A stretch of 64,000 bases of DNA from Iphione sp. A-MEVVRFRX5 (lineage: Eukaryota): NCBI GenBank assembly GCA_976226885.1, contig OZ320318.1:43028001-43092000 (forward strand). Direction: 5' to 3'. The position numbers and the translations under genes are program-made. The notes beneath the pieces were generated by a model. The model saw only the letters and a program-made list of their open reading frames with translations, made no database searches and had not been told where the DNA came from. Shown here one piece after another: positions 1-64,000 of this stretch. Numbering within the stretch: position 1 is the stretch's first letter; each line of letters opens with the position of its first letter.

Positions 1-1044
1 AACATGTTATATGTTCGTTCCATCAAATACAGGGGTCTGAAGCTAGGAAATATCTTGCCGGAGCATGTAAAGAGGACCAAAAGGTTTACCCCCCTGCCTT
101 GCTGATGCCATATGGCTGACCTGGTCTGGATCCAAATTGAGGAGACCATGGAGGCAGCTCAACTCCATGGGTCTCAAGGTCATTTTAAGGGCATTTGGCT
201 CTACTCCATCCAATGCTGGGCAGTATGGTGTCCAGGGCGATATACACAAACCTGCTGTATCTTTTCCATAGTTGTTATACTGTATCTGATGTGTTACACT
301 TTAGCTGATGGGTTTTGTGTTTTGGGATGAGCGTATATATGTTTATCGCACCAGTGCATTCATTATGACTGTCTAGATTGTTATATCCTGCTGCTACTTT
401 CTGATAACTCTTAATAGGTTATCAGGACTGCGTTCTGACGGTATTTGCATGCTGGACATAAGCTAATTATGCAATTTACATATTGACTGTATGTGTGATG
501 TTTCATTCTAACAGCTGCTATGATGTCTATGTAGAGATTTATTTTGCCAATTTCTGCTTTGTACCTTTTCTGTAATTCCTGCAAGTAAAACCTCTGTTAC
601 TTGTACAATGGAGAAGAATAGTAAAATATCAATCAATAAATCAATCAGTTTATGTACATGCATGCTATATCCATTGGTTATATAACAGGGCATGTTAAGT
701 CCAGGATATAACTCTTCAAAGTAAATATTTCATATAATCTTGGCACTGTTCATTGTACCGTGGCAGAGCTATCTCAGCGTTAATAGAATGTGCATAAAGA
801 TGTATGATCTCACACATGCATGCGACATATTTCTCCCTTGCCCTGAATCTAACCTCATGGCGCTAGGAGAACTATCAGTACCAATGTTGCTAACACCAGA
901 CCTTTTTATATGTGTTGTTCACGTTAAGACATTCCTCAGCATGCATCTATGTATTGCCAACAAGCCCAATCTAAAAGTGTGTTTTTTGTGGCAGGAAGGT
1001 TTTGAGTAGAGGTATGTTTTGGATTATGTGCCTCGTTCATATAT

Positions 1045-1113
1045 CTTCTCTCCCCCTCTCTCTCTCCCTCTCTCTCTCTCTCTTTCTCTCCCTCTCTCTT
1101 GCTCTCTCTCTCT
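1045..1113. repeat. (CT)n microsatellite
   Basis: Direct inspection. Confidence 0.9.
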
Positions 1114-2039
1114 GGCTAGCTAGGGTGTATGGCTAATTGTTGAATCAGGATCAGGTTAGAACCGAAACAACCCACATCGACCCAGCGCGTGAGATATCAC
1201 ACATAAAATTCTTATAACATAAAGTGAGACCATGAAAAAGAAACTCCCTTGATTAACTTCCGTGATAGGTCTAGCGCTGTCTCGCATGTCCTCGTTCAGT
1301 CTCGTGCATTTCTCATCTAACGTCGCGTGACTGCTAGCCACTTTCGCCACCTATGGAGACGCGCCCTAAAGAGAGCAAGCAGTCGGCCATATTAATTTGA
1401 GTATCGCTTTTCATCGATTCCTGTTTTTGTCCTCTCTTATTCCATCCATAATGAAAGCGTTCTAACAGACCGGGCCTCTTGAACAAGGCAGGCACCATCA
1501 CATTCTAGATGGTTATATATACTGCGTATTGATCTGAGTATACACTTGAACTAAGTTCAAGATATAATGTCTTTTCAGCGTAAATGTATATTGAAAAATG
1601 TAGTTGCCTCCCTGATAAACGACGGTTCCCCATACTATTGGTTGAATTCGTTCTAGTTTGGTGTTAATATTCTTTCCGTAAATCTGTTTGAATGTATTGC
1701 TGATATGATTTCTTTATCCTTTTTACACGGATGGTATTATATATTTTTCTCTGTGTAAAAATCATACACTTTCATTATTTATGTAAATACTTGATATAAA
1801 CACGTAGTTACATTTTGTTCATTTCTTACAACACTCATCTACATGTACGTGTGATCTTCGCTGTCTATAACTAAAGCTATTCTATCGTCCGTATAATGTA
1901 CCATTTTTAAGGATATCTGCTCCAACACCTACTACATTTCCAGCTCCTTTGCAATATTCCAGCTTAATCAAAGATCTGTCTACATACCAAGTAATACACA
2001 ATGTTTGTTCGCTGGATCGAATCAGGAGATCAATTATCG

Positions 2040-2070
2040 GCAGTCACGTGGCACAAAATGGCGGTCCTTT
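2040..2070. promoter_or_regulatory. Promoter-like motif pair (E-box + YY1-like)
   Basis: GTCACGTG at 2043-2050 and CAAAATGGCGG at 2054-2064 in a CpG-enriched patch. Confidence 0.35.
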
Positions 2071-4279
2071 CATTTCCTGTCACCATGGCCTCCCTCTGGT
2101 ACCACCTCCCTCCAGACCTATGCAAATTACGCACTATTATTTCACGTCGGGAAATATGGAATTCAAGAATGACGGGACATGGAGGAGGTCTACCGGTTAT
2201 CTATCGGCTCGCGAATGGCACAATTCTCGCTTTGATTCTTTAGTGATTCATTGTCGTTGTGTTTCATGAATAATCTTGGTTATTCAAATCCTGGTTTCAT
2301 ATTAAATTTCTCAAAATCACTTCATGGGAATAGAACTTGAAACATGATGCCTTGCATATTCTCAAAATGATATCATGACAAACTAAAGCACAAAGCAACT
2401 CTGACCCCATTTACTCATGTCCGCTCGAAATATCACTCGCAACTTGTCGTTTCTCCAGAAACATGAAACCTCAGCAGCTCATAGGCTTACCACCCCTCAC
2501 ATGCTTACCATTGTAGTTGTCCGCATCTTCCGCTCATACCTCTACTTACTCATAATAAACAGCTCAGTACTTCACTAATACACAACTTTGACGGTTTATA
2601 TCTTCAATGATACACATCCTGAATAACTCATACATTCTCCATACACATATTGAGCAGCGCACACCTTCACTATTACAGAGCTTCCTAGACTCATGCATGT
2701 AGGAATGTAAATATTGAGAAACTCATAATTTCTGTAATGTACGTCTTCAATAGTCCATACCTTTACTGAAACACTATCTCCAATTGCTAGAACCATCATT
2801 AATACGCATCCTTCTCTTTAAAAATCATCAATTAATATGTATCGTTCATGGCACCTAACGTGGACACTAAGTTTCTGTATCCATGTATAAACCTATGACT
2901 TGACACATCACTTTTGCCCTTCTTTCAATATCCACGTTGTATCCACTCTCGAAGATTGGGGTGAGATATGGGTAGTAGGTGAAAAGAAATAATGACGCAA
3001 CTCAGGGCTCAATTACGGTTTAAGTTGTTTGTGCTGGGAGTCGTCGATCCACCTTATTGACTTTTAAGCCAACATTTTGGAACCTATTTAGCTTCCGCCT
3101 CTACTTGTTCTCTTATAATGAAAGTTCTACTCGTTGAAAGAAAGCCGCCCTGTCGATATGAGACTACGTGCAAACAAATTGACCCAGCGTAGTGTATGAC
3201 TAGTCGCTATGTTGAAATGGAGAAGTAATGTCAGCGGCCTTGATTATGTAAAACCAACTGCTACCTTAGAGTCTAATGCACTTCATCTCCAGTAGCAATC
3301 TCCAATAAATGGGATAGGAGAGCATATGACCGTAAGCTCTGTAACTAAATAAAGTATTCACATTATAAAGTGTCAATGAATCTGATTGTGTAGTGTTCTA
3401 CGATTGGAATATACGTCTGGTGTGATTTTGGATTAATGTGGATGATATCTTTCTTCATAATTATTCTTTTCTTTTAATTCATTTTCAGATGTACAAATCC
3501 CTGCTTCTTGTATTTTAGTTCACTTAGTAATTAATGTTCTTGTGTTTCTTCAATTTGTTTAAGATAACCTTCATATGTACTACAGGTCGTGGAAATTTCA
3601 TTTGGGGTTGCTTACTCCCTTGATAACTGAACATTAAGGTGAAACATGTCTCTTATGTAACGGTTAGAAATAACTACAGTACTATTTCAGCTCATAGAGT
3701 ATACTTCCTTATCGCCCCTTTACCTCTTGTGGTCCATTTGGTTTCCCTGTGTATCTTATACTTTCAATCTTCCCCCTTCTTTCTCTCTGTCTTCTTTGCT
3801 CGTCTTCTACCTCTGTCTAGAAGCTCCCCATGTCTGTTTTTTTTCGCTGTACATGGAAACGCATCGCACATTTAGGAAAGTGTGAAAGAAAAGGAGAGAG
3901 GTAGTAAGAGAGGACAAAGGGAGAACGGACTGGTTTTTCTAATTTCTCGATCTTTCAACGTATGTAGTAATAGTCCCGGAGTTACGTTCTTCAATATTAT
4001 TCATCTTCAACAAAATAGATTGCATCAATTCATCGCCAAAGGGCAAAACTGATCTAAATAAATGAATGAAGGTGGATTAAAAGTCTTCGCCAACAAAATT
4101 AATTCATGTTTGAATTCACAGTTGAGGATGACAGCAACACACAGGAACCATTTCTTAACTTTGTTCCTGGTTTATTTTTCTCTGAATATTTTATCGACCT
4201 TTCTGTCAAATGGGCACGAGTTATCGCTTACTGGGCGTGCGTGTCAGAAATAGTTCCACCTTTGCACTCGCTTCAGTCC

Positions 4280-4490
4280 TCATGCACGCCACGTGACCCA
4301 GGAATGTGCGCGCAACATGAGAGGCTGCGTTGTCAGCACGATTGTGGTGGATGACGGCAAGGCGCCCAAAACGGTGCCTAGAGAGCGCTTTGAGATCTGA
4401 GATGCCGGAGAGACGCTGCAGGGACGCCGACATCTGGGTGTGGTCAGACCGGAAGGAAACTAAACCGGATCCGGAAGCTGAGAGTAAAAA
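4280..4490. promoter_or_regulatory. CpG-enriched promoter-like region
   Basis: CACGTGAC at 4290, TGCGCGCA at 4307, and CCGGAAG at 4449 and 4471. Confidence 0.35.
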
Positions 4491-7069
4491 CGACAACGTT
4501 TAGATTTGATCTGATCTTTCGATAAAATTCTCAGAGGTACTTTCCAAGAAATGATCCCTTTCTGCAAACCCCGTGTGGATAAGGGAGGGGAGCAATGCCA
4601 GGTTTCTCTCCCCGCTGACTAAAGTTTCTCTCAGATTTCTCATCTCAGCATTCCTTATTCACCAGTATGTGCACCACCTGGACTTCCCCATATATCCTTG
4701 TGAACAGTCACAAGCACTATATCTGTTTACCGTTATCCTATTATAATCATTTCTTTTTGTAGCGGCAACAATCTACCCAAATGTCCCCCCTGGAGTTTAA
4801 TCTTGATTTACTGTTCTACCGTACACAGTTCCATATGTGCAGGTGTTTTTGATGGACGTCCCATAGCATCGGCATCAAAGTTCAATACAAAAGCTAGTTT
4901 AATATTAACTTGGAATGACGAACTACCAACACGTTCTGCGACATAAAGTCCCTTTGTCTACTGCATCGTCGTAATGTTGCGGTCACTCTCTCGCGACAGA
5001 AGTTCACCTCTACAGTATAACCGAGGCTAAGTAGATGTATCTCTGATATATTTTCAACATCTGGTCAACGAAGAGCATGCTTTCAACGCAAAAAGAGCAT
5101 GTTTTCAACGCAAAATCCTTTCGTATGGCACGGACAGCCAGTCAGTAACTGGCTAGTTCCTGCGCAGCCTAAAGTGGGGCAGCTTACTTCATCTATAACT
5201 ATGGTAGGTTGTCCTGCTTCGCATCAATAGGGATTCTTTGCCCGAATGGTGGCGTTTCATCATTAACGAATGATTTACCGGTTTGATGCCAAAGTAAAAT
5301 TTTTTCAAACTTTGCACCATACAGTAAACACAAAACGTCTGAAAATATTTTATTCTGCCTATATCTTTGTAAAAACTCTTCGAACCATTTAGGAATTATC
5401 TATAGCGCTTTTATCAGAACTGTTCCCTGAGCCGCTAGTTGAGCATTTTCTATGAGTGCTTTCTAAAAAGCCTTTTTTCCAATAGGAAAATTATCTTCAA
5501 AATATTTTTAAAAAGCTGTTTACCTAACAACCATTTAAGAACAATTTTCATAACAATCCGCCATCAATGTTTTAAGTGAATCGCACTTGGAAAATACATA
5601 TTGTGAAGTAAAATATTATGGGAGTTAGTAGGAAAAGAGAGGAATATCCCTGAAACGTATATCATTTTTATAGTGAAAGCAACTAAAGGAAATGCTTAAA
5701 ACTAATTAAGCTTTAATAGGCAACATTTGGCATAATAAATGTAATATGTGTAATGTGCTTTAATGCGTAAAACTTGGATTTCTATACGTTTTTTCCTTGT
5801 TATATAATTCATCGTAAAAGAACTAAATATTTGAAAAGAAGTTGTAGAGAAATTAAGAATACTAATGGCCACGAGTATAATGTATGATCTGCATGGTCTC
5901 GTGGTCCGCATACCTGCTTTCAGTATGAAACATCTGGAGTTAACATCTCAGTTGGGTACAATCGAAAAATGTTTCACTGTATCTGGGGAGACAGTCCCTG
6001 AGAAAAAGGCGTTTTCGGTTGCCTAAGGGCAAGGGTCCAAGGGCAACAGAACGCCAAAGAAGAAATTGTTTCCTAAACGAAAATACAGTAGTATATGACA
6101 GATTGAAAGGAATTATAATGCAGAAATAATGACATGCAATTTTCGTTTATTTTCAATTAGAAAAATACTTATAATACTTGTTGAAATATTTATTGTTCTC
6201 CTTTCCTTATTTACTTTGTTCCTATAAATGTCCCTCCTCCTCCTCTCTCTAGTTTTTATCTCCCTACCCATCTCCCTTTACATCTCCTTTTCTCTCCGCA
6301 CTCCCTCTGTGTCTCTTTTTTTCCTTCGTCAATGCTGCTATTCATCTCTCGACCAATAATAAGGTCATTTCCCCGACCCGTGACAGCAGCCACTGGAAGC
6401 CCGCAGCAGGTGTCGCCCTGGTAAGATCATCATGTTGTGCTTATTCACCATTTTGATAGCTAACTCTCCGCGTGTTTTCTAGCTACAGGTGGGCACGTGC
6501 ACCTGTCAACACCAGGGCACCAGGGCTCACACAGAGTGACTGAGTGCACCCAGGTCAGGGCCAGGGAGATGTATGGATGACACGAGAAAAGTGAGAGTGA
6601 GCAATAACCAGAGGGAAAAGGCGATCTTAGTATAGAAAGAAAGCTCGAAGAAACGTGCAAGGGAAGGCCATGATTGAAGGCGATAGAAAAGAAGAGAAAA
6701 GTCCTTGATGAGAATAATTCTGAGGAGAAAGATAGATGGACGAGAAAAGAGAACAGCTGCGAGAGCAAAGCAAAAGGCAGGGAGGAGAAGGGGGCAGAGA
6801 CATAGGAGGGGTCAGAGAGATGACGCAATTCCCGATATCAATGAGAGGGACACAAGGAAGAAAAAGAAAAAGGCAAAATAGAAGAGAAGAAAGAAGAGGA
6901 ACTACGGGGTGATGTGATACGGGTGAATATCTACATATTGTTACATATCTTGCTTGTAACTAAATGTACCTGCTGTTAAAAACCACACCCTAGCTCACCC
7001 ACGGTTAATCTACTTTAGCCTGATGCATCAAGCTTTAGTGAAACATCCCATTACTTCTTGGGCTCTGTC

Positions 7070-7330
7070 ATTGGCTGTCACCTTTTTCTTACATATATGG
7101 GCATGACCCCCCCTCTTTATTGATGATTGGCTGGGAATGTTCTAATAAGTGCATACATTGTATTTATGGATGGGATCTTTTCAATTATTGGTTGATGCAG
7201 AAGCAATTAACAAAGTAGCGGATTTTTTTAAATGTCTATTTATTGGCTGGCTTAGGTTAGGTGATCAAGAGCAGATCTATGATTGGCTGAATGGAGCTGT
7301 TCTGTAAGGTTTATATGAGAGGGCAGTCAG
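7070..7330 (+). promoter_or_regulatory. Cluster of five reverse CCAAT boxes upstream of a TATA-like element
   Basis: ATTGG at 7070, 7126, 7187, 7242 and 7282; TTTATAT at 7310. Confidence 0.35.
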
Positions 7331-9218
7331 CCTTGAGTTCCATCTCCCGAGTTGCAGTCCTTCATTGCTCAACCCACACTTACAACACATACAGAAGGCG
7401 CTGCATGAAAAGCCATTCTCCGATATTGACATTTATCTATATACTGGGATAGCCAGGGGACGGGTGAATGACATTTCACACCTCACAGGTGTCACAGCCG
7501 TACGTTTTCCCACCTTTGAAGTTTCATGTGAGTGAACGGCTAATGTAGATCCTTGTTCATGCCACACACGTGGGACATGGTGTGTTCTGCATGGGTACGG
7601 TAAAGATGCCTAACTATTTTATCTTTACAGTACTGTAACTATTCGTATTGCTTCAATATCCACCTAAACTGGCATCGACATATGTTCTGCAATGCTTTTT
7701 GTCATTTTCATATAGGTACACATTGGTTTTTTTTATATTTCCATTCTTTGTGATTCATAGGCATCTACGATACGATAGATATCTTCAAGTCTTCAAAGTA
7801 GGTTTGTTGGTTCAAACAGGCATACTGCTTTTGTTGATTGTTTTAACTTTTCGAAGAAACACTCACCCACATTATATGAATGTATGAACATGTTTATATT
7901 GCTGCAATTTTCTTAGCTTTTGTACAAACAGTTTCCTTCGCCATACAGACGACGTAAATACCACCTGGGTTCTGCGAAGGTAGCAGCAAATCATTAAGAA
8001 CGGATGACTCACCCTCTCCCTCGTTACACTATCACTTATGACGTCACAACTATGGTAAATGTAGAAAAGGGTCTTAGGGGGCATTGGATTTCCCTAGGCA
8101 AGGTGAAGGTCAGAAGGAGAGGTAATTTCCAGCGGCGTCTGGCATAGCATGGCCGTCTGGTGGCCATTTTAATTATCACACCTCACGTGACGATCGATAG
8201 CCAACACGAACAATCCCTAGGTTGCGGGGGTGTTCGTTGGTGTGCCGCCGGAGGGTGGGGGGGAGGGGAGGGGTGAGGTGGGGAATGGGGCTGCTTATGC
8301 TGTCGATGGTATCTATAGGAATACTAGAGCTATGTGGTGGGTAGGGGCTAAACATAAAGAAGTGAAGACACGAGAAATGATCAGATCCTATAGTTCGAGG
8401 GGGGGGGGGAATTAGAGTAGGCCTACAAAACGAAAACAAGTCTAAAGAAAAATAAAAGAGGAAACACTCTGCTTGAATCCAAGCATAGGCATAATGTCAA
8501 AGAGACTAGAAAGGGCGGAAACGGGAGAGCAATGAGGAAAATCACAGCCGACGTCAAGTAACAGGGTACCGGGCAAGTCCAAGTTGCCTTCGGTAAAGAA
8601 AAGACAGTCCATTCTATGAAAGCGAAAACCTGTTCCTTGTCACGCTTTTCGACTTTATGTTGACCAGCAGAGAGTAAAATTAGCAGCATTTTATATGGGA
8701 CTTAGACCTTGGCTCTATCCAAGTCTATAATCATAGCTCTTTGAAACTCAGACCTGTATATCCTAGTAAGTTATTCAGAATTGTAAAGGCTTAGTCAATT
8801 AATAAATGTTTTACTCTGATCTAACCTGCAGCATCTAGAGACATTTCAATTGAATAGGTCAAGTTCTTATTAAGTATGAATGATTTACTGTTTAAAAGCT
8901 TAAAGCAACCCATAACTAACCCTTTATAATTCTTAATAAGGAAAACATTTATATCCTTGTTGGCAATCAATAATAACGTTTCAACATACGATTGCGCCTC
9001 ATTGTACAAAACAGAACCTTCCCGACATTTGAACCATTCGATGGATAATCTTACATTTGAAATTAACTTACGATTCCCCCCCCCCCCAAAAAAATCGAAT
9101 CCTCGGTTAAATGAGACAAAGTGTTTGCATGCAGATATGAATAACATGATATGCAGTACCTGTGTACATTTTTGTACGTCTTGTAGAATTTGAAATAACC
9201 CTTTTCTCTTTGGGACAG

Positions 9219-9273
9219 GATATACGGAATACTGATTGCACAGTATGCTGCCACATTCCACACTGTGAGGAGG
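9219..9273 (+). other. Candidate 55-nt internal exon
   Basis: Acceptor cccttttctctttgggacag and donor GG|gtgagt. Two frames are open (IYGILIAQYAATFHTVRR or DIRNTDCTVCCHIPHCEE). Product not recognised. Confidence 0.3.
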
Positions 9274-10504
9274 GTGAGTTTCGACATGCTGCCTGTTTAA
9301 CCCATCTATTCATCAGTCTTCAAATTACCTCTCTGGGTGTACGTGCATTACTCTGCAGCTGTCAATGGATTCTTCCAACGGTTCGTTGAGCATGAAAAGC
9401 CACCACAAACCTCGAAATCCTTGGTCAGTGACGTCCATTGTTTCATCTCCTAGACATCCTCTGCAGGAACTCACAAAGAGGATACCTCTTGAGGTGACCC
9501 GATCTGTCCGCTAGTGTAGTAGCACTAGTCGTATACAACACCAGCCTTGCACCTGCGTATACATCTGTATTGATTTATACATTATGTGTGAGGTGCCAGC
9601 GTAAGTTCAGATTCTCATTTGTTTACATACAAATAAATATATATAGAGGTATATAGGTGATATATAGATGTCTCAGTTAGAAATCTACTTAGAGGGGTTA
9701 TTTCTCGTTCTACGTTGTTGCAAATGTTAGTTGTGTACCGCACAAGTCACAAAAACAAGGCTCCTAAGTGTAACTTCGGTTCACCTGTCTATATAGAGCT
9801 AGGCTCTCCCTGTGTGCACCGTTCAGGCTGTGCTACTATTCCTAATGCCCTGTAGCGATAGTTGTACTCTCCATGCCCACCAGAGTAAGTCGTTCTTACC
9901 AACCTTTGTAGACTGCCTTGGTTCTACTCATTTGTCTATGACCTATTTTGACAGCCATTGAACATCAACCCGTCGACTACTCCAAATACTTTCAAGGAAG
10001 TACCTCTTTACCCTCTGACCCTTACAACCAGTGAAAAATCATCGAACAGATCGCTATTCCCATAAATGTCACTGTAATAATGAAGGTGGGTAAACCGTCT
10101 GATTAAGAACACTCCGGCCTGGTAGGGAAGCAAATGTGTGACCTTCGGACAAGCAGACCAACGATCAAAACTGATCAAACCTGATGCACGAACTCGGCTT
10201 ATCCCCACGCCACAAATAGAGGAAAATTCAAAGCCATGAAATTAAGTTGGAACGAGCCATTCCGTATCAGTATGCCTTTTTTTAGGAAAGTAAGAAAATA
10301 ACAACAATTGTATAGCGATAAAATGTTCGTTATTGCTAATTTATTACAAAGAGAAATGTGAAATATTATTGTCTTCTCTACGAATAAATGTATGCGTAAT
10401 GTTTTACAAGACTACTAGAAAAAGTGCACAACATTGTCATTATTGAAAACTCTATCTTCGTCTCCCCCTTATGCCTTTCTCTGTTCATCAATCTGTCTCC
10501 CCCC

Positions 10505-10506
<2 letters not shown>

Positions 10507-10546
<40 letters not shown>
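10507..10546. repeat. (CT)n microsatellite
   Basis: Direct inspection. Confidence 0.9.
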
Positions 10547-10549
<3 letters not shown>

Positions 10550-11924
10550 CTATATGTGTTTCCAATTTTTTTCTCAACTTCTGCTTTATTGCTTTATCTT
10601 TCTTCTAGTTCTCTCTGACACTTCTTCTTCCCTTTCCTTCTTATTCCTCTTTCTCCATCTCTCTCTCTCCCATACTCTGTCTAAAAGCTTCCGCTTTGAC
10701 TTTAACTGTCTTAGTTCAGATTATATACATGTCATGTATTTGTTTGGCTTGTCACATGGACGAACATGCCTCTATACGCACGAAGGTTTTGATTCGGCTA
10801 TGACTCCGATGATTTGTTCAGTAATTTAGTAGACTGTTTATTTGTACACGCTGGCAGCTGACTCTTTCCGACGTGTTTCAGGAGCGAGAACCCTGCAGAA
10901 AGTTATTACACTTATTTATATCTAATCCCTTCTGCATTTTAACCCTTTCCCCTCCCCCCTTACATACGCCCTACGTATACACATCTGCCTTCCCTTACAT
11001 ACTAGACTCCCCACACACGCTACCCATATCAGAGATAGTGACTATTGGAAGAAAGATCGTCAGACAAATCTAGGTCGGGTTATCGAGGTTGCTAGACAAA
11101 CATGGATTTCAAAGGGACTGAACGGCACCAGGGTGGTCTAGAGTAGTTAGTCTTCCTGTAATTCCTATTTTGCTAAGATTTTTTCTCTTAACAATCTTCA
11201 GGTTATTCTCTCTGGATTGAAAAAGAAGAGAAGAAACCGATAGAGTTGTGAACACTGGGGAACATCGCTATGTACCTGTCTTTAATTAGACCATCTGCAA
11301 AGCTTTCAAGCCACTTTCATGTTTAACCTTTTCACACTCGTGCGAGTTTTGTGTCTTGTCTTGTCTCTGCATCAGCATGAATCACCGTAAATCAACTTGT
11401 CTCCCTGTTGAACTTTGACCCGTCTGAGCTCTTTGAGTCTTCACCCTCGATATCTTCCTTTGCTCTCCTTTTTTCAGTCTCTTGTGTCATCTCTACCTCG
11501 TTTCTCTATTTCCTTCTATTTATATCTATTTTCTCACATCTCACTCTCCTTCATTGATTCTGCTTTCTGGCTTCTGTTTCCCTCCTGATATATACAATTT
11601 CATACCGTTCTTTCGTATCTGCTCACTAATTACAAACCTTTATCCTAACATTCAACTTTCTTACTCTCCCTCTTTCCCTTCTCCTTCTCACAAATTTTAT
11701 TCGTTTCTTTCTGTGTCTTTTTTAGCAATCTCCTTCTTTGTATGGACATTGCTGACCCAAAACCCCTCATTTTTCCGTTAAGTTGTCTCACCCCCTTGCT
11801 CTCTATCTCGTCCACTCTGTGTCTTTCATCCCTGTCCTTAACCCACCCTATGCACTACTTCAGCGTCCTCCCTCCTCTTCAGCCTAATCCACCAAGGAGG
11901 CCATGTTGTAACCTTTAACCTAGC

Positions 11925-12070
11925 CACGTGACTAGTCGGATCACGAATCCTGAATAGCCAACTCAACCGGAAGTGGATCTCGGCCGTCACATGGTGTATT
12001 CCGCTTCGTTTTGACAAGCGCGCCTGCGCAGTAAATCCCTAAAGGGACCCTGAGGAGGCGCCGCCGCTTG
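11925..12070. promoter_or_regulatory. Housekeeping-type promoter motif cluster (E-box, ETS, NRF1)
   Basis: CACGTGAC at 11925, CCGGAAGTG at 11967 and GCGCCTGCGCA at 12020, in a CpG-enriched stretch. Confidence 0.5.
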
Positions 12071-14039
12071 ATAGATGCTGAGAACCGAATGCTGATTCCA
12101 GGCAGAAGTCTGTTTGTCTGTGTATTTGGTGCCGTCTAACTGCCTGTTTGCTTACTTGTTAAAGACTAAACTTCTTTCCTTCCTGTTTCGTTTTCCTTTC
12201 GGTAGTAGTGTTCACTGACTCCAGTCATTTTCTCCCACAGAATCCTGGTTCACCTAATATTATCATCCGATATTGTGAATCATGCAGAGATAATACGTAG
12301 GCATACCATAACTGGTATTCAGGGGTGATTAAGTAGAATATAACATACATATATTGTAAATGCTGTCGATAAGAGAAATGATAAAGGTTTGACATTCTAA
12401 CATATTGACAATCACAAAAGTCGTGTTGAAAAATGTATTCATGGAACTCGAAGACAATGATAAGTCAGAAATAACGTTACAACAGTACACAATTTTGAAA
12501 CAATAAAAAAACAACAACCTAACCTCAATTACTTGGGCAAAAACGATGTAGTCAGTCATAAATTATTTGTTTCCAAAAGGCGAGGGACTCTTGTACCTCT
12601 CCCTTTTCAGCTCTTGGTATTACCCTCTGAAGTGACTCTTTACTGGCTCTGGGATACGTTACGCTCATATGAGCGCGATATACCGAGCAACTCAAACAGT
12701 GAAAGGTCCTTATATCCTCTCAGAGCTGAATGCACTTCAAACGCTGCAAGTTTGCAACTGAATTATTTCTTACAGTCAATGGCATGCCGTTGCAACGGCC
12801 AGGCTCCCCATGGAGATGAAGTTGTCATAGTAATAAGCTTGAATTACTTGTCATTTACTTGAAGGAATGGTTCTTGAAAATTGCACTCATATCAGGTTAT
12901 CACTTGCCAGGCCGCCTCACAAAGAAGGCTGTCAACCTAAGAACATTCACCAATGAAATACTGCTTTGGGAACTTGAGACAGACACACAAAGTTGCTTGT
13001 AAAGATGCTCCTTGTGGTGCACCTTATTAGATCTTTTGTCATACGTCACATTTAAACTCACAGTTGCACAGACAGCGCCACTGATGTCCAGGAGAATAGA
13101 CTAGATCTCTTTCCAGTAGCAGAACTGAGAAAAGTTCAAGCCACTGTATTCTTATTCAGTCTGAGCGATTTTAAATAATCGATAACTAGCGTTCGATTTG
13201 TAATATATACACACATTTATTTATGGGTGTACGTATTTACTTATACTCAACTTAGAGCATTCCTTCAAGCACGTAAGCGCGTTCACAATCTGAATAAGAT
13301 AGAACGGAATATAATTCACTTGTCTGACCTCTAACACTACATAAGTCTTAAGTAGCAAGCTAAGGATCATTTACTCTTGTTTTAAAGACAGATATTGCAC
13401 TTGAGTCTTTATTAGACTTTAGTCTTTATTGCACTTTATTAGATCATGCTGACATTGAAGCGGTTCGTTCCCGTGCGTGGGCATCCGTTTATGTCAGACA
13501 TCAGCGGAATATCTGAAATGATATTAACCCTTATTCTTCATAAATTTCGATACATTTTCATTCACTTCTGCCGAGATGGCCTACATTTAGCCTGGTACAG
13601 CCAGGGTCTTCATTTAGAAACCATGAACAGATTTTCTGAAGGTACTGCCATTGAGTTCTAAATGTGTAACAGGCAAGTATAAGCTGGAAATATTATCTCC
13701 ACATCACAAAGAAAGTTTATATAAGTATATATATATATGATTAAACTGTTTACATAGTTATAGACATGTATGTCCTTCGTTGACTATTCTAAGGGTTGTG
13801 TATCTAGAGAGGGATGACGTACTATTGGGTAACAAGTGTTGCCAGTGAAGGGGTTCCCATGCACACGAAAGCGCACCTGCTTGTTCATACCTATTCTGAT
13901 ATAACTGATGTCTGTCACACCTAGTATATCACAGCTGACCTTTATTACACTTAGTGTAATGCAGGTTCTTCTTTATCACAGCCAGTATTAAATAGACAAC
14001 TTTTTTTATAACAAGTAAAGCATTGTTGATATCAAACCT

Positions 14040-14430
14040 AAAGTAATATGGCTAACTTGTATCATACCTAGTACAATATAACTTACCTGCGTTGCATCTA
14101 GCACAATATGGCTGTTTTATCCGCCCTAGTGCAATACAGGCTCGCTTCTATTAAGCCTAATACAATATGGCTGGATTTTATCATGCCTAGTACAACCCAT
14201 CTCACCATTAGTACAATATAACCGATCTTACCACACATTTTACAATACAAGTTGCCTTGTATCATACCTACAACAATATACCTGACCTGTGCTACTCCCA
14301 GTAAAATATCGTTTACGTTCGTCATACATGTTACAATATGACTTATTTTTAACACACCTAGTATAAATTGCTTGCTTAATTATACTTAGGACAGCACAAT
14401 TTGCTTTTATCAAACCTAGTAGAAGGCTTT
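14040..14430. repeat. Degenerate ~30-bp minisatellite
   Basis: Recurring (c)ctagtacaatatggct...ttatcatac units, more than 10 copies. Confidence 0.6.
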
Positions 14431-15426
14431 TATCATATAATAACTAGTAAAACATGGCTGATTCGTCATACTTTGAACAATATTGCTGACTTTTATCTCT
14501 CCTATTATTCACCAAGGTGAAATCGGTGAGAACACACCGTTTCACAAACATTCGACGCCATCGTCTCGTGAACATGACCCTGTGACCCCTATGCGAAGTG
14601 TTAGAGGTCATTAGGGACGTTGGACACGGGGCACGCTTCACTAAGTGCGTGTGCCATGCATCACTTTGATCCTCCTATTATCGCCCATTTATGTCACGCG
14701 ACCCTCATAGATGGCACTACTGACGACCATCCGGGACATGTTGTTAGGCTGATTCACGCGCAGCCCAACAGGGGATGTCAGGGGCTTATGGTGGACACGG
14801 TGAAAATCTTCAAAAAAGGGAGACGATGAAAAGGCACTTCCCGTAAGATTAAGTTCGATTGAGCGAGATCCATGTTGTCGGTTTTAGAAATTATGGGACA
14901 CATTGCAGGAGTGAATGTAGAAGAAGCATTATATAGGAGAATTACATTAAATACATTGTTCATTGTGATACGTATACAGTTTTCATCAACTTTGACCTAC
15001 TTTCTAGTGTCCAGAAATTGCCTCCTTACTATACGGACGCATGGGTACAGGAAAAACGGTCTAAGGCATTCTGCCTGAGGCCTTTCCATAAGTATGGGCT
15101 CTGTGCCCTTACTCCGTGTCTGGAGCTGTCCGGAGACTGAAAACAACCCAAGGCAATCAATTTCTCCACAGCATGGACTCCAGATGGCTCTGGACTCTCA
15201 GCCTGGAGCCCGAAGCCCATACACAAGGATACACACAGATACACAATCATGTTGAATACCATAGGATTTTTTTCCAAACACACGTCTGTTGTCAGGAAAC
15301 AATTTCTAGACACACGGAAAGCAGGCCTTCTCCATGGAAATTAGGCTTAAAGAAGGAAAAACTTTTTCTAACATATGTCAGATGATTTGAAATGTATAGT
15401 TTGCATATCATTTGCATAAAAGCATG

Positions 15427-15720
15427 CCATTTACACAGATTTGGTCACATTTCCTTCTGATTGGCACCAAAAACACACCATTTACAGAGATGTGATGACA
15501 ATTCCTTCCGATTGGTACCAAAAAAAGCCATATACACAGATTCGGGTGGAATTCCTTCCAATCAGCAAAGAAAAATACCATTTGCACAGATTTGGTCGCA
15601 ATTCCTTCTGATTGACACAAAAACCACACCATTTACACAGATTTGAGTGGAATTCCATTCAATTGGCACAAAAAACATGCCATTTATACAGACTTGGTGA
15701 GAATTACTTCCGGTTGGTGC
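15427..15720. repeat. ~51-bp tandem array, 6 copies
   Basis: ccatttacacagatttggtcacatttccttctgattggcaccaaaaacaca-like units start at about 15427, 15478, 15528, 15578, 15629 and 15680. Confidence 0.85.
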
Positions 15721-16428
15721 ATACACACACATACACACACACCCAATTTCTGACAATTCCTGACCCATATTCATGGGAAACAACCTTCCGTGCTTGTCTG
15801 TGCTTGTCAGTGCTCATCCGGAAAATAGGCAGAATTTCCAGACCCTTCTGCACTGACACATACACATGGTAAGGGGGTCTAAGAGGCAAAATAAAAAATA
15901 TATATGTTTGTGACTGTTTTGTCAGTTAACAAATCCAATTTTTTTTCTGGCAGTAGATTTTTGTTTCAAGCTATCCTCATTGCTCCATTGCTCTGAGAAC
16001 ATTTATTTGTACAAAGTCTGAGAACTGCTTGGTAGACCGGTACGAAGGAGGAGTAAATATGCTTCAGGGAATCTTTACCCTTCAGAGGTTTTCCTTCATA
16101 TGCTTTTTTCGCAGAAAATGTAAATATTGAAAATAATAAAATATAGAAATACGCATTTGTCAGAATTTAGAAATGTGCAGCTTTGAAGTTGGACTGAACA
16201 TTTTAAAGACCGTTAACAGGTATATCCTCCGATGTACATGTGTATACGTCAGACTTCGTCTGCCAACCTCTCCACCTCACCGTTGCGTCCAGGACCTTTG
16301 TCTTCTCTTTCATTTGATATGTAGCGTCAATATTTTCAACGTGATGCTAGGAGTTGAATGTCAGAGTGCCCTTCACTAGTGTTGAAAAGGCCTGGGCCTC
16401 TTCAAGGTCAGCCAGGGCTGATTATTTC

Positions 16429-16440
16429 TGCGCATGCGCA
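16429..16440. promoter_or_regulatory. Perfect NRF1-type palindrome
   Basis: TGCGCATGCGCA. Confidence 0.3.
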
Positions 16441-19400
16441 CCAGGAGTGACCTCTGACCTGCGGCAGTGAACCTTGGGAAGGGATTGTTAATACTGGAAA
16501 CTAATTGACAGGGCCTGTCTGTTTAGTCTCACTACACACTTAACATGCTACTACTCCGCTACTCTCTGCTACTATACAAATATATAGGACTGCCAGCGCT
16601 ACAGAAATTTATGGTGGTGAGAACTGACTAGTCGGATGAATAACAAGTCAAGGTTCTGCTTCGTAAACGGATGGTATAGGCTGCCGTTTGGGAAAGTCTT
16701 AATAGTAACACTGATGTGGTTGCCATGGAATTCAAATCGAATGCAAATATGCTGTGAAAGATGGAAACTGTTAGGGGTTTTCACTTGGTAGAAGATAGTA
16801 AAGTGTCAAAATTTACACAAGGTGCTTTGGTTTGGATAGGAAGAATGCCGATAAAAAAGGAGCTTCTGGCTATTTCCCTACCTGGGTCTGTTTTCCAGAA
16901 TAATGGTTCTCCATACCGCTGGATGTTCTGGGAGTTAGAAGTGTGTTATTCGCTTAAAGGAATGTGTAAACTGAAGTCCCTGGCTTGGTCCCCTACGTGG
17001 GTCTCCGTCGTATGATATTGCATTTACAGTACAAAGTGTATATCAGGTCTGCCTCAGAAAAATGTTCTACTGTCTATTTATATTCACGGACAGGGGGGAT
17101 GTGTCTCTGTAAATCACGTGAGAAAAAAAAATTAACCAGCCTTGGACAAACGTTCCTCTGAGTAATCTGTCAGATAAAAGCGACAAATTAGACATCCGAA
17201 AAAAAAAACACTGCGGCCCTATTTATTTTTGCATGTCAACAAATACTTTACTTAAAAGTTTCTACTTTCACATGGTTCTGAATTTGTGATCCTGCGGTCG
17301 CCCGCTGTGTGGGAACGTAAATAAAAAAAATAAAAACCACCTACTACAAATGGCGTATAGATAGTCCATACGCAAAATTGTATGTAAATGCGTGATGAAA
17401 AATTATATTACTGTGTAAAACAGGAAGATAGTACGGGGATCTCAACCTCACCAACCACAACGTACACCTTATATTATGTATTGACAGCCACATGAGATTT
17501 ATTCGACCATAAACACGCAAGTTATGTGTCAGGAGACAAGCCATGCCATTGGTCAGTCGTCAAGCCAATCGAACGGCGGGACGTTATCTTGCAGAATTTT
17601 ATGGGAATGCCCGCTAGGGGCGTGGTTAAGGTGATGGGGAGGGATCAATTTTATAACAGTTTTTTTTATGTGAGTACTCAATGTAAATAACCACATGATG
17701 TTCAGCATTTTATCGCAGTCACCTTATAGTCACCAATTAATTTTTATGAAGAGTCTTAATGAAATAGCTGAGGTCACAGAGTCCAGGCGCGTCTCTCACG
17801 AGCCTCTGGAGGTTCCAACCAATATTATAGTCCTCTACAAGGTAGCAGCAATACCTTCTATCCTTTTCTGCACTTCATCAAATTTTATTAATTAGTATCA
17901 CTAATAACGACATAATTGTGCTAGTTATTATTTGATAATATTCAGACGAATGAATCAAATTAGTCCATGTATTATTTATTTATAATCGTTTGAATTTAGT
18001 CACACGCTGAATGAACAAAGCACGAATGATCCTTCAAGCACTCACATAAACGACCAACACAGGCTTACTAGGAAAACTGATCATCTATCAGATTACATAA
18101 TGCTCCTATCTCTCTAACTGTAGTATATATACCAGTGTATACATGCCTCAAACTAACGTTACAGCTTCATCGTGACGTTTAGTATATATCCGAAGTAAGC
18201 AGAGAGGTTCAAGCTCATGCCATGAACGCTGCTGGACTATGTCTCTTTCTCCTGTAACTGTAGGTCAGTTATTTTCGTATGTGTGTATGCATGTAGGGGT
18301 GCATGTATGCATGGATGTAAACAGCCCATGAAGGTTGTGACCCTCCCCTCCCCGCCCTTTAGAGGGCCTGAAATCCATCCACTTCTTAATGGGCATGTGA
18401 AGTATGCAGTCCTAAAAGCAACAACCTATCACTTTTTGACATTTCAACCGAATAGGCTGCAGATTACGGAGCAGGAACTTGGCCGCCTTCTAACTAATTG
18501 TCACGTAATATTTTCAGTAATATATGTATGCAATTGGAATTAATGGTAAACAGACTAAAATACAGGCTGCAGACTTCTTTTTCCCCTCTCTCTCTGTGTC
18601 TCTCTATCGTTGCCTACAATACCTCCACGTGTAACATTACTTTTTAAGTGTCATCTATAGAGGGAGAGTAAAACTTCGACTCACTGTATGTACATGTACA
18701 CGTGTATATACATGTATACAGAGAGCATCCAGTTGTGAAGTGGGGTCCTAAACTCTGCGAGAGTTAATACATAGCAGGATCTGTAGAGTAGACGGAGTCT
18801 TCGTCAATTTAAGAATAATATGCGTCTTGACGTTATCCTTTCCGAATATCTGGCTCTCTCCTTGTGCTGTATCCCCTTCTTCTCTCTCTATAGCTGGCAC
18901 CTGTTCGTATCTCGTTGTAGTTCTCTCTATCGCTTTGTGATTTAGCTGTCTGTCTCTTCACCCTTTTACTAAAGTGTTTAGCTTTGCGTACAGCTGTATC
19001 TTAATCGTTCGCTATACTTCCCTTTCTGTTGGTCTAATTAATATTATTCCTGGCTGCTCTTTTTATTTCTCTGTGTCTGTTTCATTCCGTCTGTCGATGA
19101 GTCTATCTGTCTCTAATTCCAGTTCAGTATCTCTCTACTGACCACCTTACCGCTAGACCCTTTCTAACTTCATCCGATTTCCCTGTTATTCTCTATTTCC
19201 TATGGCAACAATTCTACCATGACAGTGTAAGTCACTCTTTCTATGCATTTCTCCCTCGTTATCTATATTATCGTCCCTCCCGTTACTTAGAGACCCGTAG
19301 CTCTCATTAAGGCTCGCTTCATAGGCTTCTTCTCTACCCTTTCCCTATCCTCCCTGCACTCTCTTCTCGTCTCTGTCTATCGAGTACTTCCCCCTGCTTC

Positions 19401-20774
19401 TCTGCTGGAACGCATCTCACGTTCTGTCCCTCTCGTTTACTACTTCTTTTTCTAGCCAAAATGTAAAAGTATCGCAATCGTGTAAAAAATAGAAGGAGTC
19501 GCATGATTAAGGTCGGGTTTTATGAAAATAGTTGTAACAACTGGATAAAACGGAGCTACGGTTTATTCGCCTAACCTCACTTTGATCTGGAGAGGTTTTT
19601 GGAAGACAATTTCCTGAGCCCCGCTGCCGTATATCTCCCCTCCCATCCGCACCTTACCTCAACTCTCCTTCTCCTTCGATCTCGAACCTACAGTATAGTA
19701 CACCTCTTCCCCTCACATCTGTGACCATACATCATAACCGGCAGCGGCACCGACAGGTTAACTATGTAGTCGACGCGAGGACAGATAACGCTAACGTTAA
19801 CGTAAGTTGTGGTAACGTAGTCGGGCAGGTTCTGCCATGCGCCGAAACGATTTTCTTTGAACACGATTCCGCCAAAGCACGCTCTCTGGAAGGTGTCTCA
19901 TGTGTCACTATGGGGCGGACGGATTAGTCGTAATTTGCACATTTCAACATGACGGATGGCATTAAACAGATGCAGTGTTTATTCTTAACTGAACAACAAC
20001 TGGTTACGTCTCCCTAGTAACTGTGCGATAACCTCACGGTATTACTGCTACAGCATGCGTCGTCTCGAAGGTTCCTCTAGCCATGCTCTCACTTAGGGGC
20101 TGTTCCGATGTAGCATGATGAAATATACATCCCCGTGTGTGGATGCAGACATACCTCCTGCAGAGTTCATTAGTTAATTGCCTGCATATGGTCTGTAGAT
20201 GTCTTTCACCACTGTGTTCTATGGAAATCCGCATACGTGTCCAGACCAAACCCATCCCAGATGGTTAGACATCTGCACCCATGTGCAGACACAGAAAAGT
20301 CTGCCTATATGTCTGCCTATATGTGAATATGAGTACAATAGTCCAGCAGGGCCACTCCATGTGCAGACACGGAATGTAAAAATCAATATACATGTGAACA
20401 CCGCCTTACACCATCTGCAACTCACACCATTAGAAACAAACATCTCAAGCAGTTCACACTACAATCAAAACAAATTATCAAGTCTCATCATGACCAAATG
20501 TCATCCTCTTGCTAGACCACATGTCATCTTCAAACTCTCGTACTAATTCTACAGATCAATTTTAAAAAGTCTATAATGGGCTAGTGTGTGAGTTGCTAAA
20601 GGCATCATTGAAGACACATGGTTCGAATTAGATTCAACGTAAACCATCCTAGTCCCTCACATATATTCATGCACAGCTGACAAAACTCTTCATGTATACA
20701 TTTGAAACTAACAATTGGGAAAGTTATGGAATCCTTATATCAACCATACCCAAATTGTGAGCAAACTCACTAAT

Positions 20775-20822
20775 GCGACCACTTCAGCTAGGAACCAAGG
20801 GGTGGTCGCAAATGGGGTTTCA
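20775..20822 (-). mobile_element. Fragment of the same mini-MITE family, inverted
   Basis: The reverse complement gcgaccaccccttggttcctagctgaagtggtc matches gcgaccaccctttggttcccagctgaagtggtc at 22285-22317. Confidence 0.65.
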
Positions 20823-20992
20823 AATCTATATGGGTATTGATGAGATGAAAATAGCCATACGGACACCTCCCACTGTTATCTATAGGCACTAATCTACACG
20901 CGAAATTCTCTCTAGGTAAATGTTTAAGTGTATCTATTCCTGAACGCATCGTTAAATGTAAGTAAAGATTAGGGATTAAAAAATGCATTTTT

Positions 20993-21005
20993 TTCTCTCT
21001 CACGT

Positions 21006-21058
<53 letters not shown>

Positions 21059-21480
21059 GTCATCATAACATTCGGTATTTTGTGTCTTGTCCAGAGCAAT
21101 CCATCCAAAGTGTATGTACTTTTCCAGTCACTTTTGCCCCCTCAATCACTCTCTTCTGCCTTCTCCTCCTCACTCTCTCCCTTACTTTCTCTTTCTCCCT
21201 CGTTCTCACTTCCCCTAGCTTCCACCCCACTTCCTCTTGTCCTTCTTTGCTCTCTCCGTCGCTGTCTCCCTCTTGCTCCTTCTCCTTGTCTTTTCCCTTA
21301 TCTCCCTCTCTCATCACCTTTCTCCATCTCTCCCACTCTTTTTGTGTTTGCCCTTCCTTTCCTTGCTTTCATTCTTCCCGTACCTTTCTGCTTTTATCTC
21401 TCGTTTCTCTCTTCCACTCTTTCCCATGTTCGTTCCATATTTTGCAGTCCCCTCTCTTGATGTAACCACTTCCCTGTTCT
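20993..21480. repeat. (CT)n microsatellite followed by a long pyrimidine-rich low-complexity tract
   Basis: Direct inspection; this tract explains several spurious S/L/F-rich ORFs. Confidence 0.85.
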
Positions 21481-22267
21481 CTCCATATCTGACCATATTT
21501 GATCTTTATAAATAGAATGCAGTGAGTGATACATTTAAAAATATGAAGCTTTGTTGCTCACATTTAACGATGTGCCACTGTGACAAGGTCCGAGATTTCG
21601 CATCTCCCGAAGCGGAAGGAGTAGGAACAAAAACAAACACGCGAAGGTTGTCTTTTCAGACATTATGCAGTGCCATATACTCATCTTTCTCAAACAGAAG
21701 TCAGGGCAAGTCACAACAAACGAAGAAGCAAAGAGTAGATGGATGTTGAACAGAGAACGGCTATGACAATCAGGGAATCGGAATGAAACGATGGCAATGT
21801 GCTAGTCGCCGTGAGTAGCTGGCAGTTTGTGCGTCTACGTCTGTAGCAACTTGTATGTTTTTTATTCTATGTTTGTGCACGTGTGTGTTCATGTGTGTGG
21901 TTTTGCACACGCAGGTAAGCGTTAGCACGTGCTTGCGTGTGTAGAACGAAATGAAGGGGAAGGAAAAGGAAAGAAGTTCAAGCCAGAAGAAAGGTAGGGA
22001 CATGTAGACAATATAGAAACGACTCAAAGGGCAATGAGGAAGAAGGAGAGACAGAGAACAGATAGAAATATAAGTAGTTTGAATACTGGATGTATTGATT
22101 GGTCACCCCATTATGTGCTCCAGACTATACCCGACATACCTAACTCACTGACTGTGCATGTCTTTATGCACTGAAAACTGCATCCTGTTTATCTGGAATA
22201 CTGACCCGACATGTCAATGGGCACTCGAGGATGGACCTTATATGATAAGGACACAGAAAGAGACCTA

Positions 22268-22382
22268 CAGTCGAAACTCTATTTGCGACCACCCTTTGGT
22301 TCCCAGCTGAAGTGGTCATATTGGGTTTGGTCATATTGGGTTTGGTTGTTAATCGATGTGGTCGCAAATAGAGTTTCGACTG
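22268..22382. mobile_element. 115-bp mini-MITE with perfect 25-bp TIRs (CAGTCG... pogo/Tigger-like end)
   Basis: CAGTCGAAACTCTATTTGCGACCAC (22268-22292) has its exact reverse complement at 22358-22382. The left flank is TA and the right flank is CA. Confidence 0.75.
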
Positions 22383-22538
22383 CATGTCAACTTCCAAAAA
22401 GGTTCAAGTCGAACACGGGATATCATATATTTAAAGCACGGCTGCCATCTTTAATGCTCTTTCAGCCTATTTAGCAAAGTGTGGCAATATTGTAGGTATT
22501 GTACTGGCGCCTGTGAATATTATAGATTATGGATAATT

Positions 22539-22862
22539 TACTGCGAGTGATGGCCAGGTGACTGCCGAGTGACTACTGAAATTTACATGGCTGTCACTAC
22601 CTTGTAACTTATGATAGAAGGACAATCCATATACCAACGTCTTCCTTAGATCCCTGGCTTTAATTTGATATGAATTATATTAAAATCAGACAAGTAGAAG
22701 TGGGTAGTTTTTGCCTGTAAAGTTTAGTGGTCACTCGGCCGTCACTCGGCCGTCACTCGCGGTAAAATGATGTGGTTTTTTTTCAGTGGAAAGTTCGTTG
22801 AGCATGATACGTGGACTCACAGTAAAAGTGGCGTGTTTTTTTACACAGAACATTTTGTGTGT

Positions 22863-22941
<79 letters not shown>

Positions 22942-23347
22942 TTCTAGCTTAAACAACAAGGACATTATAACCCTCTGAAGTTTTACCACGATTACGCAGG
23001 AAAATGACGTTTTTACCACAAGTGTACACAACGTCATTACCACAACCATAGAGAGACAGAGAGAGGGGGAGAGAGAGGGAGAGAGAGGAAGAGAGAGAGA
23101 GAGAATAAGAGAGAAAAGGAGAGAGAGAGGAGCTGTGCTTTAAGTGCGATACAGCCTTTGTAGAACATGTACTTGATAGACAGACAGACAGACAAACAGA
23201 CTGACAGAGCCGTGACTCTAAGTGAGATACAGCTCTCGTAGAGCATGTACTTGATATATTACTGTATAATCCTCTCGGCTCCGCCTCGACGATTATACAG
23301 TAATATATCACGTACAGGGCTCTACTTGTGCTGTATCTATCACTTAA
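22539..23347. repeat. Palindromic non-autonomous repeat family, copy A (inverted repeat pair, CT/GA microsatellites, terminal hairpin)
   Basis: An imperfect ~40-bp inverted repeat pairs 22539-22578 with 22727-22766. A hairpin at 23219-23347 has ~52-bp arms (inner 20 bp perfect) and a 19-nt loop ctctcggctccgcctcgac. It shares modules with 40109-40799. Confidence 0.65.
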
Positions 23348-26114
23348 ATGATAAGACATTTTAGTGACTTTGAGTCCAACGACATGAAACCCCGCTCAAA
23401 GGTAAACTCACAGCGGCAAGAATCAATATTGGTGTCCTTTTGAGGTTTTTATATTCTACAGGCATCTATACCAAACATTATTAAACGCTAACATTGGATA
23501 AAGAACATGCTTGACCTTCATTACGTGGTAAAGAGACATGTATACCAGAGATACCCTATCACAAATGTATGCTAGTAAGTATATAAGTAAGAACTCTGGT
23601 GTTAACGTGTAACGGTACATACATCAGGTATTTGGCGAGCTTATCTTTCTTATTTTTTCTTTCCTTCTAGGGTACCCTGACCTCTGAATCCCTCCCGAGT
23701 TTGCTCTTCTGACATTCTCTCTTTATCTACGTTTCTTATCTCTCCAATCTACCCCGTCTACAGCACCGCACAGCAAAGTGCTTGTTTTGACAAGCGTCGA
23801 TGGATATCGCCGTTGAAAACTGTTGAGTCATTCCCCTAGTATACGCGTCCAGCATACGCCTCTAGCGTCACGTTGTCAGCCGCGCGGCATCCTCAAAGCA
23901 AAGAATGTGATGAAAATGCGTATGCATGTACATCATATTTTCATGTTACATCTGCACTATGTGATTGCGTTTTGTTTTTGCTATTAATGTATATATGACG
24001 AATAAGGCGTTTATTTGGATATTGACATGGTAACGAGACAATGCTATGCTCCCTCTCCAAGCCAACAGGGTGACTCCATGGTGACATTGTGTATGTTTGG
24101 AATGCTCGGGGTAACGACAATCACTCTGTTTCAAAATTTTTTATCTTTTTGAATAAAGGCTAAATTGTGTGTATAACCCCCAATTTGTGTGTCCTGTGTG
24201 AGTTATTCAATATATATTTATATAGCTTTGTAAGTTTGTTGAAGTGTTTGTCCCCATATAAGTGAAAAGATGAGCAATTGGTGATTGCAGAGATCGCCTT
24301 TCTTCAAAAACTAGATATAGGCTAGTATTCTTGTACCTGATGGCTATTTTATTTATCATACATCACATTGCCAACTGAGCAGCGATTGACATATACATTT
24401 GTGATTCTGAGGTTTGTCTTTTCTCATCAAAGCAAGATCTTATCTAATGGGGATATAAAGCGAAATAATTAAAAGAATACAGTACAGTCGTTCTTTCTTA
24501 TACATCGAGCACTTAGCAAAAAGTGGCAATTTACTGGCTATTGAGAACTGACCGACAGCCAAGCTTATAGATATTTCACCTCCAGTGGCTTGTTTTCGGA
24601 ACAAAAACAATACACAACCAGGTCAACAAAGACTTACAGATACAGACAGATGAACCAATCGTAGAACAACTATGGCAGCAGTCCGAACTAGGTGGATAAC
24701 GTCAGTATCTCCCCGGCAAACTTCATGATGAGTTGTCCTTTCTGGTTGTGACCTACACTGACCACGTTCGACCTCTCATGACCTCTCGTTTTGGCAAAAC
24801 GTGACGTGTTGTGACCTCAGTATTCGGGAGACCTCTGCTCGTCCGTTACGACCCTCCTAGGTTTGTTACAGACAGAACTGACATGGCATCACGTGACGTA
24901 AGATCAACCCTCCGATTGGTTTAGCTCCACTCATGGTTGTTTACCGCCAAATTCTTCTCGAAATCTATTGGGTTCTGATTTCTAGTTTTTCCGTGTCTTT
25001 TGGAAGTGGGGAATTTGTTTTTAACGATTGCAAGCAGTTAAGATTACAAGCTGCTCTTTGACCGCAATGATGGCAATGTCAGCTGGAAAACAACAAGCCG
25101 CAACATCCACCGGACACTATTTCCCAAACTTCCCTTCCTGATCCAGTGTTAAAAGTCACGTAGGGGACTACGGCAGTGATGAAGGTTCTCTGATAATCTC
25201 AAAGAGGCGAAGCACTCCCCATGCAGAATGGGTTGTCAAGGATACCGAATTCTAGGGGTACCAAACGAAAGAACTACACAAATATCCGACTGGGAAATAC
25301 TTGGATATATTCCCTTTGATAAAAAGCACTTCCCCAATAAACGCACTTGTTATCAGTGTCAGTGTCAAAACCAAGATCTCAATGATATCTACCGATAAAA
25401 CCTCGCTAACCGAAAGTTCCTCCTTCTCAGGGAAACACTCCCATGCATAAGTATCCCAGGAATATGATAGATGGTTATAAGTGGGTGCTTGGGGGGAGGA
25501 GTCCAACTATAATATTAATAGCTCTTGTTAACACAGTGGTAAAACATAGGTTGTAATAGATTGAGAACTCCTCCCCCACGTCATCACTTAGGGCTCTATC
25601 TGAGGGCATACCAATTCTCTCGTCTGTATCACCTCGTCAAGAGGAGGTTCGCTATCATGGCTATAGAATAGGATATAGTGTGTGAACAGGGAGAGGAGAC
25701 ACAAAATATACTTGTATGCACTAAAATTAAGAGCAGCTGCATCACCGCCCTTGCTACAGCTTAAATGTGTGTGTTTGTAGTTGATTGAAGATATGCCAAG
25801 CATTCTCACTTGTACAGCCTCATTAACACTAGCATAAAAACGGCATTAACGTTAACATTAACAATGTGCAGGTGACAGGGTGACAATCAGAAATACCATG
25901 TTCGATTCAATTAAGCAGAGAAATGATCATTATGGTTAAAACAGCGACCTCCTCATGTAAACGAAGGGCAGCCCACATATTCGCCAAATGTTAATGTATA
26001 AATTAATCCTTGAAGAATGTTGGCTCTGGAAACTAGCACGTGATGCCCGAGACCATGTAACGAGTATATATATGGGCGTTATTTTGCAGATCCAACACGG
26101 ATCCTGCCAAAGTA

Positions 26115-27554
26115 CACTGAAAAAATGAAGTTGTCATGGACTTGTCTCTAGTAACAAGTTTTGGCTTGTCCTGCTGACGGTCATACAATGTACAAGTTTA
26201 GCATTGTCACTCAAAGTTTGTGACAAGGATGGTTGTCATAAACTTGATGATATGACTACTGTAGAATTGTCATAATGATAAACTGAACTAGTCATAAGGT
26301 TGTCTCTAGTGACAAGTTTTGCATTGTTATATTGACGGTCATACAATGTACAAGTTTAGCATTGTCATTCAAAGGTTATGACTAATAGGTTGTCAGAAAC
26401 TGATCCCATTTACTACTTTATCCTTGTCATAATCAAAAAAGCCTGTCACTTGTAGCACAAAGCAAACACCACAGCGTTAGGTTCAATATCAGCCTTTTAT
26501 TCTTCTTTAGAAAACTAGTACAGCGAGTCAGCAATTCAGCAGCAGCAGGAAGGCGAGTCTGACAAGAGCATTGGAACACGGTACCTGTATACTCTACTTG
26601 CTGATAGGATACAATGGGTCATTATGACTTAGGTATCATGACATCACAAGCGCCCAGCATCCAGGGCCTTGAAAAGGATCACTGATAATATCTGCATTGT
26701 TCACATGGTGACTGGACATGAAACACGATGGCTTTACACTATTTTAAGTCTAGTTCCTCTCAACACTGATACAAAGAATTGCAAATGAACATAAGTTCCT
26801 GTGAGGAACAAATTTTTCATCCAGGACATACTCCGCAGTAGGCTTTACTTTTAGTATTTCTATCTGTACACTATATATAACATAACGTTATTCCAATACC
26901 ACTAAAGCATTATCTTAATAATGTAGGAGTGTTTGTGGTGCCACTAGTGTAAGACTGAGTAAGTCTGTATCTGTTGCACCCTATATTATGACAGTTCGTG
27001 GTACCACCAGTGTAAGGCTAAGTAAGTCCATATCTGTTGTATCCTGTACTATGATGGTTCATGGCACCACAAGAGTTTGGGGGTGTACTTGTAACACAGT
27101 TACCAATATGATGATGATGCTGTATCGGGACAACTCGGTTCTCTCACATGTTCAACAGAACCAAAAGGGAATTCAGCATTGTATTAAAGTAACCGCAACA
27201 TGTTGTTGTATGTAGTAAAAGACATAAGATGTGTTGAGCCTATAGGGCTAGCGGAATAATGAAACATATGTACACTGTATAGTTATACAAAATGTAAGTA
27301 AGGCCTCTTGCAGAGTAATGTAAAGGACTGAGTGAAAAATTTTGTTTGTACCATGTAGGAAGTGATCTTTCAAATAACTGGTGTAGTGAGACCTAAGGGA
27401 CGATTTGACAAGTGTGTGACATGTTTATGACAAACAGTATTGTCAATTTGATTATACCATTGTCATAATTATACAATTTAGATTGTCAAAAAGTCAATGA
27501 CAACCCTAAAAGTTGTCATATATACAATGCCAGGACAAGTTCATTTTTTCAGTG
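26115..27554. mobile_element. Non-autonomous TIR DNA transposon, CACT-ended (CMC/EnSpm-like), 1440 bp
   Basis: The left end CACTGAAAAAATGAAGTTGTC (26115) and the reverse complement of the right end, CACTGAAAAAATGAACTTGTC (ends 27554), match at 20/21 positions. TA flanks both sides. There are subterminal ~160-bp-period direct repeats (26142 and 26300) and many TTGTC/GACAA motifs near both ends. No transposase ORF. Confidence 0.8.
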
Positions 27555-28934
27555 TAGGCAGAAGTCCCACAGAAAGGAGATATAAGGGAAGTAAAATGAC
27601 TAGGAAAAAATAGGGAGAATGAAAGAGGGGAAAGAAAGAGGTGCTAGACGAGGTGAAATCATGAATTCAATATTGACGAAGAGAACTGGAAATGAATATA
27701 GAGAAGTCAATAAGTGTTTAGTACATGACGGGATGGATGGAGGGGAACAAAAGCACAAAACTATAAGATAAGAAGGCAGAAGGGAGGTAATGTAAGGGAA
27801 AGACACAGAGGGAGTCAGAAAGAGAGACGGAATGGGAGAGTGAGTCATTCTAACTTATTATCGTTCTCTCTCGATCCTTTATGACGAGATTCTCGTGTCA
27901 TTAAACGCGCACTGCGAAGTATGTGTCTTCCCTCTGTACCCTTGCACAGCTTTCCATGACCCCAACTACATCCTCTATCTACGTCCTCTTTGTTCCTTTC
28001 TATTTTTTCTTGTCTTAAAGCCTTCATGTGTAGGTATAGTCTCCTTCGTGCATCGTTCCAACTCTTGTAGCACCAATGTTACTTTTCCACTGTACAATTT
28101 CCTGCCTATCAAGCGTGTTTCTTTCGTACATATCTCATTCCTCCGACTTTTTCAATCTCCTCTTATATCTCCTTCGTAATCCCACCATCCCCACCTCTGC
28201 TCCGCCCCTATCCACCTCCCTTCCCCATGTTATTCATATCCTCCCTACACACTACATACTATGCCCATCTGTCGCCCGCTCTCTCTCCAAATATCCTAAA
28301 GGTGCGCTCTGGCCATGTGAGATGTGAGTTTTATTAGTGTTCGCTTCGAGGAGGCTTCCCTCGACAAGAAACAGTTTGTATCATGCACTGGTGTACCGTG
28401 AAAGGAGGTGCACGTGAACTGTATGTCTCTCTTATACTGTTATATCCTACACTGATTCCATCTACATCTGTGATCCTATTTCTGATTTTCCTGAGCACTA
28501 CAGGCCACGATCTCATCTGCATCGGAGACGTCAGACCTAGGTGTTGATCTGGTTCATTGAAGAAATTTTGTTGACACTTTGTCAACAGACACTTCCTGAT
28601 ACTTATCTCCCTGCAAGATATTTAAGATGTCGTATTACATTTCTGATATATTGACACTAGTAGGCAATGGACATTTCCCTCGTCTCTGCTTCTGCAGGCA
28701 AGCCTTTAGGTGAATATTTTTTTTACACTTTCCTCTTTACACCACCTTCCCAGACAATCTTTCCGTGAATGTTTCTCCTTCCCAGTACTGTAGCTTGGGA
28801 ACTCCGTGTGTACATCTCCGAACCGTTTGGTCTTTGGTTCATGGTTTTCTAAATATTACCCAGGAGTACTATTGCAGAGTGTGCTCAGTTCCTCCCTAGC
28901 CGCATTCATCCTGAACATCAAACCGCTAAAGATT

Positions 28935-29155
28935 TTGGCCTGGTCATTACAGCCATGGGCTTTGCATCCCTGGGCATTTGACCCTGGAAAATCTGCCGCT
29001 GGAGACTTTGTCCCTGGACATTTCACCAACAACATGATATTTCAACTTAACCCTGCACCTGGTGATATGTTAGCCCCTGGGCCATTTTCTCGGCATAGCT
29101 TGAATTCCGCGGGCAGGAAATATTTCTACCCGGGACACTTTGCCGTTGGACATCT
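28935..29155. repeat. Degenerate short-motif array (cc(c)tggacattt-like)
   Basis: About 10 variants, e.g. ccctgggcattt, ccctggacattt, cccctgggccattt, cccgggacacttt. Probably the subterminal array of a decayed element. Confidence 0.4.
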
Positions 29156-29721
29156 TTAACTTGCAATGCATCACAACTTAGAGCGTTCTCCCTCTTCACA
29201 GCAAACGAACTGCTAAGTGCGACACCTACTGTTGACCCAGAGTACCAGCCATGGGTACGTCCCTATAGGCATTTATGTACGCGGAGCCGGCACTACTGCT
29301 GACCAGGCAAAATGCATGTGATGTGCAATATATTTTTTCTCTCTCTTTCTCACCTTCCCCGTCACAGGTTTCATCCCCTTCTCCTCGTAAGCCCGAGGGC
29401 GCATGGCAACACTTAGCAGATGGTGATTTTTCCTGAACGTCCCGGATGGAATTTTCTACGTGCGCCCCCCCCCCTCCCCGCCCCCGTCGTTCGTCTAGTG
29501 TCCGGGCACCTTCTCTGACACTGTACACCATGTAAACGGTTGTCCAAGGAGAGGCCTAAATAGTGTCCATACCACACTGAAACTGCTGATAAGTGGGCTC
29601 TGGCTGAGTTTCTGTCAGAAACACCAGTTCTATAGCAGTTGGTTTAGGCAACTAGAGTATGGCGGCCAGAGAGTAGACGTCCACGACAGGGGCTCTCCAG
29701 ATTTCTTGATACCGACGCATA

Positions 29722-31302
29722 ATGCCGAAACTCACGTTGAAAGAGAGAGAGTCAAGAGGTGCATCTGGTACCCCGGTAACAAGATCGAGATCGAGATCGC
29801 AAAAAGGCGATAGCTCGAGCGATAGAGGATCGATCGAAAAAGGCAATGGCAAGACCATGGGCGATAATCTGAACATCGAAATACGGGGCGCCAACAAGGA
29901 GAAACCGGATGTAAACAGCACACAGCCGGATGTAAACAAAGAGAGCATCGCCGACATCGGGCAACATGATAAGGACAACACCGCGAACAGTAATGGCAAC
30001 AGCAACAATGGGCATGATCAACAGGCAAACCATACTCATAGCCCAGACAACGCGACCAACATGAGAAATGATAGTACAGGTGCTACAGACAACAACGATC
30101 CTGTACAAGAATCTGCCGTGACTATCATAGCCGAGCTCAGGAAGGAAATAGCAAACCTGCGGGAACAGCTGGCATCAGAGACCACGAAACTGAGAGGCGA
30201 AATAGCTGAACTACGTAAAGAAAATCAGAAGACTCGTGGAGGAGCAGGGGTTAAAGACGTGACTACCTGCACTGAGACTGCCAGAAAACTGGATTCGGTG
30301 AGAAGTGATATAGCCATTATCACTGCCAACACAGCTATTCTGTCCAAGAAATGCGAGAAGTTGGATAACGACATCTCTAGAATCGAATTGAAAGACAGAT
30401 CAAACAGGCTGGTTATTGAAGGAATCCCTAAGAGAGAAGAGGGCAACTTACGAAGGTTCGTGGAAGGTGTCCTTTTTCATGCGGCTGGCGTGCACCGCAA
30501 CCGACTGCACGAAGTCTACAGGCTGCCGGGAGGAGAGAATAACATCAGAGCGTGCGTAGTGCTCGACACTCTCGAGACGAAAAAGACCCTGATGAAGCAC
30601 AGAGCATCATTAGCAAGGTCCCGCTGGTATTCAACAATATATATCAAGGAGGACATTCCGCCCAGAGCGATGGATGCACACAAGATGCAAAACCGGATAG
30701 CATCGGCGGCGAAAAAATGTGGAAGACGCGCGACGGTCAGAGGCATAGACCTCCTAATAGAGGGGGAGAGATTCACACCCCTAGACGTCTATGATCTACC
30801 AAACGACGTGAAGGAGGTCCTAGCTGCAACCAGTTCCACAGATGACATATTCTGCTTCAACAACGACGTACAGGGCCTATCGCCGATGGAGTACTCACCC
30901 TTCGAACATAACGGCAAATTCTACACGTGCATAGAAACTGCGTACCAAACTGAAAAATCGCGCTGCTGCCAAGACTCTCGCGCAGAGCGAGATATAAACA
31001 ACGGAACCTCGGGCTATGACTCGCGCCGCGCCGGTTATCGGATCGAGGAATCTGAAACATGGAAAGACAATCTCGAGGTAACGCTAGATAGTATATTGGC
31101 TAGCAAATTCTCTGCCAATCAGTTGCACAGTGACATTCTTATTGCAACAGGTGAAAAGCGTCTAATTTATGTTGACAACGACAGAACGCTCGGTAGCGGT
31201 GATAGGGGTTGGGACTGCAAAGATGGCGGTACATGCGAAACCGGTAAAAATGTGCTGGGCCAAGCACTTGAGCGTTACAGGTCAAAGATAAGAACACAGT
31301 AA
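29722..31302 (+). CDS. LINE ORF1 protein, 526 aa: disordered N-terminus, coiled coil, L1/Tnp22-type RRM-CTD-like region, C-terminal NADAR (YbiA-like) domain
   Basis: Heptad-rich segments (IAELRKEIANLREQL...LRGEIAELRKENQK; LDNDISRIELKDR) are followed by SNRLVIEGIP, YRLPG..IRACVV, IYIKEDIP and ATVRGIDLLIEG, which are typical ORF1 RRM/CTD motifs. Residues ~374-526 carry NADAR-like motifs: LSPMEYSPFEHNGKFYTCIETAYQTEK, W447, SKFSAN, LIATGEKRLI, DRTLGSG, GKNVLGQALERYR. Confidence 0.85.
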   Translation: MPKLTLKERESRGASGTPVTRSRSRSQKGDSSSDRGSIEKGNGKTMGDNLNIEIRGANKEKPDVNSTQPDVNKESIADIGQHDKDNTANSNGNSNNGHDQQANHTHSPDNATNMRNDSTGATDNNDPVQESAVTIIAELRKEIANLREQLASETTKLRGEIAELRKENQKTRGGAGVKDVTTCTETARKLDSVRSDIAIITANTAILSKKCEKLDNDISRIELKDRSNRLVIEGIPKREEGNLRRFVEGVLFHAAGVHRNRLHEVYRLPGGENNIRACVVLDTLETKKTLMKHRASLARSRWYSTIYIKEDIPPRAMDAHKMQNRIASAAKKCGRRATVRGIDLLIEGERFTPLDVYDLPNDVKEVLAATSSTDDIFCFNNDVQGLSPMEYSPFEHNGKFYTCIETAYQTEKSRCCQDSRAERDINNGTSGYDSRRAGYRIEESETWKDNLEVTLDSILASKFSANQLHSDILIATGEKRLIYVDNDRTLGSGDRGWDCKDGGTCETGKNVLGQALERYRSKIRTQ

Positions 31303-31706
31303 CTTCTGTTATGCGTACTAATGTCATAAAAGATCTTGGCATTTAATGCTCAGCGAGCTTTAAGGCCGACATCCTTTTGACTATTTCGATTAAATCAATT
31401 GTACGTAATCTGGCTACACCAAGTTCTCACTGCAAAACTTGATCGTAAGTGAAAATAAGATCTCATCTATCAGTGTATGACTGTAAGTGATGTTGGAATA
31501 GTTTTGCTAACCAGATTGTACTGATTATTTTGTCCCGTGATTATCAAATATAAATTCGGGTAGAAGTGTAGCAACGGTCAAATAGATTCGGTTCTGTTCT
31601 TATTTGTTATCTAGAGTACGAAATACGAAATCATCCAAGCGTCCCTGACTGTCTGCGGACACGGATCGCCATTATCTGTGATGGCAGGACTTCAGAGAGT
31701 GTCAGA

Positions 31707-32324
31707 ATGCTACAGCAAGCTTATCTACCACCAATGTCAATCTTGGTTATACGTGTACGAAGGGCAACTTATTCCCAGCTACTGTGTCTCTTCAACCGAC
31801 GCGACTGGTCGGGGTTTGCGCTAATTCTAGTGCTGACTGGGACATATGACGTCCTAAGGAGAGAATGCTGCCAGTGGACACTGAGATGCCAAAATCCTGA
31901 CAGGTACATAACCCGTCTCCAGGGAACATTTTCGAGGATGTCAGAGGTGCTAGTCTCCGAGGGAACTCCTGGACCAAGACTCATGTGTGTGCCCATGCCG
32001 GGCGTACTGCTTCGCAGGTGCGAACCTGACCTTTATCTGGACGATCCGACGCAGCAGTTAATCCTGAACGAGTCTATCATTCTTCATAACGAACTGTGTC
32101 GGAGATCAGCAAACAGGTATGGACTCGACCCACCTGGTCTTGATGAGCGGATCAACCGCATAGTAGGAGGTGTAATTCAAATAGACGGTCATCATCTCAC
32201 TATAGACGGCATTCTTGTAGAACCTTATGTCGTCCAAGAATGGTTGCAGATACTTTCTCGCTTTATTAGGCGTTTTGTATGGAGGTTTGCTACACACATG
32301 TACCTGGTGTTTAACAATATATAG
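31707..32324 (+). CDS. Extra ORF of unknown function inside the LINE, between ORF1 and ORF2 (205 aa)
   Basis: This is the longest ORF in the window outside ORF1/ORF2. It is ATG-initiated, on the element's sense strand, and of normal protein-like composition. It contains IQIDGHHLTIDGILVEP, which resembles the ORF1 CTD motif ATVRGIDLLIEGERFTP. Confidence 0.5.
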   Translation: MLQQAYLPPMSILVIRVRRATYSQLLCLFNRRDWSGFALILVLTGTYDVLRRECCQWTLRCQNPDRYITRLQGTFSRMSEVLVSEGTPGPRLMCVPMPGVLLRRCEPDLYLDDPTQQLILNESIILHNELCRRSANRYGLDPPGLDERINRIVGGVIQIDGHHLTIDGILVEPYVVQEWLQILSRFIRRFVWRFATHMYLVFNNI

Positions 32325-32416
32325 ATTTTGGTTGCAGATACTTTCTCGCTTTATTAGACGTTTTGTATGGAGGTTTGCTATACACATGTACCTGGTGTTT
32401 AACAAAATATAGATTT
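32241..32416 (+). repeat. 88-bp tandem duplication inside the LINE spacer
   Basis: tggttgcagatactttctcgc...atatagattt starts at 32241 and again at 32329, with about 3 substitutions. Confidence 0.9.
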
Positions 32417-32813
32417 ACAATGAGTGCTAAATTCTAATGATCACAGACGTTACTGGTACACTTAGACAACTTTACACTAGCCGCTTGTGTTGGACTGCCA
32501 GAGATAACTTGTACAACTGCAGTGATGATGTTCAAATCAAGTCGCATTGACTGTTGAATCGGATCATGATTTACCTCCTGCATAGTTTACTGCGGCCTTC
32601 TGATCACACTCATGCTTGTTTTTTTTTTTTTTTTCTTGACTATGTGACTGTCTGCATGGTTTGTTTGGTTGCTTAATCTCAGATCGTATCTCGCGTTCTC
32701 TTAATCCATGTTATGTGTATGCGAAATCGCGTCTCTTATTGACAACTATCATTTGTGTCTGACGACTGAAATCTTCTTAGTATCGTTTATTGAGCTGTTT
32801 TGATTCGTATGTC

Positions 32814-33092
32814 ATGGATAACTCTAGGGCCACTCAGGAAATTTTACGGTTTGGCCTCCGATGTTTATTTATCCCAGTTGTTGTGTCCACTATTTATCTC
32901 AGCGACGCTAAAGAGTGCTATCAGTTAGACCAAAGAGACTATGTACTCCAGATTGTTCTTTCGTACTTCATTTTTGCCGTGATCCTGTACACATTGGCCT
33001 GGTATACAACGCCTATTAATATCTTCTGTATTCATTGTCTGGATGAAACTACTGACTTTACTGACTTAACCATTCACACTTTCTCCTACTAA
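32814..33092 (+). CDS. Possible small membrane protein ORF (92 aa from ATG, two hydrophobic segments) in the LINE inter-ORF spacer
   Basis: The first ATG of track ORF 32790-33092 is at 32814. Hydrophobic stretches are ILRFGLRCLFIPVVVSTIYL and YVLQIVLSYFIFAVILYTLAWY. The ORF is short and could be chance. Confidence 0.3.
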   Translation: MDNSRATQEILRFGLRCLFIPVVVSTIYLSDAKECYQLDQRDYVLQIVLSYFIFAVILYTLAWYTTPINIFCIHCLDETTDFTDLTIHTFSY

Positions 33093-33325
33093 TGCAGACC
33101 TGTTCCAACCATCCTGATCGTGGCAATCTGTCCATTATAAACAACACCCCGGGTCACCAGGTGTACCTGCCATTCCACCCAAGTCCGTGACTCGCTTAGT
33201 CACTTTAATTCAACATCCAATCAGACAATATTACTACCCACTAATACTCTCTTAACTCTTATCTGGAGAGCCCCAACGTCACCACTAGTGTCACCGTCTC
33301 TTCGAATATCACGATCAGTAACACA

Positions 33326-36127
33326 ATGGTGATAAAGATCGCAGGTTACAACATTAGGAGCCTGCCAAAGAAAACCTAGCAGTTGGCTGGCCTACTCTCA
33401 GCAGCCAACATCGACATACTATGCATCGGTGAATCCTGGTTGGGAGAACATCACAAGGATGATGAACTCTATATCCCTGGCTATAAGTTCATCAGAAAGG
33501 ATCGTCAAGGGGTGGCTGCAAAACGAGGGGGAGGACTGGCGATATATTACAAAGAGTATATTCAACTCCAGTGTATGATCCCCCTGCCGGAGAATACCTC
33601 AAACTGTGAAATGATGGCTGCAAAATTCAAAATGGGAATGCACAGGCCAGTTTGCATCCTCAACGTCTACCGTCCACCGAGCGAGCCAATGAAGAGCTCT
33701 ATAGCAGCGATAGAAGCAGCCGGCAGAGCTATTCTGAGATCAGGAAGATCCGACAAAGTCATATTAGGCGACTTCAATTTTGACATATTAAACGATAAAT
33801 CGGCGGGGACAGGGATAGTCAATGCCCTATCAGGGCTAGGCTTTGCACAGCTAATACAGGAATCTACCATGCTATATAATGACCACTGCTTAGACCATCT
33901 GTGGGTCTCAAAACCAGGAGATTTCACTGGTGGAACGTTAGAGTGGTTCTTGAGTGACCACTTGGCAACAGTGGCCACAATAAAGAAGGGCAAGCCTCGT
34001 CTAAAATGCTCCACGTACACCTCGAGGAGATGGTCGGACATCAACATTGAAGAGCTGCACAACCACATGCGAACCACGAGTATGAATCGAGGGACCGACC
34101 ATGAAGACTCGTGGAATCAGTTCGAAGGAAGCCTCCGCGACTGGCTGGACAAAGAGTGTCCCCCGAAGACAAGAACGCGATGGGAGGAGCCTGATGGCTT
34201 TGTCGCCCCAGCGCACGTGAAGGAAGTCCTGGCTGAACGAACATATTTCTACAGGAAATGGAAGGCGGATAAGACGGAGGATAATCTCCAGATCTTCAAG
34301 TTTTGGAATAGGAATGCCAGGAAAGCCTTAAAGGAAGCCAGGAAAAAAGATTGGGAGCGACGACTAAAAGACGCTCGTGGAGACGCGAGCCTACTCTGGG
34401 AGAGCCTAAATGAGGCCATGAACAGGAAGCGCCGAAAACAGACTCTTCCGGATAAAGACGAATGGCAAGAAAAACATGGGAAGAGCTTTGCTGAATCGTT
34501 AAACCATTATTTTGTTGAGGAGGTCGAGAAGCTAGCAGGACGCTCGGAAGAAGACAGAGCAAAGGAAACAGAGTTGATCAAGGATCATTTATTTGGAGCC
34601 GGCTTCGAAATTCCGATGCCTACTCCATTAGATGTCAGGCAGCTGATCAAGTCTATTGACGTCAAGAAGTCAAGTGGTATTGAAGGCATACCAAGTCGTG
34701 TATTAAAACCGCTTCTTGAACTCTGTCCGGACTATATGGCCTGGCTCTACGGCGAAATCCTTAACACCGGCCACTACCCAACTAGTTGGAAAATTGCGCG
34801 GGTGAGCCCTTTGTTCAAAAAGGGCTCACTGAACGAAGCTGGTAATTATCGACCAGTTTCCATACTGCCGGTCCAAGGCAAATTATGCGAGAAATGGTTC
34901 ACAACAAACCCAACCACACAACTCGAGCGCAAGGAGCAATTCTGCCCCTCTCAGCACGGATTCCGGGCATCAAGAGGAACGGAAACTGCAGTCATCAACT
35001 TGGTCAACAAGGCAACAGAACTGATCAACGCGAACCAGTACTGTTGCCTACTCACATTTGATATGCGAAAGGCGTTTGACCTTATTCCACACGTCTCCAT
35101 CATCAAGCGCCTTCAGGAACTGGGTGTAGGGCCAAAGTTCAGGAGACTGATTGCCTCATACCTACATGATCGACAGCAGTTCGTCAGATGTCAAGGCACC
35201 GATTCGACCATGCTAACCATCCGACAGGGAGTGCCACAGGGTTCAATATTTGGCCCTGTGGCATTCATCTTGGCTGTAAATAACATCACGGACATCCTCC
35301 CTACTGGGAGTCACGCTGTTATGTATGCCGATGACCTGTCGGTCATCGCCCATGCAAGGGATCTACTGCGTCTGAGAAATGTGGCAAATCTCGTATTGAC
35401 CAGGGTCTCAGACTGGTGCGCCAAAGAAAACTTGATCCTGAGTGGTAACAAGTGCGCATATCTTCCAATGGGGAAAGCCACGAACATACCGTTGGACCTA
35501 TCGTTGCAAGGTAATGACTTGCACCAAGATAAAGTGACAGCGCTACTTGGTTACCACCTTGATGGGAGGCTAAGCATGAAGGACAGCATGAAAATCGTAA
35601 AGAAGAAGACGTGGGGAATAGCACTATCCATAGGCAGAACAAAAGGCTTCCTTAGTTTGGGAGCGAGACTCGTGTTGCTCAAGGGCCTTCTCCTACCGCA
35701 TTTCCAATATGCAGCTGCCCTTTGGTACGGTATCTCCTCGTCGGACAAAATACGACTCCAAATCCATCTCAACAAATGCTGTAGGATATGCCTCCAACGT
35801 GAAATATTCCTCTCCGCTGCTAGACTAGAGTCGCAATTCGGGATCCCACGAGTAAGAGATCTTGTAGAGCGTAGAGGCCTCGTGGCGATCCACAACCAAC
35901 TAAAACTAGGACTGCTACAGCCAAGAAAGGACACTAAGACACGACGTGGTCAGGAAACAAGGGTGTATGTGGATAAACCCAACAGCACCAAGTTCGCAAA
36001 GTCTCTACGTTATCGAGGGGTTCGGAGGTGGAATAACCTGTCGCCTGACCTCAAACTGGCCAAGAAAATCACCGTGAGAGGCTTGGCGTCGGCCGGAATC
36101 GACGGGGCATGGGAGTACAATACTTGA
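33326..36127 (+). CDS. LINE ORF2: APE-type endonuclease + reverse transcriptase; single in-frame TAG at codon 18 (33377-33379)
   Basis: ATG at 33326 is in frame with track ORF 33383 and gives MVIKIAGYNIRSLPKKT*QLAGLL. EN motifs: YNIRSL, GESW, VYRPP, GDFN, LDH, SDH. RT motifs: YRPVSIL, QHGFR, FDMRKAFD, GVPQGSIFGP, YADD. The C-terminal RWNNLSPDLK is typical of CR1/L2-group ORF2. Confidence 0.92.
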
Positions 36128-37019
36128 GTCTAAAACTCATGAGCTCTTAACTCGTCCCCATCTGTAGGCCAGATTGACTCACACTCCCATCACTAACATC
36201 TAACATCTTCACTAGCTGCTTAAGCTAACAGGATAGGCAGGGCGGGCTTACTAGCCACATACTGTTATAGATACCCTCATGATCGTGTCAGGCAGGGGTG
36301 CTTATACTTTCTCTGCTGTATGTGTAACTAGACGAGGGACATTATGTGCACTCTGATATTGTCCAAATTATGTTATTATGGGTTAAGTTACCGGTAGGTA
36401 ATAGTACAATAACCGTCTGAGATCACCTGTTTCTGAAATGTACCGCGCCACTCAAAACATGACTGCCAGGCGTAGCACTACCATTTATGTGACCGAGACC
36501 TAAACTGGTCTGATCTTTACCCAAATTGCTCACTGTGATAAATGAATCCTCGTGATACTATGGCTGCCCACTTGAGACCATATGTTATGAAGCTATGCAC
36601 TCAGGTTCGCAATCGTAGCAAACAATTCAGCGTTATACACACCCATAGGACTGTATAACTATAAAGGCATGATAAAAAGAGCCTGTTGTATACGACACAT
36701 TCCCTTGCTTTACATCGTCAGTATGATTAGACTATATGGTTACCGTTTTAAAAGTGGTGTTAAATGTTAACTTAACTGCACTGAAGACAGGACTAGCAAC
36801 ACAGGCGATTGCATGAACAACTATTTATTTTTCTATGATGATCCATGACTGCTACATCATGCTCAGCACAAGTCCAAATACCACTGAACTTGATTGAATG
36901 TCAACGTTGCATTACTTAAATCTCATTATCTTGCCTTGTATATACGTTTTATCTACAAAACAATTGGTCGTTGGGCCAGTTCCTCTGGAAAACTCTGTAC
37001 AATGCGTCGGAGATTGCTG

Positions 37020-37051
37020 AATAAAAACTTGAAACTTGAAACTTGAAACTT
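37020..37051 (+). repeat. LINE 3' terminus: polyadenylation signal plus (AAACTTG)n tail
   Basis: AATAAA at 37020-37025; AAACTTG at 37025, 37032 and 37039, and AAACTT at 37046. Short tandem-repeat tails are characteristic of CR1/L2-group LINEs. Confidence 0.85.
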
Positions 37052-38392
37052 AGGCCAATGATATCTGCAAACCTACTGCTTCCTACTGAGGATTAGACAC
37101 ACATAATACACCTTAGTACATTCTGCTCTTTACGATGCAGTGAGTCCCATAATAAGTCTCGGTGATACTTTCAAGGGAAGTTGTTAGGAAAAAATGGCAC
37201 AACTAATTATGGAATGGAGACACATTTTAATTTATATGAGTTTTTAATCAAAATGAAACTATTTTGAGGAAATTAGATTAATTATTAAAGAAAACGTGGG
37301 CAGGCTTTATCAACAAAACTAATCACGACAGGAAGCTTACGCGAAGGATATTTAAGAGCCGGTTTTAGTAAACTTAATTAAATGTAACTTCGGCTGAGAA
37401 GCACCACAATTCAAGCTTGTCCGTCTTTGAAAGTGTACTTTTTGCGGACATGCTGTAGTCAGACCTTTTTAATATCTAGAGGATTGAGTGTATATTCAAA
37501 TATACATATACATATATATATATGCAAGTATGCAAGTTCGCCTTCTACTGATAGGCTCATACCTGCAAATGTAATGGTCACAGTGTTGTTCTGTCCTAAG
37601 GATCAAACCCTTGTCCAGTATCTGCAACTTAAATCCCACTGAGAAACCCGATATCAGCAAACTAGTTCAGACTGGGTTACCGCCTATCTGACTACAACTA
37701 CTATGGTATCACATTTGGCAATAATCCCAGTCGGCTTACAGACGCTTGGGTAGTCTAAATGGGGCAAGACAAGGGCGCAATTATGTGTACTAATGTATCG
37801 ACTCTTGGTGCGATCCCACCTGGCCCTAGAATTCATCATGAGTACTAACATGACAGTTGACCATCTTTACACAATAATATTGGACTCGGCCGGGACCCTT
37901 GAAAAACTGTATACTTCAAGTTCTGGAACTTAACATAATGTTCTCCCAGCGTTGGGAGCTGTCTCTGACACGCGCATCAGAAGTCACCATCCAGGTATCT
38001 TTTTTCTCCTCTTAGTTGGAAGTTAAGTGAAGAATTTACATGGTGTTATAGGGAATAATAAAAGTACCTGCATGAGAAAGAAAATGTCTTTATTTATCTT
38101 GATAATGTCTGTCCAAGTATTGCTTTATTTGTCATTGTTGTGTCGTTCGAGTGTACGGTTACTTTGCTAAATATTTAATAATGGAATCCTTCTTCACGGT
38201 TCATCTAGCGCCATTCAGATCATACTTATTCCTATCTGTAGCTCCTATTTCACTTAATTCAGTATTCAATTCCCCTACGCATGGTGGCTGGTCTGATCAG
38301 CTGTAAGCCAGCGTTACGAGATCGAGGGCAACACCTAATGTCGGGTACCAGTCAGCAATCACAATTAACTCCATCTGTAGGATCATTAGTGA

Positions 38393-38406
38393 CCGCCAGG
38401 TGGCGA
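38393..38406 (+). promoter_or_regulatory. CTCF-like motif
   Basis: CCGCCAGGTGGCGA is close to the CCASYAGRKGGCRC consensus. Confidence 0.3.
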
Positions 38407-38734
38407 CACGGGCTTTCCCGTCAGGCCCTGCGGCTGAACGATGCAACGCACATCACCCTCCTTGCAATCTCAAAGTGCAGCCATTTTGTTTTCATCGGAT
38501 CCAATGGGAAATCTCCAAACACTCTTTAAAAGGTCAGGAAAGTGCAGATGTTTAACAGCATATGCCATCATTGATGGTTGCTGTGTTTTCAGTCAGCGTT
38601 TCAGTGTTAACCCTCAGCTAATCGCAGAAAAATCTCTGCGTGTACATTAAACAAAAAAGTGATTATGGAGAAAAACTGGGTGTATATGTTTTACAGATGC
38701 CCGGTCGTACGTATACACACAAGGGACCATAATA

Positions 38735-38862
38735 NNNNNNNNNNNNNNNNNNNNNNNNNNNNNNNNNNNNNNNNNNNNNNNNNNNNNNNNNNNNNNNNNN
38801 NNNNNNNNNNNNNNNNNNNNNNNNNNNNNNNNNNNNNNNNNNNNNNNNNNNNNNNNNNNNNN
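38735..38862. other. Assembly gap (128 N)
   Basis: N run. Confidence 1.
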
Positions 38863-40108
38863 AAGGGTCCTAGGCGATAAAAAAAATCAGAGAAAGATAA
38901 AACGCAGAGGCAACGGTAAAGAAAGAGAACGAAAGGGAAGGGAAAAGAAAAGGGACATCCTATACCAGAGGGGATTGCAACAGAAACAAAGAATGATAGT
39001 AAGATTAAGAGAAAGGGAAAAGGACAAATCTATGTACAGTTAGGAGGAAAGGGAGAGAGATGGTGTTGATTTCCTCAGTTGTTGTCTTACACGAAGCACT
39101 CTCTTTCCGTACTATCTTTTGCTCGGTCTGTCTTGCTCCGTCCCTCTTCGACTCTCCCTCGATCGGTATCTTTTCTACGACATTTTCTTTCCTCTGTTCT
39201 CCTTCCCATTCTCTTCAGCTTCCTCCACCTCTCATATTTCTGAAAACTCTCTGAGGAAAACCTTCCTGCTCCATGTTGATTGCATCTGTTCGCTCGAGGC
39301 AACCGTTCGTGTTATGACAAGGCCGCTTTATTCCTCCAGCTGCCAGTCCGTTCCGCTTCCCCCGTCCGCCGGTTATATTTTTACCGGCAACTCTCCCACG
39401 GATATCAAGGCGAGCAATTGATTCACGTTTTACAAACAACCCTGGCTTCTGGCTCCTCCGCTAGCTGCAATGTGAGCAAGAGTGGTAGTGTTTTTAAGCA
39501 AGTCCATAAGGCGTTGCAACGAACACTGACAGAAAGTTTTTAATCTACGATATATTGATATCATACGGGCTTCGGGTCGGGAGTGGTCTGATATACTGTA
39601 TGAAATGAAATTTTGGACGTACCAACATCTGAGGGATACAAACAGCATATGGTATCAGATGAGGTTAGGGGTCCATATATACTAAGAAGAAAATGGATGT
39701 CAATCGGTATAAAAACGCATATTAATAAATTTTAATGAAGAGGGTCGTTTTCTACAGTCATCTAATATGGGGAATACACAATACACCAAATATATATATA
39801 TATATATTTTAATATGTGCATTCTGAAATCCTTATTTATGGTGAGGTACGATTTCTTATGTAGACATAGAAAAGCTCTTTTCGTATTTTTCTTCACTCGG
39901 ACGTATAAATAGAACATTTAAACGGATAAATCTGATTGAATTTTCGAACACTAAACTTTGACTGGATAAAAATGTAGCATTATCTAAAATGGAAATATGG
40001 ATAAATCACCTAAAGGGTAATTCTTGTATTATTATTATATACTCTAAAATATGAATATGAATATTATTTTTATAGTATTATTAGCTATGAAATATAATCT
40101 ATTACAAT

Positions 40109-40799
40109 ATGTGATAGATACAGCACGAGTACAGCACTGTACGCGATATATTACTGTAAAAACGTATTTTTACTGCTTAATTGCAGTAATATTCTATAAT
40201 CTATAATGTCCCGACACTCCCATCAATAAGCAATATATTGCTTGGCTGCCTCAAATAGGCTCAAAGAGTGTTAAAGACGGCGTTTTTACTGCGAGTGTAC
40301 ACAGCNNNNNNNNNNNNNNNNNNNNNNNNNNNNNNNNNNNNNNNNNNNNNNNNNNNNNNNNNNNNNNNNNNNNNNNNNNNNNNNNNNNNNNNNNNNNNNN
40401 NNNNNNNNNNNNNNNNNNNNNNNNNNNNNNNNNNNNNNNNNNNNNNNNNNNNNNNNNNNNNNNNNNNNNNNNNNNNNNNNNNNNNNNNNNNNNNNNNNNN
40501 NNNNNNNNNNNNNNNNNNNNNNNNNNNNNNNNNNNNNNNNNNNNNNNNNNNNNNNNNNATTATAGTCCTTGGAAGTTTTATCGCGAATACGCGGTAAAAT
40601 GACGTTATTTTTACCGCAAGTGTACACAACTTCATTTTATTGCTTAATCACGTTTTTCAGTGATGTGGAGAGAGAGAGAGACAAGTGTATTATTTTGAAC
40701 AAATGAGAGTACTACAGCAGTGGAAAGTTTGAGCATGATACACAGATTATACAGTAATATATCGTGTACAGTGCTGTACTCATGCTGTATCTATCACAT
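40109..40799. repeat. Palindromic non-autonomous repeat family, copy B, ~50-bp terminal inverted repeats, contains an assembly gap
   Basis: atgtgatagatacagcacgagtacagcactgtacgcgatatattactgta (40109) is inverted at ~40750-40799. The internal segments 40560-40630 and ~40722 match 22963-23032 and ~22789. Confidence 0.65.
40306..40558. other. Assembly gap (253 N)
   Basis: N run. Confidence 1.
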
Positions 40800-41199
40800 T
40801 TATACATGCCTTTACTCATGAGAATATTGAATACATTGTACTACATATTATGATCCACCAAGTATGGTCATACTCAACTGTACGTTTACGTCTGATATTC
40901 GCATATTATCTGTTGAAGTCTGTTGGAATACGATGTGGAGGTAACTCAGCCCCTAATATAGAACATGGGATTTATAAATGGCTAAACATTAAAAGACGAT
41001 AGCTAAAATTAATAAAAATCTATGCATGAAGAATATTTGTGTGAAGTGAATAATGGACGATGTGAAGCGAAAAGTAAACACTTGATGGGATTCATTATAC
41101 CTCTGAACAGCAATCCATCAGCTTATATTTCCTCTTTTGCCTTGTGGCCCTCTCTTCTGAGTACTTTTGTAATTTTTTTCTTTATATTATAGAGGAATT

Positions 41200-43130
41200 T
41201 ACTAGAGAGCGATGGGGACTCAAGTATTAAAACTGGTGAAAAGTAGGGCATATAGAACTAAAACAACGACAGACTTATGTTTCACAGATATGACAGTTGA
41301 GTAACAGAGTAAAATGATAGAAGAAACGATCAGTGATCATTGCCTGCTGTACTTATAAAAACAGATAAAGCTCCGAGATTCTGGAAGAAATTACTTTAGA
41401 ATGTATTATAATAGACTTAATACTGGAGATTTAGACGGCAAACTAATGGTGTACGATTGGACAGATTTGGAGTGCATATTGGATATGGGCGACAAATCGA
41501 AATATTTTTAGTAGACAATGATATTAGGATGTACATGTATACGTGAGCAATGCACGCTGCAGCAGCAGAGAATTCCGACTAAATGTTCGCCATTAGTAGA
41601 GTAACTAAAACGAAGAACAGGAAACAAAACAATAAAGAAAAAGGTACAAATAACAGGATAGACTGTGACAGATGTATCTGCAAGTAATGCATTCAATTAA
41701 GCAGTTGTCGCAGAATTCTTGAAAAGTTTAGTAGCTTGACATGTAAGGCAGAAAAGTACAGAGGCAACACTGGTAAGGCTCCCTTTTAGGCTAAGTGAAG
41801 TACTAGTATATGCATTACAAAGTATTCCGAATAATAAATTAAGTCTGCTAGAGGACACACCCTCAACAATGCTTAACATATTTTATCATTGTTTATTTAA
41901 TCATGGATTTGATAAACACTAGTACTGAGGAGTAAGGTCCCGAAGGAATAGCTTTCTCAGATTATGCCACTGCATAAACCAGGTTCAAGCAACGATGCCA
42001 CAAATTATTTGTTTATGTGTTCATGTCTGAATGCTCCATATATATAACTGAATTAATAATTCAGCTTTTCTCTCTATACATATATGCTCCACTATATTAT
42101 CAAAAATATTTGCTATATCCATAATAAAACAATTTCATGTTTTTTTAATTACAGAGAGAATTCAAAAAGCGAACAATCGCCGTTTCCGCCAAAATCATTT
42201 GGTTTTGGAAAAATTTCGATTTCAAATAGTGGCCTAAGGCAACAGTCATTTTCAATCAGTTAAAAGGGGCCCAAGGCCCTACCTCAACACTTTTCATACC
42301 TGCAAACATGTAAACAGCTTGTGTTTTTAGTAGACCATTAATATAATCATAACCTGAGTAGATAAGGTCACAGTACTGAGCCTCATGATACCTCTTTACT
42401 GGTATATTATGAGGCATTATAGGCACATTGGTCAGTTGTCTTTGACTGACAAAGTATTAAAACGATTAATTGATTACAGGTTACAGAAATGTTTGGAAGA
42501 AAATAGTAAAACTACAGTGCCACAATATGGTTTTAGACCTAGCATTGGAACAGCTTGAGCTGTATTCATACAGCACTAAAAGATAAAAATAAGTTCGTTG
42601 TACGATTCATTGTCGATCTAAGGCATTTGCCGCAGAATCCCATGAGGTAATATCAAATAAGTTCTTCTAAATATGTGCTGAACCAATAATACTGTGGATC
42701 ACTGACAATTTAACTAACCTATAACATTAAACAAATGTAGGCCTGAAAAGTAAGACCTGGAGGCAAAAACATGTGGAGTCTTCAAGTATCAACTCTGGGT
42801 CCATTGTTGTTCATTTTATCAAAGATGAGCAACATGTGTTTGATAAATGTAAATGTTTATTTTATGCTGATTTATTGGCCTTAGTACTTGTGTTAAAACC
42901 ATATATATTATGTGTAAAGAATTTGCAGGATATCATAATAAATGTAGAAGGCTGCTCAGAGAAAATAGAATTTTGATCAACGAGTAAACGACTAAACTTA
43001 TGCTAGTTAGACATATAGCACAATGCAAGGAGATACAAATTACACTAAACAGAACTACAAAACGGCAGTTGAACAACATCAACTACTTGAGGACACTATT
43101 TAGTGGTAAACTAACCTGCAATCTATGAAT
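41200..43130 (+). pseudogene. Old, decayed CR1-group LINE ORF2 (EN end + RT) with stops and frameshifts
   Basis: Manual translation gives TTDLCFTD and TISDH (SDH at 41332-41340); YRHIGQLSLTDKVLKRLIDYRLQKCLEEN (42418-42504); QYGFRP (42523-42540); DL[fs]KAF (~42615); CGV[fs]QVSTLGPLLFI (~42773); YADL (42863). Motif order matches APE-RT. Boundaries are approximate. Confidence 0.8.
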
Positions 43131-44739
43131 AAATGACTAACTTTGTAAAGGATACCCGAAATCTAAATTGTTAATGTGATTCCATATTACATTTTGATAA
43201 TGTTTGCCTGACTTATTGCTAGAACAATGATTTTACCCATTATTAGTAATTGTAGAAATACTGTATTGCCAGAAAAGGGTGGCTATTTGCTAATTTTTCA
43301 TGTCGAATCTGTTGCAAAAACTAGTTTTAATGAATTCCTTTTCCTTATTAGGTAATTTTGAGTCATGTGGTTAGATATTTAAATGATCCAATTTACATAA
43401 ATACATACACTAGCTTACTGAGGTGACAAAATTTAAGGATTATTTTAAATGCTTATATAGTGCAGAAATAAACAAATGTCCTTTCAGGTACTGAAACCCT
43501 TTCCAAAAATATCCTTTCTCTGTGTAATAATCAGTTTTTAAGATGAATTTACACATTTCACAGTATCTAAGAATGTCAAGGAATGCATTTAGCATTAAAT
43601 TATATCTTTTTAAAAGGTTAGTTGCCTTAAATTTGAACGAAGATATCCCAGGATCTAGAAAAAATATTTACTCAATTTTTGCACAAAATGATGTCCTAAA
43701 GTGGTCTTTAGTTTCCATAGGTTTACACTGGAATGGCCTTTTTCTTTGGCTGGTTAGAATTGTAGAAAATATGTATTGGCAGAAAAAAGAGTGGTTCAAT
43801 GGAAAAATTGATTAGTTTAAGAAGAGCAGGCTACAGAACAGCTTTACTTTTCTCACATCTTCCGCCTAGATATACTACAAGACAACATAATCGTGAATCT
43901 ACTATATCAAGACTAGGACAGTTGGAGGAAAATGATCAGGTGAGGATAGGTATTCAGCGTCATAGGAATAGCAGATGGCGATTCAAACTAGATCTGTTTG
44001 TCAAAAATGGATGAATGAAAAAACATACATTTAAAAACGTTTTCTACTAACATTACTAGTGAGACTTGGCTCTCCCAGTGATGGATTCTTGAAACTAGGA
44101 CCTAATTGGAATGAAACGGAAGATATTTAATAGATTAATTACTTTCTGTCTTGTATGGTTTTTCATGGTAGCAAAACTGGAAATTAGCAAAATGGGTAGG
44201 TAATGAAACATAAGTGAGCAAATTGAAATGTAACAGAGTGTCTAGAAAGTCCCTCCACAACTCGAATGTGACGCACTTCCCTGCCCTCAAGGTGTGAGAC
44301 CAATTTATGAGAACTGGTAAGACGGTTGGGCAAGGGACGTCCTACTTCTCCCCTACCCTGTAGCATGGTACGCCAGAGGGGCATGGGGGACATTCCCCTA
44401 AGATGAGTTCAACAAAAATGCCTTGACCGTTGTGTTGTCTCTGTGGTGCAATGGATAACATCATCAGTTCAAACATGGAAAGATCATTAATGGGTTCCAA
44501 CCCTGACCATGAAAAAACTCCCACACTTATTATCAGAGCATTAGACCGAGGTGTGGGGAGGTTTTTGTAAATGGTCTAAAAACGTTTTCTATTCTGGTTC
44601 GGAAAATATTATGCAAACTGTCATTTTAAATGTTTTAAGATTTTTTTTCACAATGTTTTTAAATTGTTTCTGTGCTGGCTGGGTAACCTCCAAATTTAGA
44701 TACACTGACGCCAGTCTATCATGCTTAAGAAGAACCGAC

Positions 44740-45000
44740 ACAATATGGAACTAATTCGGAGTTTGTCTTGCACCTGAATGCATAAAAGGTTGTAATTGCT
44801 TGGGAATATTAAGCAAATACGTAAATAGGGTGCCAATACAAATGGCCATATACAGGAGGTATAGAAGCATTTGTTGAACAAGGCTGTAGACTGAGTTAAG
44901 CAAATATTTTCATACCCACCAAGTCTGCCATTCATATTGATACACTCTGCACAGAAATTTTTTATTGTACTCCTAAAAAATTGATGGAAAGGCCTTTGAA
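44740..45000 (-). pseudogene. Decayed LINE ORF2 C-terminal fragment
   Basis: Minus-frame NGRLGGYENI...LAPYL...KLRISS resembles the C-terminal RL..YK...PYL...KLRISSH pattern of invertebrate LINE ORF2 proteins. Confidence 0.35.
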
Positions 45001-47601
45001 ACTTCGAGTTTGCTCGACCAAAGGGAGGTGACAATGTTTACCTTCATTCGTGTTTGGTGCTACATACCTATAGTAATTGTCAATACTTAAACATTAAGAC
45101 CCAAACATGCACTAGCTTTACATGTGATTTTAGGAACACAGCATGGCGGCTGTCTTGCAGATTTAGAGTTTCAACAATGAATTCTGTAGGAAATAGATCA
45201 TTTTCGAAGAATTAATAAAGAATTTATTATGAAAACACCTTTTAGGTATCTTTTTACGCCATTCCAATGCATATTTTCTATTAAATAAAAGGCTTCTGTG
45301 TAGAGCATCAATCTCATCCAAACCCGAAGTCAATTATCTTTTCATTTAATGTGTATGCTTACTGAGTCGAAAATAATGTTCACAAAAAATCCCCTGAGAA
45401 GTGCAATATACATTGCACCGCTTTGTTCAGTTAATACTCACGTTCTGTATCACCACTATAATATAATAATATTAGCTATAACACTAGTAAAATTGAGTCG
45501 GCCAGTAATTGATTATACATGTGAATCTCCAAGAGAACGAAAAGTATTACCACTGTGCTAACCGTGGCTGCTATCTCAACTTCTCGGTTCTAAGCACTAT
45601 ACGAAGCTGGGCCCACAATACACCCTTAGATTTAGATATCCTGCGGTCAGAATAGACGAGATGCTTTCATATATTTGCATCCCTGTATGGATAGGAATCT
45701 TTCTACAGCTTCAGAGAGAAGGAGGTTGGACCGTTACAGTATTTCAAAAGCAATAGGCAGAAATGATAGTGTCTGATAAGGCTGAAAAATCAAAGATAGG
45801 TCTTCATAGAATAAAAAGCACGAACTGAGAACTAGGTTCACCCTTTTCAACTGCGATGGCTAGGCAGTACTTAACTTATGTTACCTCAAACTATTACCGT
45901 GACCTCTAATAGGGAACAAAAAGTCATCTTTTAGGAGCCTTCTACATGTTTTTGATATACAGCAGTAATAATGCTATAGCACTTCTTTTTTTTATCAACA
46001 TCATTATATTATTCCTAAATCCCGAAAATATATATATGCCACCACGTCAAGGTCTTCTTATTATTGCCTTTTTTTACTTATTGTTGAATATTGTATCCGA
46101 TCGGGGCTGGGTTGTTTTTCGTGTAACTCGGTCTTGAATAATGAGTAGGTACGGTTTCGTCTGCACTGAGTCTGCGTACCTGCAGACTATCAAAAAGCAA
46201 GGGCCGTAAGTAATCTACGGGTCATTTCAGAGGTCGCTAAACATGCGTCTGGAAGCAGACACAGCTCTAGTCTCGGAGAGAATGGGAGCTCGACGCGAGA
46301 CTTCAGTCCGGGATCATTGGCATCAGCTGCCGGTCGAAAGCACTTTCCTTAAAACAAAATTAATGAATAGGAATGTTGATATCATTTTAATAAATACAGA
46401 TTTGAAGGGAAATCTAAACCGTAGTGCCTGGATAGATAGATGGTCATGGTAGGTCTATAAGCAGAAAGCAGATATAGCTTGCAGCAGGAGCAAAGATAAG
46501 AGTAGAGAGATGTACAAAGAAACACAAGAGGCAGAATTTTATAAATAGTGATATAGTCATTCTGGCCTATAATCCCCCCTTTTTCTATATTAAACCTTCT
46601 ATCCATATAGAATTTCTTTTATTATTATCAATACCTTTCCATACAGCTTTCATTCTTTCTTTTAAAAAAAATCTGTTAACAAAAATTAAACGTTTTTTAA
46701 TTGACCAAAAGACAGAGTTTAAAATTATAGTGAAACAGACGGTAAGATAAGATAGGAAAAAATTATATATTTTCAATCTAAGACGAACTGACGGGGATAG
46801 GAGTGGGCCACTCTGCAAACTCTTCAATAGAACGAACTCGACCTTCAGAAAACGTCTACAGATTCGGAAGCCGCAAAATCCAAATCATTGGTGTATTAAA
46901 TTTAAGTATGTGTATAAGATTGCATAAACTTGTGTTCTTGATTTTGTGGAATGGTGAGTGTGAGAGTGTGTTATTGTACAAATGTACAAATATGCGTTTA
47001 TGAAGGGTTATGTGTATGTGGGGCGTGGGTGTTTGTCTATGTAGGAGAGAGTATTTTACCATGTGTGGGATTGTGTGTTTCATTGTGAGTGGGTGATCAC
47101 CTAGCCATGTTAAGAACTCAATTATTCTATGAAAATAATCTTGACTCAATGGAGACAAATGCCAACACTCAATTTGCTGAATCTTATGCATCATTCGTCT
47201 CTGTTGGGTCACTGCAGGTTGGACATAAGTTTGAGAAGATATAGCTTCAGAACATCTCTCTACTTAGTACATCACAAGCCTAGAATGTCCCCATCCAGAA
47301 AATCATTCTTGCATATGGGTGTAAAGAATGGGAGCAGTCTGACTCCTCAAGCAATGGAATAAAAATTAATATTGGGTTTTAAGAAACATGCATTTAAAAA
47401 GGGAAGAATTCGGCCAACAACTATTCACTGAATATATGTTTTCTACAGTCTCCTTGCATTACGTTTGTCCAAACTTGCTTTTGCTAGTATGTAATGTACT
47501 TGAATTAAACGTTACTCTTCAATTGTAGTGATTGGAATAACTTAATCTGTAATGAGAAGTAAATTAACAATCATTGTACTTTTTATTCAATGGCGTGTAC
47601 A

Positions 47602-48155
47602 CGCGTGCGTACAAGAATACTATTAATCATGGCTAAGTATAATGTATTTCTGTATATACAGGCATACAACACTAAGTAATTGATTTTGTATGTATTATGT
47701 ACCTTTGTATGTAAATAGTTTTGTATTGCGTTATACGCATATATATATATGCTGATGTTTGTTCAAGAGTATCTGGGAAGACATGATTGAAAGTAAAGGC
47801 AAATGAAGTTAAACAAATCCATGTATCTCTGTATATATTGAAATATATCTTTAACGCCGCTTTTTATGCCTTAGTCTCGCGTGCGTACAAGAATACTATT
47901 AATCATGGCTAAGTATATGTATTTCTGTATATACAGGCATACAACACTAAGTAATTGATTTTGTATGTATTATGTACCTTTGTATGTAAATAGTTTTGTA
48001 TGGCGTTATACGCATATATATATATGCCGATGTTTGTTCAAGAGTATCTGGGAAGACATGATTGAAAGTAAAGGCAAATGAAGTTAAACAAATCCATGTA
48101 TCTCTGTATATATTCAAATATATCTTTAACGCCGCTTTTTATGCCTTAGTCTCGC
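47602..48155. repeat. ~276-bp near-identical tandem duplication
   Basis: cgcgtgcgtacaagaatac... starts at 47602 and 47878; both copies end ttttatgccttagtctcgc. Confidence 0.9.
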
Positions 48156-51100
48156 CAAAAATACAGCTGCTGAATGCTCTGTTAGTGTTGACTCCTTAGC
48201 TGATCTTGGCCCTCTCACACATTGCCACAACAATTTATAGTAATGAGTTTGAGCGTTCCCACAGACATCTAGCTCTCAAAATAAACAGTAAAGAAACTCA
48301 AAAATTGCATATATTGATTTAAGTTCTCCCTCGAGAAGATCACATCTGTGACGGCCATCTTTTAGCGCGCAAAGCATTCTGGGTGTATTGATCAGCAAGC
48401 ATGCGTTCTTGGGGTGACCTGAACGACCCCGAGTGACCTTGAGATGAGCCAGGCTTCCCACGTGGCAGGCGTGTGTGAGAGTGAAGACAGACTTGAACCT
48501 CCCAACACTGCTATCACCCTAAAGGTACCGGAGAAAAAAGTGTTCCAGAAATTCCAGACTATATGGACATGCGATTGCCAAGGTATGAACAATGAGAGAG
48601 AAAAGGAGAAAAAGAGACAGGGACAGAGAGAGAGACAGAGAGAGAGGATATGAATGCGAATAATAACAGAGTCTACTGCAATTTGTGGATATAACAGATG
48701 GACACAGGAACAAATCCAGTACCATTCTGTATTTTTATCGTTGGCTTTCCTCCTTTCTCTCATTTCCCACTGCAACCTACATACATTATCTTCAGCTGTC
48801 TTATGATGCCCCCTTATAGTTTTTCCTAAACCATTCCTTCATTTCTGCATAACCGCCCATTTGTCAATTTTCCTGCCCATGATACTCTGCTTGTCCATAT
48901 TCTCTACGCGATGGTGTAATCCATCTCTAAGCATATACTTTTATGGCAGTACCGCTGGAATTCCACATTATCATCAGCTGTCGTATGTCCTTCGTATATA
49001 GTGTCATTGTTCGGCTGCAAGCACACTCTTGTATAGACACACGAGCGCAGATGTAAATTATTGATATAACAATCAAGACAATCTTTCCACACGCTGCCCT
49101 CGTCCGCCCTTATCGCTACAGTGGTTCTTTATAGCTACGATCACCATTGCGGCACTTGATGAGGACTATTGTACATCAATGCTGGTGGCGTCATTGTTCT
49201 GTGTGTGCACTGTATATACATGTATACTTTCCCTCAAGAGAAAAGGAGGTTACAGACTTTTGCCAATAGGTAGCGTAATTTCTATTTTTGATTTAATTCC
49301 CTTCATTCTGATGGTTCAACATCTAACTGGAATAGTCAATGTGTCTGTGTATCTATCTGTTTCTTCCTTTTGATTTTCTCCAATTTCGTTTAAGGTCCTC
49401 TCTGTCTATCTGTCTATCATCCCCCATATCTTTCTTTATCATTCGTTTTTAAGATTAAGGAAGAAATACGGACCTCCTACGCCCAAGGTGCACCTTCATC
49501 TTACCAGGCTGACTAAATTGCAGAATCTACCTGTAACTTATACCGGGTTCCTGCCAATTAATATCTGCATCCCCTCTTAGCAATGTTCCCTGTGCTGTGA
49601 CCAGCCTTCGTTGTTACCATCTCCTTCCACATGCCTGCTCTTTCTGTCCTAAGACCCACCATCCTCATCCTCATCATCTCTCATATACGCATTCTGCCAT
49701 TACTAAGGCCGAGGCTCCCCCTCTTGGATCACCCACACTTACATACTCTCCCAAATCTGAAATCTACCCTTCGTGTCCTCAATCCCTGTCTTCACTCTAC
49801 CCATCCCTGTCTTCTGGCACATCCTGACCGCCATATTCTTCCCACCTACCAGAGAATATTAAAGATTATTTCAGATACCCAACAATCCAAAGTCATGGAC
49901 TTAATATGTATTGACTAAAATCAGCTACTACTTATATTCCTAGCCTCACTCTAACCGTTTCTATAACGATGGCAAGACCTACGAGTAATAAATCATACAT
50001 TAGTCTGAAGTTTCTGGACTTTTACTGTGTCCTGTTGAAGCTATTCCTGACCAAATGCAACTTTGATATTCTCCACAGAGTACCCACATCCGTCTACCCT
50101 TAAAAAGGAGGGTGCACAACGCTGCCCGCTATGTACAAAAAACACTGCTCGTTGTTCTGCCCATAACGACATGACCTCTTAGGGGTAAACCGGACGGTGT
50201 AGGCCACGTTCCGTCATGTTGGGGCGACATTCGTGATGGATTATTAAATATGGGTTGGCCTAAAGGGTTTGCTCTTGTCCAAGTCGCCATATTGGTGTTA
50301 GAAGTGGGTCTAAAGGAAATACCTCAGTATCATTATCATTAGGTACTTTAAGGGAGGTTAGTGATACGTATAGATTGTTACGATTTCAAAACGGTACATT
50401 ACATTCTGTCTGAAAAAAGACTAAATAGTGCTTGTTCTACATGGGATTACCCGCCCCATAGGAAATGTGTCATTTGTGTGCACGTGTGTGTGTGGGGGGG
50501 ACTGTTTGCTGTGAAGATGTGTGCATAAAGGTGAATGTCATGTACAGGGTGTCTGTGTATTTGTGTGTATGGCTATAGCTGAGACTAAGAGTGCGTATGT
50601 GCATATGTATTTCCCCGGTTTATGTATCAGAGAGGTCGGTAAAAGGCGACAGTGGATTACTTATAAGCGGAGGGTAACATCAAAGGTGGTTGGCCCATTC
50701 ATTAGAGGCGACCATTTTGAAGCGACCCCCGAGAGTATTCGACAATGCCCTTTTCAGTAAGTCAATGTTACCTCCATAAATAGAGGTCAGCCTGTGAATT
50801 AATCACCGATGGGCGGACAAGATGAAATATAGAAATCCTATGCATTATAGAGTTAACCCTGTTTTTACGCTTGCTCTCTTTCTACTTTTACACTAATAGA
50901 AGTTACGACCGTACGTTTATTATGCTATTGTGAAGTGCAAACACAGTCTGAAGTGGTCTAAAATTTCGGCTGCCAGATGTGTATCTCCATTTGGGGAGGC
51001 CTTTCACTCGCTCCCTCTTGTCTCACCTTCCATTCTCTCCTCTCTTGCTCTCTTTCTTTTTTTTGTATTTTTTTTCCCGTCTACTTCATTTGACATTATG

Positions 51101-51582
51101 TGTCTATCACTGTCGACTTGATTCTTCCTCTCCTACACTGTGCTGACTGTGAGTACCTTCAAACTGATATACCTACTAACCTCCCGACCTCCTCCCCATC
51201 GCCACTCTTGCCTCTCCTCATACCTGTCCGACGCGACGGTATACTGAGGGCGGTGAGCCTTTTCCCCGGTAAGGGGCGCCACCTGATTGGCGCCACCTGG
51301 GAGGCGGGCATGTAAACATAGGGCGCCCCTGGTAGGGGGGAAGTGAGCATAGCACGCCCTTCCCGAATTGGCAGATCCAAGAACATGGGCAAACACATAC
51401 ACACAAACACGTTAAAATGGGTTATATATATGGGACGATTTGTAGTCGGCAAGCCAGACTCCCTCATCCAGTATCAACACCGGTAATATCTCTACCCTAT
51501 ACATTGTGATAACGCTACACAACAGGAAAACGTGTGTCTTGGACTTCTTGCACCCGGATCCTGAAAGAAACGACCTACTTAC

Positions 51583-51698
51583 CTGATTCTTTATCTCGGT
51601 CATAACCTCAGTTGATACGGGTCTTAAGCGGATAAATTCATCACATTTTGTGGATGTTTTATAATAATACACATAATTTGTGGATCTACGTCGAGCCT
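51583..51698 (-). other. Candidate 116-nt exon
   Basis: Minus-strand acceptor cttcttttcag and donor CAG|gtaagt. One frame is open (ARRRSTNYVYYYKTSTKCDEFIRLRPVSTEVMTEIKNQ). Product not recognised. Confidence 0.25.
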
Positions 51699-51790
51699 CT
51701 GAAAAGAAGTTGTCTGGGAAGGTACTGTTATATAATGCATGTCTTTTGTAGTAAGGACATGGGGCTACTTCCAAGTTTCTCCTTGAAACC

Positions 51791-51842
51791 TTAGGCCTAA
51801 ACAAAAAAAAAGATCTGTATGTCTGGTAATCCGACCGACCCT
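51791..51842 (+). repeat. Dispersed repeat terminus (TTAGGCC...CTGGTAA.CC.ACCGACCCT), copy 1
   Basis: Similar to 56380-56427 in the same orientation. It looks like a DNA-transposon end; family not determined. Confidence 0.45.
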
Positions 51843-52227
51843 GATTTTTGAAGTTTTAATATTTTCTTGTTTGTTTTACATCTTGAGACTGGGTAATAAT
51901 AGAGACTTATACAAAATATCATTTCTTTCCCTTACATCATTAGCTTTCAGTAAAGTATAAGTAGTACAAGTGACAATACCATTTACATTTTTTGCTTTCA
52001 GGGTCCATAAAGATTGAAAAAATATTGCAAATAAAATAAATACCACCTACCCACTGAGCCTATAGTTTATCAGCATGTCACAGGAAAAACACAGAACATT
52101 TTCCTTATGTCTATAGTAAAAGGTTAACACTGTTTGAATCACTTTAGTGTTACACTGATTACACCCAACATCTGTTTGTGAACGAAATAGGTGGAATAGA
52201 GCAGAAAAGATGTCCTGATAATACACT

Positions 52228-52276
52228 TGATCCATATAATATTATGATCCATATAATATTATGATCCATATAATAT
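52228..52276. repeat. 17-bp tandem repeat x~3
   Basis: tgatccatataatatta is repeated. Confidence 0.8.
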
Positions 52277-54979
52277 TATGGCTTGGCTACATCTATATAA
52301 CTCCCGTGTGAATACAAATGTTTAACTGTGGTACCTCATACCTTCACATTTTGTCTGACCTGGATACAGTGGAATGTCCCTATTATGGACACTCTCTGTT
52401 CTGACCTGTACTGTCCGGATTTAAAATAGGGCCGCTTTAGGAGTCTGCGAGTGGCATAGGAAAAGCAGCATATTTCCTCACATTTATGTTGACATTTTCT
52501 CACTTTTCTTCACATCTGTTCGCCAACTTTTTGGCCACATAGGCGATCCGTTAATTAATGTTCTACGTTCACACGGAGTGACCTCCTGACTACCGATTTA
52601 GCCCAGTCACCGCTGGAACATGCAGTAAATCGCAGCCAAACAAGCAAATAAACACAAAAATAAACAGACATGTGCATCCATATGAATATAGTGGCATCCT
52701 AGGTATCACAACCGTGAGACTCCAGCAGACCCTAAACTATCCCTGGATTACTTACATATGCTATTCCATAATGCACCGCGCCATCGACAGGGTTCGTTTG
52801 ACTAGCGTGTCTCCCGGAGGTGGTGATTTGTAGGCGACTAACTTCAGTTTATTCCTCGGAACATTACTTATATCTGATAATGACCTTATTGAACCCCAGA
52901 GGCAAATACATGTGAATGCAAAATTGCATATATCTAATCATTTCAATGTTCGCTTTATTTTACTGGAATGCTATAATACAAATATACTAGCTTAGAATAC
53001 AGACAATCAATTACATGTACACGTACATTATACACTACCGTACGTATGTAGGTCTACTATTTCGACACTGTAGCATCCCTGTACCTCAGTACGTAGTATA
53101 GCAGCCTTCCTAACACACCTACATTCAGCAGTGGCTGATCTTCACGTACTTCGCATGCCACATGACACTCCTTATCAACAGATGGCTTTTGGATTAATGG
53201 CCTGGGACGAGTACTCTCTTGATAAAAATCTAATATGACATTCAAACATTGCTGACCAACAGCAATTTAATCTACATGATCGGTCGTATGCCACCATAAA
53301 ACAACGTTTTTTCTGGGTGCATTGGAAGTCTGAATTACATTCTACACGACTGACCGTCCGCCATCTGTGCTTTCCATATTTATTAAATGCCATAGCCATA
53401 GGTTGATTTTTTTTTTATGAAAACGTGAAAACAGAAACACAAATGTTCGAAATCTGAGATTCCGAAGTTCGTGTAGATTTTAAATCAATGCAAAAAGTCT
53501 CCAGTAGCTACACTTATCTGTTAACCGAACGAAATTGCGTAGAACACTGGTAATCGGCTATTCAGGGTGGACTGTATTTAATTCGCACGGTGCTTGTCCT
53601 GGCATATAAAGAAATGTTTGTATCGGCGGTTCTGTAGTTAGTCGATAGGCTATTCACTCACAGTGTTGTCCAGGGGACTACCTCATTCCCCAATAAATGC
53701 ATGTCAGAGGTCCAAGCAGCAGAATGAAATATTGATACTACTTATCATTCGAACGTCGGTACCTCTGAATTCTACTCTAATGAACGTGATTTGAACACAG
53801 CCAACAGTATGGAACATCACAACCACTAAGTACTCGGTATAAAATGCTAAGCTACGATAATATTATTCTCAAATGCTATGGTTTCTAGAGCTAACCATAC
53901 TAAGAGCCTGGTATCTATCTGACCACTGACTGTTGAGACAAAGCATCGGGACCTGAAAACTCCCAGACTGGCTATTTGAGAGCTTGAGTTAGGATGCCTA
54001 TAATTTAGTCACAGCAACATACAGTTAAATCGAGATGATTAAAAGGTAAGAGTCACTCACTCCTTGAATAGCCATAAAGGTAAATCTTCAATCAAAATTT
54101 CATTTTCTCTGAAGTACAGTTCTTGAATATCAATTACCTCATGAGCGTACATCCTTATCAGAACCAATCGTTCAGACTGTTTAGCATACATAAAGATCCT
54201 ACTGTCGCCAGTTGGAGTAACCGTGTAGAATATTTTAACAATACTTGCCACTGATGTCCTATAGCTTTGTAGGTAAATAACGCGATGGTCAATTTATATC
54301 GAACCTTTATTTTATTCCATGTATATCAGGACACCATCCAGACCAACATACAATGTATGTGTATGTGTAGATATTTGATTCTCAAAAATAAAAACTTGTG
54401 TGCCACCATATCTGTGTCCATGCACATGTATTAAATATAAGGCGGGTAAATGCGTTACTGTGTCTTTGGTCCATGAACTAATTAACATACACGATTAATC
54501 ATTACTCCGCAATACTTTCATCATCTAAGTACCTCTGCTGCCAAGCCCCTCCTCCATGTAAATACTGGAAGTATATCATTTACCATGCCAGTAGCCATTT
54601 CGTGTTCTGTCTCTCCCAACTGCCTGTTAGACTCAATAGCTCTGTGTGTCTACCACCAAGCAACAACTTCATCTAAAGACTGTATCACTACCAATGCATC
54701 GGGAGAGTGTACAAATGAAGATATCTGAGAGGTAGGGAAAAAGTTGAACTCTGGTATATGTGTCCCTCGGTGTGTGTGATGTCTAAAGAGGTCTAGGCCG
54801 ATCTCGATGCCCACCCCAGGGGTGTCAGTGTCTACTGCAGGTGCCACTGCTTCATACCACCTTGTCTACCTATCTACCTGTCTATCCCTCACTGATAAGT
54901 CTAATACCCGTGCTTATAAACAGTCTGCCGGTGGGCCTCCATCGAAGAATTCTCCACTGCTGGTGGTCCAACATTTTTA

Positions 54980-55065
54980 GACCAACCCAAAAGTCACAGA
55001 TCAAATCAAGGCCTTTGATCAACCTCATCGTCGGGCGATAACACAGTTACGAATCAAACTTTCTT
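54980..55065 (+). pseudogene. Possible decayed LINE ORF2 C-terminal fragment
   Basis: Translation KVTDQIKAFDQPHRRAITQLRI resembles the HRRA(I/L)TxLRIS motif. The match is short. Confidence 0.3.
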
Positions 55066-55527
55066 TTGTGGTTATTCTCTCTAAAATTTCGCAAATTCAT
55101 AATTTCTTCAGAGATATATGCATGTACACTAGACATTTTTGTTTACTTAATGGTAGTTTCTTTAATAAGTGGGAGACAAATTAATTGTATGAATAACACA
55201 CAACATAGGTGCATTACCAGCTATCCAAATGATAATGATCAATAAAATGCAATATTAAGAGGTGAAGATAAGAACTCGATATGGCGAATTATTTTTTTAG
55301 TAAGTTGTCTCATTTAAGGTTAATTTTGATACCGGCATATTTTTATATTAGGTTATGCCCTCTGCCATAGAATAATGTTTCCACGTGCTCAGGTGAGATA
55401 AGGTGAACTTGGTATACAACTATGCCGAGCATTATGACCTAATCTGAAGTCACGGCCGATTAGTCGCAGTTGTCAGAGCAAGAGCCCCGTGGAATCCATC
55501 CTAACTTACCTAATGGAGCGACAAGTG

Positions 55528-55541
55528 CCCGCAGAGGGCGC
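55528..55541 (+). promoter_or_regulatory. CTCF-like motif
   Basis: CCCGCAGAGGGCGC matches the consensus at 13/14 positions. Confidence 0.3.
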
Positions 55542-56379
55542 TGCATGATTCTATAGGTTGCAGGTGTGTGTGAGGTTACGGGGCGGTCAAGGTCTTCCAC
55601 AGAGGGAGGATATGAGGGTCACTGCACTCGACACATATTAAGCTAAGAGGAATCGTTAATTATCCCCGACGATAATGATTCTTAGGTCCCTAAGAATAAG
55701 AGGTCATGAAGAAGTCATAATGTTTCAGAGAGGAAGGCAAGGAAGGAAACAGCGTGAGCGTAGGGGGTGGGGGGCTATTGGTGTAAAGTAGAGGCGGCGT
55801 AGGTTTCAGGGAGTGATTGGTAGTGGTCGGGTGTATGACTCCATTTGGGGAAATGCATTTCGTCTGTGGCAAATATTTACGGAAGACGGGGCCGAGAGGG
55901 GGCGCAGAAAACAGAAGGACAATGAGAAGGAGAAGAGGACCCCTACATTTAGGAAAAATGATAGGCACACGAAAGAAAAGTAGGGGAGCGCAGATGTAAG
56001 GAGAGCGAGAATTTAAACAGGGAAGATAGAGAGATTTATTTAATAAAGCAATATAGAGAGAATGAAAAGAGACAGAGGGTGAAAAATATAGAGTGGACAG
56101 AGAAGAAACAGAGATAGGGCAAAGAAGGAGAGAATTGGAGAGACATTATGGAGGTAGTGAAAAGAGAGAGGGACACCATGGAAAGATAGGCGACGGGAGG
56201 AAAACGCGGAAAGATAGATGGCTGGAGACAGAAAAGAGCTGGTTGGATAGCCAGCAACCGGAAACGGAATGGAGACAGATCGATGTACCGAAAAAGGGAC
56301 GGACAGGTCGACAGACAAGCAAACATCTCTTGCTGGCTGTATGCAAATACCGTTATGTAACCCACCGAGGCAGATTAAC

Positions 56380-56427
56380 TTAGGCCTTGTAAACAAATTC
56401 TGTGTTTCTGGTAACCCAACCGACCCT
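56380..56427 (+). repeat. Dispersed repeat terminus, copy 2
   Basis: ttaggccttgtaaacaaattctgtgtttctggtaacccaaccgaccct resembles 51791-51842. Confidence 0.45.
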
Positions 56428-56844
56428 ACATCATAACCATTTGTTATTTTATTTTAATCTTGTTTTTGAATAACTTTAGAATGAATAGTGACAGAAACAC
56501 ATACTATACATGATTTTGCCGCTTACATTGTTAGCTTTCATTTGGTATATATATACATATATATATATATTGTGACAGTACTTATTGTGATAGAGAATGT
56601 GTCTTTACTAATAATGTTCTCAAAGTACTAGTGTAATGTAAAGTGTATACAGTACACTCTCTCCATTCCGGACACACTCGGTTCTGGCCCAAACCATCTG
56701 CATTTGAGAGGCATCCGTATTTGAGACAGGGTACAGTGGGGGTCTAACTAGAAAATGAAATCCCTTTCTCCCTCTCTCTCTACAACTGATATGTACATAC
56801 CAAATACAATGCATCTCTAGTAACAGGTGTATACTCCCTGAAAC

Positions 56845-56964
56845 GTCCAAAAAGTGCTGAATTTGATGACTCTAAGTCCAAAAAGTGCTGAATTTGATGA
56901 CTAAAAGTCCAAAAAGTGCTGAATTTGATGACTTAAAGTCCAAAAAGTGCTGAATTTGATGACT
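56845..56964. repeat. 31-bp-period tandem repeat, 4 copies
   Basis: An identical 27-bp unit gtccaaaaagtgctgaatttgatgact occurs at 56845, 56876, 56907 and 56938, separated by 4-nt linkers ctaa/aaaa/taaa. Confidence 0.9.
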
Positions 56965-57407
56965 AAAAGAGGTGTGAGATACAGTCCTTCCAGGGTGTGA
57001 GAGACATCAGAGAGGTCACCATTGATGTCCATGGTCTCTCCCACCAGCCTCTCCAGTGTGTGAGAGACATCAGAGAGGTTGCCGTTGATGCTGCCGGCTG
57101 GTATAGACCGCGAATTGGCAGGTTTAGACAGCAATGGAGGGTTTAGACCAAGAATAGATTGGTTTAGACTGATTTCAAGCTGTGAATTCGCATTTCAAGA
57201 TGTGAATTCGCACAAAAACATGTACAGAGACTACCCTTTCAGGGTGTCTACAGGGAGGCGCTCTGTAAAATTAGCTGTCCTGATTGGAGACGTCTGCTTA
57301 TAATGGTTATGTAGGGGAATAGATTCCATTCTGTGTCAAATCGTCCGCATTGTAGACGCGTCCGCTTCCGAGACATGTCCGCAGGCAGGGAGTGTACTGT
57401 AGTTATA

Positions 57408-58724
57408 GGGGAAAGGTGGGTAATTTGGACCAGTTGGTAAATTGGACCACATCAAGATCTTTCATTTTCAGGCAAGGAAGGAATATGAGCACCACCCAAC
57501 AACAAGTAATATAACTACACAATGTCTCAGAACTAAAAAATGGTGGCTTCAAAAAAACATGTGCCAAGCTGAGACATATTATTGGTTTTACGTCTCACTG
57601 ATCTAATTTTACCAATTATATTTGGCAATGTAGTTGCAAGCAGAAAGTACATAGACCCCTATCATAACTTTATATCAATACTGTCTCACTCAGAAGCAAT
57701 ACTAACATCAAGTTTAGTCTCTGTCATTTACACAAAAATGAGCAGAAAATATTTTTCCTGGGGATTGGTGTGTGGGTAAATTGGACCACTATAGGGAGGG
57801 TAAATTGGACCACTGGTCAAACTACCTTACTCAGTCCAATCTACCTACACAACCATTACCTTTTCTTTTATCTGTTAAGCAGGCTTTGGAGAAATCTTGT
57901 GGTATCTGTATTTGGTCTTAACATTGAGCTATCATATGAAGACAATCTATTTTGAACTAAGACAGTAAATGTAGTGCAAATTTATGGAACTCCACAATGT
58001 ACCCTTTTCTACTGTAAGTATTTTTTATTGAAATGAAATACATCATTTAAGAAAATAAATAGAGAAACATTTCTTGGTTTTTATTTATTTACTTTTGGTT
58101 TTAACATATTTTGGACAAGATAACTGGTATAGATGTGTGGTAATTTGTCCGGGTATTCAAGAAGGTCATCAACAAAGCTCCTGTCACTAGTGCAAGGAGC
58201 TTTTTAGGCCTGAGAGGTTATCTTGTCAAAGGAATTTTCTAGTTTTTAAAATGTTTGGTGAAACATTATAAATATACATGTGCACACAGTTTATAAAGTT
58301 GCAGCAACAGGTATGAAAGGAATCTAATACCCCATGAATGCAAGTCCCATTCTGTTGTACATATTTTGATGGTAGAAGTCACAAAGTCAATTGGCATAAC
58401 AACTAATAGTGACCAAAACCTTTCTAAGCCATGCTGTTGTTCATGGGACTTACAAATCTAGGACCTAGATTCATTTTACACCTGACTGTTCAGAATTTGG
58501 CACCTGGTCCAATTTACCCTCCCTGTTCGGTAAACTGTACCAGTCATAAAAAATTTTCAATTGCATTTTACTCAAAGACTAATATAACTAAAATTCCCTC
58601 AGTTTGTTAAAATATGCTGCATACCCTAATGCTTTAAAATAAGCAAAGTTTTTGTACAGTGGCTTAGACATTTTAATTTTAGAGCATGTTGTTCTTAGGG
58701 GGTCCAAATTACCCACCCTTCCCC
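57408..58724. mobile_element. Non-autonomous Tc1/mariner-pogo-like TIR element, 1317 bp, TA TSD
   Basis: GGGGAAAGGTGGGTAATTTGGACC at 57408 and its inverse GGTCCAAATTACCCACCCTTCCCC ending at 58724 differ by 1 mismatch, with TA on both flanks. Internal repeats of GGTAAATTGGACCA lie at ~57436, 57776 and 57799, and inverted at ~58506. Confidence 0.8.
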
Positions 58725-59321
58725 TACGTTACCAAGTAAAGCCTTGTATGATGCACTTAACTGTACCAAAAAGATATTTTTCACCAACTACTCATGTTCT
58801 TAGGATCAGCTCTCAGTGGAAACCACTTACATATAAAACATTGTAACAACTTCTTTTGTGGACTCATATCACATATGAACAAAGTAACTATTATAGTCTC
58901 CATCTTATAAGGTATCCTGGATACTTGGTGCTGTGACATCACTCCATGTAAAACACTAGACAACTATTTTTTATCGCCATTTTAATGAATGAAAATTTCT
59001 GGATCATTCAATATTTGTGTGCAGTGTTTGCCATAAGGTTTGAGTATATAGAGAGAGTAGCCCTGACACTCTAGTCAGACTTGCCACTTATCAAACTCTG
59101 CAATGCTGTATGCTGTGAAGAAGAATAAAGGCTGCAATTGAACTAACTAGTTTTGTGTGCACTTTGTTGTTACAATATTTCATTAAGATTTAAGCAGTTT
59201 AAGTGGCATTACCATACATGTCTGTTGCTTTTAGGATCTTTTAGCAGTAAGATAAAGAAAGATAAAAAAAGTGGCCTAGTGACTGACCCTGTATTTTATC
59301 AGCTTGTTACCGGAAACGCAG

Positions 59322-60039
59322 AACTTATTTTAATGACAAATTATTTAATCCGAAAATCATACCTGGGTCCGAGGCAACTCATTCACCCTATTCAGTAATA
59401 TATCTGATGATTAAAATATGCCAGGCGTAAAAAAAGGAGAGGAGATGAAAATTAAAGGACTGCTATTCATCATGTGCTGAAAGCTTGGGTAAGTGTTGCA
59501 GGGACATTAATTGTTTTTCCTGTGCCAAGAGCTGTGAAAATTTGCATTTGCTTTGGGCCCAGTATTCATACCTGCGTTGAGGTGTGTTCCCCTGCATTTG
59601 CCATCCGTGTTCATTTACATGCATTTTGCCATCATGCAGCTCAACACACAAGGGTGTCATTTGACTTGACATTTAGGTTAAACTTGTTTTAATGACAAAT
59701 TATTTAATCCGAAAATCATACCTGGGTTAGAGGCAACTCATTCATCCTATTCAGTAATATATCTGATGATTAAAATATGTCAGGCGTAAAAATAGGAGAG
59801 GAGATGAAAATTAAAGGACTGCTATTCATCATGTGCTGAAAGCTTGGGTAAGTGTTGCAGGGACATTAATTGTTTTTCCTGTGCCAAGAGCTGTGAAAAT
59901 TTGCATTTGCTTTGGGCCCAGTATTCGTGCCTGCATTGAAGTGTGTTCCCCTGCATTTGCCATCCATGTTCATTTACATGCATTTTGCCATCATGCAGCT
60001 CAACACACATGGGTGTCATTTGACTTGACATTTAGGTTA
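59322..60039. repeat. 359-bp tandem duplication
   Basis: The copies 59322-59680 and 59681-60039 are near identical; the ORF track shows duplicated ORFs offset by 359. Confidence 0.92.
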
Positions 60040-63000
60040 CATTAAATCCAGAATAGATCTCTGTTATGGATGAAAAAGACAATTTGATGCTAAAAACCAT
60101 GAAAAATTTAAAAAATGATGGGAAAATGATGAAAAAAGGTCAAATATGTTAAAAGTCATGAAAACCAGTGAAAATGACAGGAAAAATGATGAAAAGGGAC
60201 AAATATGATGCTTAAAGCTGTGGAAAATGGCAAAAATGACAGGCAAATGAATGAAAAAGGACAGAGATGATGTTATAAGCCATGAAAATGATGAGAAAAA
60301 TGATGAAAAAGAATGCATTTACGCATCATTATGCATATTTTCACCTGATTCAAAGAACATTGGCGATATATACTCCTTTGCAATTGGCATCTGCATGTGT
60401 TAAATTATTGGACAGGTTCTATAATCAACAATGGATGCCAAATGCACAAAAATGCAAAGATGCACTCAACAAACACCATTCAATAGATATCACTGGTTCA
60501 ATATAAATGCACCTCAATGCACCTAAAACGCAGGAAACTAATGCAGGTATGGAAACTGGACCGTACTACTGAACATCCGATTGCTGTTAACCTATCTATT
60601 TGCTGTAAAGAAATAATAAATTTCTATCCAAGTTTATATCTGTCCCTTTGTATTACTGCAGGATGCATGTACCGCGGGCACACTGCTTTCTTGGAAACTG
60701 ATAGAGGAAATAGTGATTCTTCGTGTTTAAAGCGTAGATATTAGGCGTAGATATTAGACTAAACATGTGACACATTTACGTTCATACCTGTAGTGAAGAA
60801 ACATTACTTGTCGTACCCTGAACTTAAACGAAGCCATCTTTTTACCAACACCTTTTGAGCTACTTCCTTCATATATCACTATTAAAAGCCTTTATGGTAT
60901 GCAAGATAAAACGCTCTCTCTTAATGAAAAACCAGTTTCAATGTTGTTGCCTCATCCATATATAGTGCAGCACTGCCCTTCTTGTTTAAGGGTCCTTTGT
61001 ATGAACACTGGCGGGTTCTTTTGAGGCTGAGGTTTCGTGGTTGTCATACTAAAAGCTAGGTGTGAGTATAATGGTAGAGAGAGACACTAGAAAAAAATAG
61101 GCAGATGGGTACTCTTAGTGGGGATAGGCCTTATTACAGCCCAGTGCCGCTTAGTTGAGCTGTATCCCGTAAGGCGTCAAACAGAAAATGAACGAGCCAT
61201 TGTTGCTATTATTGTCCATCTGTCAGGTGACCCAGAAGAACAGCAAGAGATTCCAGAGAACAGCGATATAGTTAAACAAGATATTGAAATACAGTTTGTA
61301 GTCTTTGTGTTACTAAGTCATAAGTTTGTACTGGTACATAAAAAATAGACTGATTGTTCTGTTGCTTCCTCTCATCTTATATCATATTTCTTGCACTTGT
61401 TTTTATCTTGCCATTCGGTAGTGCTCAGTAGAAAAAAGAGATGCAATTTACGCTTAGTTGGAACACATGTGGGCACCACTTTTTACGTCTAGTTCTGGTG
61501 TCAAGTGAAACAGCAGCTGTCGCTAAAAGATGAACTGCACAGCGGCCAAACGGATGTCTACTCCCATCACGGTGGAACGTGAATCCAATACCTGCTCCTT
61601 GCCCGACTCTCGTCTGCCTCAATCATTCTTTACCCGCAGCTCTCCAACAGCTTTGGGGGTTAGCTCTAGAAGCTGTCCCTCTCTCACACACACCCTCTCC
61701 TTTGCACCGTCTTTCTCAAGCTCTCTGTTGTGCTTCCTCACTCTCTAACTATCCTTCTAGCCTTTTCTCTCTAGCCCGCTCTCTAGCCTGGTTTCATAAG
61801 CTCTGTACTTCTTTTTCTAGTTCTGTCTACCTTGCTACGTCGTTCTCTAGCTCGATTTCTCGTTTAGTTCCCGGAGCACCCTTCTGCCAATGTCCAAACT
61901 TACTCTCTCTATTCCTCCCTTATTGCATTGTTCCTCATCTATAACCTCTCCATATCACACTCATTAGTCACATGTCCCTCCCTCACGGCTTCTTGTAATT
62001 TCTATTACTCTTCCCCTTTTCCACTTTCTCTCCTTCCTTTACCTTCGTCGCTCACTAACTCCCTTTCTCACTATATGTACTTGATCTTATCGCACACTTC
62101 CATCATTGTTCGACAGTTTTCTTTTTGTCCCCCTGTCTGTCTGTCTGCCTGTCTCTTTTTTCTCTACTGGATTGCCATGTTTTGTTGGTATATCCCCTTA
62201 CGTTGTTGTCTCCTTTACCGCCGCATTGTCTGCCTGCTATATAAATTGTTTGTTTTTTTCTTGAAGTCCTTACCACCTGCTTGTGAATGTGGTAAGACAA
62301 TCTTTTCTGTACTTATCTTATACCCAAGCCATTTACCCTGGCAATCATAGTTCCTTTCTTACTTTCTCTCTGTGTTTCTCTCTCTGTCTTGCTCAGTTTC
62401 TCTGTGTGTGTATCTCTCTGTTCCTCTCTCTGTCCTTCTCGCTGAGACCTAGATGATACAATGAGCATATCCTTGTAGGATCAACTTGCGTTGTGATGGT
62501 GCAAATCTCTCATAGTGCAAAGGGTCCTTTTCCTTTCATCGGATATTATGATGACTGGCTCACTGATTTACTGAAGCCACAAAGACTGTATATGTAGGAT
62601 CCCATATGTGAAGAATAACCCCAAAACAATGAGGACGTGACAAATGATTAAGTACAATTAACAGTTATATGTTTTATCATTTTTTTCTAACTTAAACAAA
62701 CTATAATATTATAGATATGTTATTATGTAATGTTATTTAGCGGTTCTGATTTACTACAATATTCTAGGCCTATTTCATTTTAATTTTCTTTAATTAATGT
62801 GACTTAAGCCAATTTACATATATGTTTCATAAAAACTTGTCTCTAACCTAACCAAACTTCAATGTTGTAGACACATAAATTATTATGTAATGTTATCTGA
62901 AGGTTGTGATTTAATGTTTATACAATGTTGTGTAAGTGTCTTTTTCTGACCTAACCAAGCTACAACATTGTAGACATGTTATATTTTAACATTACCTAAC

Positions 63001-63229
63001 GGTCCTGATCTAACATTTATACAATGTATAATGACACTTATATATTGTATGATTTAATGAATTATACAATGTATGACAATTATATAACTCCCTGGGGTGC
63101 TCTTTAAGTCCAGTAGGGGCAGGTCAACAGAGGTAATAGGTTAATGATGTGGGAGCTTTTACACCTTACCTTTGCTTTGGCAGCAGGACTCCTGTGGCTA
63201 GGTGCGCCAGTTACATGGCCTAATTTATC

Positions 63230-63735
63230 GATTTCCTGACAGTGCCTGCATGTACGTATGGCACTTCGGTTTGTGGTATGGTTTTAACCTTGCGGTTCAT
63301 TCTCATTGGATATTTTGGTGCTAAGGAGGAGACCCCTTAGCTTTTGGTCTCTGTAGTCCACAGATGAAATCAACTATGTGAATTCATGGATTGCACATGA
63401 TCTGCCTAATAGGTCCCAGTTCTCTGTGATGCTCCTCTTCAGTCCATTATAGGCTAAAGGAAAAATTGTCACTAGGATTGAGTTCATTCCCTTATTCTTG
63501 CCTTTGCTAGCCTGATTTAGTCGTGAGGTTTGGGTCGTTTTGCATATTTGTTCATATGCACTGGCAATCAAATCTAGTGGGTAGTGGTTAGAGATAAAGG
63601 CTCTGCCCATTTGATTGCTGATGTGACAAAGTCATAATTATTGCCATATATGCAGTGAATCAGGAGCAGTTGCTCATAGGGAATTCCACTCTTGCAGTGG
63701 GTTGGGTGGCACGAGGAGTAATGAAATAACCCACA
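63230..63735 (-). pseudogene. Penelope-like element (PLE) fragment: RT C-terminal region and Cys-linker toward GIY-YIG
   Basis: Minus strand gives FHYSSCHPTHCKSGIPYEQL, then after a frameshift MGRAFISNHYPLDLI...LVTIFP...NWDLL, then YR..KLRG and IRTCRHC. This is the typical PLE RT C-terminal sequence order. Confidence 0.75.
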
Positions 63736-64000
63736 AACATTTGAAAATAATAATAGGCGCAACTCCGGAACATTAGAGAGATGAATAGTGAGGCCCTAGC
63801 TATGAAAATAATAAATGAATGTACAACCGCTGCTTTCTTTCTCGTCTACCTTCCTAACTTCCTAACAAAAGTTTTTCTCATACGCCTACCTAAGAACCGT
63901 CATCAAACATGGATAAATTCTCGTAAAGAATGTGTGCACAGATCCTGGGATAAATTACGTCTCATGCATAAGAAAGGTTTTGATTTCGATTCAGGGTGCC

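What the first reader, a model, noticed from the sequence alone, without database searches (positions are those of the whole stretch)
30841..31302. A LINE retrotransposon whose ORF1 carries a C-terminal NADAR (YbiA-like ADP-ribose/N-glycosidase) domain
SEEN: after the coiled coil and RRM/CTD-like region, ORF1 continues in frame for ~150 aa (residues 374-526). Motifs occur in NADAR order and spacing: LSPMEYSPF-EHNGKFY-TCIE(405)TAYQTEK(412) vs family LSNF..PF..DG..Y.T.EHYYQA.K; W447; SKFSAN vs AKF.QN; LIATGEKRLI vs LL.TG...LV; D(487)RTLGSG vs D..WG.G; GKNVLGQALERYR vs G.N.LG..LM..R. KNOWN: NADAR proteins include E. coli YbiA and plant PyrR-associated N-glycosidases acting on riboflavin intermediates, and the antitoxins of DarT1-NADAR systems that remove ADP-ribose from guanine in DNA. 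The family also occurs in phages and other viruses. Accessory ORF1 domains I know for CR1/L2-group LINEs are PHD, RRM, CCHC, Tnp22-like and SGNH esterase; I do not recall NADAR among them, but cannot exclude prior annotation. INFERENCE: ORF1p coats the element RNA, so the element may carry its own ADP-ribosylation eraser into the RNP. This could counter host PARP/ART marking of the RNA, cDNA or nicked target DNA, analogous to viral macrodomains. Several canonical positions differ (LSN>LSP, EHY>ETA, LVE>LIY, WG>LG), so it could instead be a binding-only or specificity-shifted domain.
Basis: partly seen in the sequence, partly recalled or inferred. Interest (0 to 1): 0.92.

Follow-up and report, generated by a model that had tools for sequence, protein, structure and literature searches.

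The report
LINE ORF1 protein with remodelled NADAR
A jumping gene (LINE retrotransposon) in this invertebrate-type genome really does carry a NADAR enzyme domain on the end of its first protein. The domain is kept by selection, but in this lineage it has swapped two residues that known NADARs need to strip ADP-ribose from DNA or RNA.

Summary
ORF1 residues 373-526 (window 30838-31299) are a genuine NADAR domain: Pfam gives 59 bits against a cut-off of 35. The AlphaFold2 model (pLDDT 90.5) aligns to a solved NADAR-ADP-ribose complex at Z 19.5.

The domain sits in a complete 7.4 kb three-ORF LINE (29659-37051). The parts are ORF1 (coiled coil, conserved middle domain, NADAR), a separate SGNH-fold ORF, an endonuclease/reverse-transcriptase ORF2 and a (CTTGAAA)n tail.

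The fusion is not a one-off. The first look at this genome flagged over 4,400 candidate NADAR matches. All 150 scored passed Pfam's cut-off, mostly in 450-650 aa ORF1-like frames. Public assemblies hold hundreds of ORF1-NADAR clusters next to APE-RT genes.

The NADAR domain has dN/dS of about 0.1. This element's clade is derived. The family's catalytic Glu is an invariant Tyr (Y483), the pyrophosphate-contacting Trp is Leu (L490), and LSN has become LSP. E405, K412, W447 and D487 are kept.

I read it as a selected, remodelled NADAR that is binding-only or specificity-shifted, not a canonical eraser.

Novelty is reduced. A 2025 paper briefly noted NADAR in oyster LINE ORF1s, and this scan already holds about 100 notes on it in this genome. 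No function has been tested.

The parts
29659..37051 (+). Full-length non-LTR retrotransposon (7,393 bp)
   Evidence: Collinear with 8 other genomic copies at 74-99% nt identity. Six copies from different subfamilies start at the same base (ATGGCGGCCAGAGAG...), all end in the same tail, and all have unrelated flanks. No clear target-site duplication was seen.
29659..29721 (+). Short 5' UTR (63 nt)
   Evidence: Shared 5' terminus of full-length copies. The near-identical copy on contig C19 (locus L031) is truncated 2 nt before the ATG.
29722..31302 (+). ORF1 (526 aa), open in this copy
   Evidence: Intact 463-529 aa homologues occur in at least 15 diverged copies.
29722..30111 (+). ORF1 residues 1-130: N/S/D/G-rich, fast-evolving N-terminal region
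   Evidence: Composition; dN/dS 0.3-0.85; poorly alignable between lineages.
30112..30396 (+). ORF1 residues 131-225: predicted coiled coil
   Evidence: Only weak coiled-coil Pfam hits (ZapB, DivIC, bZIP) in 10 of 16 copies, plus coiled-coil PDB hits. dN/dS 0.05-0.27.
30397..30837 (+).
   Evidence: dN/dS 0.05-0.15, with many invariant columns. No Pfam or PDB sequence match. Language-model leads only: Baculo_FP_2nd at 0.89-0.90 and L1 Transposase_22 at 0.84-0.85.
30838..31299 (+). ORF1 residues 373-526: NADAR domain (the finding)
   Evidence: Pfam 59-63 bits; AF2 pLDDT 90.5; Z 19.5 to 8BAU and 15.4 to 2B3W; dN/dS 0.07-0.17, one pair 0.29.
30934..30957 (+). E405 to K412: retained NADAR ribose- and phosphate-contacting pair (E43/K50 of P. 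nicotianae NADAR)
   Evidence: Invariant in 20 clade copies. Spacing of 7 as in E88/K95 of E. coli C7 NADAR (PMC11543638).
31168..31191 (+). Y483-V-D-N-D487-R-T-L490: remodelled last strand and loop (canonical E....D..W)
   Evidence: HMMER alignments to 8BAU and 2B3W place Y483 at E125, D487 at D130 and L490 at W133. Y and L are invariant in the clade. Canonical lineages in the same genome read LIEA..D..WG.
31572..32324 (+). Middle ORF (ORFx, about 250 aa open frame): SGNH/GDSL-fold protein, active site degenerate
   Evidence: Conserved at 42-97% aa downstream of ORF1 in all clade copies. AF2 pLDDT 78. VIA-align (pdb_via_wide) Z 13-14; all 33 Foldseek hits at E<=1e-3 are SGNH hydrolases, SGNH-type acyltransferases or designed scaffolds; Oskar's OSK domain matches at E 1.3e-3 and Z 12.9. 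Block I reads CDSRT in most lineages but CDGRT here; block III reads GT(Y/F)D; block V reads DG(E/H)H. A stop lies at 31569-31571 and the first ATG (31707) is downstream of block I.
32241..32416 (+). Two tandem 88-bp copies spanning the end of ORFx
33326..36127 (+). ORF2: AP-endonuclease plus reverse transcriptase; in-frame TAG at codon 18 (33377-33379) in this copy
   Evidence: Pfam RVT_1 105 bits and Exo_endo_phos 29 bits. The C19 copy (L031) and the C2 copy (L035) have open 933/931-aa frames from the same ATG. No CCHC knuckle.
37028..37051 (+). 3' tail (CTTGAAA)n
   Evidence: Two and a half to four units in nine copies, followed by unrelated flanks.

Best explanation
Window 29659-37051 is a young, nearly intact three-ORF LINE. 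Its first protein has a variable N-terminus, a coiled coil, a conserved middle domain and a C-terminal NADAR-fold domain. That much is shown.

The NADAR domain is an integral, selected part of ORF1p in a very large and old group of LINEs. In most of them it keeps the full catalytic set of YbiA-type NADARs. There it most likely removes ADP-ribose from bases (G or C) of the element's own RNA, cDNA or target DNA; this step is inferred.

The lineage in this window is derived. After a long burst of change it fixed Tyr in place of the catalytic Glu, Leu in place of the pyrophosphate-contacting Trp, and a new invariant motif (C.DSRA.RD.NN..SG). It kept the ribose- and phosphate-contacting residues E405, K412, R435, W447 and D487.

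I therefore think this element's NADAR no longer performs canonical Glu-dependent de-ADP-ribosylation. It more likely works as a ligand- or nucleic-acid-binding module of the RNP, a pseudo-enzyme that may still recognise ADP-ribose or a related nucleotide. A hydrolase with changed specificity is the close second. The neighbouring SGNH-fold ORF shows the same pattern: the fold is kept, the oxyanion Asn is lost in the clade, and the nucleophile Ser is lost in this sub-lineage.
For: NADAR identity.

One element.

Fusion general in this genome: 150 of 150 scored hits from 3,025 candidates lie mostly in 450-650 aa frames. The Pfam model gives 4,416 first-look candidates, with 150 of 150 scored at 93 bits or more.

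Fusion general elsewhere: the A1 profile finds 3,278 cluster representatives at E<=1e-3 and 835 at E<=1e-10. The best 150 mostly cover coiled coil, middle domain and NADAR. Three ENA contigs show NADAR-ORF1 followed by APE-RT within 1-2.5 kb.

Selection: NADAR dN/dS is 0.07-0.17 (one pair 0.29), like the middle domain and well below the N-terminus.

Derived active site: Y483 and L490 are invariant in 20 copies that are 42-97% identical to the window's domain. By contrast 142 of 157 public domains have Glu and 115 have Trp. The clade is monophyletic at 100/100 on a stem of 1.93 changes per site, sister to a Glu-type element that also has the SGNH ORF.

Role of the lost residues: E125 binds the distal ribose and W133 binds the pyrophosphate. 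Mutating the equivalent acid (D171 of E. coli C7 NADAR) abolishes activity (PMC11543638).

New clade-specific invariant motif at residues 416-438.

Parallel decay of the SGNH catalytic residues.
Against: No biochemical data exist for any LINE NADAR. The position of the lost Glu is naturally variable among active NADARs (Asp in the BC4488 NADAR family, which includes the DarT1-linked NADARs; His in phage NADARs; PMC11125620). Tyr, or the nearby D485, might therefore support a different chemistry. Residue equivalence rests on sequence-profile alignments plus a fold match; I could not inspect the model's pocket in 3D. No RNA run was listed, so expression is unknown. dN/dS between dispersed copies mixes selection on active lineages with neutral decay after insertion.
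Confidence: 0.5

Rival explanations
1. Specificity-shifted enzyme. The Tyr/Leu site and the new DSRA.RD.NN motif form an active glycohydrolase for a different linkage or substrate, such as another ADP-ribosylated base, a ribose-linked mark or an NAD-derived cap.
For: The replaced residues are themselves invariant across lineages whose synonymous sites are saturated. A long stem followed by strong constraint is the classic pattern of a new function. The third catalytic position differs between active NADAR families: Glu, Asp or His (PMC11125620). E405, K412 and D487 are kept.
Against: No NADAR with Tyr at this position has been characterised. Loss of the pyrophosphate-contacting Trp argues for weaker ADP-ribose binding. 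The companion SGNH ORF is also losing catalytic residues.
Confidence: 0.33
2. Canonical eraser. This element's NADAR still removes ADP-ribose from guanine or cytosine in RNA or DNA and counters host ADP-ribosyltransferases.
For: The fold, E405 and K412 are conserved. NADARs are the only known hydrolases for G-ADPr on DNA and RNA, and an animal (sponge) NADAR is active (PMC11833690, PMC12945103).
Against: The equivalent of E125/D171 is Tyr and the equivalent of W133 is Leu. D171A and D171N abolish activity in E. coli C7 NADAR. The Pfam score is 59 bits against 93-109 for Glu-type LINE copies in the same genome. No scabin/pierisin-type ART was detected in this genome, although that search had no positive control.
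Confidence: 0.1
3. Passenger or structural filler. The domain was captured once and persists without a role of its own, or only stabilises ORF1p.
For: Retrotransposons within one clade can carry ORF1 proteins of different architectural classes (PMC3905857). This family has few copies: 3 at 99% or more and about 10 at 87% or more.
Against: dN/dS is about 0.1 over the domain. Thirty-one invariant columns include pocket residues. The domain is retained in hundreds of diverged lineages here and in other assemblies.
Confidence: 0.05

Closest known systems
YbiA-family NADAR hydrolases (E. coli YbiA 2B3W; Phytophthora nicotianae NADAR 8BAU)
   Same: Same fold over the whole domain (Z 15-19.5). Same E...K pair with spacing 7, the same Trp after helix 3 (W447 = W89), and the same KF..N, D..xG.G and G.N.LG motifs.
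   Different: The last-strand catalytic Glu is Tyr, the WG Trp is Leu and LSN is LSP. The domain is fused to the C-terminus of a LINE ORF1 protein rather than standing alone. Sequence identity is only 20-25%.
Glu-type NADAR-ORF1 LINEs (same genome, public assemblies; oyster 'Tx1' LINE ORF1s noted in PMC12477816)
   Same: Same ORF1 architecture of coiled coil, middle domain and NADAR, upstream of APE-RT. The middle domains are homologous (E 9e-14 to the sister lineage). Some also have the SGNH ORF.
   Different: Those keep LSN, EQ/EH, LIEA and D..WG and score 93-109 bits on Pfam. This clade is a long-branch derivative with a remodelled site.
Esterase-type LINE ORF1 proteins (ZfL2-1; CR1, RTEX and Penelope esterases; PMC3905857)
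   Same: An accessory hydrolase-fold domain travels with a coiled-coil ORF1 protein in a LINE. The SGNH fold is present in this element too.
   Different: Here the SGNH unit is a separate ORF, not the C-terminus of ORF1p, and NADAR takes that place. ZfL2-1 keeps its Ser-Asp-His triad and Asn; this ORFx lacks the Asn and, in this sub-lineage, the Ser.
Phage orphan NADARs and DarT1-NADAR antitoxins; viral macrodomains
   Same: A mobile element carries its own ADP-ribose-processing domain. This is an analogy of logic and applies best to the Glu-type LINE lineages.
   Different: No cognate ADP-ribosyltransferase has been identified, no activity has been shown, and this clade lacks the catalytic acid.
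Drosophila Oskar OSK domain (5A4A)
   Same: An SGNH fold without esterase residues, reused as an RNA-binding module. It appears among the structural matches of ORFx at Z 12.9.
   Different: No sequence relationship was shown; it is only a precedent for a non-catalytic SGNH domain.

Membership tests
NADAR superfamily (Pfam PF08719) | Profile match above the curated gathering score | tested here: met
   59.1 bits against 35.1 for the full ORF1 and 62.9 bits for the domain alone. All 16 clade copies match, best E 7e-18.
NADAR superfamily (Pfam PF08719) | [quoted passage not shown] | tested here: met
   AF2 pLDDT 90.5. Z 19.5 with rmsd 2.6 over 159 residues to 8BAU, and Z 15.4 to 2B3W; the next unrelated hit is Z 2.4.
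NADAR superfamily (Pfam PF08719) | Conserved Glu and Lys of the E..Q..K motif (E43/K50 of P. nicotianae; E88/K95 of E. coli C7) | tested here: met
   E405 and K412 are invariant in 20 copies.
YbiA family of NADARs | Catalytic Glu in the last beta strand (Asp in the BC4488 family, His in phage NADARs) | tested here: not met
   Y483 aligns with E125 of 8BAU and is invariant in the clade. Of 157 public ORF1-NADAR domains, 142 have Glu.
YbiA family of NADARs | D..WG motif (D130 and W133 contact the pyrophosphate) | tested here: not met
   D487 is kept but W133 is L490, invariant.
YbiA family of NADARs | ADP-ribosyl-base or N-glycoside hydrolase activity | not testable with these tools
   Needs a recombinant protein assay.
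Riboflavin-intermediate N-glycosidase (TIGR02464 equivalog) | Score above the equivalog cut-off | tested here: not met
   53.7-57.5 bits against a cut-off of 73.7.
Non-LTR retrotransposon (LINE) ORF1 | First ORF of a multi-copy element with APE-RT ORF2, a common 5' end, 5' truncations and a 3' repeat tail | tested here: met
L1-type ORF1p (coiled coil, RRM, CTD; Pfam Transposase_22) | RRM/CTD RNA-binding domains recognisable by profile or fold | tested here: inconclusive
   No Pfam or PDB sequence hit in the middle region. Atlas leads are below 0.9 for Transposase_22.
CR1/L2 group (reader) versus Tx1 (label used in PMC12477816 for oyster elements) | Placement by RT phylogeny against reference clades | not tested
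   No reference RT set was available. The best ORF2 homologues are unnamed at about 25% identity. Indirect signs favour a CR1-like type: a short tandem-repeat tail instead of poly(A), no CCHC knuckle in ORF2 or ORF1, and a C-terminal VRRWNNL motif that I recall as resembling the CR1 VRHWNRLP motif (from memory, a lead only).
SGNH/GDSL hydrolase (for the middle ORF) | SGNH fold | tested here: met
   Z 13-14 to many GDSL esterases. All 33 Foldseek hits at E<=1e-3 are SGNH hydrolases, SGNH-type acyltransferases or designed scaffolds.
SGNH/GDSL hydrolase (for the middle ORF) | Catalytic Ser (block I), Gly (II), Asn (III), Asp-x-x-His (V) | tested here: not met
   The window sub-lineage has CDGRT (Ser to Gly). 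The whole clade has GT(Y/F)D (Asn to Tyr/Phe). DG(E/H)H is kept. No Pfam SGNH hit.

The most novel reading that the evidence does not exclude
Invertebrate LINEs are engaged in an ADP-ribosylation conflict with their hosts. Glu-type ORF1-NADARs would erase base ADP-ribosylation from the element's RNA, cDNA or target DNA, an animal counterpart of phage anti-DarT NADARs. The Tyr/Leu clade in this window would be a neofunctionalised offshoot whose NADAR, together with a pseudo-SGNH partner protein, reads a nucleotide-type mark rather than erasing it. It might, for example, steer the RNP to ADP-ribose-marked nicks or RNAs.
Probability: 0.2. Interest if true: 0.85.

Novelty: new variant of a known kind. 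Interest (0 to 1): 0.55.

Why it matters
NADARs are the only enzymes known to reverse ADP-ribosylation of guanine and cytosine in DNA and RNA, and their role in animals is an open question (PMC11125620, PMC12945103). The first look at this one genome flagged thousands of candidate NADAR matches. All 150 that were scored passed Pfam's cut-off, most in ORF1-sized open frames. The sampled copies sit at the C-terminus of coiled-coil ORF1-like proteins, and APE-RT genes follow them in the elements examined. Part of the reported 'metazoan NADAR' distribution may therefore really be retrotransposon-borne.

If the Glu-type domains are active, base ADP-ribosylation would become a candidate layer of transposon control in animals. 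The derived clade described here offers a natural comparison: the same scaffold, with the catalytic acid replaced but constraint retained. It could separate binding from catalysis.

The three-ORF layout (ORF1-NADAR, a free-standing SGNH-fold protein, APE-RT) also extends the known range of LINE accessory modules.

Tried and rejected
1. The search for homologous proteins with the full ORF1 and with residues 340-526 returned nothing. This reflects the word index, because the exhaustive profile search found thousands.

2. phmmer of the single domain against PDB sequences was only marginal (E 0.21). The profile (E 0.0016 to YbiA) and the fold search settled the question.

3. The weak 'Headcase' Pfam hit of ORFx (20.7-22.4 bits, below the cut-off of 27) is rejected in favour of the SGNH fold.

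4. The idea in note s1-352020, that ORFx is a diverged duplicate of the ORF1 C-terminal module, is rejected for the same reason.

5. The FAM76, ZapB and similar hits in ORF1 residues 81-225 are treated as coiled-coil or low-complexity noise.

Whether APE-RT follows ORF1 in the Glu-type lineages of this genome was therefore checked only on three public contigs.

7. No RNA sequencing run was listed for the element.

8. A search of this genome for scabin/pierisin-type ARTs (PF22596) found nothing, but the control rang nowhere, so it is uninformative.

9. The ORF2 homologue search gave only unnamed hits at about 25% identity and was useless for clade assignment.

10. No target-site duplication could be defined at the element ends.

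Full report
**Observation**

ORF1 occupies window 29722-31302 and encodes 526 aa. Pfam NADAR (PF08719) matches residues 387-524 at 59.1 bits against a gathering score of 35.1 (E 8e-16). The riboflavin N-glycosidase equivalog TIGR02464 also matches, but below its cut-off (53.7 against 73.7).

An AlphaFold2 model of residues 368-526, built on 20 genomic copies, is confident (pLDDT 90.5, pTM 0.87). Its matches to solved structures are:
- Phytophthora nicotianae NADAR with ADP-ribose (8BAU): Z 19.5, rmsd 2.6 over 159 residues.
- E. coli YbiA (2B3W): Z 15.4.
- Geobacter lovleyi NADAR (8BAT): Z 7.7.
- The next unrelated chain: Z 2.4.

**The element**

Eight other genomic copies are collinear with window 29659-37051 at 74-99% nt identity, so ORF1 and the APE-RT ORF belong to one 7.4 kb element. 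Six copies from different subfamilies begin at the same base, which leaves a 63-nt 5' UTR. All copies end in 2.5-4 units of CTTGAAA followed by unrelated flanks.

Between ORF1 and ORF2 lies a third conserved ORF (31572-32324). It is found downstream of ORF1 in every copy of the clade at 42-97% aa identity. Its model (pLDDT 78) has an SGNH/GDSL fold:
- VIA-align (pdb_via_wide) gives Z 13-14.
- All 33 Foldseek hits at E<=1e-3 are SGNH hydrolases, SGNH-type acyltransferases or designed scaffolds.
- Oskar's non-catalytic OSK domain matches at E 1.3e-3 and Z 12.9.

The catalytic blocks of this ORF are degenerate. Block I reads CDSRT in most lineages but CDGRT here. Block III reads GT(Y/F)D instead of GxND. 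Block V, DG(E/H)H, is kept.

ORF2 (33326-36127) has Exo_endo_phos and RVT_1 domains and no CCHC knuckle. In this copy it carries an in-frame TAG at codon 18; the 99%-identical copy on contig C19 (locus L031) is open. In this subfamily ORFx also has a stop ten codons into the frame used by related subfamilies.

The family has few copies: three at 99% or more, two at 95-96% and five at 87-90%.

**How general the fusion is**

Three searches bear on this:
- The domain as a protein query. The first look at this genome gave 3,025 candidates. All 150 scored were significant, at 38-100% identity, and most lay in open frames of 450-650 aa.
- The Pfam model. It gave 4,416 first-look candidates. All 150 scored reached 93 bits or more, again mostly in ORF1-sized frames. 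Ten of these were scanned; nine show an N-terminal coiled-coil-type region with a C-terminal NADAR, and the tenth (L039) is a short NADAR-only frame.
- A profile of the clade's ORF1. Searched against 1.84 billion cluster representatives, it found 3,278 hits at E<=1e-3 and 835 at E<=1e-10. The best 150 are mostly 400-500 aa and match from the coiled coil to the end of NADAR.

Three representatives lie on large ENA contigs, and in each an APE-RT gene follows within 1-2.5 kb. Language-model neighbours are NADAR clusters recorded from annelids.

**Selection**

Between subfamilies of the clade, Nei-Gojobori dN/dS varies by region:
- NADAR domain: 0.07-0.17, with one pair at 0.29.
- Middle domain: 0.05-0.15.
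- N-terminal region: 0.3-0.85.

**Active site**

The ADP-ribose contacts and mutational data come from PMC11543638. In P. nicotianae NADAR the contacts are:
- E43 and E125 hold the distal ribose.
- K50, R79, W89, R93, W133 and D130 hold the pyrophosphate.
- K75 and R79 shield the pyrophosphate.

Mutating the acid equivalent to E125 (D171 in E. coli C7 NADAR) or K95 abolishes activity. PMC11125620 defines the YbiA family by the last-strand Glu, which is Asp in the BC4488 family and His in phage NADARs.

HMMER alignments of the window protein and of the clade profile to 8BAU and 2B3W give these equivalences:

| Window residue | P. nicotianae residue | State |
|---|---|---|
| E405 | E43 | kept |
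| K412 | K50 | kept |
| R435 | K75 | conservative change |
| G438 | G78 | kept |
| W447 | W89 | kept |
| D487 | D130 | kept |
| Y483 | E125 | changed |
| L490 | W133 | changed |

Y483, L490 and the LSP variant of LSN are invariant in 20 copies whose domains are 42-97% identical to the window's. Glu-type lineages of the same genome read LSN...EQ/EH...K...LIEA..D..WG. Among 157 NADAR domains from the 150 best public ORF1-NADAR proteins, 142 have Glu, 144 have the first Glu, 124 have Lys (18 have Arg) and 115 have Trp.

A maximum-likelihood tree puts the Tyr clade as one group (100/100) on a stem of 1.93 changes per site. It is sister (95/75) to a Glu-type element. That sister element also has an ORFx homologue (E 1.7e-16).

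The clade also has a new near-invariant motif, C.DSRA.RD(I/L)NN..SG, at residues 416-438. Glu-type lineages are variable there.

**Interpretation**

Three things are shown: the domain is a real NADAR, it is an integral part of a LINE ORF1 protein, and it is under purifying selection.

For the family at large, a nucleic-acid base de-ADP-ribosylase riding on the RNP is the most economical inference. NADARs are the only hydrolases known to reverse G-ADPr on DNA and RNA, they also reverse C-ADPr, and a sponge NADAR is active (PMC11833690, PMC12945103).

For this element the catalytic acid and one pyrophosphate contact have been replaced, and the replacements are themselves fixed. I weight the readings as follows:
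- A non-hydrolytic binding module (pseudo-enzyme): about 0.5.
- A hydrolase with shifted specificity: 0.33.
- Retained canonical activity: 0.1.
- No role: 0.05.

The parallel loss of catalytic residues in the conserved SGNH-fold ORF tips me toward the binding reading. None of this has been tested biochemically.

**Comparison and novelty**

PMC12477816 (Genome Biology 2025) reports NADAR domains in Ectocarpus Gypsy Pol proteins. It mentions in passing that ORF1 proteins of several oyster 'Tx1' LINEs in Repbase appear to contain YbiA-family NADAR domains. Full-text searches found no other paper linking NADAR to LINE ORF1, and the NADAR biochemistry papers do not mention transposons.

This scan already holds about 100 notes on NADAR-ORF1 in this genome, on other DNA. 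They include the three-ORF layout and the loss of catalytic residues in some copies. I re-derived those points independently here.

What this window adds:
- A clean full-length example.
- The demonstration that its clade is a monophyletic, long-branch, constrained derivative of Glu-type ancestors.
- The fold assignment of the middle ORF.

Esterase domains in LINE ORF1 proteins are known from CR1, RTEX and Penelope (PMC3905857). The differences here are that the SGNH unit is a separate ORF and that NADAR holds the ORF1 C-terminus.

Clade assignment (CR1/L2-like versus Tx1) was not tested. The tandem-repeat tail and the absence of CCHC point toward a CR1-like type.

**Limits**

- The RRM/CTD nature of residues 226-372 is unverified.
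- Expression is unknown.
- The host species is not identified.

Noticed in passing
window 31572-32324: A conserved third ORF between ORF1 and ORF2 has an SGNH/GDSL fold but degenerate catalytic blocks: CDGRT here against CDSRT in most lineages, and GT(Y/F)D instead of GxND. Across lineages it has no conserved ATG. In this subfamily a stop (31569-31571) sits ten codons into the frame used by related subfamilies.
   Followed up: yes
window 32241-32416: Two tandem 88-bp copies (about 97% alike) span the stop codon of the middle ORF. They are present in the three youngest copies only.
   Followed up: partly
window 33377-33379: In-frame TAG at codon 18 of ORF2 in this copy. The 99%-identical copy on contig C19 (L031) has an open 933-aa frame but is 5'-truncated 2 nt before the ORF1 ATG.
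   Followed up: yes
L039 (G000:C22:27636416-27636865, minus strand): The best Pfam NADAR match in the genome (176 bits) lies in a short 212-329 aa frame without the ORF1 coiled coil. It is fully canonical (EASPRDRIWGIG). It may be a host stand-alone NADAR gene or exon. In the tree it groups with public multi-NADAR proteins.
   Followed up: partly
public proteins P0081 (1075 aa) and P0203 (870 aa): These proteins have four to five tandem NADAR domains. They recall the three-NADAR SNA-3 protein of C. elegans mentioned in PMC11125620, and they are not ORF1-like.
   Followed up: no
L058:2772-3407 and L060:690-1487: Glu-type NADAR-ORF1 elements of the same genome also carry a homologue of the SGNH-fold ORF downstream (E 1.7e-16 for L058, 1.5e-3 for L060). 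The three-ORF plan therefore predates the Tyr/Leu remodelling.
   Followed up: partly
window 40001-48000: G+C drops to 0.30-0.37 against about 0.40-0.49 elsewhere in the window. Not examined.
   Followed up: no
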